Virus record (IMG/VR): IMGVR_UViG_3300037193_002967
Location: 1 to 64,000 of that record
DNA from: a virus
DNA: 64,000 nucleotides
Reading direction: 5' to 3' (one strand)
Part shown: piece after piece, positions 1 through 64,000 of the stretch
Position numbering within the stretch: the first letter of the stretch is position 1
How the letters are laid out: each line of letters begins with the position of its first letter
Notes under the pieces: model-generated
Database searches by the model: none
Told to the model about the DNA's origin: nothing
The model's input: the letters and a program-made list of their open reading frames with translations, nothing else
Translations under genes and position numbers: made by a program

Positions 1-672
1 CGAGCCGCTAAATTGGCACTTAAGCTAAAGGAATTGGAAGCTAAAAAATCCGCTTCTAATAGCAAGGGCGACACCCAGAAATTGAACGAACAAATAGTTG
101 AGTTAAATAATCAGCTACGTGCAGAAAAAGATGCAAAAGCAGCATTAGAGACTCAGCACAAAACCAATCTTAAAAATTTTAAGATAGATGTGGCTTTGAG
201 GCAGTTGCTTGGTACTTATAAAACCACCCAAGATAATCTTAGCCCAGAAACCAAGTCTTTAATATTGTCGAGCATCATTTCTAACCATTTGAAGACTAAA
301 AATGCAGCTTGGGAAATGGATGACAATGACAATTTGATCCTGGCGGGTGCGAATGGTACCAATTTATTTACTGATGATAACCGTCCACTCACTCCTAAAA
401 CTTTTATAGATAAAGTTTTAACCGATGAAAAGCTGTTAGTGGTTACCGATAACAGTAATAATAATAACGGTAACAATAATAACAATTCCTACCGGCCAAC
501 CAATAACAATGGTGGGCAATACAATTCCAATAGGGCCAACGGCCAATACAATGACAATGGCAACCATAATAATGGTGGTCAACGTCGAGCAAATCCCGTA
601 CTTCAGGAACTTATTCAAAAATCCCAAAAGGATATTGAAAAGTCCGAGAATGGCGGTATTAAGGTGATGTAA
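1..672 (+). CDS. Putative capsid scaffolding protein, 5'-truncated by the window edge
   Basis: Frame is open from base 1; coiled-coil region plus Asn-rich linker; lies directly upstream of the major capsid gene. Confidence 0.6.
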   Translation, partial: RAAKLALKLKELEAKKSASNSKGDTQKLNEQIVELNNQLRAEKDAKAALETQHKTNLKNFKIDVALRQLLGTYKTTQDNLSPETKSLILSSIISNHLKTKNAAWEMDDNDNLILAGANGTNLFTDDNRPLTPKTFIDKVLTDEKLLVVTDNSNNNNGNNNNNSYRPTNNNGGQYNSNRANGQYNDNGNHNNGGQRRANPVLQELIQKSQKDIEKSENGGIKVM

Positions 673-711
673 GATCGAATTCTTTTACTTTTTACTTAAA
701 AAATATTTTTT

Positions 712-1842
712 ATGGCGAATGGCTTTTGCCCTAGCCTGCTATATCACATCAATGAAATAGCAGGTGAAAACGCACCCGGCCGTAAAATGCATGTAGCTGG
801 TTTTTTGGCTATGCTTTTATGTTGCCAAAACAGTAGTGTATCTCCTATTAATGACGCTTTTCAAAATGGCCATCAACGTGGTTTGAATATTAAATACCGC
901 CGCCGTCCTGTACTTACGGATGTGCAGACAGAGGACAATTGCGATATTAATACCCAACCTGGCTACTTAGAGTGGTCTATCCCGCAGCTTTTACATCGAC
1001 AAGTAAGTTTTCATATTGCGGATGATCTTATCCGTCAATATTGTGAAGATGCCAGCCGTATGCGTACTACTGGGCAACCTCCTACACCAGTTATGAATGA
1101 AGTGTTTGATCTCATTGTAGAACATGCAAATATTCTTATGAGATCAATTAATGTAGCCTTGGTTACTGCTCAGGCTACTGAATTTGGTGCCAATACTACC
1201 ACTGGAAGCAGTACCGGCAAGTTCATTAATATCAACCGAAATGGGGATCAATTCATTTTGGATGATGGCATTGTTGAAATGATGCAGGATATTTCCGAGA
1301 ATGAAATTTGTGGTGATCCTTGTTTGGTTGGTGGTGGCTTATTCGCAGCTTATGATAAGGCACGTGCATTGGCTTGCTGTAATGCTGCAGGTATGAATTT
1401 GGGTGCGGCAGGTATCCCATCTTTCTTTTTTGATAAAGACACGCAGACAATTTGGGGGCAAGATAGTGTTGGTCTTTTTGCTCCTGGCAGCGTGAAATTT
1501 ATTAGCCGTAATAAATTTGTTGGTTCATTTGCTGGTCAACGTGGTCAAAGCTTCTTTACCACACTTCCTCTGCCGGTCAGTGAATTTGGTTGCGCAGATG
1601 ATTGTTTGCGTGATCTAGTACTAGATATGCAGATCAAATATTTCGATTGTCCTACAGAAATTGAAGGAGGCGAAACAATAGATCGTGGATTCCAAGTTAT
1701 CCTCGGTAAGGATTTCCATTTGTGGACTCAACCAGATAATGCATTCCAAGCAACCGATCCCTTAGCAAATACTAATGGTACATTAAAGTACTTCATTAGT
1801 AATAATACTTATGGTGGAGGCTCCTACGCTTATCCTGGTTAA
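712..1842 (+). CDS. Major capsid protein
   Basis: 376 aa; follows the scaffold-like gene and is followed by a strong hairpin and head-tail genes. Confidence 0.7.
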   Translation: MANGFCPSLLYHINEIAGENAPGRKMHVAGFLAMLLCCQNSSVSPINDAFQNGHQRGLNIKYRRRPVLTDVQTEDNCDINTQPGYLEWSIPQLLHRQVSFHIADDLIRQYCEDASRMRTTGQPPTPVMNEVFDLIVEHANILMRSINVALVTAQATEFGANTTTGSSTGKFININRNGDQFILDDGIVEMMQDISENEICGDPCLVGGGLFAAYDKARALACCNAAGMNLGAAGIPSFFFDKDTQTIWGQDSVGLFAPGSVKFISRNKFVGSFAGQRGQSFFTTLPLPVSEFGCADDCLRDLVLDMQIKYFDCPTEIEGGETIDRGFQVILGKDFHLWTQPDNAFQATDPLANTNGTLKYFISNNTYGGGSYAYPG

Positions 1843-1851
1843 TAAATAAAT

Positions 1852-1883
1852 GCCGCGCATACTTTGTGTGCGCGGTTCCTTTA
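1852..1883 (+). terminator. Hairpin/terminator after capsid gene
   Basis: GCCGCGCATAC-TTT-GTGTGCGCGGT followed by TCCTTT. Confidence 0.6.
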
Positions 1884-1884
1884 T

Positions 1885-2397
1885 ATGGAGAATTGTCTTA
1901 TTGATTATATAGGATTTCAGGTTTGTGCTGGTGAAGAGCCACCTGCAAGTAACTTATATATTAATACTCTTCCGGGTATAAGTTTAGAAAGTATTGACAA
2001 AATAGCAGATGCCGAACAGGTAACCTATTGGGGAGTATGGCAGGATGCCCAAATTGCCGCGTGGCCCAGATTTAAGCAAGGATTTATTTCTGAATTGTTG
2101 AAGTGCTATACAATCACTCGTAGTTGTGATTATGAGGATTTGATATGCGATAATAAGGAATATCTTGCCACAGCATGGATGTATTTGTTAGGCAATCAAT
2201 TGATGATCTACCGACTATACACTAGTAGGTTAAATAGGTATACTACTATTGATTATAAATTAGCTGAACAGCTTAAAGATTTTTATCAGGTAGAATACGA
2301 AAAGGAATTAACCATAGCTATAAAACTTGTAGATGTTACTGGTTGCTGTAAAATGGAAGAGTCAAATAATCCACAAAGGGTAATATGGCTGCCATAG
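1885..2397 (+). CDS. Putative head-tail adaptor protein
   Basis: Position after capsid gene; helical, about 170 aa; ATG at 1885 preferred over the track start. Confidence 0.45.
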   Translation: MENCLIDYIGFQVCAGEEPPASNLYINTLPGISLESIDKIADAEQVTYWGVWQDAQIAAWPRFKQGFISELLKCYTITRSCDYEDLICDNKEYLATAWMYLLGNQLMIYRLYTSRLNRYTTIDYKLAEQLKDFYQVEYEKELTIAIKLVDVTGCCKMEESNNPQRVIWLP

Positions 2398-2849
2398 CAA
2401 TAAAAACAAATCTTCCAGAAGTGGCAAATAGGCTTAAAACAAAACTTGCCAAACTTAGAGACAGGGAATATTTGCTGCGCCCAGTATGTACCGATTTGAT
2501 CGATCTAATGACCCAACGCATTCACATGCGCGGGGAGGCTTCGGACAGTAGTCAGATCGGGACCTATTCAAAACGATATCTTTTATTGCGACAAAAGAAA
2601 TATAAGCGCAGTAGTGATACAAAAGTGATAGTGAGCTTAACGAGGCAATTGGAAAATGATTGGGCAGTAATCGCTACAAAAGATGGATATGGCATAGGCT
2701 TTAAGAACAGATTTAATCTTCAAAAGGCAAGATGGGTAGAAGCTATTAAAGACAGGATTATTTTCAAGCTTACTGATAAGGAACTTGAATACGCGAAGCT
2801 TAGACTTGAAGAATTAGTTTCGCAAGCTTTAAACAATAATGGTATATAA
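2385..2849 (+). CDS. Putative neck/virion morphogenesis protein
   Basis: Basic 154 aa protein with a 'V.VSLTRQLEND' motif, in the neck-gene position. Confidence 0.45.
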   Translation: MAAIAIKTNLPEVANRLKTKLAKLRDREYLLRPVCTDLIDLMTQRIHMRGEASDSSQIGTYSKRYLLLRQKKYKRSSDTKVIVSLTRQLENDWAVIATKDGYGIGFKNRFNLQKARWVEAIKDRIIFKLTDKELEYAKLRLEELVSQALNNNGI

Positions 2850-3411
2850 GATTTTAGATATAATCAATGAGGGCATTGCGGGTATTCATGTTGATGAAAG
2901 GATTTATGGTTTAGCTGAAAACGTAACCAGGGAAACGAGCAGTGGATATATTAGCATGCCTGGGGTGGTAGATATTAATAATGAAGTTAAATATCTCGGT
3001 GTAGATGATATTTATTCCTTTATTGTTTACCACAAAATAACCAATGCGACTATTGTTTATAACAGTACCGGGTATGGCGAAAATTATGGAGATGCTGTAA
3101 ATACTTATCTATCTAGTCTTTACGTGTATTGGGATCGAAAAAAAATAATGCTTTACCCGCCAGATATGCTTTTATTATTGCAGGCCAGAATGCCGGTAGC
3201 TATAAAAGGGCTAAAGGATATAAAGCAAGCGGTGGTCTTAATTGGGAATGCTAATACTAATACTCAACAGATATATCAACAGGAATACAGTTCCAATGAG
3301 CCCTTAACACGTTTACCAGAAGGCAAATATATTATGCAGATCAACTATAACATTCGAATAACTTTTAACCCATCATGCTTTACTAATTGTGTAGAGTGTG
3401 ATGCAAAATAA
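2839..3411 (+). CDS. Putative tail completion/terminator protein
   Basis: Lies between the neck gene and the tail tube gene. Confidence 0.4.
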   Translation: MVYKILDIINEGIAGIHVDERIYGLAENVTRETSSGYISMPGVVDINNEVKYLGVDDIYSFIVYHKITNATIVYNSTGYGENYGDAVNTYLSSLYVYWDRKKIMLYPPDMLLLLQARMPVAIKGLKDIKQAVVLIGNANTNTQQIYQQEYSSNEPLTRLPEGKYIMQINYNIRITFNPSCFTNCVECDAK

Positions 3412-3419
3412 AAAAGATT

Positions 3420-3980
3420 ATGGCATACGGAATTTATTATCCGGCCGGTTGTGCGGCAGCGATACCGGATCACTATTGCAATCCTTGCGAAACTCCTGAA
3501 CATGGAAGGTTGCGATCTGCCGCCTTTATTGCAAACGATTTCGAATTTACCGATCCTAGCAATCCGGATGAATGGGAAAATGGTATTGCTAATAAGAAGA
3601 TCATTATTATTCCTGAAGTAAATGGCAGTTTTGATGGCGGCAGTGAGGTAGAAGTTCCGGGCTATGGCGATCAGCAGACCAAGCTTACGGGCTATAACTT
3701 TCAGGCTACTTTTAACGACCCGAACTATAAACTGAATGCTGATTTTTATAACGCCATCAAAAATAGTAGGAATTACAGGTTTGCGTATAGAACTGAAACG
3801 CAGATTCATCTAACGCAAAACACTGTACAGGTTATCCCTAAAAATCCTGTTACAGAAGATTTGACCAGTGAGGTAGTATGGAATGTTATTGTAAAATGGT
3901 CTGAGGGGGATGTGCCTACGCCTTATGATATGCCGCAAGGAATATTTACATGTTTTGATTATAGTGGTGTAATTGTATAA
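3420..3980 (+). CDS. Putative major tail (tube) protein
   Basis: Acidic, beta-rich 186 aa; last of the neck cluster and followed by a terminator. Confidence 0.55.
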   Translation: MAYGIYYPAGCAAAIPDHYCNPCETPEHGRLRSAAFIANDFEFTDPSNPDEWENGIANKKIIIIPEVNGSFDGGSEVEVPGYGDQQTKLTGYNFQATFNDPNYKLNADFYNAIKNSRNYRFAYRTETQIHLTQNTVQVIPKNPVTEDLTSEVVWNVIVKWSEGDVPTPYDMPQGIFTCFDYSGVIV

Positions 3981-4010
3981 TTTTTGCGTCTGTCTATTTT
4001 CCTTTTACAG

Positions 4011-4046
4011 GTGGCGGGTTACAACAAGTGCCCGCCATAATTTTTT
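4011..4046 (+). terminator. Intrinsic terminator
   Basis: GTGGCGGGT...GCCCGCCAT stem followed by AATTTTTT. Confidence 0.65.
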
Positions 4047-4050
4047 AAGT

Positions 4051-7000
4051 ATGAAAATATTATTAATTTTTATCTTATCACTTGTTAGTATATGCGCTTT
4101 TTCTCAAAGCACATTACCATTACGTGCAGATACAGTCGTAGTTGAAAAAGTAGCTGGGAGTGGTGAATTTAAATTGAAAAATAGTACAAGAGATACTACT
4201 GGCATACTAACTAATATAGGTGGTGGTAGAACACAGTTTAGAAAACCAAGAAAAATTAACGATACCTGTATAGTTATAGGGTTAGATACAATTTGTGGCA
4301 TTGGAGGGGATGATTTACCTGCTCAAGCAGGTAATCCATACAAAACATTAAGAACTGATGGAACAACAGCTACATGGGAGAACACGTTAGATTGGGTGGA
4401 TGCGAGAACGTTTGGGGCCGATCCCACAGGTGTGTTAAATTCTACAACCGCAATCCAAAATGCAATCAATTCCCTTCCAAGTACAGGAGGAGTATTATAT
4501 TTTGGACCTGGTACTTTTAAAACTGATGGAAATATTCATGTAACGCGAACTTGTAGAATAATTGGCGCATCTGGCACTAATGCTATGGGATGGAATGGGC
4601 CTCAAGGAAATAGGCAACATCAGTATGATTTAACTAAAATCACCTGTACATCTGATACTGCCAACTTGTTTATCTTCGACAGCTCTGGAACCATTATTGA
4701 ATACTGTTCGTTAATAAACACTTCTCCAACTACACCCACGCAAGGCTCAGGTATTAAATCCATGCGCCCTTCTACAAAAATAATGCATTGTGCAATTGCC
4801 GGATTTTACGATAACGTGTATATAAATGTCTCACCAGAATATTATATAGAGGATGTTTTTTTCTCAAAGTATGTACGATATGGTTTATATCATAGAACAG
4901 ACCTGGAGCCAGACGCAGGTGATCAGGTTTTAACCAGTTGTTGGTTTTATCCCCGTAACCATAATGCTGCATCAGCTATTTATGTAGAAAGTGGCGGTGG
5001 TTTAAAGATTTCTGATTGTAAATTCAATGCTAATTCAGTAGATACGCTTCAGAATAATTGCATAACGGTGTTATTGAACGCGCAAACTACGGTTGACTTA
5101 TTGATCAGTAATTGTTCATTTGAAAATTATTTGGATGATGCTATTAATATAAGAGCCATTAATGCTGGCCAGTTTCACGAAATACTGATTACCGGGAACC
5201 AGTTTGCCCCTAACAGCGCCAACGCTGATGGCATTGTTATCAATGGAGCAAGCGGTACAATCGCTTCAGTAGCGATTACTGGCAACGTTATGAAATTTAC
5301 GGGTGATACAGCGGTATCACTAACGAGTATTGCCAAAGTGTCGTTCTCAGGGAATAATATAGATAATTTTACTACTGCCTATAGTAGAGTGGATGTACCA
5401 GATTTCTCGTCTGGTAACATGATAGCTGATAATTTTTATCCTGCGGAACATTCGGACCGTTTTGTCAATGGCGAAGCATTTACCATGTTAAGAAATTCCA
5501 ATACAGGAAGTTCGGCATTTGCAAGAACGCGCATATTAAATGATGTGGGTCAAGGTATTTCAGTTGGCATTGGTAGTGTTGCAAGGGATAATGGGCTTGG
5601 CTTAATAGAAAGCACTGGACCTGGTGGAATTCGAATACATTCAACACTTACTGCCTCGCCAATAGACAATTACATAGATAATACCTTAATTACCAGACTG
5701 AAAAAAGATTCCATTAGCTTCTACAAGCCAGTCTCAAGAACAATGGAATTAGTAGACGGCTCATTCAATGTACGAGCATCAATACAGAATGTTGTAGGAT
5801 CATTTCAAATTAGTGCAAATGCTAAATGGGATGGTGATTCTTGGGAACGGTATTCGATAGGTGATCCAAGCTGGAATCTTAGTTTAGCTTCCGATGCCAA
5901 TCTTTTTTCTATTAGAAGAGCTGCATCTGGTGCAGGTTCTATAACATGGACAAACACTTTAACTGCGAATGGATCAGGGGAAATAAACATAGGCAATTTC
6001 ACGGATCAAGGTGCTTATACTTTACAGAATACAGGTGGCTTATATCAAAACGGCCTAGTATCATTAAATTTAGGTAGTGACGCAACGGGAGATACCTATT
6101 ATAGAAATTCAGGAAGTTTATTAACAAGGCTTCCGATAGGGACAACAGGACAAGTGCTAACTGTTAGTGGTGGAGTACCTGCATGGTCAAACAGCGTTAA
6201 TATAGCTACAGCGTCGCTTACTGCCAATAACGATTACATTCAAAATTGGAACAATAAAGATTTGCGTTTTGATTCTATAAAACTGGGCCGCTTATTCAGT
6301 TACGGGGTACCAAGTTTATTCACAGGAGGTAGACCAGCGAGTACACTGATACAATTAAATGCTACTAACACAACATACCCTTTATACATATCTCGGGATA
6401 TCAAAGACGGGTTAGGTAATGATAGTGCGTTTAGCAGACTTGTAGTAGATGCAGGAGCGAAAGCTATGCAAATAATAACATACAGAGAGAATTTACGTGG
6501 TCTCATAGGTGTGGGGGAAGGCGGCATATCTCTGGTCTCGGATACCAATACTTCAGATGTTTTGGATAACAGCCGAATATCAATTACCCATAGCACCGTT
6601 CAGGTTCTTGGTGACGATTCATTGGTATTGAGCGGTGTTATTCGCCCTGCGCAATACGGGGATAGTGTTTTGTCTTTAGTGAACATAACACATAGTAACC
6701 CGGTAGGAAACCGCAGCAATTACAAAGTATCGTATGTCCCTACTGTTAATACGCAGATAACGAAAGATTCTGCATCGGGAGTATCTTCAGTAGATATTAA
6801 CCTGTCGGCATACAGTAGTTATGATAGGGTGGTTATTTACTTAGATAAGGTAGAGGTATCGAATAATGGAGTTGAACTTCGTACCAGGTTCAGTAATAAT
6901 GGCGGTTCAAGTTTTGCGTCCGGCGCTTCTGATTACGAATGGTTGATCAATTGGAGAATAACCCCGAACGGTGCAGGGGTGAACGGTGACGATGCCGATG

Positions 7001-7266
7001 ACCATATCACATTGGTACAGGACATAAGCAACGTGGCCGGGCATTCTGCTTCAGGAGAGATCGAACTTTTACATTGCAATGATGCCAGCTACCAACCTAT
7101 GTATAAAGGCGAGTTTATCAGCAGTTTCACGACAACGGGTGCTATTATACGGGAAAGTGTTGGCGGAAGACAAACCTCAAGCACGTATGTGAATGCGATT
7201 AGCTTCTTTCCAAGCGCTGGCACATTTGATAAATTTAAGTATAGAATTATTGGCTATAAAAATTAA
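4051..7266 (+). CDS. Tail fibre/tailspike with pectate-lyase-like right-handed beta-helix
   Basis: 'DARTFGADPTGVLNSTTAIQNAINSLPSTGGVLYFGPGTF' beta-helix cap motif, beta-helix repeats and 'RLPIGTTGQVLTVSGGVPAW' fibre motif; ATG at 4051 lies after the terminator. Confidence 0.75.
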   Translation: MKILLIFILSLVSICAFSQSTLPLRADTVVVEKVAGSGEFKLKNSTRDTTGILTNIGGGRTQFRKPRKINDTCIVIGLDTICGIGGDDLPAQAGNPYKTLRTDGTTATWENTLDWVDARTFGADPTGVLNSTTAIQNAINSLPSTGGVLYFGPGTFKTDGNIHVTRTCRIIGASGTNAMGWNGPQGNRQHQYDLTKITCTSDTANLFIFDSSGTIIEYCSLINTSPTTPTQGSGIKSMRPSTKIMHCAIAGFYDNVYINVSPEYYIEDVFFSKYVRYGLYHRTDLEPDAGDQVLTSCWFYPRNHNAASAIYVESGGGLKISDCKFNANSVDTLQNNCITVLLNAQTTVDLLISNCSFENYLDDAINIRAINAGQFHEILITGNQFAPNSANADGIVINGASGTIASVAITGNVMKFTGDTAVSLTSIAKVSFSGNNIDNFTTAYSRVDVPDFSSGNMIADNFYPAEHSDRFVNGEAFTMLRNSNTGSSAFARTRILNDVGQGISVGIGSVARDNGLGLIESTGPGGIRIHSTLTASPIDNYIDNTLITRLKKDSISFYKPVSRTMELVDGSFNVRASIQNVVGSFQISANAKWDGDSWERYSIGDPSWNLSLASDANLFSIRRAASGAGSITWTNTLTANGSGEINIGNFTDQGAYTLQNTGGLYQNGLVSLNLGSDATGDTYYRNSGSLLTRLPIGTTGQVLTVSGGVPAWSNSVNIATASLTANNDYIQNWNNKDLRFDSIKLGRLFSYGVPSLFTGGRPASTLIQLNATNTTYPLYISRDIKDGLGNDSAFSRLVVDAGAKAMQIITYRENLRGLIGVGEGGISLVSDTNTSDVLDNSRISITHSTVQVLGDDSLVLSGVIRPAQYGDSVLSLVNITHSNPVGNRSNYKVSYVPTVNTQITKDSASGVSSVDINLSAYSSYDRVVIYLDKVEVSNNGVELRTRFSNNGGSSFASGASDYEWLINWRITPNGAGVNGDDADDHITLVQDISNVAGHSASGEIELLHCNDASYQPMYKGEFISSFTTTGAIIRESVGGRQTSSTYVNAISFFPSAGTFDKFKYRIIGYKN

Positions 7267-7269
7267 TTT

Positions 7270-8670
7270 ATGAATTATACACTTAAACCAGATTCGGGCG
7301 GCCATATAATTGTAGATGGGAAAAATTATAAACCTGGGGATGTGATTTTTATCACCGGGAATCCAAAGGATGTTCTTCTTTCTAATGTAAATGGTGATCC
7401 AATTAATAACGTACACATAACTAATGTACCAGGAGAAAAACTTTCAATAGGGGATGAGAAATGGAGCGGCGGATCATATAGCTATGGATTAGTGTTTAAG
7501 AGGTCCAAATATGTTAATATTTTTCCTTCTTACAAGGGAGCATTCACTTTAAGCGGAAGCACATCTACGGCCCTTGATACAAATGGCTTTGGTGTGCGCG
7601 GGGCATATTTTAATCTGCGCATAGATGACCTTTCTGATAATTTTACTGTTCGTGATCTTGTTATAAAAAATGGTGGTACCGGATTATGGGCAAAGACTGA
7701 GGTATCTCCTACTGATTCGAGAACATGGGCAGGCAATTTTCTTGAAAATTTCAAGTTCTATAATTTAGAAATTAGCAATACTTATGTAGAAGGTATGTAT
7801 ATCGGTCATACTGCTACGTTATGGAATATTAAGACCAATCAGCCGATGTATACCAGACCCACTACAGATTTGGCTAATTATAAAGAGCCCGCTAAATTAA
7901 GAAATGTAGTTATAGAGAATTGCAAAGTATATAATACTGGCTTTGATGCCATTCAGACAGCTGCCATAGATAACCTAGACGTGGTTGGAAATGAAATATA
8001 TGGATGGGCTGCTAATAAAAACTGGGGACATAATGCGGGAATTTTAATTGGCGGGAGGGTTAAAAATTTTAGAGTTTTTAATAATTATATACATGAGGGT
8101 TATGGAGATGGAATTCAGGTATATGCTGAAGGTGGCGCCGATGCTATTATAAAAAATAACCTTGTAGTTAAAGCCGGTATGGAAGGTGTGAGTTTAAGGG
8201 GAACAAATGCATTGGCAGTTTTATTCGAAAGGAATACTGTGATCATGCCTGGTAGTACTACTTTTAGAGTTAATGGTGCAATGGGCGGCACTGGTCAAAA
8301 TATTGTTAGAAAAAATATTTTTATCCAACCGGCTGCAACGGGCGGCGTGGTTTATCCTAATAGATATATTTATTTGGAAAACGGTGGAAAGGTTACGGAT
8401 GAAGATAATATTAAGATTCCAGCTCTTGCAGATGTAGCATTAGGTGTTGATAATTATTATGAACCTCGTGCTGGTAGTCCATTTGTAGGGTATGGATATG
8501 AAATTCCAAAAGTAATTGAAGACCCAGACGTTGATCCACATCCCACTATGCAGGCTCAAATAGAAGGAGGCATTGTTAACCTTTTAAAATTACTACCGGC
8601 GGGTAATAATGAATTTACTATAAGACTTGGTGAGGCAATAATTAAAATTGGTATCAATATAATTAAGTAG
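7270..8670 (+). CDS. Right-handed parallel beta-helix protein (putative depolymerase)
   Basis: Repeated I..N.I....DGIQ-type beta-helix coils; adjacent to the tailspike. Confidence 0.65.
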   Translation: MNYTLKPDSGGHIIVDGKNYKPGDVIFITGNPKDVLLSNVNGDPINNVHITNVPGEKLSIGDEKWSGGSYSYGLVFKRSKYVNIFPSYKGAFTLSGSTSTALDTNGFGVRGAYFNLRIDDLSDNFTVRDLVIKNGGTGLWAKTEVSPTDSRTWAGNFLENFKFYNLEISNTYVEGMYIGHTATLWNIKTNQPMYTRPTTDLANYKEPAKLRNVVIENCKVYNTGFDAIQTAAIDNLDVVGNEIYGWAANKNWGHNAGILIGGRVKNFRVFNNYIHEGYGDGIQVYAEGGADAIIKNNLVVKAGMEGVSLRGTNALAVLFERNTVIMPGSTTFRVNGAMGGTGQNIVRKNIFIQPAATGGVVYPNRYIYLENGGKVTDEDNIKIPALADVALGVDNYYEPRAGSPFVGYGYEIPKVIEDPDVDPHPTMQAQIEGGIVNLLKLLPAGNNEFTIRLGEAIIKIGINIIK

Positions 8671-8692
8671 CGGGCAACAAAATTGCATTCTC

Positions 8693-8980
8693 ATGATGAT
8701 AAAATCTGATAAAATGAAGGTTTCGCCCGACATGAACTATAACATAGACTCCAATATGCTAACAGTTATAACCGTATTCTTCTATGTCTTATTTGTTATA
8801 ACCTCCCAGGGAGCCGCCGCTATTGCTACTATATTAGCTGCGTTCAGTACGCTTTTATGGAATGTATACAAATATATCATGGATAGGAAAGACCGAAAAA
8901 AAGCCAATATTCAAAACATGAATGGTTCCAATGGTAAAAAACAAATTGATCACCCTATAAATGAACAATCCAATGAGTAA
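8693..8980 (+). CDS. Small membrane protein, holin candidate
   Basis: Two hydrophobic segments and a basic C-terminus; start of the lysis region. Confidence 0.45.
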   Translation: MMIKSDKMKVSPDMNYNIDSNMLTVITVFFYVLFVITSQGAAAIATILAAFSTLLWNVYKYIMDRKDRKKANIQNMNGSNGKKQIDHPINEQSNE

Positions 8981-9371
8981 CCTTCAGATTATTATTGTCG
9001 GGTGGCTTGTGGGTCAATTTGGATACGCAGCCGTCAGTATCCATGTATTGCAACGACATAAGCCAAATATTAATTACTGGGAAGCCGCTGGCGCTTATTT
9101 CAGAAAGGAATTTAGCAATTTCGTAATGGCCTTTGCTGGCTTATTGATATTGATTTTTATATTTCCGGATTTTTGGGATGCTGATATCAATAAAATGGAT
9201 TTAAAGATCAAATCAACTAAGACATGGAAAGAATGGATCATGATCTATCAGCGCGTAACTACTGTAGTGATCGGTGGTCTTAGCCAGCACTTACTTTATA
9301 TAGCTTTTAAACGAGGCAAGAAGGAAATAGAAAAATTGGATGAGCAAAAGGCAAATGAAAATATAGAATAA
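8961..9371 (+). CDS. Membrane protein, holin candidate
   Basis: About 3 hydrophobic segments and a charged C-terminal tail. Confidence 0.45.
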   Translation: MNNPMSNLQIIIVGWLVGQFGYAAVSIHVLQRHKPNINYWEAAGAYFRKEFSNFVMAFAGLLILIFIFPDFWDADINKMDLKIKSTKTWKEWIMIYQRVTTVVIGGLSQHLLYIAFKRGKKEIEKLDEQKANENIE

Positions 9372-9375
9372 AACT

Positions 9376-9403
9376 AAACCCCTGATATAGATCAGGGGTT
9401 TTT
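9376..9403 (+). terminator. Intrinsic terminator
   Basis: AAACCCCTGAT-ATAG-ATCAGGGGTTT-TT. Confidence 0.7.
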
Positions 9404-9485
9404 AGATATATGTCATTATCATATAAAAGATAAGTATAAAAATAAAATATTTCTTCAAGAATAGAAAATATTTTATTTTGCAGGT

Positions 9486-9794
9486 ATGAATATTGGAGCA
9501 TCTATTAAAAAACTGAGAGGATATGCTGGTATTTCCCAAGTGGAATTAAGTAAAAAGGCCAAATTAGCCCAAGGTTATTTAAGTAATATAGAGAGGGGGA
9601 TGCAGAATCCTAGTTCTCAAGTTATCAAAAGGATTTCCAAGGTCCTTGATATACCACCAGGTTTGATTGTGGTTATGTCTATTGAAGACGAAGATGTGAA
9701 AATTGGAAAGAAAAGGCTCTTTAAAAAGTTAAAACCTGTGATGGAAGAAATAATTGCAGAAGCATTAATCCTACAATATGGCCGTAAAAATTAA
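9486..9794 (+). CDS. XRE-family HTH transcriptional regulator
   Basis: 'IKKLRGYAGISQVELSKKAKLAQGYLSNIERGMQNPS' is a classic HTH_3 pattern. Confidence 0.9.
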   Translation: MNIGASIKKLRGYAGISQVELSKKAKLAQGYLSNIERGMQNPSSQVIKRISKVLDIPPGLIVVMSIEDEDVKIGKKRLFKKLKPVMEEIIAEALILQYGRKN

Positions 9795-10536
9795 AACAAT
9801 ACCGCCATGGGTATTGATCCTTTTAGGGGCAATTGCTGTCTTATTATTTCTTAAATTCTGTTTTAAAAATGAAAGCATTCCCCCTCCAAATTTGGATGCC
9901 ATTAAAAAGCAACATAACCTTGACAGTATTGAATTTGAAGAAACAAAAAAGAAATGGCAATCAGAAAGGAATGATTTAACTGCCCAAGTACAGGAACTTA
10001 ATATTAAAAATGAATCTACAACTAACCACCTTAACAAAATCCTTTCTGATAATAAGCGGTTGATTGATAAATTTTATTCTAAACCGATCCCAGGTAAAGA
10101 TTCAAGTGGCCAGACAATAGTCCCCAATGAATTTATTGATGATTGCAAGGATTGCTTTACTCAAATAGCTGCTACGAGTGATACAGTTGAAAAATATAAA
10201 TCTGAAGCCGAAGGGTTACGTGTTCTTTATGTAAGCGCTGCTAGTATTGATAGTGCCAGAATTGCAGAATTAGAAAAAGAAAAGCTAAAGCTGAACAAGG
10301 ATTATAATGATATACGTATTGCTGCTGAAGTAAATGCAAAATATTTAGAACCACGTAGAAAATTAAAAGTAGGAATTGCCGGGATGCTTAATAATAAATT
10401 TTTACCTAATGGGATCGGTCCATCTTTTATGTACCAGGATAAAAAAGATAGAAATATTGGATACCGGCCATTATTTGGAAATGGTGAGCCTATGCATATA
10501 ATTGATATATTAGTTCCTTTCAAATGGAGCAAATAA
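9778..10536 (+). CDS. Spanin-like protein (N-terminal membrane anchor, coiled coil, beta-rich C-terminus)
   Basis: Hydrophobic N-terminus ending in Cys, long coiled coil, located in the lysis cassette. Confidence 0.5.
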   Translation: MAVKIKTIPPWVLILLGAIAVLLFLKFCFKNESIPPPNLDAIKKQHNLDSIEFEETKKKWQSERNDLTAQVQELNIKNESTTNHLNKILSDNKRLIDKFYSKPIPGKDSSGQTIVPNEFIDDCKDCFTQIAATSDTVEKYKSEAEGLRVLYVSAASIDSARIAELEKEKLKLNKDYNDIRIAAEVNAKYLEPRRKLKVGIAGMLNNKFLPNGIGPSFMYQDKKDRNIGYRPLFGNGEPMHIIDILVPFKWSK

Positions 10537-10552
10537 TTATAAAATTACATTC

Positions 10553-10858
10553 ATGAATAAGCCCAGAAAAGATAACGAGTTAATTAGCGTAATATTAATA
10601 ATTGGCATTTTTACAGCCGTCTTGTTGGCCGTTTATTTTACTTACAGCAATCTTGCTGCCATCCTTGAAGGCTCTTTTTGGTTAGCCGGAATTTGGCTGA
10701 TATTAAATGCAGCAATTATAGCGGGCTGGTATATTGTTATTAAATACTGGCAGGACCCTAATAAGAATCTTTTTAGAGTATTACTTGTAATTGTTCATAT
10801 CCTAACTATTGCACTTACGATGGGCCACCGGGCGGGTTGGCTAGAGCAAGTTAAATAA
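10553..10858 (+). CDS. Membrane protein
   Basis: Three hydrophobic segments. Confidence 0.55.
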   Translation: MNKPRKDNELISVILIIGIFTAVLLAVYFTYSNLAAILEGSFWLAGIWLILNAAIIAGWYIVIKYWQDPNKNLFRVLLVIVHILTIALTMGHRAGWLEQVK

Positions 10859-10862
10859 GTTT

Positions 10863-11318
10863 ATGAATTCGTTTGATATCATTTGTGTCACAATAATTTT
10901 TTGGGGAGCTTGTTTTGGACAAGCAGCCTACCATTCTTTCTTATTGAAGAAAGATATAACCGCCGATCGAAAATGGCATTTGGGTCACGGGTTTGTCTAT
11001 TTTATTTTTTGTGCTATTGTTAGCTATATATACTTTACAGAATTTGGTTGGATCGTTGGCTTGTTGATAATGATCCATGGTATTTTAACCAGGCTGGCGT
11101 TTTTCGACGTTCTTTTAAACGCAATACGAGGCAAATCCTTGTGGTATAATGGACCAATTGATAGAGAACCAGGAAGTCTTATAGACTGGTGGGAGAACGA
11201 TATTTTAAGGGTTGGAGAACCTGGTGGAATAAAAAGAGTCATCAAATTAAAAATTGCTTATTTGGTATTATGGATTCTTTATTTAACTTTTTTATTTATA
11301 AAATATGCAATTAACTGA
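10863..11318 (+). CDS. Membrane protein
   Basis: About 4 hydrophobic segments; overlaps the endolysin start. Confidence 0.55.
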   Translation: MNSFDIICVTIIFWGACFGQAAYHSFLLKKDITADRKWHLGHGFVYFIFCAIVSYIYFTEFGWIVGLLIMIHGILTRLAFFDVLLNAIRGKSLWYNGPIDREPGSLIDWWENDILRVGEPGGIKRVIKLKIAYLVLWILYLTFLFIKYAIN

Positions 11319-11676
11319 AAACTTCGATCTCGAAGAATTTGCTTGCAAAGACGGGACGCCAGTACCTACACACTTAATGGCGAATGTGAGATTATTGGCC
11401 TATAATCTACAAGTATTGCGTGATTATTTAGGGGAACCTGTTCATGTGAATAGCGGATATCGCACACCACCATATAACGCCAAAGTGGGTGGCAAAAAAA
11501 AGAGTCAGCATTTGTTGGCTAAAGCCGCAGATATTACAGTAAAATCAAAAACTCCAAAACAACTATACGCTATCATAGAAAAGCTTATTAGTCAGGGCAA
11601 AATGAAGCAGGGCGGACTAGGTTTATACCCTGGGTTTGTACATTACGACGTAAGACCAGTTAAGGCTCGTTGGTAG
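11305..11676 (+). CDS. Endolysin, peptidase M15A (Zn D-Ala-D-Ala carboxypeptidase-like)
   Basis: SGYR..YNAKVGG..KSQH....AADI and FVHYD Zn-binding motifs. Confidence 0.9.
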   Translation: MQLTENFDLEEFACKDGTPVPTHLMANVRLLAYNLQVLRDYLGEPVHVNSGYRTPPYNAKVGGKKKSQHLLAKAADITVKSKTPKQLYAIIEKLISQGKMKQGGLGLYPGFVHYDVRPVKARW

Positions 11677-11711
11677 TAAAGATATTTGCTTTTTCTTCAT
11701 TTTTAATAGGC

Positions 11712-11739
11712 GTCCATGTATTTCTATACATGGACTTTT
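11712..11739. terminator. Hairpin between convergent genes
   Basis: GTCCATGTAT-TTCT-ATACATGGAC-TTTT. Confidence 0.65.
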
Positions 11740-12235
11740 AATTATAAATAAAAACTCGGGCATATTTAAATTGCAATCTCTTTTTGATCCGGTGTACGCG
11801 AACCCGTAGATTATTTTCGTCAATATTTAATAGTGATTGTATCTTTTTAAAACTATATCCATTTAGATATAAGAAAAATATTTCTCGATCTTCATCTGGC
11901 AATTCTGCAATTACAGTATTATATCTAATGGCTTGCTCTAATTTTTCCGCCTCTTCCATACGGTACTCTAAATTATCAAGGAACTCTTCACTAAATGGGA
12001 TATAACGCTTTTGTACCTTCTGTCTTCGAACATGATCTATGCAGGTTCGTTTGCATACGGAAAAGAACCATTGGCTAAATAAGCCCCTACCATTGAACGT
12101 TGGGAAAGAGTGCCACGCCCTTAATAAAATTTCCTGAATGATATCCTCACGGCTCAATTTGTTGGCATAACGATAGCAAGCGTAATGCATGATCTCTTTA
12201 TTGGCCTCAATTCCCGCTATAAATTCAGCTTCCAT
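11738..12235 (-). CDS. ECF-type sigma-70 factor
   Basis: Region 2 'EDIIQEILLRAWHSFPTFNGRGLFSQWFFSVCKRTCID' and region 4 'LPDEDREIFFLYLNGYSFKKIQSLLNIDENNLRVRVHRIK'. Confidence 0.9.
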   Translation of the reverse strand: MEAEFIAGIEANKEIMHYACYRYANKLSREDIIQEILLRAWHSFPTFNGRGLFSQWFFSVCKRTCIDHVRRQKVQKRYIPFSEEFLDNLEYRMEEAEKLEQAIRYNTVIAELPDEDREIFFLYLNGYSFKKIQSLLNIDENNLRVRVHRIKKRLQFKYARVFIYN

Positions 12236-12244
12236 ATAATTTAA

Positions 12245-12529
12245 TTAAAAATCGCCAGAGGCCCCTCCTCCACCGGTATCACCACCATCAAAGCCGCCAA
12301 AATCAGAGCTACTTGAATCGTTCGATTCAGGGGAAGATAGAAAATCAATCGAAGAATTTATATACTCTTGTTGAAAAGTAGGTGGCTCAAGGTCAGACGT
12401 TGTATTCTTAGTAAAATTTGTTCTTTCATGTGGCGGCAAACCATAATAAATATGGTCAGAAATAGTTTGCCCGAAATAAAAGCGTATATTTTTTGTTTGG
12501 CTATAAAAAGGGATAATGCACCTATACAT
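12245..12529 (-). CDS. Hypothetical protein with Gly/Ser-rich C-terminal tail
   Basis: Ends in DFGGFDGGDTGGGGASGDF. Confidence 0.6.
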   Translation of the reverse strand: MYRCIIPFYSQTKNIRFYFGQTISDHIYYGLPPHERTNFTKNTTSDLEPPTFQQEYINSSIDFLSSPESNDSSSSDFGGFDGGDTGGGGASGDF

Positions 12530-12539
12530 GATAGTAATT

Positions 12540-12788
12540 TTATAATTCGTTATTGATTGCAGCCATGAAAAGTATAATGTTTTGTCTTAAAGGACCAAAA
12601 CCGTATAATTTCTGCTTATCAAATTCCCATATATAAGCATCGGATGCCCACCAACCAACAGACTTATGCATATTTTTCAATTCATCTAATTCCTGCTCTG
12701 ATGGCATGAATAAATCTAATAAATCATAACTTATTAAATTATGCGCGGCACACCGACATAGCCCGCTTTCAGGCATCTTACCCGTCAA
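12540..12788 (-). CDS. Hypothetical protein (start uncertain)
   Basis: ORF in the leftward operon. Confidence 0.45.
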   Translation of the reverse strand: MTGKMPESGLCRCAAHNLISYDLLDLFMPSEQELDELKNMHKSVGWWASDAYIWEFDKQKLYGFGPLRQNIILFMAAINNEL

Positions 12789-13280
12789 TAAACATGATTC
12801 ATAAAAATCTAAATGCCTACCATTTTATCGAATTGTTTCATTAATATAATATGCGTAAGCACCGCCTAGTACTGCCAAGATAACTCCTATAACAATAATT
12901 GTATTAATAATAGTGTTTAAATTTTTTTGTACAAAATGTTTCATGATAAACAGTATTTTATTTTAAAGTGATAAAGTTGAAAAAAGCCATAAGAAAAACC
13001 AGATCAATAGTACTACAAATGCAAGAAGTACTATAATCACAAATATATTCAGCAGGTTTCTCATATAAAAAATATGCGTTTATACCATGCGCATCCCGGT
13101 ATTAAGAGAGCCCCTATAGTGAACCGTTCAGGTGTTAAATGGAAAAGTCAAATAGTCAAGCATAAATACGAATGCAAGAAATAAAATTGCTACAGCGGCG
13201 TGTAAGTACTTTTCGTGTTTCATTGTTTAATTGCTTTTGTGATACAAATATACATCTGTTTAATAATTAAACAAGAATTT

Positions 13281-13490
13281 TTATAGCTTTTTTTTCCGCT
13301 CTTTCAATTCCTTGATCGAAGTCAAGTTTTTAACCAAGGTCATGCGTAATTCTGGTACATACCAAGAGTCAATTTGGCCTCGATTGATCCAGTTCCTTAC
13401 CGCTCCTGGCGTTACTTCCAGTTTATTAGCTAAATGCATCTGGCTAACCCACTCAGTAATATCAACTTGTTGTTTCAATTTTTTTGACAT
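13281..13490 (-). CDS. Small HTH DNA-binding protein (excisionase/Cro-like)
   Basis: 'SQMHLANKLEVTPGAVRNWINRGQI'. Confidence 0.7.
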   Translation of the reverse strand: MSKKLKQQVDITEWVSQMHLANKLEVTPGAVRNWINRGQIDSWYVPELRMTLVKNLTSIKELKERKKKL

Positions 13491-13746
13491 AAGGGTTATC
13501 TTCAAAAGGCATTTTATAGCGAAGAGCCATATATTCAAAATAGAAAGAACAAAAAAGCATTGCTTCTTCTGTACTTTTGCATAAAGCGGCTATTAAAGCG
13601 AATACATCTATTTTTGGGATAGAGGGAATTGACCTTTGGATAACTTCCAGGTCACCAGCAAAAGACTTTAAAGCGGCCACTCTATCTGGTGGGATGCCTA
13701 ATTGGGCTGCAACATCTTTCCCTTCTTTAATTATCGTTATTTTCAT
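13462..13746 (-). CDS. Hypothetical protein, paralog family A
   Basis: Shares 'LGI..DR' and 'CKS.EE' motifs with the ORFs at 16118, 16407 and 17844. Confidence 0.55.
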   Translation of the reverse strand: MKITIIKEGKDVAAQLGIPPDRVAALKSFAGDLEVIQRSIPSIPKIDVFALIAALCKSTEEAMLFCSFYFEYMALRYKMPFEDNPYVKKIETTS

Positions 13747-14554
13747 TATTTGGTTGATTTAAGACTTTTGCCTGTCTGGTATAGCCTTCTTTTTCAAAGG
13801 CGTCGATCCAGATCAATTTTCGTAATGAATTATTTGGACCATATGGCTGAAATCTAAAGTGTCCCCGAACACCAAAACCCTCGCTTTTAACTAACGTGGT
13901 AAACCATGTGCTATCCAAGATTTCGATATTGCGTTTAGTTTCATTGACATATTTAATACCGATGTGGTGATCTTTTCTGTTGGCCTTAATTAACTTTGTA
14001 TCCAACTCACAATATTTCATGAAAAGGATCATTGTAAATATATCTCCAAATATACTTATTGGCTCTAATCCGGCATCGATAGCCTTTTTACTAGCATAAA
14101 AGCGGGCCCCACTAGCGGGCATTCCGGGCCGTCGCTGTGCGACTAATCCCAATGCCGTTTTATCCTTTTTTGTGTGATTATTGAAAAATAAAATGGTCGC
14201 ATCCATTTCAAATTCATTCTTCTGGCCCCACGTTTCTATACTATAGAAAATCGTATTTGTCTCATGTATATCTGGCTTAAAAATAAAAGTACCAGATTCG
14301 TTTATTGGTTCTGCATCTAAAACTGCACCAAGCTTATGACAACTTTTATCGTAGGCTTCATAAAATGGATGACTGATGTATTGTATTTTTTTACTGAAAC
14401 GAGGCTGAAGGTTAGGCCATTTTGTTATAATAGAATGGGCCAGCATCATTTTTTGATCAGCCGTAGTCTCTCCACCATCATCAATTATCCTAAATGATAA
14501 GTGGTCAATATGATCTAATAAATGTAAAGCGGTATTTTTATAATTGATCTTCAC
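13727..14554 (-). CDS. Conserved phage hypothetical protein
   Basis: C-terminal 'VRGHFRFQPYGP...KLIWI' motif seen in many phage proteins. Confidence 0.6.
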   Translation of the reverse strand: MKINYKNTALHLLDHIDHLSFRIIDDGGETTADQKMMLAHSIITKWPNLQPRFSKKIQYISHPFYEAYDKSCHKLGAVLDAEPINESGTFIFKPDIHETNTIFYSIETWGQKNEFEMDATILFFNNHTKKDKTALGLVAQRRPGMPASGARFYASKKAIDAGLEPISIFGDIFTMILFMKYCELDTKLIKANRKDHHIGIKYVNETKRNIEILDSTWFTTLVKSEGFGVRGHFRFQPYGPNNSLRKLIWIDAFEKEGYTRQAKVLNQPNNENNDN

Positions 14555-14808
14555 ACTTTCGGCTTAAAATATTTTGATTTATCATATGGAGCATTTTTGA
14601 AATCATTCTCCAAGGTAGCAGCATTTATTTTATCCAGCGCGCTTTGAGTACATTGAATAAAAAGTTCACTTTCTTTTATGCCTTCTTCCGTTAACCTGTC
14701 GGCAGCAATAGCTAAAGCATGGCCTTCTTTACAAAGCTCTAATTGGCCTTGTAGTGCTACCTTGATTGCTGATACTTCTAAGCCTGTTAATGGTTCACTT
14801 TGTTTCAT
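14551..14808 (-). CDS. Hypothetical protein
   Basis: Translationally coupled ORF. Confidence 0.55.
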   Translation of the reverse strand: MKQSEPLTGLEVSAIKVALQGQLELCKEGHALAIAADRLTEEGIKESELFIQCTQSALDKINAATLENDFKNAPYDKSKYFKPKV

Positions 14809-14999
14809 TTTTTTCTATTTAACTTATAAACATTAAAATATGCGGCCTTGGCTTCATCTTCATTTCCTCCATCGGCAAAGACTTTGAAATATGCATCCAA
14901 AGCCTTGTCTTCAAGGGCTTGATTGCCACCACGATCAGTTTTCTTAAATTTATCCCAATCCGATAATTGATCGGGATGTTCTTTTTCGTCTACTCTCAT
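14805..14999 (-). CDS. Hypothetical protein
   Basis: ATG at 14999; coupled to its neighbours. Confidence 0.45.
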   Translation of the reverse strand: MRVDEKEHPDQLSDWDKFKKTDRGGNQALEDKALDAYFKVFADGGNEDEAKAAYFNVYKLNRKK

Positions 15000-15354
15000 C
15001 TGTATTATTCTTTTTATGTATTTGTTTGGTAGCGGATATCGTCTTGTAGTATTGAGAATTAAGCAGATATTTTTCCCAGAACGGGTAAAATTTTGCATCC
15101 TTATTTAAGATTAAATTTTCTGCAACGTCTCGCGCCACTAAAACTGTAGAATGATCCCGGTTTCCTATAGACTTCCCGATCTCTTTCAATGAATAATTGG
15201 TGAAATAAAAAGCGATATAGGAAAAAATAAAACGGGCAGTTTTAAATTTAAACTTGCGGCTGCTGCTGATAACATTTTCAATAGATAGTTCCAAGGAATT
15301 ACAAACATCATCCAATAATTGAGGAAGAGTAGGAGCTAAGGTGTTCGGTATCAT
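14950..15354 (-). CDS. DnaA C-terminal-like HTH domain protein
   Basis: 'YSLKEIGKSIGNRDHSTVL' DnaA domain IV signature. Confidence 0.85.
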   Translation of the reverse strand: MIPNTLAPTLPQLLDDVCNSLELSIENVISSSRKFKFKTARFIFSYIAFYFTNYSLKEIGKSIGNRDHSTVLVARDVAENLILNKDAKFYPFWEKYLLNSQYYKTISATKQIHKKNNTDESRRKRTSRSIIGLG

Positions 15355-15543
15355 AATTTATATTTTTGAGAGTGTAAGAATTCTCAAGGGGATATCCTGA
15401 AAATTAAGATTCTTTGCGGCACTCAAGTCTGCATTAAACATGAATTCGTTGTACTCGCTAAATGAAAATGTGCAATTATCAATAACCAAATTACAATCAG
15501 AATCCGCAATGATATTTCGTTTTTACTTTTATGATATTCGTAG

Positions 15544-16134
15544 TTAATCCTCGCATACGCTGCCAAATTTTAAAATTTTTTCAGCCCAGAATTCATTATG
15601 ATCACTCACGGGGATAGAATAAATATGGGCTTTTTTAAGCGGCTTAGAGTAGGCTAAAATATATGCCTCTGTATGTTGCCCAAGCTTTGCATATCCAAAA
15701 AGTTGATCATCATATTTCATGAACTTGATAAGTTCTGGAATGTTCTTTGAGTCCGTGATCTTTAGATCAACTACAATTCGTTTTGGTATCTCCATATCTA
15801 AGCGACCTTTAGCAGGAAGACAAAAGCCATGGTAATGAAATATGCCGCTATAGCTTATCTGAGAATGCATATAAGGTAATATTCCTGAAAAATTAGCCCT
15901 TAAATAAGCTGCAATAGCTTTGGCGGCTGGATATAAGCGATGTGTCATATCAACCCGCTCATTAGATATAATCCCATCTACCAGACTTCCCAGGATAATT
16001 TTATCAGTTACTTCGACATTTTTAGATAACCCAAATGCTTCACTTTTCAAAAAACTAAAACTATATTGAGAAAAGCTCCTGTATTCATTAAAGTCAAGCG
16101 AAGTGAACCGCTGTTGATCAGTACAGGTTATCAT
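15544..16134 (-). CDS. PD-(D/E)XK exonuclease (RecE-like)
   Basis: 'KGRLD.....IVVDLKIT' and 'YDDQLFGY'; near the RecT-like gene. Confidence 0.75.
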   Translation of the reverse strand: MITCTDQQRFTSLDFNEYRSFSQYSFSFLKSEAFGLSKNVEVTDKIILGSLVDGIISNERVDMTHRLYPAAKAIAAYLRANFSGILPYMHSQISYSGIFHYHGFCLPAKGRLDMEIPKRIVVDLKITDSKNIPELIKFMKYDDQLFGYAKLGQHTEAYILAYSKPLKKAHIYSIPVSDHNEFWAEKILKFGSVCED

Positions 16135-16396
16135 CTTCTTTTAAACGGTTCTCCACCTCGTAAAATATGAGACTGGTGGCCATTATTAAATAAGCTTCTT
16201 CTAGTGAATTTTCGGCAAAATCCAATACTTCTATGATAAGATCACCTTTATTAAAGACGCCCCCCAAGGGTGGATTATTAAGAGTGGTGTCAATTTTTTT
16301 TTCAACCAGATCAAGCAATTCCTGTTCGCGTTCCTCAGAAATTCCAAACGCATCTGATAACGAAGAAGAATCTTTTTTAAGTAAGTTTCGTATCAT
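16118..16396 (-). CDS. Hypothetical protein, paralog family A
   Basis: 'LSDAFGISEEREQEL...EEAYLI'. Confidence 0.6.
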   Translation of the reverse strand: MIRNLLKKDSSSLSDAFGISEEREQELLDLVEKKIDTTLNNPPLGGVFNKGDLIIEVLDFAENSLEEAYLIMATSLIFYEVENRLKEDDNLY

Positions 16397-16406
16397 ATAG
16401 TACTAT

Positions 16407-16736
16407 TTATGGCAGATTAATGGCAACACCTTGATTTGCTAAGTTTATTAATTTTGATTCTAACTCGAAAATCCGTTTTCCTAAATGAAACAAGACATAT
16501 GCTTCTTCCTGTATCGACTTGCAAATAGAAAGAACCATAGTAATGCATTTAGTTTGAGAAAAATTAAAATCGGTGATACCATTATTAAGTGTAGTAAAAC
16601 AAGATTCAATATAATCTCCCGCTGTCGATATAGCATTAGTGAGCAATTCCTGCCCTCTTTCAGAGGTTAAACCAAAAAATGAAGGAAGATTTGGGGCGCT
16701 TAAAACAAACAATGATTGTAAAGAAATATTTTCCAT
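16407..16736 (-). CDS. Hypothetical protein, paralog family A
   Basis: 'LPSFFGLTSERGQEL...CKSIQEEAYVL'. Confidence 0.6.
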   Translation of the reverse strand: MENISLQSLFVLSAPNLPSFFGLTSERGQELLTNAISTAGDYIESCFTTLNNGITDFNFSQTKCITMVLSICKSIQEEAYVLFHLGKRIFELESKLINLANQGVAINLP

Positions 16737-16739
16737 TTT

Positions 16740-17831
16740 TTATAATTTGCTTTTAGTAGTCCAAATTAAGCCGCTAAAGTTAAAATTGTTGTCTTCATTT
16801 TTTATCTTCTCAAGAGCATCTGACATTTGTTGTATACCAAATCCAGTTAGCCATTTAGTAACACGCAATTTAGTTCGGCATTTTGCTGAATTAGCAAGGT
16901 AAGCCATAACTATTATGTTAGCAGCTTCAAATGTTTCTGGCATATTCAAAACAAATACCTCATTCAACTCTTTGCTATCAGTGGTCACCAAGACAGAAGT
17001 GGCCATTGACTGAATATTAGCTGCAACTACATCTTCGGTTTTGGCTTGCTCAATTGCAGAATGATTCTGCGCAGTTTCCTGGGTATTGAGATAGAGAGCC
17101 TGATCCTTATTGTCCCAAGCCTGGGTGTAATCAGCATATTTTACATTCAGATCATGTACGAAACCGGAAACATAATATTGAGCCGGTTGAGGTTGAAATG
17201 CTTTATCAATTTCTGCATTTACTTCCTCCTGAGTGGCGTTTATTGCCCCAAAAGAAGGCTTTTGCATGGTACGGTTGCCAATAGTAATGCGGGCACGGAT
17301 TTTGGCTAAATAAGGCTCCAATTGCTCTGGGGGGACCTTTTCTAAGGCGTAAATGTAACTCTTGCTGATAAGATCAGCATGCTCTTTTAAATAAGCAGCA
17401 TTTTGATTTGCGATGTAAAGCCGAACGTTTTCAGCTATTTTTTTCAATTCATCTAATTTGATCTGGGCAGCATCATCTTCGTCTTTCTTTTTCTTTTTAA
17501 GCTTAATTAACCCGTCTATATATTCGGCAATTTTATCATTTACAGACTTTTCGGGCTGCATTAGTCGTGCCTTAACATCATCCAGCTTGTTCGTAGTTTC
17601 AAGCCTTTTTTTATAGAGGGCATCTTTGTCTCGTTTCGCCTGAGCTAATATTTCTTCTGCCTGTGGAATCCTTGCGGTTTCGGTGGGTAACAAAAGGCGA
17701 TTAATTATGCCCTGACCTTGAACTTGCAAAGACAAATGAAGGTTATGAATCTCTACACCTAAATTTCCCCAAGCGATTCGTTTCTTATTTATTACTTCAA
17801 TTTGGTCTGTAATTGGTTGTATATCGGACAT
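16740..17831 (-). CDS. Coiled-coil protein in the recombination module
   Basis: 363 aa, helical; lies between the RecT-like gene and the exonuclease. Confidence 0.6.
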   Translation of the reverse strand: MSDIQPITDQIEVINKKRIAWGNLGVEIHNLHLSLQVQGQGIINRLLLPTETARIPQAEEILAQAKRDKDALYKKRLETTNKLDDVKARLMQPEKSVNDKIAEYIDGLIKLKKKKKDEDDAAQIKLDELKKIAENVRLYIANQNAAYLKEHADLISKSYIYALEKVPPEQLEPYLAKIRARITIGNRTMQKPSFGAINATQEEVNAEIDKAFQPQPAQYYVSGFVHDLNVKYADYTQAWDNKDQALYLNTQETAQNHSAIEQAKTEDVVAANIQSMATSVLVTTDSKELNEVFVLNMPETFEAANIIVMAYLANSAKCRTKLRVTKWLTGFGIQQMSDALEKIKNEDNNFNFSGLIWTTKSKL

Positions 17832-17843
17832 AGAAAGTTTTAA

Positions 17844-18107
17844 TTAAAATGGATTAACTGCGCGGCCTGTACGATAAAGCCATTGTATGTGGTTTGAAAA
17901 AGCATAAATAAATTCGTTATCGTTATTGGTAAACGATTGAATTTTTTCCAATAAATCTGCCATATGAACCAAGCGAATGCCAGAGGGTGGGCTGAAGTCG
18001 CGCACCATACTGTCTAAATTATTGGCAATCTCGGCTTGTCTCTCACTCGAAATACCAAATGCATCTCCAAGATTGCCAGCTGTTCGGTCATTGAAAATTA
18101 AATTCAT
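17844..18107 (-). CDS. Hypothetical protein, paralog family A
   Basis: 'LGDAFGISSERQAEI'. Confidence 0.6.
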   Translation of the reverse strand: MNLIFNDRTAGNLGDAFGISSERQAEIANNLDSMVRDFSPPSGIRLVHMADLLEKIQSFTNNDNEFIYAFSNHIQWLYRTGRAVNPF

Positions 18108-18931
18108 AATTCATCTGACGTTGGAGAATTTGAAGAAGTGCTTGGGGATACAGTGCTATTTATTTCTACATGCGAAATAAAATCTTCATCGGGTACGAAC
18201 TGCGCTTCCTCGTCGAAGGTAGGATCAACAACTTGAGTTTTGGGTACATCATAAACACGGGCCGCAGTTTCATTAGGGTTACGCCCAAGCTTCTTTAAGC
18301 TATGGCGTATACATTTTGCCCGTGCAAATTCCGGATCAATACCACCATTAAAACTGGTATAATTTGCGTTGGCAAAATTAAGCGACGTATTATCTACGTT
18401 CTGCTGATTGCGGGAATTGTCTTTATGGGAAGCTTTGCGCCATCTCATAAAATCGCCTTCGTCAAAAGAATAATCTTCCCACCGGGGACTTCCATATGAG
18501 GGCAAAAGTAACCGCATGCTCACCTTTATTACTTTCCCACTCGAATCTTTTTCAACCTGCGGATTAGTATAGTCTAAAATCCGTCCTTCCTGCCTCATAA
18601 TACTAATTAGTCCATTACAGGTGGGAGTGATTTCTAAAACCGACTTCCAATTTGGAGCTTGCTTGGTGCCGGTATTAACTGACCTGGTTTTCACATATAC
18701 TAGACCGGCATATGGATCAAGACTAAGATTTGATTTTATCACACTTCGCATCGCTAAAACGATGCTTTGAGGTTCGCACTTTAAAATATCTGGTTTCGAA
18801 AAAGCTAACGCTTCAAGGTACATTATTTCCTGAGAAACTATAGCAGACAGATCAGCACCAGGGCGAGCATTTATTTTCAATAAATGCTCAAGAGTTGATT
18901 GTTCTTTGCGGACTATTTCAAGTTGTTGCAT
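18104..18931 (-). CDS. recT: RecT-family single-strand annealing protein
   Basis: 'ILKCEPQSIVLAMRSVIKSNLSLDP..GLVYV' and 'ARAKCIRHSLKKL' match RecT motifs. Confidence 0.75.
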   Translation of the reverse strand: MQQLEIVRKEQSTLEHLLKINARPGADLSAIVSQEIMYLEALAFSKPDILKCEPQSIVLAMRSVIKSNLSLDPYAGLVYVKTRSVNTGTKQAPNWKSVLEITPTCNGLISIMRQEGRILDYTNPQVEKDSSGKVIKVSMRLLLPSYGSPRWEDYSFDEGDFMRWRKASHKDNSRNQQNVDNTSLNFANANYTSFNGGIDPEFARAKCIRHSLKKLGRNPNETAARVYDVPKTQVVDPTFDEEAQFVPDEDFISHVEINSTVSPSTSSNSPTSDEL

Positions 18932-18944
18932 TGGATTTGTTTAA

Positions 18945-19187
18945 TTATTTTACAGCCGCTAATTTAGAAGGTTTACGAACATCAACCAAATTTTTTTTGA
19001 TTTCATTCAAATTAACCAATAAAATATAATTATTGCCAATTAAATCAAAAGCATAAACACCTGGCAAAGTTCCATTTCTATAATAGCGCTGAAATACTGC
19101 CTGTTTTGTGCATCCCATTCGTTTGGCATACTCCCTCACAGTCATCGATTGAAGATCGTTAACTTTTGACTTTATTTTCTTCGTCAT
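18945..19187 (-). CDS. Small HTH protein (Cro-like) at the divergence point
   Basis: 'MTVREYAKRMGCTKQAVFQR'. Confidence 0.7.
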   Translation of the reverse strand: MTKKIKSKVNDLQSMTVREYAKRMGCTKQAVFQRYYRNGTLPGVYAFDLIGNNYILLVNLNEIKKNLVDVRKPSKLAAVK

Positions 19188-19240
19188 TAAAAATATTTTT
19201 GGTAAATTTAGTTGATGGTTGTAAACTTGCCAAATAATTT

Positions 19241-19561
19241 ATGCGCGTCACCCAAAAATATCTTCTTAATTGGCTTAAAGCTAAGTTCGAACAACTAGAA
19301 ATCGAATATGTGCCATATGATATCCAAAAGACAAGATTTCATCCAAGTCAATACGAAGCAGGGGCGGCTAATTTCTTAATTAGGGCCAGACATAAAACGT
19401 GTAAATCCGATTACTTTGCTGATGCGATAATCTTAGTCCCATTTCCCTTGTGGGATTACCAAGGGGCATTAAATAACGGTTATGAATTATTTTGGGAGCC
19501 AAGGACAGAAAGATGTGGTTACTTTATTAATGATTCAAATTTAATTTATAGAAAAAAATGA
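19241..19561 (+). CDS. Hypothetical protein
   Basis: First ORF of the rightward arm. Confidence 0.55.
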   Translation: MRVTQKYLLNWLKAKFEQLEIEYVPYDIQKTRFHPSQYEAGAANFLIRARHKTCKSDYFADAIILVPFPLWDYQGALNNGYELFWEPRTERCGYFINDSNLIYRKK

Positions 19562-19821
19562 CAACGATAATTCTTCTTTTAATTTTAAGTCTCATACAAC
19601 TATATAGCCTATATATAAATAGGCGCATTGAGAAAGTTTTCAGTTTTAGAAGCTATATTCTTAAATTGGTTAAAGATGCGTCAATTAAAAGCGGGAGAAA
19701 CCGGTTTGTAGATTTATACGTAAAACTGCCCCACCCTAAAGAGATGATCTACTCGTTTAAACCTTTGAAACTAGAATCTTTTTATACCGAAAAAGAAATA
19801 AATGAATTATTGGGATTATGA
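19558..19821 (+). CDS. Hypothetical membrane-anchored protein
   Basis: N-terminal hydrophobic segment; coupled ORF. Confidence 0.5.
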   Translation: MTTIILLLILSLIQLYSLYINRRIEKVFSFRSYILKLVKDASIKSGRNRFVDLYVKLPHPKEMIYSFKPLKLESFYTEKEINELLGL

Positions 19822-20300
19822 TCTCACAGGTAGACCCATATTTCAAGTTAGAAAAATTACGAGTTTATATAAATAATTGGATAGATAAATATCCAAAATG
19901 GTGTAACTCTTATAATTTCGAACAGTTTTTTTATAGAAAATATCCGGAATCCATACCTGGGACACCAGAATTTTATAAGGTAATAGCGACCCATTGTTAT
20001 TACTGTAACAGATCATTTGAGCGCGATACAAAAAATTTTTGTGCAACGATCGACCACTTTGAGCCAAAATCACTGGGACAAACAACAAAATATGTAATTG
20101 CCTGTATTGATTGCAATACGCGAAAAGGCAACATGTCACCAGAAATATTATTATCAAGGTTCGGTTATGCGCATTTGAGAGGTTTGCCTTTGTGGGGATA
20201 TCAGGGTAAAAAATTGAAATTCATTTATACCCAAATACAAAAGATAAACAACGATCGATTATATAACATGGGGCCATCGGTTTATTATATTAAGCGTTGA
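19818..20300 (+). CDS. HNH endonuclease
   Basis: CYYC...TIDHFEPKSLG.....VIACIDCNTRKG. Confidence 0.85.
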   Translation: MISQVDPYFKLEKLRVYINNWIDKYPKWCNSYNFEQFFYRKYPESIPGTPEFYKVIATHCYYCNRSFERDTKNFCATIDHFEPKSLGQTTKYVIACIDCNTRKGNMSPEILLSRFGYAHLRGLPLWGYQGKKLKFIYTQIQKINNDRLYNMGPSVYYIKR

Positions 20301-20305
20301 ACAAT

Positions 20306-21484
20306 ATGGAGGACAAATATACAAAGACACAACAGGAATTCTTAAATAAGGTAATTGAAGGAAAAAATATTTTCTTGACTGGGAATGCTGGGGCGGGTAA
20401 ATCATTCATACTAAAAGAAGCAAGAGATATTTTAACTGGTCTAAGACGTCCTGTAATCGTAGTGGCTCCTACGGGAATCGCTGCGACTAATGTCGATGGC
20501 GCAACTATTCATAGTATATTTCGAATAAATCCATACGGAATTCAAGATGAAACCACCGCAAATTGGGTGAGCCCAGCACGGCGCGAAGTTCTTCGCAAAG
20601 CAAGCGTAATAATATTTGATGAAGTGAGCATGTTGCGGCCGGATGTGCTAGATGCTACTCATTGGACATTAAAGAAAAATGGACTGGGTGGCCTTTGTAG
20701 ATACCAGATTATATTAGTCGGGGATATGATGCAACTCCCGCCTATTTTAAATGATAATGAACGTAGCATTTTGTATCGAAGCTATGATGGCGATACTTTT
20801 GAGTATGCTCATATTTACCCCGCGCTGAATATAGAACGCGTGGAATTGCTAGAAATAAAACGCCAAACTGATCCGGAATTCATTGCTGCTTTGAATGTAA
20901 TCAGAAATGGAGGTAAGCATAAGTACTTCAGGCAATTTATTCATACGGAGCCAGCAGGGATTATTTTAGCGCCACATATATCTACTGTTCAAAAATATAA
21001 TGAAGCGGGTCTAAATGATCAAAAAGGGGAACTTTTTACATTTAAAGCTACTATTGAAGGAAATGCAGAAGAAAAAGATTTTCATTTGGAGCCCGAGATA
21101 CGTGTTAAAAATGGATGCAAAATTATGTACCTGGCAAACAGCGAGGATAACCCGTTGCGAAATGGTACATTAGGAATTTTTGTAAGCCACGCAGGGTGCC
21201 ATTACATTCGTGTAGGCAATACGGATTTTGCCCTTGAGCCTGTAACTATTTCAAAAAAAGACTACGTATATGATAAGGAAAAAGATGATATCATTTTGAA
21301 AGACATAGGTAGCATTACTCAATATCCAATTAAGCTCGCATATGCTTTAACGATACATAAAAGCCAGGGATTAACATTTGATGAAGCGACAATTGACCTA
21401 CGAAGGCCAACTTTTGCAAAAGGCCAAATGTATGTTGCACTTAGTCGATTAAGCAAGCCCGAAGGATTAAGAATAATTATTTAA
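20306..21484 (+). CDS. PIF1/RecD-like SF1B helicase
   Basis: GNAGAGKS, APTGIAA, DEVSM, GDMMQLPP, YALTIHKSQG and YVALSR motifs. Confidence 0.92.
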   Translation: MEDKYTKTQQEFLNKVIEGKNIFLTGNAGAGKSFILKEARDILTGLRRPVIVVAPTGIAATNVDGATIHSIFRINPYGIQDETTANWVSPARREVLRKASVIIFDEVSMLRPDVLDATHWTLKKNGLGGLCRYQIILVGDMMQLPPILNDNERSILYRSYDGDTFEYAHIYPALNIERVELLEIKRQTDPEFIAALNVIRNGGKHKYFRQFIHTEPAGIILAPHISTVQKYNEAGLNDQKGELFTFKATIEGNAEEKDFHLEPEIRVKNGCKIMYLANSEDNPLRNGTLGIFVSHAGCHYIRVGNTDFALEPVTISKKDYVYDKEKDDIILKDIGSITQYPIKLAYALTIHKSQGLTFDEATIDLRRPTFAKGQMYVALSRLSKPEGLRIII

Positions 21485-21750
21485 TGGGCTGTAAAGGAAC
21501 CATACAGTTGATAAGAAGAGATGATGATTCTATTGTTAGAAGACAGGTTTATCATTCCTTTACCAAAAAGGAAGCTATTATTGAAACATGGAAAAAATTG
21601 TATGGTAAAAAATTTTATGAAATATTGAAGATAGTAGAAGTGCCTGAGCAGCGGCTTCGCAAGCAAAAGTCGGAAAAGAAAAATAAAGTTGCCAACTATG
21701 GCAAGCTTCATCGCAATCATAACACTTCAGGATTTAAAAAGAAATATTAA
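21484..21750 (+). CDS. Hypothetical basic protein
   Basis: Coupled ORF. Confidence 0.5.
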   Translation: MGCKGTIQLIRRDDDSIVRRQVYHSFTKKEAIIETWKKLYGKKFYEILKIVEVPEQRLRKQKSEKKNKVANYGKLHRNHNTSGFKKKY

Positions 21751-21772
21751 TTAAGTAATAAAAAGCAATCAC

Positions 21773-22252
21773 ATGTTTAACACTAAAGCGCAACAACAAC
21801 GAAAAATTCAACAAACCCACCACGAAATTGATACGAACCCCATGACACCTGAAGAATTAATGAAGCCACGGTATAAGGTAATCGCTGATTATCCACTAAG
21901 TAGATTTATAATAGGGTCTATTGTAGAAGGACAAAAAGGCAGATTTGATGAATGGTTTTTTGAAATAAATGGTAAAGAACTTCCATTCGACATAACACAA
22001 TACCCGCATCTCTTCAAAAAGCTGGAATGGTGGGAAGAAAGAAAGCTGGAAGAAATGCCGCAGTATGTGAAGGAATTCAATTCATTATATAAGATTGGGG
22101 AAGTCATAAAAGTTGCCGAATGGAACATGGGAGATGAAGAGCCCAATATACCTTGTTTTAGAGATGAGACGGATAATTCTTTTACATGGGTTCGTGGCTT
22201 TCATCCTGCCACCGAGGAAGAATATAATGCATACATAACTCAAATAACATGA
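21773..22252 (+). CDS. Hypothetical protein
   Basis: 'PRYKVIADYP...YPHLFKKLEWWEER' phage-type motif. Confidence 0.6.
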   Translation: MFNTKAQQQRKIQQTHHEIDTNPMTPEELMKPRYKVIADYPLSRFIIGSIVEGQKGRFDEWFFEINGKELPFDITQYPHLFKKLEWWEERKLEEMPQYVKEFNSLYKIGEVIKVAEWNMGDEEPNIPCFRDETDNSFTWVRGFHPATEEEYNAYITQIT

Positions 22253-23457
22253 AAAAACAATTGTTACTATTCATTCTTTTCTTAGTGGCCTTTATAGCGA
22301 ATGCGCAGACTTTTCCGATAAAGATCGACGCTATTCGATATGATGCGATGTTAGGAGTTGCTGTAGAAGAAAGTCTTGAGGGCGGAATGCATGTAACAAA
22401 TGTTAACGCCGGTGATTACATTGATTTCAAGATCAACATCCAAACCGACGCAGTGTATTTCTTCAAGGTGCGAACCGCTGGCCATGGTGGCATGCACGGT
22501 GGGATATTACAAATCCGTGATTCCGCCAATAGAATTTTGGGTACGATTAAAACGCCACCCACCCAAAATAAGCAAGCGTTTGCTATAGGAGCAGGCCGGA
22601 TTCGAATGCTTCCTGGATATAGAACCTACCGAATATACGCGATAACTGAAATCTTAAATTTCAAATCGATTGAAATTGATACGTCCAACTACCGGCACTA
22701 CATGACCTTCACGCCGCTGGTGGCCGGCAACAGCACCTGGGAGAATACCCATGATGTTAATGGTTGGATCAAAGAGATCAATAACGCCCGCCCTGCTGCC
22801 GCTACGATCGTCGAGAACCCCTTTGGGAAACCCGGCTGGGCGATGAAGTTCGAGCAGCGGAAGACTGATACCCCTGCGGCTGTGAGGGCTGAAATGAGGT
22901 TAACGAGTCTTTCTAATGAGCCGAGGGAGGGGTGGTGGAGTTGGAGTGAATACTTGCCATCTGAAGATTGGGCGGCGTCCGACCCGCATCAGGACGTTTC
23001 GGGGCAATGGCATGAGCGGCCAGATTTTCATTTAGGTGAAACATGGCGAAGCCCGCCAATTATGAAAAAAATTCAGAATGGAAAATATTGGGTGAATATT
23101 ATTTGGGCATCCGCTGCCGTCAACAGCAATCCATTCAGCTATGATGGACAGGCAACTATTGATTGTGGCCCTGTGTTGACTGATCAATGGGTTGATTGGG
23201 TATTTCACATTAAGTACGCTTACGACAATACCGGTATTCTGGAAGTCTGGAAGAATGGAGTTAAAGTGGTAGAAAGGATCAACATGCCGAACAGTTTCAA
23301 CGATGTTGATGTGCCGTATTTTAAGATCGGTGTATATAAAGGCGCATGGTGCTGCGCGGAATATCACGCCACATCCCCGGGCACGAAAAGAACTATATAT
23401 ATCCGCAACGTGAAAATAGGCAAACCGAATAGTTTTTATAATGAAATGAAACAGTAA
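22249..23457 (+). CDS. Secreted CBM6-like plus polysaccharide lyase-family protein
   Basis: Signal peptide 'MKKQLLLFILFLVAFIANA|Q'; CBM-like N-domain; 'RAE', 'QWH', 'WVDWVFHIK.....GILEVWKNG' and 'PYFKIGVYK' jelly-roll lyase motifs. Confidence 0.75.
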   Translation: MKKQLLLFILFLVAFIANAQTFPIKIDAIRYDAMLGVAVEESLEGGMHVTNVNAGDYIDFKINIQTDAVYFFKVRTAGHGGMHGGILQIRDSANRILGTIKTPPTQNKQAFAIGAGRIRMLPGYRTYRIYAITEILNFKSIEIDTSNYRHYMTFTPLVAGNSTWENTHDVNGWIKEINNARPAAATIVENPFGKPGWAMKFEQRKTDTPAAVRAEMRLTSLSNEPREGWWSWSEYLPSEDWAASDPHQDVSGQWHERPDFHLGETWRSPPIMKKIQNGKYWVNIIWASAAVNSNPFSYDGQATIDCGPVLTDQWVDWVFHIKYAYDNTGILEVWKNGVKVVERINMPNSFNDVDVPYFKIGVYKGAWCCAEYHATSPGTKRTIYIRNVKIGKPNSFYNEMKQ

Positions 23458-23464
23458 ACCAACA

Positions 23465-23737
23465 ATGACACTACCGAAGGAAACAATTGAAAGGATCAAT
23501 AAGGATGCAAATAAAATGTGGACTACTGATACGCCCCATATTGGATACCAATTTGGCCCCAAACAAAGAGCGTACATTTTTGGCCGCTGCCAGGAAGCTG
23601 AACGCGCCAGGGTATTGGTAGAGGCGTTGGAGAAGATCGGTACTTTCTTCCCGAACGTCGATAATGCCAAAGACATGAAACGTATTGCAATCGAAGCCCT
23701 TTCATCATACAATAAAACGCAGGAAGATGGGATATGA
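23465..23737 (+). CDS. Hypothetical protein
   Basis: ORF with 'LVEALEKI...IAIEAL' phage motif. Confidence 0.55.
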   Translation: MTLPKETIERINKDANKMWTTDTPHIGYQFGPKQRAYIFGRCQEAERARVLVEALEKIGTFFPNVDNAKDMKRIAIEALSSYNKTQEDGI

Positions 23738-24140
23738 TTTAATACCAAAAAACAAAAAGCTAGACTCGTTTTCTGTAGGATGGCTTACATGGCCAATGTT
23801 TCTTCAAGAAACAGGTATGGGGTATATATTAGGCTATGGAACAGGGATGAAGCCCGGCAGCTATGTTTATCAGGGTGGTAACAATGGATCACCATCATCA
23901 AATGATGGATATAAGGTTTCATCAAAAGAAGCGAAGATGATGGCGGCCGTTGCTCGTGGATATGTGTCAGTACAAAGGTATGTCAATAAAGAATGGGAAG
24001 CTATACCAGCCGAACAGTTACCTAGCTACGAAAATGCACAAGCAGGGATATATCGGGCCAAGATTCACGAAGATCATTTAGTGAAACTTGAAAAATTTGC
24101 TGACTTCGCAGAAGAATCGGGTGGCTTTTCAATTAATTAA
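23727..24140 (+). CDS. Hypothetical protein
   Basis: 'MGYDL...SNDGYKVS...FAEESGGFSI' phage family; ATG at 23727. Confidence 0.6.
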   Translation: MGYDLIPKNKKLDSFSVGWLTWPMFLQETGMGYILGYGTGMKPGSYVYQGGNNGSPSSNDGYKVSSKEAKMMAAVARGYVSVQRYVNKEWEAIPAEQLPSYENAQAGIYRAKIHEDHLVKLEKFADFAEESGGFSIN

Positions 24141-24152
24141 ACACCATCAACA

Positions 24153-24500
24153 ATGCAAAAGGAAACAATATTTGAAATGAATGAAGTGATTGCCCGGTTT
24201 ATGGCGCTTGAAGAACGACATGACGAGTGGCGAGCACCGCATCCAACCCTTGTATTTCTTTATGATAATGCGTGGACGCCAGTACCTCGACTAAAATACC
24301 ATTCATCATGGGATTGGATCATACCAGTTTGGATCAAGTTCAGAAAATTAGAGTTAGATAATAAATATTTTTCCGAATGGTGTAATAGTTTAAGCTGGTA
24401 TTTATATAGTTCGGACGAACCTTCTCGCTTTGCAGAAAGACTATATTATGCTATTCAATGGTATAATAAATACAGTAACTCGTACTCAAATTTGTGTTGA
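24153..24500 (+). CDS. Hypothetical protein
   Basis: 'NEVIARFM...KYHSSWDWIIPV' motif. Confidence 0.6.
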   Translation: MQKETIFEMNEVIARFMALEERHDEWRAPHPTLVFLYDNAWTPVPRLKYHSSWDWIIPVWIKFRKLELDNKYFSEWCNSLSWYLYSSDEPSRFAERLYYAIQWYNKYSNSYSNLC

Positions 24501-24581
24501 GTAAAGTGGAGTATAGTACTGCTATGTAATGTCGGGTGCCGTTCAGTGATGCGCCGTTATGTCTAGTATTGTAAAGTTTTT
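24495..24581 (+). ncRNA. (NGY-NN)n 5-nt periodic unit U0, putative guide RNA
   Basis: 17 consecutive GY dinucleotides exactly every 5 nt (24496-24577), ending in a T-run. Confidence 0.75.
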
Positions 24582-24596
24582 AAAACAATAAAGTAT

Positions 24597-25163
24597 ATGA
24601 TCTACACAGTAAAAATCGAAGGCGTTACGCCTTATATGCAACATCGCATGGACGATGTTAAATTAGCCGACTGGGAAAAGAACCGCAAACAGATCATCGA
24701 ACGTCCGGATGTGGCCCTCGAAGATGCAAAGCGGGCGGAATATCATTGTTACAGAAATAAAGATGGGCATTGCTATATCCCATCAGAACAGCTTAGAATA
24801 GCTATGATCAATGGAGGCACTTACTTAAAAAGTAAAGTTGGTACTAAAACCAAAAGTATGAAAGGCATTATTGCCGCTGTTCTTCAAATCACCCCTGAGC
24901 AAATATTGCTGCCAGATTATGATGAAATTGATAAAAGGTCAGCCGTAAATAAAAATGTTAAAGCCAGGGTAATGGTGATCCGCCCAAAATGGTCCCAGTG
25001 GGAAACCCAGTTTGATATGATCTTGGATAATGGGACTCTTACAAAAGAAATGCTTACAGAACTTGTAAATGTTACTGGTAATTATGTAGGCATCGGAAGT
25101 TATCGGCCTACTAACAATGGGTATTTTGGTAGATTCAAATTAAATGATATTTGCATAAAGTAG
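24597..25163 (+). CDS. Stand-alone RAMP/Cas7-like protein (Vipr-like)
   Basis: N-terminal 'VKIEGVTPYMQH', 'YIPSEQLRIAMING', 'IRPKW..WETQF' and C-terminal Gly-rich loop 'VGIGSYRPTNNGYFGRF' typical of the RAMP fold; no other cas genes nearby. Confidence 0.75.
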   Translation: MIYTVKIEGVTPYMQHRMDDVKLADWEKNRKQIIERPDVALEDAKRAEYHCYRNKDGHCYIPSEQLRIAMINGGTYLKSKVGTKTKSMKGIIAAVLQITPEQILLPDYDEIDKRSAVNKNVKARVMVIRPKWSQWETQFDMILDNGTLTKEMLTELVNVTGNYVGIGSYRPTNNGYFGRFKLNDICIK

Positions 25164-25253
25164 AGTGATGCGATGTTTTGCGGAGTAACGCAATGTTATG
25201 CTAAGTCACGTCAAGCGCAATGAAGTAACGTCCTGTACCGTATAGATTTTTTT
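25159..25253 (+). ncRNA. (NGY-NN)n periodic unit U1
   Basis: GY at 16 of 17 five-nt steps (25160-25241); ends CGT-AT-AGA-TTTTTTT. Confidence 0.75.
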
Positions 25254-25262
25254 AAATAATAA

Positions 25263-25352
25263 AGTAGCGTCGCGTTACGTTGGGCTAAGTTAGGTGGCTG
25301 TGATGTAGGGCAAGGTGTTGTGGGGCGAAGCGCAGTTTAGTATAGATTTTTT
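25263..25352 (+). ncRNA. (NGY-NN)n periodic unit U2
   Basis: 16 GY at 5-nt spacing with one 1-nt slip near 25298; ends AGT-TT-AGT-AT-AGA-TTTTTT. Confidence 0.75.
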
Positions 25353-25383
25353 AAATTTACTTAATTAAGATATTTTATTTTGT

Positions 25384-25490
25384 TGCGATGCAATGTTATG
25401 TCATGTAAAGAAATGTACGGTGGAGCAAAGTAATGTCAAGCCACGTGTAGTATCGTCAAGTCAAGAATAGTAAAGTTTAGTATTGATTTT
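25384..25490 (+). ncRNA. (NGY-NN)n periodic unit U3
   Basis: G at every 5th base from 25385 to 25485; ends AGT-TT-AGT-AT-TGA-TTTT. Confidence 0.75.
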
Positions 25491-25518
25491 ATAGCCACTA
25501 AAAATATTTTTATTATAC

Positions 25519-25648
25519 TGCTGTGCGTAGTTATGCGTGGCGGCGTAATGTTAAGTTGTGTAAAGTGGAGTTTAGTAAAATAAGGTGGAGTAAAGTAATG
25601 TCAGGCCACGTGTTGTATGGTAAGGTCAAGTTTAGTATAGATTTTTTT
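25519..25648 (+). ncRNA. (NGY-NN)n periodic unit U4
   Basis: GY at 23 of 24 steps (25520-25636); ends AGT-TT-AGT-AT-AGA-TTTTTTT. Confidence 0.75.
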
Positions 25649-25662
25649 CAAATAAAAGAACA

Positions 25663-26319
25663 ATGGAGAATAGCAAACTACCAGGTGAGGTAAAGAAAAA
25701 AATAAGGCATTCAGCACATCGAGCAACTGATGCCGAAGAAGCCCGCTTGAAACAGAAGAATATTGACTATGGCCGCATGATTAGCCATTTGGGTGGTTTT
25801 ACCGTTGGCCACATTGCTGGCGCTATTGAATGGGCAGAAAAATGGTGGGAGGTGTACGAGGAAAACGGAAGAATGGCAATGAAGGTTACTGAGCTGTGGG
25901 AAGAGAACGAGAATCTGAAGAAACAACTTAATCACTATGAACTTTTTGAAATAAATATCAAAGCTGGGATGCCTGAAAATGAGGCTTCATTCCAGTCTGG
26001 ATATACTTGTGGTCACGATGTCGCAGAGGATAAGTTAAAGAAGGAGAGCGAGAGGCTGAAGGCGGCACTGAATAAAATCATTAACGTATATCCATCGGTA
26101 ACTGGCGCTAACAGAATGCGTGATATAGCGGCCGAGGCACTGGCATCAAAGGGAAAGGAGGGAGAGAAAAAGATAGTGATAGGCGAAGCACCGGACCTGG
26201 GCGATTGCAAAGAGTGCAAGACAGCGAAAGCTGAACACGATTATAACGGCCATCAGTATTACGTCTGCAATACGTGCTTTGATCGGCTGTCCCGAGAATT
26301 CGAAGACGAATATCAGTAA
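25663..26319 (+). CDS. Hypothetical mosaic protein with C-terminal CxxC/CxxC zinc finger
   Basis: CKEC...CNTC. Confidence 0.6.
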   Translation: MENSKLPGEVKKKIRHSAHRATDAEEARLKQKNIDYGRMISHLGGFTVGHIAGAIEWAEKWWEVYEENGRMAMKVTELWEENENLKKQLNHYELFEINIKAGMPENEASFQSGYTCGHDVAEDKLKKESERLKAALNKIINVYPSVTGANRMRDIAAEALASKGKEGEKKIVIGEAPDLGDCKECKTAKAEHDYNGHQYYVCNTCFDRLSREFEDEYQ

Positions 26320-26341
26320 GCACTAAACAATCAAAACAATA

Positions 26342-26596
26342 ATGGATAAGCAACAATGCCCTGAGTTCCCGCATTTCGGCGCACGTTACCCAGATGCGCG
26401 GTGTATTGATGGGTATCTATGGGATCTGGATTCAGATAATGATGGCATGTTTACTCGTGGTGGTGATGATCCGTGCCCGTTCTGTAATACCGAACAGTAC
26501 ATTGAATTTCTTTTGGATGAGCATAACGGTGTAACTAGGTCACAGATTGAGCAGCACATCCAACAACTTAGAAACCGTTACCAGCACCCAGACTAA
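26342..26596 (+). CDS. Hypothetical protein
   Basis: 'FGARYPDARCIDGYLWDLDS...PCPFCN' phage family. Confidence 0.6.
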   Translation: MDKQQCPEFPHFGARYPDARCIDGYLWDLDSDNDGMFTRGGDDPCPFCNTEQYIEFLLDEHNGVTRSQIEQHIQQLRNRYQHPD

Positions 26597-26716
26597 CCCC
26601 TCAAAAAGATAAATAATGGAAAAGTTTTGGACCGCAGCGGGCATTGGAGTTGTCATCCTCTGCTTTCTTTTAGGTATGGCATTGATCATTTACATCACAA
26701 ACAAATATGATAAATA

Positions 26717-27826
26717 ATGGAACAATACCCAGGCTCATATTATCAACCACTTTTCGACTATATACATGACCAGCATGGCACTCTGCTATTAGAAAGTGAG
26801 TGTCAAGAAATTATTGAAATTGTCAATAAGATGCAAGCCACCCAGCCGCCATCCAATACAGCGGTAGAGGAAGAAACAGTACCCGATCTTTCTGCGGCAA
26901 CAGACCAGGAAAAGGCCGATTTTATTAATGGTCTTATCAAAATTGCGTCCCGGGAGATTTTAAAGGTCTTTGTTATGCTGGGATTAAAGAGCCATATCGA
27001 AACTACAGTTGTTAATGAAGCTACCGGAGACGCATTTCTATTTAGCTTTCGGAAGAAGGGAGCCGCATCCACCCCACAAGGTGCAGCAGACCCCGAAGCA
27101 CTAACCATTGCCGATTACGAAGAAGTCTTAGCCGATCACCGCCGCCTGGTTCGAGAATTGGATACCATCATCAACGGCGAGAATGCAGCCAAACAAGCCA
27201 GTTTATGCGATATGGTGAAACAGTTAGAGAATGAATGGCCGAAGAGGCGAGGGGCGGTATGGGTGAATGGTGTTAAATGGCCGGAGGGGAGGCATAATGA
27301 GGTACACTGGCGTACCGTTCGCGATAAACACCCGGTACTTGTGGTTGGCAGAAATCATGTTGATAACATCGTAGCTCAATTCGGGAAGGTTTATCTGCCG
27401 TCAGACCTCGAATACCTCGACGAAAGCGGACTCCAATTTACTCAGGGTGATGCGGTATGGGTGAAGGGTGATTATGAGCGGTTGTATCATCAGATAAAAA
27501 GTGGGAAGCGCACGGTGTGTTTTATAGATTATACCCCATTCGGGCAAGATAAAACCTTCCGGGATATATGCACCATCAGAGCCGAAACAATGGAATTCAC
27601 CTCACGCGGCCACGGGTATGGCGGCGGCAAGTACCAGGATGCGGTTTATGAGAAAAAAGAATTTTTGGAGGAATGTAAGAAATTGAACGTCGAATGGCTC
27701 GACGAATCCCCATCAAACCAAAGCGATGCGGTGGAGTTCTTAGATTATCTACAGAAACATGGTTTTTATCTTTCCCTCATTTATAGTAATGAACAACTAT
27801 ACGATCAATTCAAAAACCAACCATAA
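26717..27826 (+). CDS. Mosaic hypothetical protein (Ead/Ea22-like cassette protein)
   Basis: Repeated 'AVWV.G...E.LDES' module boundaries. Confidence 0.6.
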   Translation: MEQYPGSYYQPLFDYIHDQHGTLLLESECQEIIEIVNKMQATQPPSNTAVEEETVPDLSAATDQEKADFINGLIKIASREILKVFVMLGLKSHIETTVVNEATGDAFLFSFRKKGAASTPQGAADPEALTIADYEEVLADHRRLVRELDTIINGENAAKQASLCDMVKQLENEWPKRRGAVWVNGVKWPEGRHNEVHWRTVRDKHPVLVVGRNHVDNIVAQFGKVYLPSDLEYLDESGLQFTQGDAVWVKGDYERLYHQIKSGKRTVCFIDYTPFGQDKTFRDICTIRAETMEFTSRGHGYGGGKYQDAVYEKKEFLEECKKLNVEWLDESPSNQSDAVEFLDYLQKHGFYLSLIYSNEQLYDQFKNQP

Positions 27827-28017
27827 TGGCTAAACAAAAATTGACACCAGCGTATTGGCATGAAGCGTGTGATAGAACATTTTGTGTTCAACAAATAATT
27901 GATAATTTATTATCTCAGCATCCTGCTATTTCCCAAACCCCTCACTTAAAAATTAAGATTGAACAGTTACAAGAAATATTAAGTGAAATATACCAGGAAA
28001 CAGGAGCTAAAATGTGA
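27826..28017 (+). CDS. Hypothetical protein
   Basis: 'HEACDR' motif; coupled ORF. Confidence 0.5.
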   Translation: MAKQKLTPAYWHEACDRTFCVQQIIDNLLSQHPAISQTPHLKIKIEQLQEILSEIYQETGAKM

Positions 28018-28274
28018 TGGAACTACGATGCAAATATAAAGTTGCTTTTAGCAATAGCATTAAGGCATTAGCGGCACTGCAAAAACATAACTCTAAAAAT
28101 AAAGAGTTTAAATTTACAGGTTATTATTGTTGTCAATATTGCAAATTATGGCATTTAACATCGTTGCCCGCTCATAAATGGGCGTCACAGAAAAAATTTC
28201 ATGAAGATCGTATTAAAAATAATCAACTTGGTGATCCAGATAAAAGTAGACTTGGTAGAATGAAGAAAAAATGA
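28014..28274 (+). CDS. Small Zn-binding protein
   Basis: 'C..KV.F....A...Y.C..C..WHLTS' motif. Confidence 0.6.
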   Translation: MMELRCKYKVAFSNSIKALAALQKHNSKNKEFKFTGYYCCQYCKLWHLTSLPAHKWASQKKFHEDRIKNNQLGDPDKSRLGRMKKK

Positions 28275-28456
28275 GTTCTGAAAATCTTAATATTGATTAT
28301 CATAAGCAACAGCTGCTTTTAAAATCCTTAAATAAGTATCGGACTAAAGTTCAAGCCCGCGCTGCATTAGGTATCTCGGAAAAACAAATGTATACGTACA
28401 TAGAGAAATATAAAATTATTAAAAATAAAGAAGGCGAATATGTTCAACTTAAATAA
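28271..28456 (+). CDS. Fis-like HTH protein
   Basis: 'TKVQARAALGISEKQMYTYIEKY'. Confidence 0.65.
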   Translation: MSSENLNIDYHKQQLLLKSLNKYRTKVQARAALGISEKQMYTYIEKYKIIKNKEGEYVQLK

Positions 28457-28796
28457 AGAGAATTTTTTCGACGATATAAAAGCGAAATATCCGCAAGCGT
28501 TCGAACACTTTATGAATTGGCTGGATGATTATAAAAAAGAAATACGATGGGATGAATTGTTTGCAAAAAATGCGAGGCTATCTGTTAAAAGTTCTGATGA
28601 TATTTACCCTGATACCATTAAATTTCATGATCTCCCATTCGATATGCAAAACGGTATACTTGCCAGGTTTGATATAGAAAAATTCAGTGGGAAGCTTGGA
28701 TATGAAAGTATGCTTAAAACTGAACCACGTCGAATGGAAAATCTTTTTGCTGCCGTTCAAACAGCTATTGAAAACAAAAATATTAAATTGAACTAA
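28440..28796 (+). CDS. Hypothetical protein
   Basis: Coupled ORF. Confidence 0.55.
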   Translation: MFNLNKENFFDDIKAKYPQAFEHFMNWLDDYKKEIRWDELFAKNARLSVKSSDDIYPDTIKFHDLPFDMQNGILARFDIEKFSGKLGYESMLKTEPRRMENLFAAVQTAIENKNIKLN

Positions 28797-28855
28797 ATAA
28801 AAATATTTCTTACCTTAGTACTGCTTCAATTTTTTTTGACTAAAAAATGCTACAC

Positions 28856-28884
28856 ACCCGCTTGTTTCTACTCGCGGGTTTTTT
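28856..28884 (+). terminator. Hairpin with GTTTCTAC loop and U-tract
   Basis: ACCCGC-TTGTTTCTACTC-GCGGGT-TTTTT. Confidence 0.6.
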
Positions 28885-29280
28885 GTCCCTTTAAATAATT
28901 ATCGTATGAATAACGCAACCGAGATACTATACTACCAATGTTGGGTAATGTATGATAATGGTCGCCCTTCGCATTATGCCTTTGTTGATAGCAAATGCAT
29001 TCCGATAGAAGGACAGGCCCTGCATTTAAATGAAATTAAAAATTCTGGATTTTATTTATTACCACTTTTTGGATGGCGCGTTAAAAAGAAAATAATTAAA
29101 TGATCAAAAAATATTTTTTACTAATTCGTGGATTTATTCGCTGCCGAATTTTTAACTTTTGCCCGAAATGCAATAGTGATGCGCCGGAAAAGGATACATG
29201 TAGTATCTGTGATGACGCATATGGTTACCCGACACGTGCTGTATGTATGACATGGTGGCTTGACTACAAAGACGAACTAA

Positions 29281-30795
29281 ATGATTAAAAAAAAATTCAC
29301 ATTACTAGATTACCAACTGGCATTCCAAAAAAACCTAGCTATTGCCGTTAGGGATCACCAGCAAGTTATTGCTTGTGCGGCTACTGGTTCAGGTAAGACC
29401 AAGACTTTTATAGACACTTCCGCTAAAGCACATGCGAAGGGCAAAACAATATTGATCATTTCTGAATCCCTAAAGATATTCGAACAAATAAAAGAAGAAA
29501 TAGAAGCCACTGAAATAGCAGACGGCAAGAATTACAAAACTATACAGCCGCATTTCGTTTATCTCGCCATGGCCCAGACCTTGCGAAATCGCCAGCATCT
29601 TATTGAACAATTTGCCGCACTTGGTCCTAACCTGCTAGTGATCTTCGATGAATGCCACATGGGGAACGGCGCCGCAATTCTTAAGTTATTTAAGTCGAAT
29701 GGCGTTCTTATCATAGGTTTTTCTGCCACACCAGAAGGTAAGCATTTGGTAGATATCTACAATCATTGTGTAGTGGGTCCACAGCCGCATGATCTGGTTC
29801 TAAGCGGCGATCTTACTCCATATAAGCATATAGCCAGACAACGCGCTGATATCGCTAATCTGCGCCTTAACAGCGCAGGCGATGAATACACCGAAGAAAG
29901 CCAGGAAGAAGTATTTGAATCAGATGAAGTATACGAAGGGCTCACAGAGGATTTGCGTGTTATACCATTTAGAAAATGTATAATTTATTGTGCAAGCATA
30001 AGAGATTGCGAACACACATATGAAACTTTAACCGCTGCCGGTTTTATATGTTCGCGTATCCATACTCGTATGACCAAGGATGAACAGAAGATCGAAATGG
30101 ATAAATTCATGGGCCTTACTCCTATAATGATCAATGTAGCCATCTTGACTAAGGGATATGATTATCAACCAATCGACCTGATCGTATTAAAATTCAAAAC
30201 AAAAAAGTTAACTAAGTATATTCAATGTATTGGGCGTGGCTCCCGTGTATTAGATGAAGATCGTGGTAAACCACTAGAGCAAAGAAAAAAGCAAGTATTC
30301 CGCGTGCTGGATTATGGGCAAAATCACGAAGCCCACAAGCAATGGGATTATGAACACGATTGGGCCAATAAGTGGCAAGGTAAGCCCACGCGTCCTGGTG
30401 TACCCCCTCATAAACTGTGCCCAAATTGTAACCATCTTATTCCAAATAGCATAAAAAAATGCCCAAATTGCGGGTACGAATTCGTAAGTTTGACGCTCGA
30501 CCCGGAGCCAGCGGAACAACCTGAAACAGTACTAATCGAAATTACCCAACCATACACCCAACTATCCGGCAAGAAACTAAGTGAACTTTCACCTGAAGAA
30601 CTAGCCATTTATGCAAAGACCAAGAATAAGCGCATGTATGCTATACGAGTTGCAAAAGCACGTGCCCAAAACAATGATGAGGATTTCCTACGTTCCTTCG
30701 GCGCCGCCATGGGTTATAAATGGGGATGGGCACAAAGACTACTCGAAAATATGCCCACCGATCCAATAGAGTATAATGATTTCATTCTGAGATAG
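29281..30795 (+). CDS. SF2 DEAD/DEAH-box helicase with C-terminal Zn finger (RadD/YejH-like)
   Basis: ATGSGKT, DECH, SAT and QCIGRGSR motifs; CPNC...CPNCG. Confidence 0.9.
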   Translation: MIKKKFTLLDYQLAFQKNLAIAVRDHQQVIACAATGSGKTKTFIDTSAKAHAKGKTILIISESLKIFEQIKEEIEATEIADGKNYKTIQPHFVYLAMAQTLRNRQHLIEQFAALGPNLLVIFDECHMGNGAAILKLFKSNGVLIIGFSATPEGKHLVDIYNHCVVGPQPHDLVLSGDLTPYKHIARQRADIANLRLNSAGDEYTEESQEEVFESDEVYEGLTEDLRVIPFRKCIIYCASIRDCEHTYETLTAAGFICSRIHTRMTKDEQKIEMDKFMGLTPIMINVAILTKGYDYQPIDLIVLKFKTKKLTKYIQCIGRGSRVLDEDRGKPLEQRKKQVFRVLDYGQNHEAHKQWDYEHDWANKWQGKPTRPGVPPHKLCPNCNHLIPNSIKKCPNCGYEFVSLTLDPEPAEQPETVLIEITQPYTQLSGKKLSELSPEELAIYAKTKNKRMYAIRVAKARAQNNDEDFLRSFGAAMGYKWGWAQRLLENMPTDPIEYNDFILR

Positions 30796-30811
30796 CCCGT
30801 AAATACATTTG

Positions 30812-33352
30812 ATGGATAATCAATTGCACCCAGTTTGGCAACAAGTGGAGCTATTGCTTAATGACGGCATCAATCTGGTGCCGGTGAGAGATAAAGAGGA
30901 AGAATATCACGGTAAAGTATATGCTAAAAAGACACCATACAGTGAATGGACTAAATTTCAAACTGAACGAGTAGGAAGACAAGACCTATTCCATGAAATG
31001 GAACGCCGCAATACTACCGCTGTTGCGATGGTTTGCGGGGGAATATCCGGAAATCTAGAAGGGATCGATATTGATGAAAAATACCTCCCTGGGATCAGTG
31101 CCCGGTTTTTTACCGACCTGCAAGCTATTTACCCGGACCTCTTCGAAAAATTGCGGGTCCACAAAACACCCTCCGGCGGTTGCCACATTCCTTACCGGAT
31201 CGAATTGCCAGAAGGACAGGCAATGCCACGAAGTCAGAAACTTGCCCAACGGGAAGCTATATCAGAAGAATTACAGGCAGATATCGACCGGGGCATCAAA
31301 AAGCCATCAAAGACCCGATGTTTTATTGAATCTCGTGGTGAAGGTGGCTTAATGACCTGCCCACCATCGATGGGGTATACAGTTCGCAAAGATGCTCCTA
31401 TACCATTACTTACTTGGATAGAACGCTGCCAGCTTATCGAATTCTGCCGGGCGTATAATACCTATATTAAAGAAGATAAGCCCTACAAACCCAACCGAGC
31501 GGAATTAAATTACTACGATGAGAATCCTTTTGAACACTATAACCGAACTGTTTCGGCGGTCGAACTTTTGGAAAGTCTGGGCTGGCAACTTGTTAGTAAG
31601 CGCGGCACTCATCTTTGGTTCACCCGACCCGGTGGCAGGCGTGGTGATGTTCACGCTTCGTTCCACGTGGAACATCGCTATTTTTACGTATTTACTGTCA
31701 GCACAGAGTTAGAGCCTGACCGTGCCTATAATCTATCAACCCTCCTGGCACATTACAGTTTCGGCGGGGATAAGCAGAAGACCTATCAATGGCTAGTAGA
31801 AGCAGGCTATGGAAGAATCAAGCCCGCTGTGGAACAACGTATCATCCGCACCAAAGCCATGACCGGCGACCCGCTTCCACAGAACATCAGTACCCAGGGG
31901 CGGGAAATGTACCAACAAACTGTAGAGCAGCTTAATACCCAGCATCCACACGGCATATTCTGGTCGCCCGACGATGAGGGTGTAATGCGTATAAGCCGCC
32001 TGCGCTTTCAGCAAGTTGCTCATGACCTGGGTTTTCGCCTGTATAAAAAGGAATTGGTACGTATACAAGGTATTTATATACACCATTGCGAGGATAGGCA
32101 GTTTTACGATGCTATGTCCGGTTATATTAATGAGGAAGATGGTGATCTGTATGAAGAGATTTTCAATGCCCATCATGCTTTTTTTCAAAAGAACGCCAAT
32201 TTCTGCATAACCTGTCTGACAACCATCAGTCAAGAAAAAATACTAGGTGATTCTCGTCAAGTATGCTATAAGTTTTTCCTTAATGGCTTCGTTGAGATAT
32301 CTGCAAGTGGCTGGTCTTTTAATAGTTATGAATTGATCACAGACCATTTAGTTTGGGCAACCAAAGTTCAACAGCGTGATTTTGTCGAGGATCAATCAGG
32401 CGGTCTTTATGTAGATTTCTTAAATAAGTCTGTTGAACTAGATAAGAATACAGATCATATAATGCGTTGTTTGGGGTATTTGTCCCACGAATGGAAGGAC
32501 GAAACCACCGGTTATTTTATCGTACTCACTGAGCGCTGCCCTGATCCTATGCAGGGTGGAGGGTCCGGCAAAAACCTTTTCTGTAACTTACTTAAGCTGA
32601 CAACTACTTACATGTCGATCCCTGGGAGTCAGGCCCAGGCTAATGAAAAGTTCCTTCAATCCTGGCGTGGCCAAAAGATATTTGCCATCAGCGATCTACC
32701 CAAAGATTTCAATTTCGGCTTCCTAAAGGAAATGACCACGGGAGAAGCCATTCTTAAGAAGTTATTTAAAAATGAAGAAGTACTTGGTCTGAACGATGTA
32801 CCCAAGTTCATTTTACAGACCAATTATGCTGGTGATGTGCAGGATGGAGGGATCAAGGGCCGTATGATCCAGATTGAATTTACCGGGTTTTTCAATCGTA
32901 AGCGTGGCGTGGATATGCATTACGGAAAACATTTTGCCAACGATTGGACCCCGGAAGACTTCCATGCCTATGACACTTTCATTATTAAATGTATCCAAAC
33001 TTGGATGCAATTCGGACTTAAATTAGATGATATCGAGCTTTCTGCTACCGGCTGGGAAAAAAGGTTCGTTGTATCGTACGGACAAGCCCTATTTGACTTC
33101 ATTACCGAAAATTGGGAGAACTGGAAAAACCGGTTTATTTCAAATGAACAGTTTAACCGGCAGCTTGACGAATTTATACGCGAGAATAATATCAATCAGA
33201 AGTATCGGCCCACCTCCTTCAAGATCAATAATGCCTTAAAAGAATGGTGTGATAAACGCGGATACATATTTAATAAAGCTGATATACAACGTGTAGACGC
33301 CATCAATACCGTACGTGGCCGATCTTTTACTGAAGAAAAGCTGCCTTTTTAA
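30812..33352 (+). CDS. Bifunctional primase-polymerase fused to P-loop helicase
   Basis: N-terminal 'CGGISGNLEGIDID...KTPSGGCH...ESRGEGG' Prim-Pol motifs; 'GGSGKN' Walker A. Confidence 0.85.
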   Translation: MDNQLHPVWQQVELLLNDGINLVPVRDKEEEYHGKVYAKKTPYSEWTKFQTERVGRQDLFHEMERRNTTAVAMVCGGISGNLEGIDIDEKYLPGISARFFTDLQAIYPDLFEKLRVHKTPSGGCHIPYRIELPEGQAMPRSQKLAQREAISEELQADIDRGIKKPSKTRCFIESRGEGGLMTCPPSMGYTVRKDAPIPLLTWIERCQLIEFCRAYNTYIKEDKPYKPNRAELNYYDENPFEHYNRTVSAVELLESLGWQLVSKRGTHLWFTRPGGRRGDVHASFHVEHRYFYVFTVSTELEPDRAYNLSTLLAHYSFGGDKQKTYQWLVEAGYGRIKPAVEQRIIRTKAMTGDPLPQNISTQGREMYQQTVEQLNTQHPHGIFWSPDDEGVMRISRLRFQQVAHDLGFRLYKKELVRIQGIYIHHCEDRQFYDAMSGYINEEDGDLYEEIFNAHHAFFQKNANFCITCLTTISQEKILGDSRQVCYKFFLNGFVEISASGWSFNSYELITDHLVWATKVQQRDFVEDQSGGLYVDFLNKSVELDKNTDHIMRCLGYLSHEWKDETTGYFIVLTERCPDPMQGGGSGKNLFCNLLKLTTTYMSIPGSQAQANEKFLQSWRGQKIFAISDLPKDFNFGFLKEMTTGEAILKKLFKNEEVLGLNDVPKFILQTNYAGDVQDGGIKGRMIQIEFTGFFNRKRGVDMHYGKHFANDWTPEDFHAYDTFIIKCIQTWMQFGLKLDDIELSATGWEKRFVVSYGQALFDFITENWENWKNRFISNEQFNRQLDEFIRENNINQKYRPTSFKINNALKEWCDKRGYIFNKADIQRVDAINTVRGRSFTEEKLPF

Positions 33353-33380
33353 TTTTAAAACAAACCAAAAATCAAGGATC

Positions 33381-33704
33381 ATGAACAGTATTGAACAATT
33401 AAAGATGCTCGGACTCACAGAGCCCGATTTTGACCTTTTAGTAGCTGGCCTGGATCAACTACCTCACAAAGGTGATGTGCAAGAACTTGTTACCCAAATG
33501 ATGCGGGGCATTGGTAAAACACCTGAAGAACACAGAGTACTCACAGATCAGTATCGAGCACAGCTTCAAAAAAAGGAAAAAGAAAAAGCTACATTGATCG
33601 AAGATATTCGCATTCTTCAGGGCAAGCTTTTGATGCTGAAACGATACATGAAAGATAACGAATTATTGCAGTCGGTAAACGAGATAATCAACCCAAAAAG
33701 TTGA
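33381..33704 (+). CDS. Hypothetical protein
   Basis: ORF after the primase gene. Confidence 0.55.
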   Translation: MNSIEQLKMLGLTEPDFDLLVAGLDQLPHKGDVQELVTQMMRGIGKTPEEHRVLTDQYRAQLQKKEKEKATLIEDIRILQGKLLMLKRYMKDNELLQSVNEIINPKS

Positions 33705-33735
33705 TCTCATAAAATACTAAATCATTCCCTTATTT

Positions 33736-33762
33736 AAGGCGGCTATTATGGCCGCCTTTTTT
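33736..33762 (+). terminator. Intrinsic terminator
   Basis: AAGGCGGCTA-TTA-TGGCCGCCTT-TTTT. Confidence 0.75.
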
Positions 33763-34080
33763 GTTACAAACTTTTTTTGTTACAAATCAAAATTTGTAAC
33801 AGTTTTTGTAACGTATTAACTTATTGATATTTAATATATTATACTACCTTGTTACAATGTTACAAAAAATATAGTATAATGGAAGGTATAGGTATAAAAT
33901 ATATAAGGGGTAATTATGTATCTACGAATATATCGTAGATACGCATTTCGCATAATTGTATTTCCCCGTATATATAAATAAGGGCGGTTTTTTTTTGTAA
34001 CTTTGTAACAGACACTTAAGTTAATGAAATTCAATTATTTATACTTTAGTTGCATAAACAACTATGTTACAAGTTACAAA
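33763..34080. repeat. Putative replication origin with GTTACAA iterons in both orientations
   Basis: About 10 copies of GTTACAA/TTGTAAC arranged in pairs in AT-rich non-coding DNA after the primase-helicase. Confidence 0.7.
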
Positions 34081-34182
34081 ATATTAGGGCCATTTTGGTG
34101 GTTTAGCCCCACTTGACGAAAAAAGTGAAAAAAGTGAATTTCGTGAAATCCGTACTTTTCGTGGTTTCCGTACCTTTGCCGG

Positions 34183-34590
34183 GTGACTCACGATCAACTC
34201 CAATCCCAATGCTTCCTCAAAGCCTGGAATCACTCCCAAGATGACGGATTCTTTCCCTGGATGCAATACCGGTTCTTTAGCGTACCAAATAGCGCTGTGG
34301 GCTTCCTGGGACCCAAAAAGGCAAAACAGTTACAATCTTGTGGTCTGGTGGCAGGCGTCTGGGATATGCCTATATTTGACTCCAATGGGGCCTGTCACTG
34401 GATCGAATTCAAAGTTGGTAAAGACACAGTGAGCCCCGCCCAAAAAAAATTCAGAACAGCCATGCTTCCACTCGGGAACCAATTTTTTTATGTGGTACAT
34501 GAAGACGTTAACCTTTTTTGGGAAATTTTCACTAACATTGCACATATGAATATTCAATCTTTATTGAAACTTCAATACAATGACGCCTAA
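34183..34590 (+). CDS. VRR-NUC domain nuclease
   Basis: 'HDQLQSQC...FSVPN...GLVAGVWD.......WIEFKVGKDTVSPAQKKF'. Confidence 0.8.
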   Translation: MTHDQLQSQCFLKAWNHSQDDGFFPWMQYRFFSVPNSAVGFLGPKKAKQLQSCGLVAGVWDMPIFDSNGACHWIEFKVGKDTVSPAQKKFRTAMLPLGNQFFYVVHEDVNLFWEIFTNIAHMNIQSLLKLQYNDA

Positions 34591-35158
34591 ACAACAAAGG
34601 TTTGTTGATGAATATGTGAAAGACCCAGATCGGAATCAAACACAGGCAGCAAGAAAGGCGGGATATAGTGAAAAAACAGCAGCACAGGCAGCGGCTCATC
34701 TGTTAAAAAACCCTAATATTCAGCTAGCTATAAGGGAAAAGCTAGAATTAGTTCGAGCAGAAACTGCATTAAAAATTCAACGAGAGGAAGAGGAAAACTG
34801 GCTCGATCCCGTCAATGTGGCAAAAGGCTTCAAAAAAATCTACGATAGATGTATGCAAGCCGAAGCCGTGATGCGTTATGATGCTCGTGAAAAACGTATG
34901 GTCCCTGTCCGTGATGAGCATGGTAACGCGATGTATGTATTTGATTCCAATGGTGCCAATCGTGCCTGGGAAAATATTGCCAAACATATTGGGTTCTACG
35001 AAATTGATAATGCCCAAAAAGCCCCGATCATCAATATTGAACTTAATAACACCAATAACATTGCAATTCTAAATGCAAGCGACGAAGAGGCCGGAGATAA
35101 AGATCAATTTATCGACGGAAATGTTCTTACCATGCTACCGCCATCTTCTGAAGAATGA
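34580..35158 (+). CDS. terS: Terminase small subunit
   Basis: 'TPKQQRFVDEYVKD...NQTQAARKAGYSEKTA...LLKNPNI'. Confidence 0.92.
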   Translation: MTPKQQRFVDEYVKDPDRNQTQAARKAGYSEKTAAQAAAHLLKNPNIQLAIREKLELVRAETALKIQREEEENWLDPVNVAKGFKKIYDRCMQAEAVMRYDAREKRMVPVRDEHGNAMYVFDSNGANRAWENIAKHIGFYEIDNAQKAPIINIELNNTNNIAILNASDEEAGDKDQFIDGNVLTMLPPSSEE

Positions 35159-36497
35159 GGTAGAAGTAATTAGCCCTGTCGAAGAGTTAGCACCTGTTCC
35201 AATTGACATAGAGTTTTTATGGGGCGGCCGCGATAGCGGTAAGAGCCGTCATATTGTCCAACAATTGATTTATGATTGTCTAAGACTGCCTTATTTTAGA
35301 TGCGTCCTTGTGAGAAAGGTTTTCAACACTATCAAAGAAAGCCAATGGCAGTTAATTAAGGATGTTTGCGAAGAATGGGGCGTGGATCATCTATTCAGCT
35401 TCAAACAAAGCCCGCTTGAGATCATTTGTATCAATGGTAATAAGTTTATATGCCGCGGTATGGATGAGCCTGGCAAATTAAAATCTATTGCCAACCCTTC
35501 ACATTGCTGGTGCGAAGAAGGGAATCAATTGGAAAAAGATGATTTTGTTATCATCATGACTTCTTTACGCTATAACCAAGGCCGAGTTAAAGTGTGGTTT
35601 TCTTTCAACCCTGAATACGAGGGAGATTATAAAGAGTTTTGGTTATATGCTATCTTCTTTAAGAAATACGAACATCTCTTATATAAGCAAAGAATATTTG
35701 TTGGACAATGGCAAATAAAGCTGCCAATGTACCAATTTAAAGAACGTATAATCAATTTTACATACAGAAGCACATGGACAACGTACAAGGATAACCGATA
35801 CTGTAAGCATGAGCGTGCTGCTTTCTTAGAAGAGTTAAAAATCCTTGATCCATACTGGTATAAAGTATTTACGCAGGGGTATTGGGGGAATAGAATTGTT
35901 AGTGATCCATATTGCTATTGCTTTAATGAAGAAAAGCATGTTGGATCGACTTATTTAGACCAAAACAAGGAACTTTATTTAAGTTTTGACTTCAACGTGA
36001 ATCCTATTACCTGCGGCGTGTATCAGCATGACGAATATGATAATTGGATTAGAGTAATCGAGGCCATAAAGCTTGATAATAGTGATATATATAAACTTTG
36101 TGACCATATTAAGGCAAAGTATTGGGGATATGTAATGATCGTTACTGGCGATGCTACCGGACGAAATACGAGTGCCCTGGTACAGGATGGGATCAACTAT
36201 TATTCAATTATAAAAACCGAATTGGGTTTAGTGGATGGCCAGATGCGCCAACCAACTATTAACCCACCAGTCCGTGAGAACCGAGTATTAGTTAACGCTT
36301 GCTTATTTAAGTTGAATATACTTATGGACGAACAACATTGTGCCCCGTTGATCTTCGACTGTAAGAACGTAAGCGTGACTGACCTGGGAGATATTGATAA
36401 AGGAAGTAGGTCAAATCCAAAGAAACGCGCTGACCATCTTGACCATTTCAGATATTATTTAAATACTTTTTGGAAAAGAGTTCTTAAAATGCAGTAA
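35073..36497 (+). CDS. terL: Terminase large subunit (PBSX-like)
   Basis: 'GGRDSGKS', 'WCEEG', 'SFNP', RNase H-like 'SFDFN' and 'DHLDHFRY'. Confidence 0.92.
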   Translation: MQATKRPEIKINLSTEMFLPCYRHLLKNEVEVISPVEELAPVPIDIEFLWGGRDSGKSRHIVQQLIYDCLRLPYFRCVLVRKVFNTIKESQWQLIKDVCEEWGVDHLFSFKQSPLEIICINGNKFICRGMDEPGKLKSIANPSHCWCEEGNQLEKDDFVIIMTSLRYNQGRVKVWFSFNPEYEGDYKEFWLYAIFFKKYEHLLYKQRIFVGQWQIKLPMYQFKERIINFTYRSTWTTYKDNRYCKHERAAFLEELKILDPYWYKVFTQGYWGNRIVSDPYCYCFNEEKHVGSTYLDQNKELYLSFDFNVNPITCGVYQHDEYDNWIRVIEAIKLDNSDIYKLCDHIKAKYWGYVMIVTGDATGRNTSALVQDGINYYSIIKTELGLVDGQMRQPTINPPVRENRVLVNACLFKLNILMDEQHCAPLIFDCKNVSVTDLGDIDKGSRSNPKKRADHLDHFRYYLNTFWKRVLKMQ

Positions 36498-36543
36498 ATT
36501 GGGATTGCTTCGAATATGAACCATTTCGTGAGTTTTTGCGTGC

Positions 36544-36574
36544 AGGGCTGTCCGGGGAGGGACAGCCCTTTTTT
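36544..36574 (+). terminator. Intrinsic terminator
   Basis: AGGGCTGTCC...GGACAGCCCT-TTTTT. Confidence 0.75.
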
Positions 36575-36603
36575 ATTGATCGTGGTCAATAACTTACGCA
36601 GTA

Positions 36604-36645
36604 TGACAAAAAGATTTGTCATTGTCGTTTTTGTGCGTATCTTTG
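36604..36645 (+). promoter_or_regulatory. Operator palindrome plus Bacteroidota -33/-7 promoter
   Basis: TGACAAA-AAGA-TTTGTCA; TTTG-N19-TATCTTTG. Confidence 0.75.
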
Positions 36646-36664
36646 GGATATAAATAAAGATCAC

Positions 36665-36949
36665 ATGAAAAATAGAGCTAAAAAGGGTGGTGAAATAGGA
36701 ATGAACGGGGAATTTTATAAAGGCGGATTATTTTTACCATCAACCCAATTGCCAAAGCAATCACCTATCAAAATCCATAACACAACCACCAAAAAGCCTA
36801 TGGCAGATTGGCAAATTAAGAATCTTGAACGTGCCATTGAGGGTACTAAAAAGGCTCTTCATGCCGCAATTGAAAGAAATGATAAACTGGCTATTGAGGG
36901 CAATACTGCTCAATTAGAAAGATATATGAAAATGCTAAATCAACAATAA
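36665..36949 (+). CDS. Hypothetical protein
   Basis: 'RAKKGGEIGMNGEFYKGG.FLP' motif; has its own promoter and terminator. Confidence 0.6.
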   Translation: MKNRAKKGGEIGMNGEFYKGGLFLPSTQLPKQSPIKIHNTTTKKPMADWQIKNLERAIEGTKKALHAAIERNDKLAIEGNTAQLERYMKMLNQQ

Positions 36950-37033
36950 CAATATTTGTCCGAGATGTACACACCGGCCGCAGGTTTCGCCCTGTGGCCT
37001 TTTTGTTGACCTGAGTCAAGATATTCTATTTAT

Positions 37034-37076
37034 TGACAAATATATTTGTCATTTCAAAAGCGCCTACCTATCTTTG
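37034..37076 (+). promoter_or_regulatory. Operator palindrome plus Bacteroidota promoter
   Basis: TGACAAA-TATA-TTTGTCA; TTTG-N20-TATCTTTG. Confidence 0.75.
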
Positions 37077-37096
37077 AGTCATCAAAAGCAAATAAC

Positions 37097-37357
37097 ATGA
37101 AACACTTCATTTCTTACAGCGCGATCTCAAATTCAGGTACTACAATACCAGATGAATTTTTTTGGAATGGGAAAGAGTTCTGTGTAAACTACAAAGAGAC
37201 CTATCCGATAGTATTTTTTAGCGATGAAGAGGTGGAAGAGGAAGCTTCCAAGGCTATGCAACATTTGGAAGACGCGGGTTTGGAACACCTATATCAAGAA
37301 CCTCAATTCAGCTTCGGTATTAAGCTGGAAAGTGAATGGGCCGTTTGTGATAAATAG
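37097..37357 (+). CDS. Hypothetical acidic protein
   Basis: ATG at 37097 downstream of the promoter. Confidence 0.55.
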   Translation: MKHFISYSAISNSGTTIPDEFFWNGKEFCVNYKETYPIVFFSDEEVEEEASKAMQHLEDAGLEHLYQEPQFSFGIKLESEWAVCDK

Positions 37358-37410
37358 TTAATTAACTTTTGGCTAGGGTAAAACCTGGCCTTTTTATATT
37401 TTAAAACTTA

Positions 37411-37785
37411 TTGCATATGTACTCATCAACTTATTATTTTCTTCAAGTCAAGAGGAATGTGGGTCACAATCTAGTATGGTGGTCCAATGAACACGTTGAC
37501 ATAAACCACCTTCTTTGGTTATTTGGCAATTATGACATTGCTTGCATATGGAAGGTCAGACCTAAACTACCGTTAACTGACCCTAAACTATTAGGTAAAC
37601 ATAAATTAGAGCTTAGTTATATCGGCGATGGCCGCGTATTCCTTAATTTTTGGGATTGGGCTCACGGTAATGATGTATGTGTACAAATCATAGATGGGCA
37701 TCTTGTTGATGGAAATGAACAAGTAATTTCAATTAAAGAATTTATTTCTACTGTAGAAGCGTCTATTTGTAAACGGGAATTATAA
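37411..37785 (+). CDS. Hypothetical protein
   Basis: ORF. Confidence 0.5.
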   Translation: MHMYSSTYYFLQVKRNVGHNLVWWSNEHVDINHLLWLFGNYDIACIWKVRPKLPLTDPKLLGKHKLELSYIGDGRVFLNFWDWAHGNDVCVQIIDGHLVDGNEQVISIKEFISTVEASICKREL

Positions 37786-37807
37786 TTAATCATAAAAACT
37801 TTTCAAC

Positions 37808-39163
37808 ATGTCTCATTTTACAGTATTAGTTATCGGCGAGAATCCGGAAGGACAATTAGAGCCTTATCATGAGTTTGAATGTACAGGGCAGGATGATTAT
37901 TATGTCAAGGATATTGATATTACCGAACAGGTCCGAAAGGATTATGAAGACGCTACCGTTGTGCGTTATAGGGATGGGGATGGAAACCTGTATGAGCCTT
38001 ATAGTGATGAATTTTATCGTGATCCCACAGAAGCAGAACGCGAAATTATTGGGCCAATAGCCGGTTCCGGATGCGGTGGTGGTATACAATGGTCTTCAAG
38101 AGACTGGAAAGATGGGCGCGGGTATCGTACTAAAGTAAAATTTAAGCCAGATCACTTGGAAGAGGTGGAAATACCTCTTAAAGAAATTGAGTCCTTTTTG
38201 GAGTATTGTACTGAACATGAAGGTAAGCCCCGAATTACCGAAGCTGGATTAGGATTTGAGCGACGAGAGAATAAGGGTAAATTAAGTAAGGCATATAAAT
38301 ATGGATACACCGTCATTGATCCCGTTACGCGTGAGGTGATCCGCGTTATAAGACGTACTAATCCAAATGCAAAATGGGATTGGTATCAGTTAGGTGGGCG
38401 ATGGACCGGGCTTTTTAAATTAAAGCCATTAAATTTACTTGCTTATAATGAGGTGTTTGATTCTTTCCAAGGGTTTACTGCATCCGAAATGGAAGCCTTT
38501 GTAAAAATGAAGATTGAAAATCCTGCCAAATTTGAAAAGGTAATTTCAAAATATAATGGCAAATCTGCGGAATTGCGGGCTAAGGTAGAGCAGTTAGTTA
38601 TTGAAAAGAATCGCCGCTTATTTCCAGAATACAAAATCGGGAATCCGGGTCTAATGACCGAACCTGCTAAAGAAGGCTATGCCGATATGGCAAAAAAGCG
38701 GGATATCGATTTCGAAGGTATGCGCGATGAGGCTGTCAAAGAAGCAAAGGAAAGGTATGATTATGCAATGGAAATTCTGCATGAGTTACCGATCAATTAT
38801 ACTTGGGAGCAAATTAGGGAACGGATAAAAGACACGGATGAAGCTCGTAATGCCTATTGGAGCCAACCGCGTTGTAAAGCATGGCGAGAAAAAGAATTCG
38901 ACACTCGTGAATCTTGGCCATTTAGTTACCGTGCCTCGCCAGATGATTTTTTGATCACTGAACAGGAGTACATTCAGAAAGCCGCGAACCGGGCTATTAG
39001 CACACATGCCGTTATCAAAGATGGCAAATGGTACGAACGCGGTAAAATGGGTTGGTGGGCGTTTGTTTCTAACGAGAAAGCAGACTGGGATAAGGAATTT
39101 GCCGCATTGCTTGATAGTGTTGATGATGATACATTATTGTCGGTCTGGGATTGTCATATTTAA
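37808..39163 (+). CDS. Conserved phage hypothetical protein
   Basis: 'MSHFTVLVIG...NPNAKWDWYQLGGRW...DCHI' widespread phage family. Confidence 0.7.
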   Translation: MSHFTVLVIGENPEGQLEPYHEFECTGQDDYYVKDIDITEQVRKDYEDATVVRYRDGDGNLYEPYSDEFYRDPTEAEREIIGPIAGSGCGGGIQWSSRDWKDGRGYRTKVKFKPDHLEEVEIPLKEIESFLEYCTEHEGKPRITEAGLGFERRENKGKLSKAYKYGYTVIDPVTREVIRVIRRTNPNAKWDWYQLGGRWTGLFKLKPLNLLAYNEVFDSFQGFTASEMEAFVKMKIENPAKFEKVISKYNGKSAELRAKVEQLVIEKNRRLFPEYKIGNPGLMTEPAKEGYADMAKKRDIDFEGMRDEAVKEAKERYDYAMEILHELPINYTWEQIRERIKDTDEARNAYWSQPRCKAWREKEFDTRESWPFSYRASPDDFLITEQEYIQKAANRAISTHAVIKDGKWYERGKMGWWAFVSNEKADWDKEFAALLDSVDDDTLLSVWDCHI

Positions 39164-39179
39164 CTTTAAAATATTTTTT

Positions 39180-39482
39180 ATGGAATTTAAGCATACGCCT
39201 GGGCCGTGGGTCGTTTCCGATTCTCCGTTAGGGTATACCGAAAGTGCTATAAAGCATGGCACTGGCATGATGTACTTAAATGTCGTCGCAGGTCGGGCTA
39301 AGATAGTAACGAAGTGTTTACACAAAGACAGCATGACCTTAATTGCTAATGCAAAGCTAATTGCTGCCGCTCCTGAATTGTTGGATGCGTTGATTGCTGC
39401 ATACAATGAATTAAACCTTAAATATAACGATACCGAAGTTATTAATAAGGCAAAAGGTGCCATCAAAAAAGCCACCGAATAA
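39180..39482 (+). CDS. Phage hypothetical protein
   Basis: 'KHTPGPW...ANAKLIAAAPELL' family. Confidence 0.7.
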   Translation: MEFKHTPGPWVVSDSPLGYTESAIKHGTGMMYLNVVAGRAKIVTKCLHKDSMTLIANAKLIAAAPELLDALIAAYNELNLKYNDTEVINKAKGAIKKATE

Positions 39483-39508
39483 TTCACAATAAAAAAAAAA
39501 TTCAATCA

Positions 39509-40060
39509 ATGGGAACAAGAAATCTCACTATGGTCATTGACCAAAACGGAACAAAAAAAGTAGCCCAGTACGGCCAATGGGATGGCTACCCTTCAGGGGT
39601 TGGCGCTGGCATAGTTATCTTTTTGCAGAACAAGCCGTTGTTTGACTTATTTAAGTCAAAATTGCATCGTGTCAGGTTTTTGGAGCCGGAAGGAAGGGAC
39701 AAGGAATTTGTGGAAAGTTATGATAAAAATACTCCTGCATGGAGCCATGAGCTAGACAACAGAACAGAGGCACAAAGACGGTGGTATTCGACTTATATGC
39801 ATCGTGATTTGGCGGAAGAAGTATTAACGAATATAGCTAATTCTGAAGACGAAGAAATACTGTTAGACGATAGTGAAGAAACCGCAAGAGGGGGTGGCTG
39901 GGTCGAGTATTCTTATGTAATCAACTTGCAGGATAATACCTTGTCGTGTTATCATAAGTTAGATAAGCCGCCTTTCAAGGTTTATTCTATAGATGAACTT
40001 CCCGATTTCGAAAGATTTACAGCCGAATGTGAAGCTGCGGAAGACGCATTGAGAGGATAG
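39509..40060 (+). CDS. Phage hypothetical protein
   Basis: 'MGTR...QYGQWDGYP' family. Confidence 0.7.
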   Translation: MGTRNLTMVIDQNGTKKVAQYGQWDGYPSGVGAGIVIFLQNKPLFDLFKSKLHRVRFLEPEGRDKEFVESYDKNTPAWSHELDNRTEAQRRWYSTYMHRDLAEEVLTNIANSEDEEILLDDSEETARGGGWVEYSYVINLQDNTLSCYHKLDKPPFKVYSIDELPDFERFTAECEAAEDALRG

Positions 40061-40087
40061 TTAGCGGTTTTGAAAAGTTCCGCTATA

Positions 40088-40122
40088 AGCCTGGGTTACC
40101 TTTTTGGTGATCCGGGCTTTTT
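40088..40122 (+). terminator. Intrinsic terminator
   Basis: AGCCTGGGTTACC-TTTTT-GGTGATCCGGGCT-TTTT. Confidence 0.7.
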
Positions 40123-40446
40123 TATTTTTTAAAATTTGGCCAGGAGTGGGAAAAAGTGTATAATTTAGGGGGATGAATGCCTGTTCTATCACACCCTTAG
40201 ATATTGGAGAACAAACTGGTTATTGCAATGGTTATTATCAGCGAATAACAAAGGCTGAATTACATGTTTATGAAAATGGGGACCACAGAATAAAATTAGT
40301 ATTTGAAGATGGTACAGTATCCGAAGGAAAGATAATTAAGATTCAGCCAGTTAATAATCCGCCTCACTGTATAGTAACTGATGGGAATTTTTTAGAGTCA
40401 TTCGAGCCAATTCAAATTATTTGGAAAACTGATCAAAATACTTGCA

Positions 40447-40803
40447 ATGAGTGATAAATGCACATGTTGCTTTGAAGATTTCATAGTTCGCTGCACTGAT
40501 TACATTCAGGTATATGCGAAGTTGGAGCCTAACACTAATTACTTCTGGGTAATTACTGATAAGTTTGATAAACAATATGGAGGGTCATTTACTACTGATG
40601 CTGATGGCTTCTGGCGTATTCAGGTAGAAGATTTGCCCGAAGGGTTACTCACCGAATACAGTAGCTCATTTAATCTTCAGGTCTTTGAAGATGCTTATGG
40701 GTGCAGCCCAGTAAAATTTAAAGTTGCCCAGGATTATGATTGCATTCAATTCAATGTGCGCGGCGGCTTACGCAATAAAATAACTTTAGGATGCGAATTT
40801 TAG
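40447..40803 (+). CDS. Putative virion structural protein (Cys-rich, acidic)
   Basis: Composition resembles the other virion proteins in this window. Confidence 0.4.
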   Translation: MSDKCTCCFEDFIVRCTDYIQVYAKLEPNTNYFWVITDKFDKQYGGSFTTDADGFWRIQVEDLPEGLLTEYSSSFNLQVFEDAYGCSPVKFKVAQDYDCIQFNVRGGLRNKITLGCEF

Positions 40804-41064
40804 AAGAGTTATTTAGGTTTAGTTTTATTGATAAGTGCGTGTTATTGGTTGGAGTTGCCTCTATTTTTTTTAATTTCGCTTATATAGTACCATTCAGTGT
40901 AGGCTGGTGTTCTGGGAGTGTGTTATTTAATTTGATTGTTTATTGGATACCGAATGAGGAAAAATAAAAAACCCGAATATAGAAATATTCGGGTTAAATG
41001 AAGTACAGTAAAATAAAGAAAGCATATGAAATACTACAAGGCGAATATACTAAAAATTAATTAG

Positions 41065-41298
41065 ATGGCTTGTTGCCCATCCACCATAGTTTCTTTTCAA
41101 AATGGAGTTACTGAAATACCATATACTGCACTGATGCAACAAACATATGGTCCTACACCACGTGTATATATCTGGTATTATGATGTGGTAACCGGAAAAT
41201 GGATGCAAAGTAGTTTCTTTACTTTAGTAAGTTTTAAGGATAATATTATTACCATTGACCATGGCGGGCCGCAGATCGGTGCGGCAGTGATAAGATAA
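41065..41298 (+). CDS. Small putative structural protein
   Basis: 'EIPYT..MQQTYG..P.V.IWYY...I.IDHGGP..G' resembles the C-terminal domain of 49289..50026. Confidence 0.5.
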   Translation: MACCPSTIVSFQNGVTEIPYTALMQQTYGPTPRVYIWYYDVVTGKWMQSSFFTLVSFKDNIITIDHGGPQIGAAVIR

Positions 41299-42273
41299 GC
41301 TAATCATGAAAGAAGAGTTGACGCGCACCTTCACAGTAACGCGCGTAATACAGCCATACAATGATGAAAATGATTTGGTGGCTATTTCTGTTACTGATCT
41401 ACATGGCCGTTTTGAGCAGCAAAGTTTCTTTAAACGTAAAGGAACAAGATGGGATTTTGAATGTGAACGTAATGAGCGCATGGCAATTAAATTACTTGTA
41501 CATAATTTGTTGATGAAATGAGTTGCGAACACAAATTCGTCTTTATTAGAAATCATAGTTACTATACATGGATAAGCAGATACACGCTTAAATATGTTAG
41601 CGTCGATTATTTTTTTTGTGAAAAATGTCTTGAATATCATGAAATTAAAAAGGAGGCGCAGGTTAGCGATTCTCAGAAGGATATATTACCAGAATGGGCA
41701 CGCCTTATCACTTATAAATTACCTTCGGAATATTCTATATGAAATCAATATTATTATTACTAATCCTCATCGCCTGCCGTGGACCCCGAGAGCGCATCAA
41801 AGATTGGCCACCTAAGTGGCTGGATACGGTGATCCATAGGCCAATGCCCGCATGTAATGACACAACAGCATTTAAAGAAAAATTAAATAAGTAATGTCAG
41901 AAGATATATTGGTTTTGATCCCGCTCATGGTACTTGCAGTTCTCTATTTAATAGAAATTTATAGGAACTCTAAGCGAGAGATTGAAAAAATATGTGATGA
42001 AAAAATAAACCGTACGTAATGGGACCAGGATTTGGAGATATCGGCCCACCAGAATGGTTTTGGTACCTGCTATTTTTACTAGCAGCAATTGGGGGTATAG
42101 CCATGATATATTTCTTAATTAAGTTTATTATTTGGTGCATTCATCATATTAGTATTACATGAAATGGAAATGTATCATCTCTAACGAATTCGAATTATGG
42201 ATTGATCCGTCTGTTTTATCTAAGAACAAAAGAACAATTTTGAGGCTATTTAAAGTTGGCAAATAACCACATT

Positions 42274-42732
42274 ATGATCTTAATTCAACTATTCATAATT
42301 TCTCTTTTGGTTTTCGCAATCCATTATACCATGTTGGAAGGCGAGATATTTGATTTTGTGCGCAAGTGGTGGAAGAAGAAGGAAGATAGGGAGATGTGTT
42401 TGGCAGAAGAGTGTGCAAAAGAAGCAGCGTATTTAGAGTCGCTGGATAAGCCTTCTAGGCAATCGCTTATTGAAAATAGGCGCGTATTAATTAAGTTTAA
42501 TGCCGATTGTGAAAACAAGCATTTAAAAAAGTTATTTCTACTCGAAAAATTATCACAACCTATTTTCGATTGCCCGGTGTGCATGGCTCCATGGCATGGT
42601 ACCTATCTTTATTGGCTGATCCCATGGCAAAGGATCGGATTACCCGCGCATGATTGGGTTGCATGGTTGGTTGTAATTATTGGTGCATTAGGTTTGAATA
42701 GTATTATTATAAGAACTTTTAAGGATGAATAA
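42274..42732 (+). CDS. Membrane protein with CxxC (DUF1360-like)
   Basis: Hydrophobic ends and 'CPVCMAPWHG'. Confidence 0.5.
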   Translation: MILIQLFIISLLVFAIHYTMLEGEIFDFVRKWWKKKEDREMCLAEECAKEAAYLESLDKPSRQSLIENRRVLIKFNADCENKHLKKLFLLEKLSQPIFDCPVCMAPWHGTYLYWLIPWQRIGLPAHDWVAWLVVIIGALGLNSIIIRTFKDE

Positions 42733-43096
42733 AATACACGTTTCAAAGAACCCGGATATTATATTATCTGAGGCCCAAAAACATATTTTTTGTGAAAATG
42801 GTGTGAGCAAATCGGGGAACGAACAAGTTATTTCCAATGAGCAGCTTTATGAAAAAATGGAAGAAATGATAGATAGCATGAAATTAAAATGCAAATGGAA
42901 GGATATACACAACTATTAATAAGGCACGGTTTTCGTGAATCTGGCACTTGCCGCTGTGATGGTTATTTCACAAAAAAATATCGGAAGAGGAATATTGAAA
43001 TAAAGATCAGAGTAAGTAAATATACCTTCAAAGTAAAAGAAGACAATTCGACTTTATACGGCTTTCAAGCCTTAATTAACTTAGAAAAAGTTTTGA

Positions 43097-43681
43097 ATGA
43101 ATTGGATAAAAAGACTGTTTAAGCGCAATCCCAGGGTGAAAGAATTCAATGGGGAATATGCTACAGAAGTATTTAGACATAATGGGAAGGTATACTTTGC
43201 CTTTACCGATACATTTCGCATCCCGGCAGGTCGCGCCCTGTGTGCCTTAGCTATTTACGAAGAATTACGTATGCGATGTGATCGGGAATATTTGGAAAAG
43301 CATATTAGAGCTACAGAACTTATTTTAAGCCCGGATCGGAAACGTATTGATCTGGCTGCATTAGCCTTAATTAACAACAATCTGAAGGAAAGACTTAATT
43401 TAGCCCCTTATCCTGATCATATTTATAAGCTGGCTAGTGTAATGTTCTTTGATCAAAGCGAGAGCCCCTATAAGTATGATTTTGTGTATAATCAAAAAAA
43501 GATCGACGAATGGAAAGCTGATCCCGGAATGTTGGATTTTTTTTTGCGAACACACTTCAAGGATTTGATGCCCTCTTTACCTTCGTCCGGCATAAATGCG
43601 GACACTTATTTTCAGGTAGCGGAAAAAGTAAACAAACTACACCGACAACAATTGTCGGACATCATATCCAGCAAGAATTAG
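43097..43681 (+). CDS. Tail assembly chaperone (gpG-like)
   Basis: Immediately upstream of the tape measure gene; contains a T9 slippery site. Confidence 0.7.
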   Translation: MNWIKRLFKRNPRVKEFNGEYATEVFRHNGKVYFAFTDTFRIPAGRALCALAIYEELRMRCDREYLEKHIRATELILSPDRKRIDLAALALINNNLKERLNLAPYPDHIYKLASVMFFDQSESPYKYDFVYNQKKIDEWKADPGMLDFFLRTHFKDLMPSLPSSGINADTYFQVAEKVNKLHRQQLSDIISSKN

Positions 43682-43851
43682 ACGCATGGTTTAGCCAGAT
43701 GTATTGGCTTGGAGATAATGATCCAATAAAAATTAATGCAATAAATAACGGCCCTATCGTAGATTTTTTTATCTTGCTGGATGAACGGGTTAGACAAGCC
43801 AAACAACAGTTAAAGGGAATAGACAGACGCCTGCAAAAATCAAAGAAATAA
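43537..43851 (+). other. -1 frameshift extension of the tail chaperone (gpGT-like)
   Basis: T-TTT-TTT at 43537-43545; the -1 frame is open to TAA at 43849-43851, 3 nt before the tape measure ATG. Confidence 0.7.
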
Positions 43852-43854
43852 TCC

Positions 43855-46800
43855 ATGGCAGGCGAACAAACTACCGAAGTTGTATTTATTGACTTTCAAA
43901 CGAATCTCTCGGAACTTGAATCCGCCACGGATATATTGGAGAAAACCGGTCAAATAGATAAAAAGACTGCGGATGCCTTCAAAAAGACGAATGCTGAAAT
44001 TGATAAGCGCAAAAAGGTTGTAAATGATGCTGCCAAGGCCACCCAGGCAGCTACACAAAAACAAATGATAAGCATTGAAGAATTGAATGCTTACATGGAA
44101 AAGTTTTTTTCGGATTTCGTGTCAGGGATGCAGGAAGGGGTAATTGATGCTCTCAAGGAAGCCGGATTTGAATTCGATGAATTCGGCAATATTATCAACA
44201 AAAATAAGGATAAGGTCAACAAGGATGTTGGGTCCATGAAAAAGGAACTCAGCGACATTAATAAAGAGTTGGCCGCAATGAAATTGCGTGGTGAAGAAAA
44301 TACACAACAATTCTTAGAACTTGCTCAACGTGGTGGCCAGCTTAAAGATGCTATTGGTGACGCTGCCAGGGAGGTGAACCGGTTTGCCAGTGATACCCGA
44401 AATATTGATGGTTTAATTGATCTTACAAACGGTCTTGCAGGAAGCTTTGCTGTTGCTCAGGGGGCAGCAGCCCTTTTTGGTTCGGAAGGCGAAGCATTGC
44501 AGGAAACTTTAGTTAAGGTGAATTCAGCCCTGGCCATTTTGCAGGGGTTACAATCTGCTACTAATTTACTTCAAAAGGATAGCGCTGCTATCACAACTCT
44601 TAATACTATTGCCCAACGTGGCTATACTTTTGCCGTGGGGGAAAGTATAGGTGCTTTGAAAGCGTTTCGTGTAGCCCTTGCGCTTACTGGGATTGGTGCT
44701 TTAATCCTGGGTTTAACCGCCTTGGTAATGTGGCTCAATAGGGCAAATGAGGAAATCGAAGCAAATACGAAGGCATTACGTTTATTGAATGCCGAATTGG
44801 ATCGGGATATTGAAAATTTAGACAGATATACTTCAGAGATACAGCAGGCAAGTGCAGTACGTATAGCAGCTTTAGAGGCGCAGGGAGCGGCTAATAAAAA
44901 AATACGCGATGAACAGCGAGAAGCCACAGCCGAAGAGCTAAGAGGCGTCTTTGAGCTTCAGCAGGCATATAGGGATCGTGCGAACGCTGCCGAAGAAACG
45001 CTTAGGCAGATTGCATTAGGGAACCGCAAGTTTACTGAAGAGGAAGTTGAAGAAGCTGAAAGAACAGTACAGACATTTGCAGAATTGACTGAGCGGCGTA
45101 AACAATTAGCTACTGATCTGCGTGTACAAGCCATTCAGGACGAAAGGGAAACGCAGCGTGAGCAGTTGCAGGCAATTGTAGATGGGTTAGAAGCTCAATT
45201 GGCTGCAACGAGACAAAATAGTGCAAAAGAACTTGAAGTAAATAAACAACTTGCGCGCGCGCGTGCGAATGTGGAATTAAATGAAGCTGGGCAAAACGCT
45301 GCCAAAAGAAAGCTTATTGAGGCAAATTTACGTAAGGAATTACGCGAATTAGATGCTGAATATGCCAGGGTCCGGCAGCAAGATCGTATTTCACAATTAG
45401 AAGCTGAACTAACTAAGGAACAAAGTGAACGTGAAAAGATCACTAGTCGTACGAGTCAACGAGAAATCGATCTGCAAGCTAATATTATTAAAGAACAGGC
45501 GCGTCTTGAATTAATGCAAACTGGATTAACTGAGGGCCAGAAAACCGCAATTGTTCAAAAATCACTTTCTGACAGATTAAAGCTTCAACGTGAATTTACT
45601 AAACAAAGCGCTCAGGAGTCGTTGGAGGATTTTATTAGTCGTAACAATCGAGAGCTTGAACAATTAAATATATCAAATGAGGAACGCTTGCGGCTTACAG
45701 AAGAAAATATCATTGTACAGTCTCAACTGGAAATAAATGCCGCTGAAGGTCTTTCAGACAAAATAAAAGAAATTGAAGCCAAAAGGGATGCCGACCTGCG
45801 TGCTGCAAGATTGGCATCAATTCAACAACGTGTGCAGTATGAGGAAGAATTGCAGACCGCTCAAACAGGAGTACTAAGGCGGGCTCAGGAACGAATACTA
45901 AATAGCGAAAGAGCCACTTTGCGACAGCGGATTACAGCTATTAATCAATTAGCCGCTTTGGATATTGAGGCGATCAATAGGCGCCAGGATGCATTAGAAG
46001 AAGCTCACAATAAGGGCCTCATCAGTGAAAAAGAATATATCCTTGAGTATGAAAAACTGAAAGATGAGGAATTAAGAGTAACAGAAGAAACTGAAAGAGC
46101 TAAAACAGAAGTGCGTCGCAAAGCAGCAATAGAACAGGCAAATATTGCTATTCAAATTACCAGCCAGGTTTTGGAGATTTTTCAATTAGAATCACAGCAG
46201 CGACTGGAAGCACAACAAAATGAATTGAATTACCAACGCCAACAAATAGCCGATCTTCGTGAAACTGGTGCTATTACGGAAAAAGAAGCTACTGCCAGAC
46301 AGAAAAAAATTGATGCCGAGGAAAAAAGATTACGCAGGCAGCAAGCTGAAAGAGAAAAACAATTCGCCATTTTTAAAGCCGTGTTAGCTATCCCACAGGC
46401 GTATCTTACAGGCTTAACACAAGGCGGTCCCATTTTAGGTGCAATTTATGCAGGGTTAGCTGCGGCCCAGGCTATAGTTATAGCAAGCCGACAAATTCCA
46501 AAGTTCGGAAGAGGTAAGCATAATGAATATGAAGGTCCGGCCGAGATCGGCGAAACCGGACCAGAGCTTTGGCAAACCGATATGGGCATGTATTATGTAC
46601 CTAAAAAAACCATTGTTTGGGTAGGGAAAAAAGACCAAGTTTTTAATCCAACCGAAACAAAGAAAATGCTGGAACGGCCCGCCATGAATATTGAAAATAG
46701 CTATCAGAATGTAAATAATACTGGCAGCGTTTTTAATATTGATTATGATAAGATGGGAGAATCTATTGCCAAACGGATGCCGCAGACCGGTTTTAATTTT

Positions 46801-46884
46801 GATAAAGATGGGTTTACTATGTGGGCGCTCGGTCAAAACAGCTTAAATAAGTATTTAGATAAACGGCGCAGCTATGGAGTATAG
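43855..46884 (+). CDS. Tail tape measure protein
   Basis: 1009 aa, Ala/Glu-rich helical protein with hydrophobic segments and C-terminal 'PKFGRG...GETGPEL'. Confidence 0.85.
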   Translation: MAGEQTTEVVFIDFQTNLSELESATDILEKTGQIDKKTADAFKKTNAEIDKRKKVVNDAAKATQAATQKQMISIEELNAYMEKFFSDFVSGMQEGVIDALKEAGFEFDEFGNIINKNKDKVNKDVGSMKKELSDINKELAAMKLRGEENTQQFLELAQRGGQLKDAIGDAAREVNRFASDTRNIDGLIDLTNGLAGSFAVAQGAAALFGSEGEALQETLVKVNSALAILQGLQSATNLLQKDSAAITTLNTIAQRGYTFAVGESIGALKAFRVALALTGIGALILGLTALVMWLNRANEEIEANTKALRLLNAELDRDIENLDRYTSEIQQASAVRIAALEAQGAANKKIRDEQREATAEELRGVFELQQAYRDRANAAEETLRQIALGNRKFTEEEVEEAERTVQTFAELTERRKQLATDLRVQAIQDERETQREQLQAIVDGLEAQLAATRQNSAKELEVNKQLARARANVELNEAGQNAAKRKLIEANLRKELRELDAEYARVRQQDRISQLEAELTKEQSEREKITSRTSQREIDLQANIIKEQARLELMQTGLTEGQKTAIVQKSLSDRLKLQREFTKQSAQESLEDFISRNNRELEQLNISNEERLRLTEENIIVQSQLEINAAEGLSDKIKEIEAKRDADLRAARLASIQQRVQYEEELQTAQTGVLRRAQERILNSERATLRQRITAINQLAALDIEAINRRQDALEEAHNKGLISEKEYILEYEKLKDEELRVTEETERAKTEVRRKAAIEQANIAIQITSQVLEIFQLESQQRLEAQQNELNYQRQQIADLRETGAITEKEATARQKKIDAEEKRLRRQQAEREKQFAIFKAVLAIPQAYLTGLTQGGPILGAIYAGLAAAQAIVIASRQIPKFGRGKHNEYEGPAEIGETGPELWQTDMGMYYVPKKTIVWVGKKDQVFNPTETKKMLERPAMNIENSYQNVNNTGSVFNIDYDKMGESIAKRMPQTGFNFDKDGFTMWALGQNSLNKYLDKRRSYGV

Positions 46885-49084
46885 ATTCTACTTGAATGGT
46901 GATCCATGTGAAGAGCCTATTGGATGGGCTGATTTCGAATTATCGATGCGCCGGGATGACAAAACCCATGGCATTCAGTTTGAGGTTAGTACTGGAACAT
47001 TACGTTTTTATGGACCTGATGCATTATATCTTAAAGAACAAAAAGAATTGCATGGAATTAAAGCTCACGTGGAATTTGTGGCTCAGGAATTTTGCGATGA
47101 CCCATATACTCCATTTGAAGAAATAAGAGGTCAATTGAATTTTGGTAAATACAAGGAATTATGCGGAAATCAATGTTTAGTTGAATTGCCAGTTGAGGAA
47201 GATAGTTGCAGGTTGATCTTTAAAAATAAATACGATCAAAAGGTTGATTTGGATTCTGCTCTTACTTTTAATGGCATCAATTCTTTACCGAATTATACAG
47301 GCTTAAGGATCGATATGGAATTACCGCCTAAAGCATTACAAGCGGCGGTTGATGGGAGTGTTGGCGAAGAAGATAATATTGTAGAATTTGACGAAACGAT
47401 TATTCAGGCCGCAAGATTTTTTATTAGGCCAACATATATAATTGAAAGGTACAATAATATTTTAACAGGCCAGTTAGTGCCGGTTAGCAATTGGGATACC
47501 ACAGACGGCGCTGATTTTCCAATAAGCCCGCAATTATTGTTTGAAGATATAATAGCATGTTTTGATGGAGATTTTGAATATAGCGGAAGACAAAAGGGGC
47601 TTCTTGAAATTACGGAAAATGGATCAAATGCAGGTGTGTATGCCTTAAAGCATAAAATAGTTAAATGGGATGGAAATGGCAGTATATTTAATGACTCCAC
47701 ATTAATTGCAGAACACGTGTTTTTTGATGATTTTGGTAATCCTGTAGAAATACCCTATAGCGTTAGTTTTGATAATACACTGAGCGGTATTTTAACTTTG
47801 GCCGAAGGAGATGGGTTATATAATGTTATAGAGGTTGGGGTGTTGACGGCGCTTTCTGCTTCTTTGCATTTTAAAGTTACTTATGATGATGATACATTTT
47901 TTACTTTATCAGCGAGAAAAGAATGCCCATCTACAAATGCAGAAGTTTATTTGATCCACGAAACATTGAGCCGAATTGCTGAAAGTATAACAGATATGTG
48001 TATACGAGTAAAAAGTTCTTATTATGGTCGAATAGACAGTCAGCCGTTTGCTTTTCCTAGTGATGGGTGTGGTGGTTTAAGACTATTAACTAGTGGACTT
48101 AAGATTAGACGCGCACCAGATGGAAAATTTTTCGCCAGTATGAAAGATGTAGTGGAGGGATTAAATTCGATTGATAATATTGGATTTGATATTGTGCCAG
48201 ACCCGGATTTGCCTAATAGGTTTTTAATGTATATCGAAGAAGTGGGATATTTTTATCAAGATGAAGAGGTGTTTATTATTGATCATATACCTGAAGGTAC
48301 AGTAGAGATGCAAGAGCAAATGCATTATGCCAAAGTGAATGTAGGGTATAAAAAATGGGAAGTAGAAGGGGTTAATGGCTTGGATGAATTCAATAGTACT
48401 AGGGAATATAGAACTAGCATTGATACAGTCAATAATACGCTGGATATTACTAGCAATCTAATTGCTGGCAGTTACCCTTTGGAAATAACAAGACAGCAAA
48501 ATTTTGCTGATAGTGGTGCGGCAGATACGAAGTTTGATAATGATATTTTTATTGTAACTTTAAAAAGAAATGCGTACGATTTTTCGGTAGAGCAGGACAA
48601 TGTATCAAGTGCCGAAAATTTCTTTGATCCTCCTAGCATTTACAACTTTAGACTAAGCCCCGTACGAAATTTGATGCGTTGGTATAAGACAATTGCTGCC
48701 GGATATAGAAATTTAACGGATGGGGAAAATAAATTGTTTTTTGGAGCCGGAACCGGTAATATCAATGCCAGGGGTGAGGTGATTGAGGGTGCCTATGATG
48801 CAGAATGCAAAATAGAATCGATGCCCATTTCTGAAAATCAGGATATTTTTATCACTCATTTCGCTAGGGCAGAAGACTACACGCCCTTATATAAGAACGA
48901 AACTTTTTCTTTTGAATACCCGTTAAGTATTTCTGAATATAAGGAGTTAAAAGCTTCTCCATATGGTTATATAAGTTATAGATGTGGGAGTAGCGGAGAT
49001 TTTGAAAAGGGATTTATTAAGGAAGTGAAATTCAGGCCAGCTAAAGGCATGGCCTCTTTTTCATTAATTAAAAAATGGTCATGA
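46874..49084 (+). CDS. Tail tip/hub protein
   Basis: 736 aa acidic beta-rich protein directly after the tape measure gene. Confidence 0.6.
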   Translation: MEYRFYLNGDPCEEPIGWADFELSMRRDDKTHGIQFEVSTGTLRFYGPDALYLKEQKELHGIKAHVEFVAQEFCDDPYTPFEEIRGQLNFGKYKELCGNQCLVELPVEEDSCRLIFKNKYDQKVDLDSALTFNGINSLPNYTGLRIDMELPPKALQAAVDGSVGEEDNIVEFDETIIQAARFFIRPTYIIERYNNILTGQLVPVSNWDTTDGADFPISPQLLFEDIIACFDGDFEYSGRQKGLLEITENGSNAGVYALKHKIVKWDGNGSIFNDSTLIAEHVFFDDFGNPVEIPYSVSFDNTLSGILTLAEGDGLYNVIEVGVLTALSASLHFKVTYDDDTFFTLSARKECPSTNAEVYLIHETLSRIAESITDMCIRVKSSYYGRIDSQPFAFPSDGCGGLRLLTSGLKIRRAPDGKFFASMKDVVEGLNSIDNIGFDIVPDPDLPNRFLMYIEEVGYFYQDEEVFIIDHIPEGTVEMQEQMHYAKVNVGYKKWEVEGVNGLDEFNSTREYRTSIDTVNNTLDITSNLIAGSYPLEITRQQNFADSGAADTKFDNDIFIVTLKRNAYDFSVEQDNVSSAENFFDPPSIYNFRLSPVRNLMRWYKTIAAGYRNLTDGENKLFFGAGTGNINARGEVIEGAYDAECKIESMPISENQDIFITHFARAEDYTPLYKNETFSFEYPLSISEYKELKASPYGYISYRCGSSGDFEKGFIKEVKFRPAKGMASFSLIKKWS

Positions 49085-49288
49085 ATTTAGAGAATATTTG
49101 GCATGTAGTTCCATTAAACGATCTATTTAAACATGATACAATTACTTTTAATAATGGGGAAAATATAGTTTGTGAATGTGATTGCGAACCATCCATTTCG
49201 ACAGAAGAAAACGGATTTGTTGTAATCCACCACAGCTTTGACGGCAGAGAGGGGATTGAAGCCGTAAACGAAATCTTAAATAAGTAAC

Positions 49289-50026
49289 ATGCCTTACAGA
49301 ATCGAAACAAGCCAGTTTAGTTTTGTTCAATTTGCCGAAGGTGATTCAATTGAGGCATGTGGATGGTCTAGTGCGGATATGTGCTTGCCAGTATTTAATA
49401 CAGAGGATGTATGGTTTCAGTTTGTAGTAGCTTCAGACACAAAAGAGGAAGCAGATGATCTATGCGAAAATGAAGATTTGATAACACTAGGTCTTGTCGA
49501 GGCATGTACCGATGGTTTTTTATTGGAATTTAGTCAGAAGCCTAACCGATATCGAATTAGTGATACCCGAGTTAGATACGATTGGACGCATGGCTTCCCT
49601 GGTTTTCAAAATGTGCTAAGTGTTGGGGAATGCTTTCATATAAAAGTTTTGATCGTAAATCAGCAGTTTTGTAGTAATTGTTTTCAGCGTATTGTCGATG
49701 ATTGTCATACAAGCGTAATTCAATATGGAAACAATGATAATGCCTTCGGGTTTAATTATTGCGCAGGCGCTACAGATGAGCAACAGGATGAAAGCTGTGA
49801 GCCATTAGAAATACCTTTTGGGCCGAGTGTGGCAACCATGACCATACCATGGACAGCTTATTTAAGGGATAGGTATGGTGATTTCCCGAGTGTTGAGGTT
49901 TGGACCTACGAGCCAGGAGGCGAGTTAATTAAGCCTGGAATAGTTGCTGAATTAGATGGTTACCCACCTAATGAAATCAGGTTGGATTTTGGGGGTCCCA
50001 GTTCAGGGGTTATAAAAATAATGTGA
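49289..50026 (+). CDS. Putative tail structural protein
   Basis: Cys-rich and acidic; in the tail region. Confidence 0.5.
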   Translation: MPYRIETSQFSFVQFAEGDSIEACGWSSADMCLPVFNTEDVWFQFVVASDTKEEADDLCENEDLITLGLVEACTDGFLLEFSQKPNRYRISDTRVRYDWTHGFPGFQNVLSVGECFHIKVLIVNQQFCSNCFQRIVDDCHTSVIQYGNNDNAFGFNYCAGATDEQQDESCEPLEIPFGPSVATMTIPWTAYLRDRYGDFPSVEVWTYEPGGELIKPGIVAELDGYPPNEIRLDFGGPSSGVIKIM

Positions 50027-50425
50027 TTAAAACTCTTTACTATGAAAGTAATAAAGGTTCCATTATTGGTAGCTGGTGTTCTGTTTTTCCCAATACATTT
50101 ACTTATAATGTTACCAATTGAATTGCCATTATGGAGGGAGTACCGTAAACAGAATTATAACGTGCCTGGGTTTTTGAAATTTTTCTGGGATCGATGTTGC
50201 TCCTTAAAAGAGGTTAATTACAAGAAATTTAAATCATGAATTTGTATTTTATTATTTACTGGCTTGTGGGATTTATTATTTGTGCAAGATTATTATACTT
50301 GGAAGCCGAAAGATTGGATATGGGCATGGCGATTTTAAATCCGTGGTTTTGGTTAATTGCAATGGTAGAGGCTATTGTATGGCCTATAGTTGTAATATAT
50401 TTCTTAATTCGTAAATTTAAACGTC

Positions 50426-50824
50426 ATGCCTGAATTAAATACCACGTTGGCGGTAAATTTTGATTTTGTAGTTAAGCAAAATCAAACGTTCAATCCGTTA
50501 CTTACTTTTTTGCATGATGATGATAGCCCAGTGGATTTTACTGGTACCACCATAAAATTGAGTGTTCGAGAAAAGGATGGTTGCGGTTGTAATCGCGGCT
50601 GTAGTCCACATGACACTAATTTTAACCAAGTTTATAAGCAGGATTTTGTTCCTAACATAACTGGATCAGGAGATAATGAGTTGCAATTTGATGATGTGAT
50701 TGAGTTGGCTCCTGGTAAATATGTTTATGACATGCTTGTTGTATGGCCAGATGGTGAGCAGCAATATTATTTAAAAGGGAAATTCAAGGTCGAAAAATCG
50801 TATACTGATGCAAATGACAATTGA
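50426..50824 (+). CDS. Putative baseplate/tail adaptor (BppU-like)
   Basis: 'PVDFTGTTIKLSVR...PGKYVYDM...YLKGKFKV'. Confidence 0.55.
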   Translation: MPELNTTLAVNFDFVVKQNQTFNPLLTFLHDDDSPVDFTGTTIKLSVREKDGCGCNRGCSPHDTNFNQVYKQDFVPNITGSGDNELQFDDVIELAPGKYVYDMLVVWPDGEQQYYLKGKFKVEKSYTDANDN

Positions 50825-50917
50825 ATTTAAAGGGGTTTCGGTTTCGTTTAATATTTTCACAACAACCGGTGGCAATATAGTTATTAAGTATATTAATCAA
50901 CCGATAATTAAAATATA

Positions 50918-52096
50918 ATGGCTTTTGTCAACAGAATTAGGTTGCCTTTTAAGATCACTCGACCTCAATATACAGAAGAAAGAGAGGTGTTTAGAAAGTC
51001 TAATGGGGTTACCATGGTTCTTAGTTCGGTTATAAGAAAACGTTATGAAGGTGAAACGGATTTTTGGCCTGATAAAATTCATGGCAGATTTAAGATTGCA
51101 CTTAGTCACGATAATGTTACTATTGAAGGAGAAAAATACGTTGGCGGGGTTGTTCAGGATGGAGATTACACAATCAATTGGCCAGATTTCTTGGACTACC
51201 CATTAGGAAAGGCAGAATTTTTTGTATTTGCAACTCCATTCGATGCCACAAATAGCAATTGTGGCGCATGTGAAGAATTCAGTCAAATTGTGGTTGAAGA
51301 TGATAATATAGGAGATGTTGAGGAATCAGAAAATCTTATAATTGACGTGTTAGCGAACGATAGCATTTGTTGCTCACCAGTTATAATTAGTATTGTTACA
51401 GCTAATAGTGAATATGTTGAAAGTATTTCCATAACAGAAGATAATGAAATACAAATCTTAATTAAAGATGAAGTTATAACTCAAAACAGTGTAATACTTG
51501 CCACTTATAGGGCGCAATGTGAAAATGGGATATATGATGAGGGGAATATTATTGCGAATGTAACAGGAAGCGGTGACGCTGGGTGTTTGGCACCATTGAA
51601 TGTTAATGCCGATTCAGTAAGTGATGATACAGCTTCAATAACTTGGACTGCGCCTGACCCGGCGCCTGCCTGCGGATATATATGGAATCTTTATTTAACT
51701 ACCGATCTCGGAACCCCTATTCAAAGCGGTACTACTACCGAAACAGAATTAGATTTAACTGGCCTTACGCAACGCAGGCAATATAGGATCGATATACAAA
51801 GCGATTGTTGTGATGGGAATGTAAGTAGCGTAGCCTTTGATACATTTACTACACTCCCAAGTGGTGGATTGGAGTCCTGCGGTAGTTATAGATTGTGTTA
51901 TGAGCAGGCGCTTCCGCCAGAAGACGAAGGTGTGGCGCGCGTAGAATATTTGAATTGTAATGGAGACTATGAAGTATTGGTGATCCCAAATCATCAATGC
52001 CGAGAAGTGTGTATGTTGCAAAGCGGACCAGGTATACCAGTATATGTTAATCCGGGTGATTATGTTGTTACCCCTCAATATTTAGGACTATGTTAA
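50918..52096 (+). CDS. Structural protein with Ig-like/fibronectin type III domain
   Basis: 'IDVLAND' Ig-like motif and 'APLNVNA.....ASITWTAP...LTGLT....Y' FN3 motif. Confidence 0.7.
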   Translation: MAFVNRIRLPFKITRPQYTEEREVFRKSNGVTMVLSSVIRKRYEGETDFWPDKIHGRFKIALSHDNVTIEGEKYVGGVVQDGDYTINWPDFLDYPLGKAEFFVFATPFDATNSNCGACEEFSQIVVEDDNIGDVEESENLIIDVLANDSICCSPVIISIVTANSEYVESISITEDNEIQILIKDEVITQNSVILATYRAQCENGIYDEGNIIANVTGSGDAGCLAPLNVNADSVSDDTASITWTAPDPAPACGYIWNLYLTTDLGTPIQSGTTTETELDLTGLTQRRQYRIDIQSDCCDGNVSSVAFDTFTTLPSGGLESCGSYRLCYEQALPPEDEGVARVEYLNCNGDYEVLVIPNHQCREVCMLQSGPGIPVYVNPGDYVVTPQYLGLC

Positions 52097-52959
52097 AACA
52101 AGGTGTTCTTATAATCGCTATTGGCCATCCTTATTACGGCCGAATGGCCTTTAATTTGGCAAAAACTATCAAGGCAGTAGACAAAAATATGTCAATACAA
52201 GTGGTAGTAAATGAATCTTCATTGAACCACATTAGCCATAAAGATTTGTGGGTATTTGATTATATAACTTATACTGATATAATAAATGGGTTTGAATGCA
52301 AGCTACACGCTGATAATTTATCCAAGTTTGAAAATACTCTTTTAATAGATGCTGATTGCGCATGGGTAAACTTATTAAGCCCATCTAACCTTTTTAATAC
52401 ATTAAGTGGATGCACATTTACTGGAATTACAGAGGGTTACTTTGATCCCAAGGTACCCCAGGCAAGCGAAGTACATCCAAAATATTATTTTTGGGCCGAT
52501 ATCGATGAGATTATTTCAAAATATGGGTTGACAAATATTATTTTTCAATGGCGGAGTGAATTTATTTATTTCGAAAAATGTGACTGGGTAAAAGTTATGT
52601 TTGATGTAGCCAGGGAGGTTTATCAAGATGCACCACAAAGGCTGAAAAGTATAAAATTATTTGCTCATCATGTGCCGGATGAACTTGCGTTAAACATAGC
52701 TGCAAGTACTTGTAATATACGGCCTCATAAATACAAATGGCAACCTAGTTTTTGGCATAGAATTAATCCGGGGTATTCTACAGTCGAACAGTTAATGTCT
52801 AAATATTATGTTCTTAGTTGTGGTAGCAACGTAACCGAAATGAATATAAAAAAGATTTACGACAGAATTGTTAAGGCTGCTAGTTATAAGTTAGGTATGC
52901 AACATATTTTCCCACTTATTTCCAAAAGAGAAATGATGCCTGCGCGTCAACAAATGTAA
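52090..52959 (+). CDS. GT-A fold glycosyltransferase-like protein
   Basis: 'GVLIIAIG..Y...A.NLA.TIK', 'LSKFENTLLIDAD' (DxD) and 'PDELALNIA'. Confidence 0.7.
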   Translation: MLKQGVLIIAIGHPYYGRMAFNLAKTIKAVDKNMSIQVVVNESSLNHISHKDLWVFDYITYTDIINGFECKLHADNLSKFENTLLIDADCAWVNLLSPSNLFNTLSGCTFTGITEGYFDPKVPQASEVHPKYYFWADIDEIISKYGLTNIIFQWRSEFIYFEKCDWVKVMFDVAREVYQDAPQRLKSIKLFAHHVPDELALNIAASTCNIRPHKYKWQPSFWHRINPGYSTVEQLMSKYYVLSCGSNVTEMNIKKIYDRIVKAASYKLGMQHIFPLISKREMMPARQQM

Positions 52960-52963
52960 ATGT

Positions 52964-54808
52964 ATGGCACAACAACCAATAGTATTGGATTATAGACAGT
53001 TGAAAGAATATTTTTTTGAGAATAAACATCACCTGTATTATTCTTTGTCAGTAGATAAGTACAAAGAATTTTTGCCGCATAGTGATGGTGAATACCCGAA
53101 GGATGTAATAGAGCGCCAGAGACCTAATGAACCAATGGCGGTAAAGGATTTCCGTAAAGAAATATGGGAACCAATTACTAAACCTAAGTTCACACAGATA
53201 GTAAGTAGCTTAGGAAAAATAAGGAGAAGTAGTGATTGGGCTATTAAATATCCAGAAGAGGCAAAAGAATTAACAAAGATATCAGAAGAAGAAACTTTAC
53301 AAAAATATTGTGAAGAAGAATTCCCTTATTTTAAATCTGTAACAAATTGGGTATTCAGTGTGTTGATGAAATTTTATCTTATTGATCCCAATGCGGTAAT
53401 GCTAGTAATGCCTTTAGAATCCAATGTTGATCCAACTGAATATATAAAACCATATCCGTATTTATTCAATTGCGAAGATGTATTTGATTTTGTTCCTGAG
53501 AAATACGCAGTTATTAGAAATCCATTAGGCAGCTCCTTATATAAGAATGGAAAAAGTTTTTATGTAGTAACGGAATCGGTTATTGAATTGTGGGAGCAGG
53601 TTAGTGCAAGAAATTTCGAAATCAGTGATCAATATTTTCATGGATTAGGGTTTATGCCAGCTTTTAAGCTGGGTGGAATAATAACAAAAAGTCATGGACA
53701 TAATTTTTTGTATGAAAGCCGGATCAGTGGAATATTGCCCAGCCTGAACGAAGCAATTGCAGAATATACAGATTTGCAAGCAGCAAAGCGATTACATATA
53801 TATCCTGAGCGATGGGAGTTTAGTCAAAACCAATGCACCACCTGTAAAGGCGCAGGCACTATTAGGAATTCATCTTATACAGCAGGCAGTGGTTTTGATC
53901 CTATTGTTCGTTGTAATGATTGTGGAGGATTGGGGGTAAATATTAATAGTGGCCCTTATAGTAAGGTTATCGTTAAACCTACTGACGCGGGCATGGCGGC
54001 AATACCTACACCACCGGCTGGTTTTATTGAAAAAGATGTAGAGATCGTAAAGATAATGGATGAAAGCTGGCGTAAACATATTTATGATGGTCTTGCCTCA
54101 ATTAATTTTCAATTCCTTGATAAATCACCTTTAAATCAAAGTGGATTAGCTAAAGAAGTAGACAAAGAAGAGTTAAATAACACTGTTCATTTGATTGCCG
54201 AGGATATTGTAGCAGTAATGGACAAGTTTTATAAATCAACCGCTCATTACCGTTATAAAGATTTATATTCTTCTGAGGAAATAGATACTATGCTACCGTC
54301 TATTCCTGTTCCTGATCATTTTGATTTATTAAGTAGTCAATTTATGCAAGAAGAAGTGGCGAAAGCTAAGACTTCTAAATTACATCCAACTATTGTAAGT
54401 GCAATGGAGATAGAATATACTGGGAAACGATTTATTAATGAACCGGAAGTTAAGGACAGGCTGGAACTAATTTTAAGACTTGATCCGTTACCAAATATTA
54501 CAGAAGAAGAAAAAATGACAAGATTGAGCAATAAGGGCATTACTCAACTTAATTATATCATTAGCAGCAATATTCAATCTTTTGTACAACGGGCTATCGA
54601 TGAAATACCTGATTTTGCTTCCAAATCATTACCAGAACAAATAAAGGTTATGGAAAAATATGCGCAAGCTCAAATTGATGCTGCTAAGGCAGAGGTGGAA
54701 GAAATGATGCAAAGACAGATTGAATTAATAGGCAATCAACCACCTGAAACTGGTGATCCTAGTGAAGAAGATGAAGAAGAGCCAGTATTAGAACCTGAAA
54801 ATGTATAA
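52964..54808 (+). CDS. Portal protein with inserted DnaJ-type Zn finger
   Basis: 614 aa; 'QSGLAKEVD' portal motif; followed by the minor head gene; CTTCKGAG...CNDCGGLG insertion. Confidence 0.8.
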   Translation: MAQQPIVLDYRQLKEYFFENKHHLYYSLSVDKYKEFLPHSDGEYPKDVIERQRPNEPMAVKDFRKEIWEPITKPKFTQIVSSLGKIRRSSDWAIKYPEEAKELTKISEEETLQKYCEEEFPYFKSVTNWVFSVLMKFYLIDPNAVMLVMPLESNVDPTEYIKPYPYLFNCEDVFDFVPEKYAVIRNPLGSSLYKNGKSFYVVTESVIELWEQVSARNFEISDQYFHGLGFMPAFKLGGIITKSHGHNFLYESRISGILPSLNEAIAEYTDLQAAKRLHIYPERWEFSQNQCTTCKGAGTIRNSSYTAGSGFDPIVRCNDCGGLGVNINSGPYSKVIVKPTDAGMAAIPTPPAGFIEKDVEIVKIMDESWRKHIYDGLASINFQFLDKSPLNQSGLAKEVDKEELNNTVHLIAEDIVAVMDKFYKSTAHYRYKDLYSSEEIDTMLPSIPVPDHFDLLSSQFMQEEVAKAKTSKLHPTIVSAMEIEYTGKRFINEPEVKDRLELILRLDPLPNITEEEKMTRLSNKGITQLNYIISSNIQSFVQRAIDEIPDFASKSLPEQIKVMEKYAQAQIDAAKAEVEEMMQRQIELIGNQPPETGDPSEEDEEEPVLEPENV

Positions 54809-55773
54809 TGGCCAGTTTTAAAGCTATAATAGATCGTATTGATGATGCAATTGCTACGTTTGCAGAAAAAATTCCAGCTTCGCAGCGGGACATGTTATAT
54901 GCTATTGATGAAGAGTTGGCAAGGTTAGATTTGTTAAATGGGAAAATAAAACCTACGGTAGCAAATCTAAAGATTGTTAATAGTATAAAAAATAAGCTCC
55001 TTCGTGTGATCCTTACCGATGAGTATAAATCTCAGGTAAAAGATTTTATACAATCTTTTAGGGATATTACTACTCTTCATAATCAATACTGGCGAAGTAT
55101 TGAAAAAAAGTTCAAGCCTAGTAGCATTCTTAAAGAGGTAAAGAAAGTAGCTATTTCTGATACCATTGAAAAGCTTACTGAGAATGGAATAAATGTAAGT
55201 GTAGCAGGTCCTGTAGCAGATATCCTAAATCAAAATATCACACAGGGCGGCAGTATGAAAGACTTGAGGGATGGCTTAAGAACTATGTTAACCGATGCAG
55301 GCGATACCCCAGGACTATTAAAAAAATATGCCACGCAAATTACGACGGATAGTATCAATCAGTATAGTCGAAATTATACTCAAATCGTCACCAGTGATTT
55401 GGGTCTTGAATGGTTTGGATATAGGAATACCTTAATTAAGACAAGTAGGCCGTTTTGTATTGCTATGGTAGAGCGACGATATTTCCATGTCAGTGAAATA
55501 CCTGCCTTACTTAAAGCAACTGATCTAACTTACTTAAATCAAAAAACTGGCAAGAGGGAAAAGGTTAAATTAAATCCAAAGACAAAACTTCCGGATGGAA
55601 TGTATGCAACAACCAATGTAGCCAACTTTCTTACTCTTCTAGGTGGGTATAATTGTGGTCATCAGGCGGGGCCGGTAAGTGAAACCCTGGTAAAAATGCA
55701 GGACCCGGCTCTTTATAATAAGGTAATATCCAGTAATTCATATAAAGCGTGGAAAAGAGTTAACGCGGTATGA
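54808..55773 (+). CDS. Minor head/morphogenesis protein
   Basis: 'SRPFC...GGYNCGH' C-terminal motif; coupled to the portal gene. Confidence 0.7.
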   Translation: MASFKAIIDRIDDAIATFAEKIPASQRDMLYAIDEELARLDLLNGKIKPTVANLKIVNSIKNKLLRVILTDEYKSQVKDFIQSFRDITTLHNQYWRSIEKKFKPSSILKEVKKVAISDTIEKLTENGINVSVAGPVADILNQNITQGGSMKDLRDGLRTMLTDAGDTPGLLKKYATQITTDSINQYSRNYTQIVTSDLGLEWFGYRNTLIKTSRPFCIAMVERRYFHVSEIPALLKATDLTYLNQKTGKREKVKLNPKTKLPDGMYATTNVANFLTLLGGYNCGHQAGPVSETLVKMQDPALYNKVISSNSYKAWKRVNAV

Positions 55774-55801
55774 TTTTTATATCAAAAAATATAATAAATT
55801 T

Positions 55802-56317
55802 ATGGCTCTTCACAATGTTAACATAAACTTGTGCCCACCAGGGGCGCACGAAGGTTTCGAAACTCTTAACAAAAAAATTGATCAACTTATTATGAGCTTA
55901 CAAACTTTAGCTAAAGAAGTTACCGACCTGAGGGCGCAGGTAACTGATTTGCAGACGACAATTGACACAGAACAGGATCAGATCAGAACCACGATTGACA
56001 CCCTTAATACGAACATCGTAGCTTTGAATGGCACTATTCAGCAATTACAGGACCAGTTAGCTAATGGTGCCACTCCTGAGCAATTGGACGCACTGCAAGC
56101 TGATATTATTGATGTACGTAATAATCTCACTACAGCAAAAGAAGATTTGGCGGGCACCATTCCCGATGCTCCACAGGAGCCAGGTAATGGCGAAGGAACA
56201 AATGGCGGCGAGACTACTGGTGGGCAAACACCTACTACTGAACCTGCTACAGGCGAAGGTACTCCCGGTGGGGTAACTGGTAACCAAGGAACCAATACGC
56301 CATCAACTAATTTATAG
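55802..56317 (+). CDS. Coiled-coil protein with G/T/P-rich tail
   Basis: Heptad repeats followed by a low-complexity tail. Confidence 0.55.
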   Translation: MALHNVNINLCPPGAHEGFETLNKKIDQLIMSLQTLAKEVTDLRAQVTDLQTTIDTEQDQIRTTIDTLNTNIVALNGTIQQLQDQLANGATPEQLDALQADIIDVRNNLTTAKEDLAGTIPDAPQEPGNGEGTNGGETTGGQTPTTEPATGEGTPGGVTGNQGTNTPSTNL

Positions 56318-56348
56318 TAGTTCTTTTGAGTCTAATCCCTTGATGCAA

Positions 56349-56375
56349 AAAAGGCTACCTTATTGGTAGCCTTTT
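56349..56375. terminator. Bidirectional terminator
   Basis: AAAAGGCTACC-TTATT-GGTAGCCTTTT between convergent genes. Confidence 0.75.
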
Positions 56376-56413
56376 GTTATAACTGCATATGAAACTAGAA
56401 AAGAGCCACACTG

Positions 56414-56719
56414 TCAATATTTTTTTAGTTCAATATTCAGGCTGTCTATTTTATATTGATAGCCCCAAATTTTGCTTTTGATCCGCATTCTTTCATTAAC
56501 ATTAATAGCCTGGGGGCTCATGATCTCACCAGTTTTGGCATAAGCGAATGTAGGAGCATGTTCCACCAATACCAGTGCGGCCTTTTGACGGCCAATGCTG
56601 TCTTTATAATTTTCAATCAATTGTGTGATTCTGGATTTTTTATTACCCCTATTTATATTAATAATAAAATACGTCAAAAGCAAACCAAGGAAAATAAAAA
56701 TAATTACAAAATATTTCAT
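56414..56719 (-). CDS. Membrane-anchored hypothetical protein
   Basis: N-terminal hydrophobic segment from ATG 56719. Confidence 0.5.
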   Translation of the reverse strand: MKYFVIIFIFLGLLLTYFIININRGNKKSRITQLIENYKDSIGRQKAALVLVEHAPTFAYAKTGEIMSPQAINVNERMRIKSKIWGYQYKIDSLNIELKKY

Positions 56720-56917
56720 CTTAAATAAGTTTAGTTTTAAAAAGCCGCCCCGCATGACCAGGGCGGCAAAAGCAGAAAACATGACGAAACTTACATAGAA
56801 AATACACCAACTATGTAACAGAATTAATACTAAATGGTAACAATCAAAAAGCGTACGGGGTGATCTTACAAGAATCGAAGTAACGCCTCTCTACGACACA
56901 TTCAGTATTAAATATTA

Positions 56918-57280
56918 TTATAAAGAGCTTTGTTTTGATTCTTTTAGAAATTTAGTATAAAGTCTTCCCTTCTGCGTTAAATTGAATCTACAGGAAAATG
57001 GATCAGTTAAGATCATTCTTCCGTCTATTTCAATCCTGCCTAACATGAGACTTTCGTAAAGCTGCGTAAATACCAGAAATGTCTCAGCAATATCTGCTGC
57101 TTCGTCATCATTTTCTATATTCCAAAATGACTCACCAGTTTCCATTTGGTAGACAGTATCTACATAATTTATAATCAAATCCTCACTTATTGGGTTCCAG
57201 TTCTTTTTCCTAGAAATATTTACCAATCTACCAAATTCCTTGGTAGTCATATTTTCAAAGAAGTTTTGTAAATCTCCCAT
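56918..57280 (-). CDS. Hypothetical protein
   Basis: ORF. Confidence 0.5.
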   Translation of the reverse strand: MGDLQNFFENMTTKEFGRLVNISRKKNWNPISEDLIINYVDTVYQMETGESFWNIENDDEAADIAETFLVFTQLYESLMLGRIEIDGRMILTDPFSCRFNLTQKGRLYTKFLKESKQSSL

Positions 57281-57351
57281 ACCGTGAGCTTTTAAAGAAA
57301 GGCCCACCAACTAAGGGCCTTTCTGATGAATAAAACCACTATATGAAACAG

Positions 57352-57422
57352 TACACAGTATGGGAATCGAACCCATTACATTGACGTGAAAGGCCAACCG
57401 CTCACCAATTGCGTTACTGTGC
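57352..57422 (-). tRNA. tRNA-Glu(TTC)
   Basis: Acceptor GCACAGT/ACTGTGT; anticodon arm TTGGC-CTTTCAC-GTCAA; T arm ATGGG-TTCGATT-CCCAT; no encoded CCA. Confidence 0.85.
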
Positions 57423-57479
57423 TTGTACCAGCATAGAAATGCCGGGTACGTTAAATTCCAAAATCCTATGAAAAACCAG

Positions 57480-57583
57480 TGACCGGCAGCGGATTCGAAC
57501 CACATAACTAACGCAGAAGCTGCGCTTTACCTGATACTGATATTGTAAATATACCGCTAAGTATATTACTCACAGCGCCGGTC
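57480..57583 (-). ncRNA. tRNA-like RNA with non-canonical D and anticodon region
   Basis: Perfect acceptor GACCGGC/GCCGGTC and GG-TTCGAAT-CC T loop; extra internal hairpins; no 7-nt anticodon loop. Confidence 0.6.
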
Positions 57584-57663
57584 ATTTGCCCGCCGTATCG
57601 TGCGGGCGCGTAACGCGATTATGAGATTTTACACTGTATAGATGGTCGGTAAAATTAATTTAC

Positions 57664-59088
57664 TTAAGCATGCACATTCTTGCCTTCTTCGGTTTCCCAT
57701 ACACCTTGCGCAATCCTTTGTCCGAGCAATTCGCCAAATAATTTCACAAATTGTTCAGCCTTATTGGGCTTATCAACCTGATCATTCATCAAAGCAATCT
57801 GGTAAGACATGCTGTGAATGCATGATTCAACGATATCATCTGTAATAGTGCCTTGTTTCTTTGCCAATTTAACAGCGCGCTGTGCAATTTCAGCTACTAC
57901 GGCACCCTGTACATCGGGTGTCTTTTTAGCAAGCGTGGCATAATCAAGCATCGCTTCGCCCTTCAGGCCCTTGAAATATACCTGGTAGATTTGTGAACGC
58001 ACTTCTTCGTCAGGGTTCTCAAATTTGATCATTACATCAATCCTTCCAGGGCGGCGCAAAGCAGTATTGATCTTTTCGGGGTGGTTTGTGGTGAAGATGA
58101 CAGTCAGGTCATTTCCTTTAGTTTGAACACCATCCAAGGTATTCAAAATTTTATTCATGCTGCTATCCCGCTGTTCACCAGAAGCAATTTCGTCCACATC
58201 TTCCAAGAAAATGATGCATGGCTGGTATTTTTTACACTGGTTCAACAGAATATCAAAAGCTTTTGCATCTTTCAGATAAAAGAATGACATGCCATGATTT
58301 TCAACAGCGGCGCGGCCAACGCGCATAGCGGTTTCGGTTTTACCAGTACCATAGCCACCTGCAAAGAGGTAGCAGCGTTTTCCAGATTCTCCCAGGCTGT
58401 CAATGATGAAAGTGTCAACCACCAATTGTTCCCGTTTGTTCAGAACAATTTTTTCGCTGCCTTTGTTTTCAATGATCTCAAAGGCAAGGTTATTACCATT
58501 TTTAGTAACAACAATACTTTTCCCCCGGTAAATACTGGCGGTTTCCAGTTGTTCGCGTATAAGGTTGAAATAGTTGGTAATGGGGTCGCTGAATTTCCGC
58601 TTTGCTTGGATTGAAATATGCACGGTACCATCATCTGCAATTCCAATTCTCGCTACGGCCTTTTCCCAACAGGTAATTTGGAAGTCACCATAAAAAGCAC
58701 GTTCGTTTACCTTCTTGCCTTTTTTGATATCTACCACGATATCAATTTCTCTCGGACTGCCAGTAAACCAGTTTTCTTTTCCATTCATCCATCCAAATTC
58801 ACGTTCTGTAACACGGCGAACGGCTACCAAAACATCCTGCCAGTTCCAGCCTTCAAAGGCGCTGGAAAAATTGTTTTCGGACTCTTCATTTTTCCACTGT
58901 GCCTCTAATTCCTTAGCAGCTACACGCTTGTCCATGCCTTTAGGGAGCAGGATTTTTTTCACCTCATCCGAATATTCGGTAGGTGTTGCGATTTCTTTTA
59001 CGTTATCCGGAAGGTCTACGCCCATGGCTTTTAAGAGAGCGGCTACAGGTCCTTCAATTTGTACTTCGCGTTGAAGCAATTTAGACAT
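57664..59088 (-). CDS. AAA+ ATPase
   Basis: GGYGTGKT, IIFLEDVD, FTTNHPEKIN.AL.RPGRID. Confidence 0.9.
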   Translation of the reverse strand: MSKLLQREVQIEGPVAALLKAMGVDLPDNVKEIATPTEYSDEVKKILLPKGMDKRVAAKELEAQWKNEESENNFSSAFEGWNWQDVLVAVRRVTEREFGWMNGKENWFTGSPREIDIVVDIKKGKKVNERAFYGDFQITCWEKAVARIGIADDGTVHISIQAKRKFSDPITNYFNLIREQLETASIYRGKSIVVTKNGNNLAFEIIENKGSEKIVLNKREQLVVDTFIIDSLGESGKRCYLFAGGYGTGKTETAMRVGRAAVENHGMSFFYLKDAKAFDILLNQCKKYQPCIIFLEDVDEIASGEQRDSSMNKILNTLDGVQTKGNDLTVIFTTNHPEKINTALRRPGRIDVMIKFENPDEEVRSQIYQVYFKGLKGEAMLDYATLAKKTPDVQGAVVAEIAQRAVKLAKKQGTITDDIVESCIHSMSYQIALMNDQVDKPNKAEQFVKLFGELLGQRIAQGVWETEEGKNVHA

Positions 59089-59125
59089 GCTTTTTTGTTT
59101 TTGAGTTATAAAATCCCTTAGTTAG

Positions 59126-59195
59126 TTGCGTGGGTTGGAGTCGAACCAAACTTCAGGGTTATGAGCCCCGTGTGCTACCGTTACACCACCCCGCC
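59126..59195 (-). tRNA. tRNA-Met(CAT), initiator-like
   Basis: Anticodon arm CGGGG-CTCATAA-CCCTG with three G-C pairs, 1:72 mismatch and GG-TTCGACT-CC T loop; one extra acceptor mismatch. Confidence 0.75.
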
Positions 59196-59308
59196 ATGAG
59201 CAACTTTTGAATAGAGTTGCCAACTATTAGCGTTGCATTTGTTTTGTTCGCTGCGACTTTTAGACCCCAGCAAACTGGTTGAACCACACAATCTACCCAA
59301 CCTCTTTA

Positions 59309-59509
59309 TTACCAAAAAGGATCACCCGGTACGTATGGAAAATCAACTCCCAAATTCCTGCCCGTGCGGTAAGCCTCTTCAGAATGGCCAGGATGCCTTT
59401 TTTTCATATCTTCTATTTCTTCATCATTATAGTAGCCGCCATCTCTAAGATCGTCACAATTACATTTATCGAGTGGCTGACCGCAGGAAGAGCAATAAGA
59501 TGGGGTCAT
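59309..59509 (-). CDS. Small Cys-rich hypothetical protein
   Basis: CSSCGQPLDKCNC. Confidence 0.45.
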   Translation of the reverse strand: MTPSYCSSCGQPLDKCNCDDLRDGGYYNDEEIEDMKKRHPGHSEEAYRTGRNLGVDFPYVPGDPFW

Positions 59510-59637
59510 AAAACGTAATTTAAAAAGTTTTTAAAAATGGGCCCAGCGTAAAAACGCCGGGCGCGTTAAATGACTGATTGGCGTTTGTCAACGATTGAAC
59601 ACTAATCAATGTTAATTAACCATTAAACCTTATCCTG

Positions 59638-59788
59638 TGAAAGCGAATGGATTCGAACCATCAATACAAATGCGTGGAAGCCGCACTCATATTTTTAGGG
59701 AACTATCGTTGGGATTCCACCCCCTATTTTCGCTCCTTTTTTAGCCGACCCTAACGGTCGCTGCGTTTACCAATTCTGCTACACTTTC
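59638..59788 (-). ncRNA. tRNA-like RNA with a roughly 100-nt structured insert replacing the anticodon arm
   Basis: Acceptor GAAAGTG/CGCTTTC; D arm GCAGAATTGGTAAACGC; T arm GATGG-TTCGAAT-CCATT. Confidence 0.65.
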
Positions 59789-59796
59789 GTTAAACT

Positions 59797-59888
59797 TTAT
59801 TTAAGTTGCAGTTTCACAAGATTAGTGGGATTCTCGCCCGTTCCTGAATTTAATCATACCGATCTTGGCTTAAACGCAACTTAAATAA
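59797..59888 (-). ncRNA. Structured RNA closed by a long terminal stem
   Basis: TTATTTAAGTTGC...GCAACTTAAATAA plus inner CAAGAT/ATCTTG; strand inferred from neighbours. Confidence 0.5.
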
Positions 59889-59904
59889 ATTAAGTTATTT
59901 TAAA

Positions 59905-60027
59905 TTGACGGATGGCAGGATTGGTTAAAACACCGTTTACCTGCACGTGCTACAGTTACGACTTTCTGCTTGCACACCACCAAAAGTCGATAGTGCGTGG
60001 AGCGTCTAATTCCGCCACATCCGTCAA
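59905..60027 (-). ncRNA. tRNA-Leu-like shell with extended anticodon stem and T-loop insertion
   Basis: TTGACGGATG/CATCCGTCAA stem; GCGGAATTAGACGC D-like arm; GCAGG/CCTGC T stem around a 20-nt loop. Confidence 0.55.
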
Positions 60028-60032
60028 AGAGT

Positions 60033-60277
60033 TTATTGGCTGTCCATGTATCCAGCATGGAATGACTATCGAACACGTTAATTCGCTCTTAAATGCGCAC
60101 CCATAGTACTATGATATAATACCTGTCATGCACACATTCCTTTCACCCCTCCATCAAACAAACGCTACTGGTATAGCTGTAGTAATCGCCTTCCTTTCAC
60201 CTTGCGGGTTCACTCATAAGGCAGTGCGTTGTTGCATCTCGCAGGAATACTACTGTTTGACTTCAAGCAGCCAATAA
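60033..60277 (-). ncRNA. Roughly 245-nt structured RNA of unknown class
   Basis: Closed by TTATTGGCTG/CAGCCAATAA; GNRA-capped hairpin (CC-GCAA-GG) on the minus strand. Confidence 0.45.
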
Positions 60278-60281
60278 GAAG

Positions 60282-60390
60282 TTATTGGCGTTAAGCAGGC
60301 CGTCAACGACGCGGCACTTTCATGCTATAAACTTGACCATACACAATGTGTTAAGCGGTCGGGCATCTATTGCCTGCTATTAGCCAATAA
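60282..60390 (-). ncRNA. Roughly 110-nt structured RNA of unknown class
   Basis: TTATTGGC-N5-GCAGGC...GCCTGC-N5-GCCAATAA. Confidence 0.45.
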
Positions 60391-60497
60391 TATCTTCAAT
60401 TACTTTTCAAAGAACTTTAAAAATGGGCACTGAGTAGAAACAAAGTGCCGGGCTAACGATTGCATGCCCGATGAAGGGCCCATATGAAAAAAATTCG

Positions 60498-60556
60498 AGG
60501 CGGGAACAGGATTCGAACCTGTGAAATTACGCGTTAAGCCACTCCGCAACCCCGCC
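60498..60556 (-). ncRNA. 59-nt tRNA lacking the anticodon arm
   Basis: GGCGGGG-TT-GCGGAGTGGCTTAACGC-GTAATTTC-ACAGG-TTCGAAT-CCTGT-TCCCGCC-T. Confidence 0.7.
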
Positions 60557-60628
60557 ATATAAGGGCCCAGCTGGATAACCAGGCCCGTTTATTAAGAAAA
60601 AACCTTAATAATGGAAAAAAATATGAGT

Positions 60629-61501
60629 TTAATTAACCATTTCTAAAATGGTATTGAATATTTTTTTGTCGGCCCTCTCTTTTTCAAAGAATGGCTTGCT
60701 TTCAACACCGTGAATATACTCATTGAAAGCATTATAACCAAGCCATAAATTGGGGGTTGCGCCCAATTGGCCAGCTTCTTTTTGGATGGTATCAATGATC
60801 TGTTGGGCGATTTTAGAAGGCTCATCCGGGTTCTTTTCGCTTTTTTCGTACTTCGCCAGACCGGTCTTGCCTAGAACATATTTCACGAATTCATTGATAT
60901 CTGGTACTACGCCTTCTGCCAGCACATTGAACTTTTTTTGAATGGTGTAATACTCGTTATCCATGAATTGCGCAATAAGCTCTTCGATCTTCGGCATAAT
61001 GATTTCCATGGTGTTAGCGCCGCGTTTACGAAGGCTAAATCCAATTTTCATATGAGCCACATGTAGACCGTTCTCGCATATTTTGCGAAAGCCCGAGAAG
61101 CCGCCCACAGTACGAACGCTACCGTCATATGAATTAATAGCGGTTAGCATGGGTTTGATAGTATCAACACCCTTGGCGTTTTTGAACTTATCGCCAATGT
61201 TTACATGGTAGGCATCGTCTTCCAGGATGTAGTCTACCTTGAAGTTTTGATTGCGGTAGTTGCTGGCGCGCTTGCTGTATTGAATACCAGCATTATCCAG
61301 TAACGTCTCAAACTGACCGAAGAATTGCTCATTCGGAATGAGATTATAGCCATTGCTTACCAGGTTGACAATCTCGCCATCAGCAATAATAAATTTATCA
61401 AAACCGGGGCGCATTTTAAATCCGGTGATCATTGAAGCGTCCGCTTCTGTAACGGGGATGTAGATGTTGTCGTTTCTTTTGTAGGATTGTTGTGTGTTCA
61501 T
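60629..61501 (-). CDS. DUF932-family protein
   Basis: 'VSNGYNLIPN', 'INSYDGS', 'RKICENGL' and 'NLWLGYNAFNEY'. Confidence 0.8.
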   Translation of the reverse strand: MNTQQSYKRNDNIYIPVTEADASMITGFKMRPGFDKFIIADGEIVNLVSNGYNLIPNEQFFGQFETLLDNAGIQYSKRASNYRNQNFKVDYILEDDAYHVNIGDKFKNAKGVDTIKPMLTAINSYDGSVRTVGGFSGFRKICENGLHVAHMKIGFSLRKRGANTMEIIMPKIEELIAQFMDNEYYTIQKKFNVLAEGVVPDINEFVKYVLGKTGLAKYEKSEKNPDEPSKIAQQIIDTIQKEAGQLGATPNLWLGYNAFNEYIHGVESKPFFEKERADKKIFNTILEMVN

Positions 61502-61520
61502 GTTTTTTTGCTTTATGATG

Positions 61521-61562
61521 TGAAGTTAATTTGGTTTTTTGAATTGACAAAATATTTTGTCA
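61521..61562 (-). promoter_or_regulatory. Operator palindrome plus promoter for the DUF932/ncRNA operon
   Basis: TGACAAA-ATAT-TTTGTCA (61545-61562) with a TAACTTCA -7-like box on the minus strand. Confidence 0.65.
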
Positions 61563-61778
61563 ATTATTTTTTTCTGGGACCAATTTATTTAATCTTTCTA
61601 GTAGGTCGGCCCTGATGCTGTTAGTAGCTATCCAAACCTCCCCATTAAAATAAACGGAATTACATGGTGAAAAATCCTTTTCTGCCCTTAGGCATTGCTC
61701 AGTAATATAGCCTTCAGTGCTGCCCATCAATTTACCCCAAGCATAAATGTAAGGGTATTTTAAAAATATTTGTTTCAT
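61560..61778 (-). CDS. Hypothetical protein
   Basis: 'YIYAWGKLMGS..YI..Q...A' motif; has its own promoter. Confidence 0.55.
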   Translation of the reverse strand: MKQIFLKYPYIYAWGKLMGSTEGYITEQCLRAEKDFSPCNSVYFNGEVWIATNSIRADLLERLNKLVPEKNN

Positions 61779-61810
61779 GGTAATTATGTTTTTTGTTTTG
61801 ATTGATAGAG

Positions 61811-61852
61811 TAAAGATATTGGGTTTTATTTAATTGACAAATATATTTGTCT
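61811..61852 (-). promoter_or_regulatory. Operator palindrome plus promoter
   Basis: TGACAAA-TATA-TTTGTCT (61835-61852) with TATCTTTA -7 on the minus strand. Confidence 0.65.
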
Positions 61853-61895
61853 TATATTCGCCGATCTTGATCATGATCAATTAAGTCGGTAATTA

Positions 61896-61937
61896 TGACA
61901 AAATAATTTGTCATTTCGAACCCTGATAGTATATTTG
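61896..61937 (+). promoter_or_regulatory. Operator palindrome plus promoter
   Basis: TGACAAA-ATAA-TTTGTCA; TTTG-N19-TATATTTG. Confidence 0.75.
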
Positions 61938-61960
61938 TGTAAACAAAAGTAAAAACATAT

Positions 61961-62308
61961 ATGGAACTTAATATAAAACAGCTTAAAAAATGGATTGCCG
62001 CTTTAGATAGCGGGGAATATAAGCAATCAATTGGAAGATTGCAGGGGCCAAATGGGTATTGTTGTCTTGGGGTTGCTACCAAATGCTTAGTGCCATTAAG
62101 CCAGATTGAAATAGATCATGAGGGTTACCTTATAGGCACCGTTCCTTTTGATCAAAAATCGGCTCCAAAATGGTTAAAGGAAATAAGTCTTGATTTCAAT
62201 AAACAAACTGGGTATCATTTAACATCATTAAATGATGTATATGGATATAGTTTTACCGAAATCGCCACGCTATTGGAATTAATATACATCCATAAAATCC
62301 TTGATTAA
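61961..62308 (+). CDS. Phage hypothetical protein
   Basis: 'WIAALDSGEYKQ..G.L....GYCCLGV...LND...SF.EIA' family. Confidence 0.7.
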   Translation: MELNIKQLKKWIAALDSGEYKQSIGRLQGPNGYCCLGVATKCLVPLSQIEIDHEGYLIGTVPFDQKSAPKWLKEISLDFNKQTGYHLTSLNDVYGYSFTEIATLLELIYIHKILD

Positions 62309-62490
62309 TAAAATCCCAATCCAATGAATATTCTGATTTCTTTCAAACTTTACAATCTGCATGGCAAATTAACTGTTGCCGCTACGATTGTCTGCGATAT
62401 GAAAAAGATGGCATATTATATAGACGAATTCAATTCTTCTAGTGTCAATCCTCAAAAAGATCAATTATTAATTTGTAAAAAAGGCTAACG

Positions 62491-62730
62491 ATGAAACAGC
62501 AAAATCAATCTACACAAGCCACTGAAACGGCAACTTCTTCTTTTGAAGATAAAATATTTTTCATGGGCAATGAAAGTATTAATGTTATTCAGGCGCTCAT
62601 CCCTCTTTTAAAACAAAGAGAGCAGGCTGCTAAATTTTTCAGAGATGAACAGCTTAGTGTTTATAAGGTGCAGTTGCAATCTGTTATAGAAGACCTGAAC
62701 GAAGAAATTAAAAAACTTTTATCATTATGA
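62491..62730 (+). CDS. Hypothetical protein
   Basis: ORF. Confidence 0.5.
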   Translation: MKQQNQSTQATETATSSFEDKIFFMGNESINVIQALIPLLKQREQAAKFFRDEQLSVYKVQLQSVIEDLNEEIKKLLSL

Positions 62731-62963
62731 GCTACCCCGAACGTCTATCCGAAATTATCCGATTGCTTTCTGAAGCCAGATATAAAATCGATGGGTTGGC
62801 AATAGATATGGAACGTGAGACTAATGAATTGAGTATTAAAGGATTAATATCACCAAATTACGTAGAAAATCGATCAGATAATATTGGTGACTTATATGAT
62901 GCAAGTGGTCAGATTGATAACAGTATTATTTTACTTACAAAGATAAAAAATGGACCAATTTAG
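62727..62963 (+). CDS. Hypothetical protein
   Basis: Coupled ORF. Confidence 0.5.
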   Translation: MSYPERLSEIIRLLSEARYKIDGLAIDMERETNELSIKGLISPNYVENRSDNIGDLYDASGQIDNSIILLTKIKNGPI

Positions 62964-63010
62964 GTTTAATCCTGATCATGGTATTTCTTGAATCTCTTAA
63001 ATAATTATAT

Positions 63011-63391
63011 ATGCAACTAACAATTGAAAATGTACGAAAAATATTTTATGATTCTCTTCATCATGAGGGCGAAGAAGTTTCCGATCCAGTAATCTGTGAA
63101 GGCATTGTAAATTCGGTTGGCTTTCATCGCGCGAGGCTGGAAAGCCATAAGGATGAAATTGCTTCCATGTTGGTTCAATTGCCAAAAGAGTTTCACAAAT
63201 CTCATGGTGGCGGTCATAGTTTCTTAAATATGTGTATGTTGGATTCTGGGGAACAGTGGGCAGACGAACACATTGATGTAGAAAAACTTCTGTTATTGGG
63301 TCTTGGCATTGAAAAGGCTGCTTATAATTTGGGACCTCAATTTTGGCCACTTTTACCAGGTGGGGTGGCTTACGTTTATATCGATTTTTAA
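63011..63391 (+). CDS. Phage hypothetical protein
   Basis: 'GGGHSFLNMC....GEQW...LPGG..Y' family. Confidence 0.65.
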   Translation: MQLTIENVRKIFYDSLHHEGEEVSDPVICEGIVNSVGFHRARLESHKDEIASMLVQLPKEFHKSHGGGHSFLNMCMLDSGEQWADEHIDVEKLLLLGLGIEKAAYNLGPQFWPLLPGGVAYVYIDF

Positions 63392-63409
63392 AACTTAAAT
63401 AATAAACTT

Positions 63410-63709
63410 ATGTGGGCGGAAAAACAGATTACTAAAGATGAGGCAATTGCTTGGTATTCAAGTGGCATATGGGAAAAATGGACAGCACAGGAAATCGTAA
63501 AAGCGCAATTGTTTCAAAAACGGCTATTCATGCCTTTTGATAAGTTTCATGAAGCCGTAGAAAAGGTTTTGGGCCGTGGAGTATTTACCCACGAATTCGC
63601 ATACGTGGAAGCATTGCAACATGAATACTTAGGAGAAAAGCCGCCTCCTACTTTTGAGGAAATCATTAACCTTATCCCAGAAGAAAAAAGAGTCATCATT
63701 AAAATTTAA
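63410..63709 (+). CDS. Phage hypothetical protein
   Basis: 'QLFQKRLFMPF..FHEAVEKVLGR.VFTHEFA' family. Confidence 0.65.
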   Translation: MWAEKQITKDEAIAWYSSGIWEKWTAQEIVKAQLFQKRLFMPFDKFHEAVEKVLGRGVFTHEFAYVEALQHEYLGEKPPPTFEEIINLIPEEKRVIIKI

Positions 63710-63714
63710 ATGGT

Positions 63715-63915
63715 ATGCCTTTAGCAGAGGAAATAACTAAATTCTCACAAGTAGTTGGCAGCAATGCGCCAGAAGTGGGAGGGTTTACTATCGGATGGTA
63801 TAGGAAAGAAGCACAAATTAAAGCTATCGCTTTAAGGTTAGCTGAAATGGCCTCTTTTTTACCACACGATCAGCAACAGGAATATAATTCACTCATTCAA
63901 CAATTGATGAAGTAA
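63715..63915 (+). CDS. Hypothetical protein
   Basis: ORF. Confidence 0.45.
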   Translation: MPLAEEITKFSQVVGSNAPEVGGFTIGWYRKEAQIKAIALRLAEMASFLPHDQQQEYNSLIQQLMK

Positions 63916-64000
63916 TGTATAAGAAGCGAAGTGAACATTTAGTGAACTGGGTTAATAGTCACCCATTGATAAACGTAAAACTTTTGTGTGAAATGGCGGG

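What the first reader, a model, noticed from the sequence alone, without database searches (positions are those of the whole stretch)
25419..25628. Units U3 and U4 share a diverged 45-nt block in which NN is conserved and the scaffold base varies
Seen: U3 25419-25463 reads ggt-GG-agc-AA-agt-AA-tgt-CA-agc-CA-cgt-GT-agt-AT-cgt-CA-agt-CA. U4 25584-25628 reads ggt-GG-agt-AA-agt-AA-tgt-CA-ggc-CA-cgt-GT-tgt-AT-ggt-AA-ggt-CA. Of the 6 differences, 4 fall at the first triplet position, 1 is a C/T swap at Y, and only 1 lies in an NN dinucleotide. Inference: the information is in NN, the first triplet base is nearly free, and guides diversify by duplication or in-register recombination of 5-nt modules. 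The two units may hit related or overlapping targets. The sample is small, so this is suggestive only.
Basis: partly seen in the sequence, partly recalled or inferred. Interest (0 to 1): 0.8.

Follow-up and report, generated by a model that had tools for sequence, protein, structure and literature searches.

The report
Twin VIPR guide RNAs in phage
Two neighbouring guide RNAs of a phage's VIPR system, a recently described RNA-guided DNA-silencing machine, carry nearly the same address: the start of a small gene (DUF2188) found in prophages and bacterial defence islands, so their two-letter code words are conserved while the letters between them vary like the third letters of codons.

Summary
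U3 25419-25463 and U4 25584-25628 read as stated, with 6 differences: 4 at x, 1 at Y, 1 in NN.

The locus is a VIPR system, described in 2026 preprints. The 188-aa ORF 24597-25163 is a Vipr (profile hit to the solved SUSP1 Vipr, E 6.5e-27; Cas7-like fold). Five xGY/NN arrays flank it in a complete 72-kb phage genome. The repeat is the non-canonical xGY form, which is already in print as YNNNG / WGT-NN.

The shared block belongs to a guide family also found in four related phages. Read by the published 1-nt-skip rule, the family's NN string falls on the first codons of DUF2188 genes (73 of 80 viral hits). U4 matches DUF2188 alleles from a Bacteroidota-phylum genome sample at 17/18 and U3 at 16/18. 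So U3 and U4 are paralogous guides for one site.

The view that x is nearly free is only partly right. In six homologous guides x varies in 5 of 6 columns, but NN plus the next x always spells the target's amino acid at two-fold codons (24/24), and ATG in 3 of 4 guides. x therefore behaves like a codon's third base. This is suggestive, not proven.

Verdict: new member of a known kind.

The parts
24495..24584 (+). U0: upstream vrRNA unit. About 14 guide modules of xGY/NN plus a tail (module-like units ending in a T-run). It overlaps the stop codon of ORF 24153-24500.
   Evidence: 5-nt register and periodicity scan
24597..25163 (+). vipr gene: 188-aa minimal RAMP (Cas7-like) that should coat the vrRNAs, one protomer per 5-nt repeat.
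   Evidence: Profile hit to PDB 36pp_D 'SUSP1 Vipr protein', E 6.5e-27 over the full length; pairwise E 2.1e-7. AF2 model pLDDT 96.3. Foldseek top hits are Cas7/Csm3/Cas7-11. phrog_4652.
25159..25256 (+). U1: first downstream vrRNA unit (16 guide modules plus tail and T-run). Its start overlaps the vipr stop codon.
25263..25353 (+). U2: unit in two registers. There are 7 modules, one extra base at 25298, then 7 modules plus tail.
25384..25492 (+). U3: 16 guide modules plus tail.
25419..25463 (+). U3 block (the finding): 9 tail-proximal modules. NN plus the next x reads G-K-N-Q-H-V-I-Q-Q.
   Evidence: It matches DUF2188 gene starts at 16/18 NN in 11 of 31 loci taken from the Bacteroidota-phylum sample.
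25464..25492 (+). U3 3' tail: module-like conserved units followed by a T-run.
   Evidence: Tail family D4/D6; the same tail type occurs in related loci.
25519..25650 (+). U4: 22 guide modules plus tail. This is longer than the published 9-16 repeats, so it may be two RNAs.
25584..25628 (+). U4 block (the finding): 9 tail-proximal modules. NN plus the next x reads G-K-N-Q-H-V-M-K-Q.
   Evidence: It matches DUF2188 starts at 17/18 in 5 loci of the Bacteroidota-phylum sample and at 18/18 in 2 archaeal MAG loci.
25629..25650 (+). U4 3' tail and T-run.

Best explanation
The region is a VIPR (Viral Interference Programmable Repeat) locus in a complete 72-kb phage genome. It has a vipr gene (24597-25163) flanked by five vrRNA units, U0 upstream and U1-U4 downstream, all on the + strand.

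Inferred from the SUSP1 system: each unit is transcribed into an unstructured RNA of about 90-130 nt. Vipr protomers coat it, one per 5-nt repeat. They sequester G and Y and present the variable letters to double-stranded DNA. Binding silences transcription.

In this clade the repeat is xGY/NN rather than GGY/NN.

The 45-nt block shared by U3 and U4 is the guide proper of two paralogous vrRNAs. Both address one site: the first nine or so codons of a DUF2188 gene. NN pairs with codon positions 1-2 on the template strand. DUF2188 is a small gene of prophages and of defence islands, where it sits next to type I R-M specificity genes and CBASS. NN is conserved because the target peptide G-K-N-Q-H-V is conserved.

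My estimate is about 0.6 that x mirrors the third base of the target codon. On that view the U3/U4 differences look like two alleles of a protein-coding gene: synonymous third-base changes plus I/M and Q/K replacements. Whether x is actually read by pairing (about 0.3) or only carries the history of the guide is open.
For: Vipr identity:
- An HMM of 95 homologues hits PDB 36pp_D 'SUSP1 Vipr protein' at E 6.5e-27 over positions 1-183.
- The fold is RAMP-like, with 94 Foldseek matches at E<=1e-3 led by Cas7-family chains.
- tblastn finds homologues in 127 phage records, mostly Escherichia, Salmonella and Shigella phages including Felixounavirus. In phage wV8 the homologue is flanked by GGY/NN arrays.

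Arrays:
- The periodicity is strict, on the + strand only, and found nowhere else in the genome.
- 92 of 101 loci (100 related loci plus the window's own) carry such arrays next to the gene.
- Over 3,137 modules G is 0.96, Y is T 0.87 / C 0.12, and x is A .41 / T .34 / G .14 / C .11.

Structural rationale for xGY: the SUSP1 contacts to G2 and Y3 are kept (R138->R129, W178->Y169, R179->R170). Of the two G1 contacts, D177 is Ser168 here while H17 is kept as H16.

Target:
- The family NN string, searched with the 1-nt-skip rule in IMG/VR, gave at least 82 stretches. The two other 16-base patterns I tried gave 7 and 6.
- 73 of the 80 stretches examined lie within four codons of a start codon of a ~74-aa ORF (48 distinct proteins). 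Two of these tested are Pfam DUF2188, E 8.5e-27 and 7e-26.
- The best site for U3 and U4 in 3.2-kb DUF2188 loci of a 401-genome Bacteroidota-phylum sample is that same gene start: 16/18 and up to 17/18. Loci without the motif give 12-14.

No self-target:
- Own-genome best scores at skip 0-2 stay within the range of shuffled guides.
- No DUF2188 gene was found in the phage or in five relatives.

The guide has the sense of the mRNA, so it cannot act as an antisense RNA. That fits DNA recognition.

Evidence that x behaves as a third base:
- In six guides NN+x spells K, N, Q and H at 24/24 two-fold cells. It spells ATG in 3 of the 4 guides that reach the start codon.
- Other guide families decode to M-Y-R-D-K-E-R-G in L008/L070. 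L012, read antisense, decodes to M/L-L-S-P-S-S-I-Q, and its x differences are synonymous.
- x depends on the preceding NN (chi2 p 3.6e-5) but not on the following NN (p 0.10).
- The codon-likeness of NN+next x exceeds x-shuffles: z 2.65, P 0.0025.
Against: - No RNA data. No RNA run was found to hold the region, so transcription, RNA ends and Vipr binding are inferred from the SUSP1 work.
- No 18/18 DUF2188 target for U3 was found in any collection.
- The exact 9-module pattern gave only scattered sites in IMG/VR: 6 stretches, 4 distinct, none at a gene start.
- In the genome collection only 2 of 85 hits were DUF2188 starts. Both are in Methanomassiliicoccaceae MAGs, which are unlikely hosts.
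- The host is unknown. The Vipr profile was found in 0 of the 401 genomes searched in the Bacteroidota-phylum sample.
- The 5' modules of U4 (13) match nothing upstream of DUF2188 alleles: mean 7.5 of 26, which is chance. Those of U3 do only slightly better: mean 5.5 of 14, best 10 of 14.
- U4 has 22 guide modules, against the 9-16 published.
- No conserved accessory (vap) gene and no structured tail.

Against the x reading:
- The exact identity of x to the third base of available alleles is not raised: mean 3.5 of 9 for U3 and 3.1 of 9 for U4, maximum 6.
- The stop-codon test is borderline, P 0.055-0.077.
- The antisense codon test is null, z 0.25.
- The chi-square and codon tests are confounded, because N1, N2 and x are physically adjacent in the phage's own DNA.
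- The six guides share descent, so the 24/24 cells are not 24 independent events.
- One guide (L034) reads ATT where ATG is expected.
Confidence: 0.8

Rival explanations
1. x is a free scaffold position that the protein does not read and that drifts neutrally. Its compatibility with the target's codons is coincidence plus shared descent and transition-biased mutation.
For: - x varies in 5 of 6 columns among six homologous guides and in 4 of 9 between U3 and U4.
- In SUSP1 the equivalent base is flipped out and takes no part in pairing, and the target's third base sits in a protein pocket.
- The exact identity of x to the third base of available DUF2188 alleles is near chance, 3.1-3.5 of 9.
- The stop-codon test is not significant.
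- The global dependence tests are confounded by adjacency.
Against: - The same NN is followed by a purine in one column and a pyrimidine in the next, in all six guides. AA is followed by R and then by Y; CA is followed by R and then by Y. This matches K, N, Q and H (24/24 cells).
- ATG is spelled in 3 of 4 guides although G is only 0.14 at x.
- Transversions occur at four-fold codons but none at two-fold codons in that family.
- Start-codon readings also appear in two other guide families.
Confidence: 0.4
2. The block is simply a recent tandem duplication inside the array with no constraint. The distribution of the six differences is sampling noise.
For: The excess at x is only p = 0.03 for this pair alone. 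The two units are neighbours in one array.
Against: The same NN string is kept in guides of four other phages whose Vipr proteins are only 79-86% identical to this one. Meanwhile x and Y vary in 5 of 6 columns. The flanks of the block are unrelated between U3 and U4. The string also lands on a conserved gene start.
Confidence: 0.05
3. U3 and U4 do not address DUF2188. The match comes from a low-complexity, A-rich NN string, and the real target lies in an unsampled element of the unknown host.
For: U3 has no perfect DUF2188 match. The only perfect matches for U4 are in archaeal MAGs. The host is unknown.
Against: Four guides sharing the first six modules carry the full M-G-K-N-Q-H-V-V-P string, and 73 of 80 hits to it are DUF2188-type gene starts. 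In 3.2-kb loci the best U3 and U4 site coincides with that start, at 16-17 of 18. This passes the 80% threshold used in the VIPR preprint.
Confidence: 0.1
4. The repeats act as DNA (iterons or protein-binding sites) or are translated, rather than serving as guide RNAs.
For: A 56-aa ORF overlaps U4 at 25523-25693. There is no direct RNA evidence.
Against: The arrays lie on one strand only and end in T-runs. In 92 of 101 loci they sit next to a homologue of an RNA-binding RAMP whose relative co-purifies with such RNAs. A 5-nt period breaks any reading frame. The neighbouring ORFs are not conserved.
Confidence: 0.03

Closest known systems
Type II VIPR of Escherichia phage SUSP1 (bioRxiv 10.64898/2026.04.26.720920 and 10.64898/2026.04.26.720927)
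   Same: - Homologous Vipr protein.
- One vrRNA unit upstream and an array downstream.
- 5-nt repeats with variable NN, a conserved 3' end and no self-target.
- Targets in coding sequence, with the skipped base at the wobble position.
   Different: - The first scaffold base is variable (xGY, not GGY), and the G1-contacting Asp is Ser here.
- The tail is short and predicted unstructured, with no pseudoknot.
- No conserved vap gene.
- U4 has 22 guide repeats.
- The target is a DUF2188 gene rather than a satellite or a lysis-lysogeny regulator.
Non-canonical VIPR arrays: 'YNNNG' repeats (methods of 10.64898/2026.04.26.720920) and 'WGT/NN' motifs (10.64898/2026.10.21.760802, passages)
   Same: The repeat consensus here, with x mostly A/T followed by G and T/C, is this kind. 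It lies next to a Vipr-like fold.
   Different: In the passages I could read, the variable first base is treated as degeneracy of the fixed trinucleotide. No targeting rule or natural target is given for this kind.
Class 1 CRISPR backbone (Cas7 filament on crRNA)
   Same: RAMP fold, a G-rich loop, a thumb that breaks the guide-target duplex periodically, and one protomer per repeat of the guide.
   Different: There is no CRISPR repeat-spacer array. No other cas gene family was recognised among the eight neighbouring ORFs scanned with Pfam. The period is 5 nt with 2 or 3 informative letters, rather than 6 nt with 5.

Membership tests
VIPR system | Vipr protein homologous to a characterised Vipr | tested here: met
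   Profile of 95 homologues against PDB 36pp_D 'SUSP1 Vipr protein': E 6.5e-27 over the full length. Single sequence: E 2.1e-7.
VIPR system | Minimal RAMP fold (RRM core, glycine-rich loop, thumb) | tested here: met
   AF2 model pLDDT 96.3. Foldseek gives 94 PDB matches at E<=1e-3, led by Cas7/Csm3/Cas7-11. G165, G178, R129, R170 and P171 are invariant or nearly so in 95 sequences. The thumb was not delimited by me.
VIPR system | Tandem 5-nt repeats with a fixed part and variable NN, flanking vipr | tested here: met
   Five units here. Arrays are present in 92 of 101 loci, the window's own included.
VIPR system (canonical, type II) | Fixed trinucleotide is GGY | tested here: not met
   The first base is A .41 / T .34 / G .14 / C .11 over 3,137 modules. 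This matches the published non-canonical YNNNG / WGT-NN kind instead.
VIPR system | Invariable 3' tail after the repeats (a pseudoknot in the SUSP1 clade) | tested here: inconclusive
   A conserved tail and T-run are present. No unit folds better than shuffles, with z from -0.99 to +1.08.
VIPR system | Natural targets obey the 1-nt-skip rule, mostly in coding sequence with the skip at wobble | tested here: met
   Guide-family pattern: 73 of 80 hits fall at DUF2188-type gene starts, in frame. U4 matches at 17/18 and U3 at 16/18.
VIPR system | No self-targeting | tested here: met
   Best own-genome scores at skip 0-2 lie within the range of shuffled guides.
VIPR system | vrRNAs are expressed and bound by Vipr, and binding silences the target | not testable with these tools
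   No RNA run was listed as holding the region. The DNA contigs laid on it were identical to the window.
VIPR system | Accessory vap gene beside vipr (used to define the types) | tested here: not met
   None of five neighbouring ORFs has a tblastn match (E<=1e-5) in any of 100 related loci. No Pfam family was found for the ORFs directly beside vipr and the arrays. The VIPR type could not be assigned.
CRISPR-Cas | Array of 25-40-nt direct repeats separated by unique spacers | tested here: not met
   The repeat search finds only the 5-nt-periodic units and their tails.

The most novel reading that the evidence does not exclude
In this Ser-Tyr G-loop clade of Vipr, the repeat is GY + NNN and all three variable letters carry target information. 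The base after NN stays stacked and pairs with what SUSP1 treats as the skipped base. Five guide letters would then read three contiguous target letters. A phage would keep paralogous guides such as U3 and U4 to cover synonymous and near-synonymous alleles. The addressed gene, DUF2188, sits inside host defence islands: directly after type I R-M specificity genes, and upstream of CBASS in one locus examined. That would make this a phage using RNA-guided silencing against host immunity rather than against a rival element.
Probability: 0.25. Interest if true: 0.75.

Novelty: new member of a known kind. Interest (0 to 1): 0.5.

Why it matters
VIPR is a months-old discovery, and its code has been worked out only for GGY/NN guides of enterobacterial and Pseudomonas phages. 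This locus gives a natural, cross-phage guide family of the non-canonical xGY kind, with an identifiable and very conserved target.

That makes three questions directly testable:
- Does the variable first base carry information?
- How do guide paralogues arise and divide alleles between them?
- Do phages aim VIPR at defence-island genes?

If the third letter is read, the design rules for this small programmable DNA binder would differ between clades.

Tried and rejected
- Rfam at permissive E-values: five sub-threshold chance hits, none on the arrays.
- blastn against phage records: only a short match in another ORF.
- Pfam: nothing for the 188-aa ORF.
- Exact 9-module U3/U4 pattern in IMG/VR: 6 stretches, 4 distinct, none at a gene start.
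- All 175 units scanned against the 80 DUF2188 loci: 3 units scored 9-10 against a control maximum of 8, and I did not list which.
- Target scans for other guides found nothing convincing:
  - U0: 0 of 401 genomes with up to 3 mismatches, and 0 in IMG/VR.
  - L008 guide: 0 hits at 10 modules and 7 at 8 modules. Two of the seven are ORF starts with a similar peptide, but x agrees at only 2-3 of 8.
  - L030 guide: 6 scattered hits.
- Guide-level scan for more DUF2188-directed guides: only the contig of L002.
- Sequencing runs: no RNA holder listed. Four DNA runs of one study gave contigs identical to the window, so there is no population variation to tabulate by mod-5 position.
- Sigma-70 promoter and terminator scan: 8 promoter-like sites against 4.6 expected, and no terminator hairpin at the unit ends. 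This is not informative for this organism.
- Vipr profile in 401 genomes of the Bacteroidota-phylum sample: none, so the host is not established.
- Stop-codon depletion in decoded guides: P 0.055-0.077, not significant.
- A seed-and-extend estimate of substitution rates, free of ascertainment, was considered and dropped because there are too few near-identical unit pairs.

Full report
**Observation.** They lie 165 nt apart, which is 33 five-letter modules and so in register. The six differences are four at the first position of the module (x), one C/T at Y, none at G and one in NN. On this pair alone the excess at x is modest (4/9 against 1/18, Fisher one-sided p = 0.030).

The similarity itself is far from chance. 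I compared all pairs of 175 unique units on NN only. 18 pairs had six or more consecutive identical NN, against none when one partner's module order was reversed.

**What the region is.** The window is the first 64 kb of a 72,173-bp virus record with direct terminal repeats. Strict 5-nt periodicity (x-G-Y-N-N) occurs on the + strand only and in one place only. One unit (U0, about 24495-24584) lies upstream of a 188-aa ORF at 24597-25163, and four units (U1-U4, 25159-25650) lie downstream. Each unit ends in a few conserved module-like units and a T-run. None folds better than shuffled sequence, with z between -0.99 and +1.08. Rfam has nothing.

The ORF has no Pfam family and belongs to phrog_4652, of unknown function.

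[quoted passage not shown] I read its abstract, Results, Discussion and methods sections 18, 20 and 27, plus searched passages. It describes VIPR systems:
- a ~20-kDa minimal RAMP, Vipr;
- vrRNAs of 9-16 GGY/NN repeats with a 3' tail, typically one upstream and an array downstream;
- recognition of double-stranded DNA in which NN pairs and one target base is skipped;
- targets mostly in coding sequence, with the skip at the wobble position;
- transcriptional silencing of rival mobile elements.

**Membership.**
- A profile of 95 homologues of the ORF hits the solved 'SUSP1 Vipr protein' (PDB 36pp_D) at E 6.5e-27 over its whole length. This was the only hit in the PDB sequence set. The single sequence gives E 2.1e-7.
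- The AlphaFold model is confident (pLDDT 96.3). Its best structural matches are Cas7-family RAMPs: type VII Cas7, Csm3 and Cas7-11, with 94 matches at E<=1e-3.
- Homologues occur in 127 phage records, mainly Escherichia, Salmonella and Shigella phages including Felixounavirus. In phage wV8 the homologue is flanked by canonical GGY/NN arrays.
- The family is large: 1,595 representatives at E<=1e-3.
- Taking 100 related loci from IMG/VR and metagenomes together with the window's own, 92 of 101 carry x-G-Y-N-N arrays beside the gene.

So this is a VIPR locus, but not the canonical kind. Over 3,137 modules G is 0.96 and Y is T 0.87 / C 0.12, while x is A .41, T .34, G .14, C .11. The preprint's methods mention alternative 'YNNNG' repeats. 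A later preprint (10.64898/2026.10.21.760802, passages only) lists 'WGT/NN' among non-canonical VIPR motifs. The repeat kind is therefore already in print.

The structure preprint (10.64898/2026.04.26.720927; abstract and sections 5-6) says G1 is read by H17 and D177, G2 by R138 and W178, and Y3 by R179 among others. In my alignment R138, W178 and R179 correspond to R129, Y169 and R170, and H17 to H16, but D177 is Ser168. That is a simple rationale for a free first base. It is inference, not shown.

Other differences from SUSP1:
- None of five neighbouring ORFs is conserved in any of the 100 related loci, so I see no vap gene.
- U4 has 22 guide modules.
- U2 changes register by one base at 25298.

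**What the shared block is.** In both units the block is the tail-proximal end of the guide region. The flanking 5' modules are unrelated. The same NN string occurs in one guide each of four related phages (L002, L031, L034, L040), whose Vipr proteins are 79-86% identical to this one. Over the six modules shared by all six guides, the variable columns are x 5/6, Y 5/6, G 0/6, N1 1/6 and N2 1/6.

**The target.** I wrote the four relatives' string as NN-skip-NN and scanned IMG/VR.
The two other patterns with 16 specified bases gave 7 and 6.
- Of the 80 stretches I examined, 73 lie within four codons of an in-frame start codon of a ~74-aa ORF beginning M(x)GKNQHVVP (48 distinct proteins). NN sits on codon positions 1-2.
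- Two of these tested are Pfam DUF2188, E 8.5e-27 and 7e-26.

The exact nine-module string of U3/U4 did less well.
- In IMG/VR it gave 6 stretches, 4 distinct, none at a gene start.
- In the genome collection it gave 85 stretches, of which 2 are DUF2188 starts (G-K-K-Q-H-V-M-K-H). Both are in Methanomassiliicoccaceae MAGs and match U4 at 18/18. The other 83 are scattered.

DUF2188 was found in 73 of 401 genomes sampled from the phylum of an Algoriphagus genome, that is Bacteroidota. In 31 loci taken from that sample, the best site for U3 and U4 is the DUF2188 start wherever the motif is present:
- U4 matches 17/18 in 5 loci, and 19/20 by my reading with the preceding module included.
- U3 matches 16/18 in 11 loci.
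- Loci without the motif give 12-14.

Both exceed the 80% threshold of the preprint. The phage has no self-target. Neither it nor five relatives carries a DUF2188 gene. The guides have the sense of the mRNA, so they cannot act as antisense RNAs.

I conclude, with about 0.85 confidence, that U3 and U4 are paralogous guides for the 5' end of DUF2188 genes. This explains why NN is conserved. The host is not established: the Vipr profile was found in none of the 401 genomes.

**Context of the target.** DUF2188 is uncharacterised. Passages of 10.1101/2022.04.27.489752 say it has been linked to defence and occurs with HTH and metallopeptidase regulators. They cite Burroughs & Aravind 2020, which I did not see.

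I scanned 85 neighbouring ORFs in 30 loci of that Bacteroidota-phylum sample:
- 9 are type I R-M specificity subunits;
- 6 are IrrE/ImmA-type peptidases;
- 4 are patatin phospholipases and 4 are DncV-like cyclases (CBASS).

In L306 and L310 the DUF2188 start lies 2 nt after the hsdS stop. In L310 it lies just upstream of patatin plus cyclase. A Vipr filament there could block an operon. That the phage uses it against host defence is my inference. The words restriction-modification, CBASS, anti-defense and host defense do not occur in the main text of 10.64898/2026.10.15.759431. DUF2188 does not occur in 10.64898/2026.04.26.720920 or in any VIPR paper among the 13 that mention it.

**Is x free?** Evidence that it is not:
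- Reading NN with the next x as a word, the six guides spell MKKNQHVVPP, MGKNQHVVP*, IGKNQHVVPE, MGKNQHVVPK, TGKNQHVIQQ (U3) and KGKNQHVMKQ (U4).
- At the four two-fold codons (K, N, Q, H), x is in the synonymous class in 24 of 24 cells. AA is followed by a purine in one column and a pyrimidine in the next, and likewise CA. A preference tied to NN cannot explain that.
- Transversions occur only at four-fold codons.
- ATG is spelled in 3 of the 4 guides that reach it, although G is rare at x.
- On this reading the U3/U4 differences are two synonymous third-base changes plus I/M and Q/K. That is what two alleles of a coding gene look like.
- Other families behave alike. L008/L070 decode to M-Y-R-D-K-E-R-G. 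The L012 paralogues, read antisense, decode to M/L-L-S-P-S-S-I-Q with synonymous x differences. L030 and L031 differ by one whole module, which is one codon.
- Dataset-wide, x depends on the preceding NN (chi2 p 3.6e-5) but not on the following NN (p 0.10).
- NN+next x is more codon-like than x-shuffles (z 2.65, P 0.0025), whereas pairing NN with the x of the same module is not.

Evidence against:
- Those global tests are confounded, because the three letters are adjacent in the phage's own DNA.
- Stop codons are only marginally depleted, P 0.055-0.077.
- The antisense test is null.
- The six guides share descent.
- The exact identity of x to the third base of available alleles is near chance, 3.1-3.5 of 9.
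- L034 reads ATT where ATG is expected.
- Attempts to obtain independent guide-target pairs failed.

I put about 0.6 on x reflecting the target's third base, and about 0.3 on it being read by pairing.

**Verdict.** The system is already known, and this locus is a new member of the non-canonical xGY kind. The useful additions are a conserved natural target, a clear case of guide paralogy, and a testable suspicion that the 'scaffold' base is the third letter of the code word.

Noticed in passing
window 25263-25353 (U2): The unit changes register by one base at 25298: seven modules, an extra C, then seven modules plus tail. It may be two short or 'staggered' vrRNAs of the kind the VIPR preprint mentions.
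   Followed up: no
P0001 residues 165-171; L014-L016 and L020; PDB 36pp_D: The two residues after G-x-G in the glycine-rich loop differ along with the fixed part of the repeat.
- D-W with GGY (SUSP1).
- S-Y with xGY (this clade).
- R-F with arrays periodic in CTC on the + strand downstream of the gene, and GAG upstream in L015.
- A-L with GAC-periodic arrays (L020).

   Followed up: partly
L306 and L310 (loci from genomes G124 and G088): DUF2188 genes that match U4 at 17/18 start 2 nt after a type I R-M specificity gene. In L310 the gene lies directly upstream of a patatin plus DncV-like cyclase (CBASS) pair. In L306 it lies upstream of HAD and Fic genes.
   Followed up: partly
L012 3563-3720 and 3758-3855: A second case of paralogous guides within one array. 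Ten modules are shared. Read antisense they spell a gene start (M or L, then L-S-P-S-S-I-Q), and the x differences are synonymous.
   Followed up: partly
L030 about 2100-2150, compared with L031 about 415-445: An otherwise identical run of guide modules differs by exactly one module. Decoded, this is G-L-L-W-E-E-T against G-L-L-W-E-T, a one-codon indel.
   Followed up: partly
L008 2782-2845 and L070 about 949; L280: These guides decode to M-Y-R-D-K-E-R-G-S-Y. One IMG/VR hit to their NN string is an ORF start reading M-S-I-Y-R-D-K-E-R-G-R-F. The gene was not identified.
   Followed up: partly
window 22249-23457: A 402-aa ORF with a CBM6 carbohydrate-binding module and a polysaccharide lyase domain. 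It is likely a capsule or exopolysaccharide depolymerase of the phage.
   Followed up: no
window 25663-26319: A 218-aa ORF directly after the array, with a C-terminal pair of CxxC motifs. It has no Pfam or PHROG family and is not found next to vipr in any of 100 related loci.
   Followed up: partly
window 26375-26494: This is the only stretch of 24000-27000 with DNA similarity to catalogued phages: about 73% identity to a hypothetical gene of five Vibrio phage records. The ORF 26342-26596 matches phrog_20542.
   Followed up: no
window 25384-25418 (U3 5' modules): The seven modules before the block match the ribosome-binding and start region of one proteobacterial-type DUF2188 locus (L167) at 10 of 14 NN. 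The mean over 92 sites is 5.5 of 14. U3 may therefore extend across the 5' UTR of its true target.
   Followed up: partly
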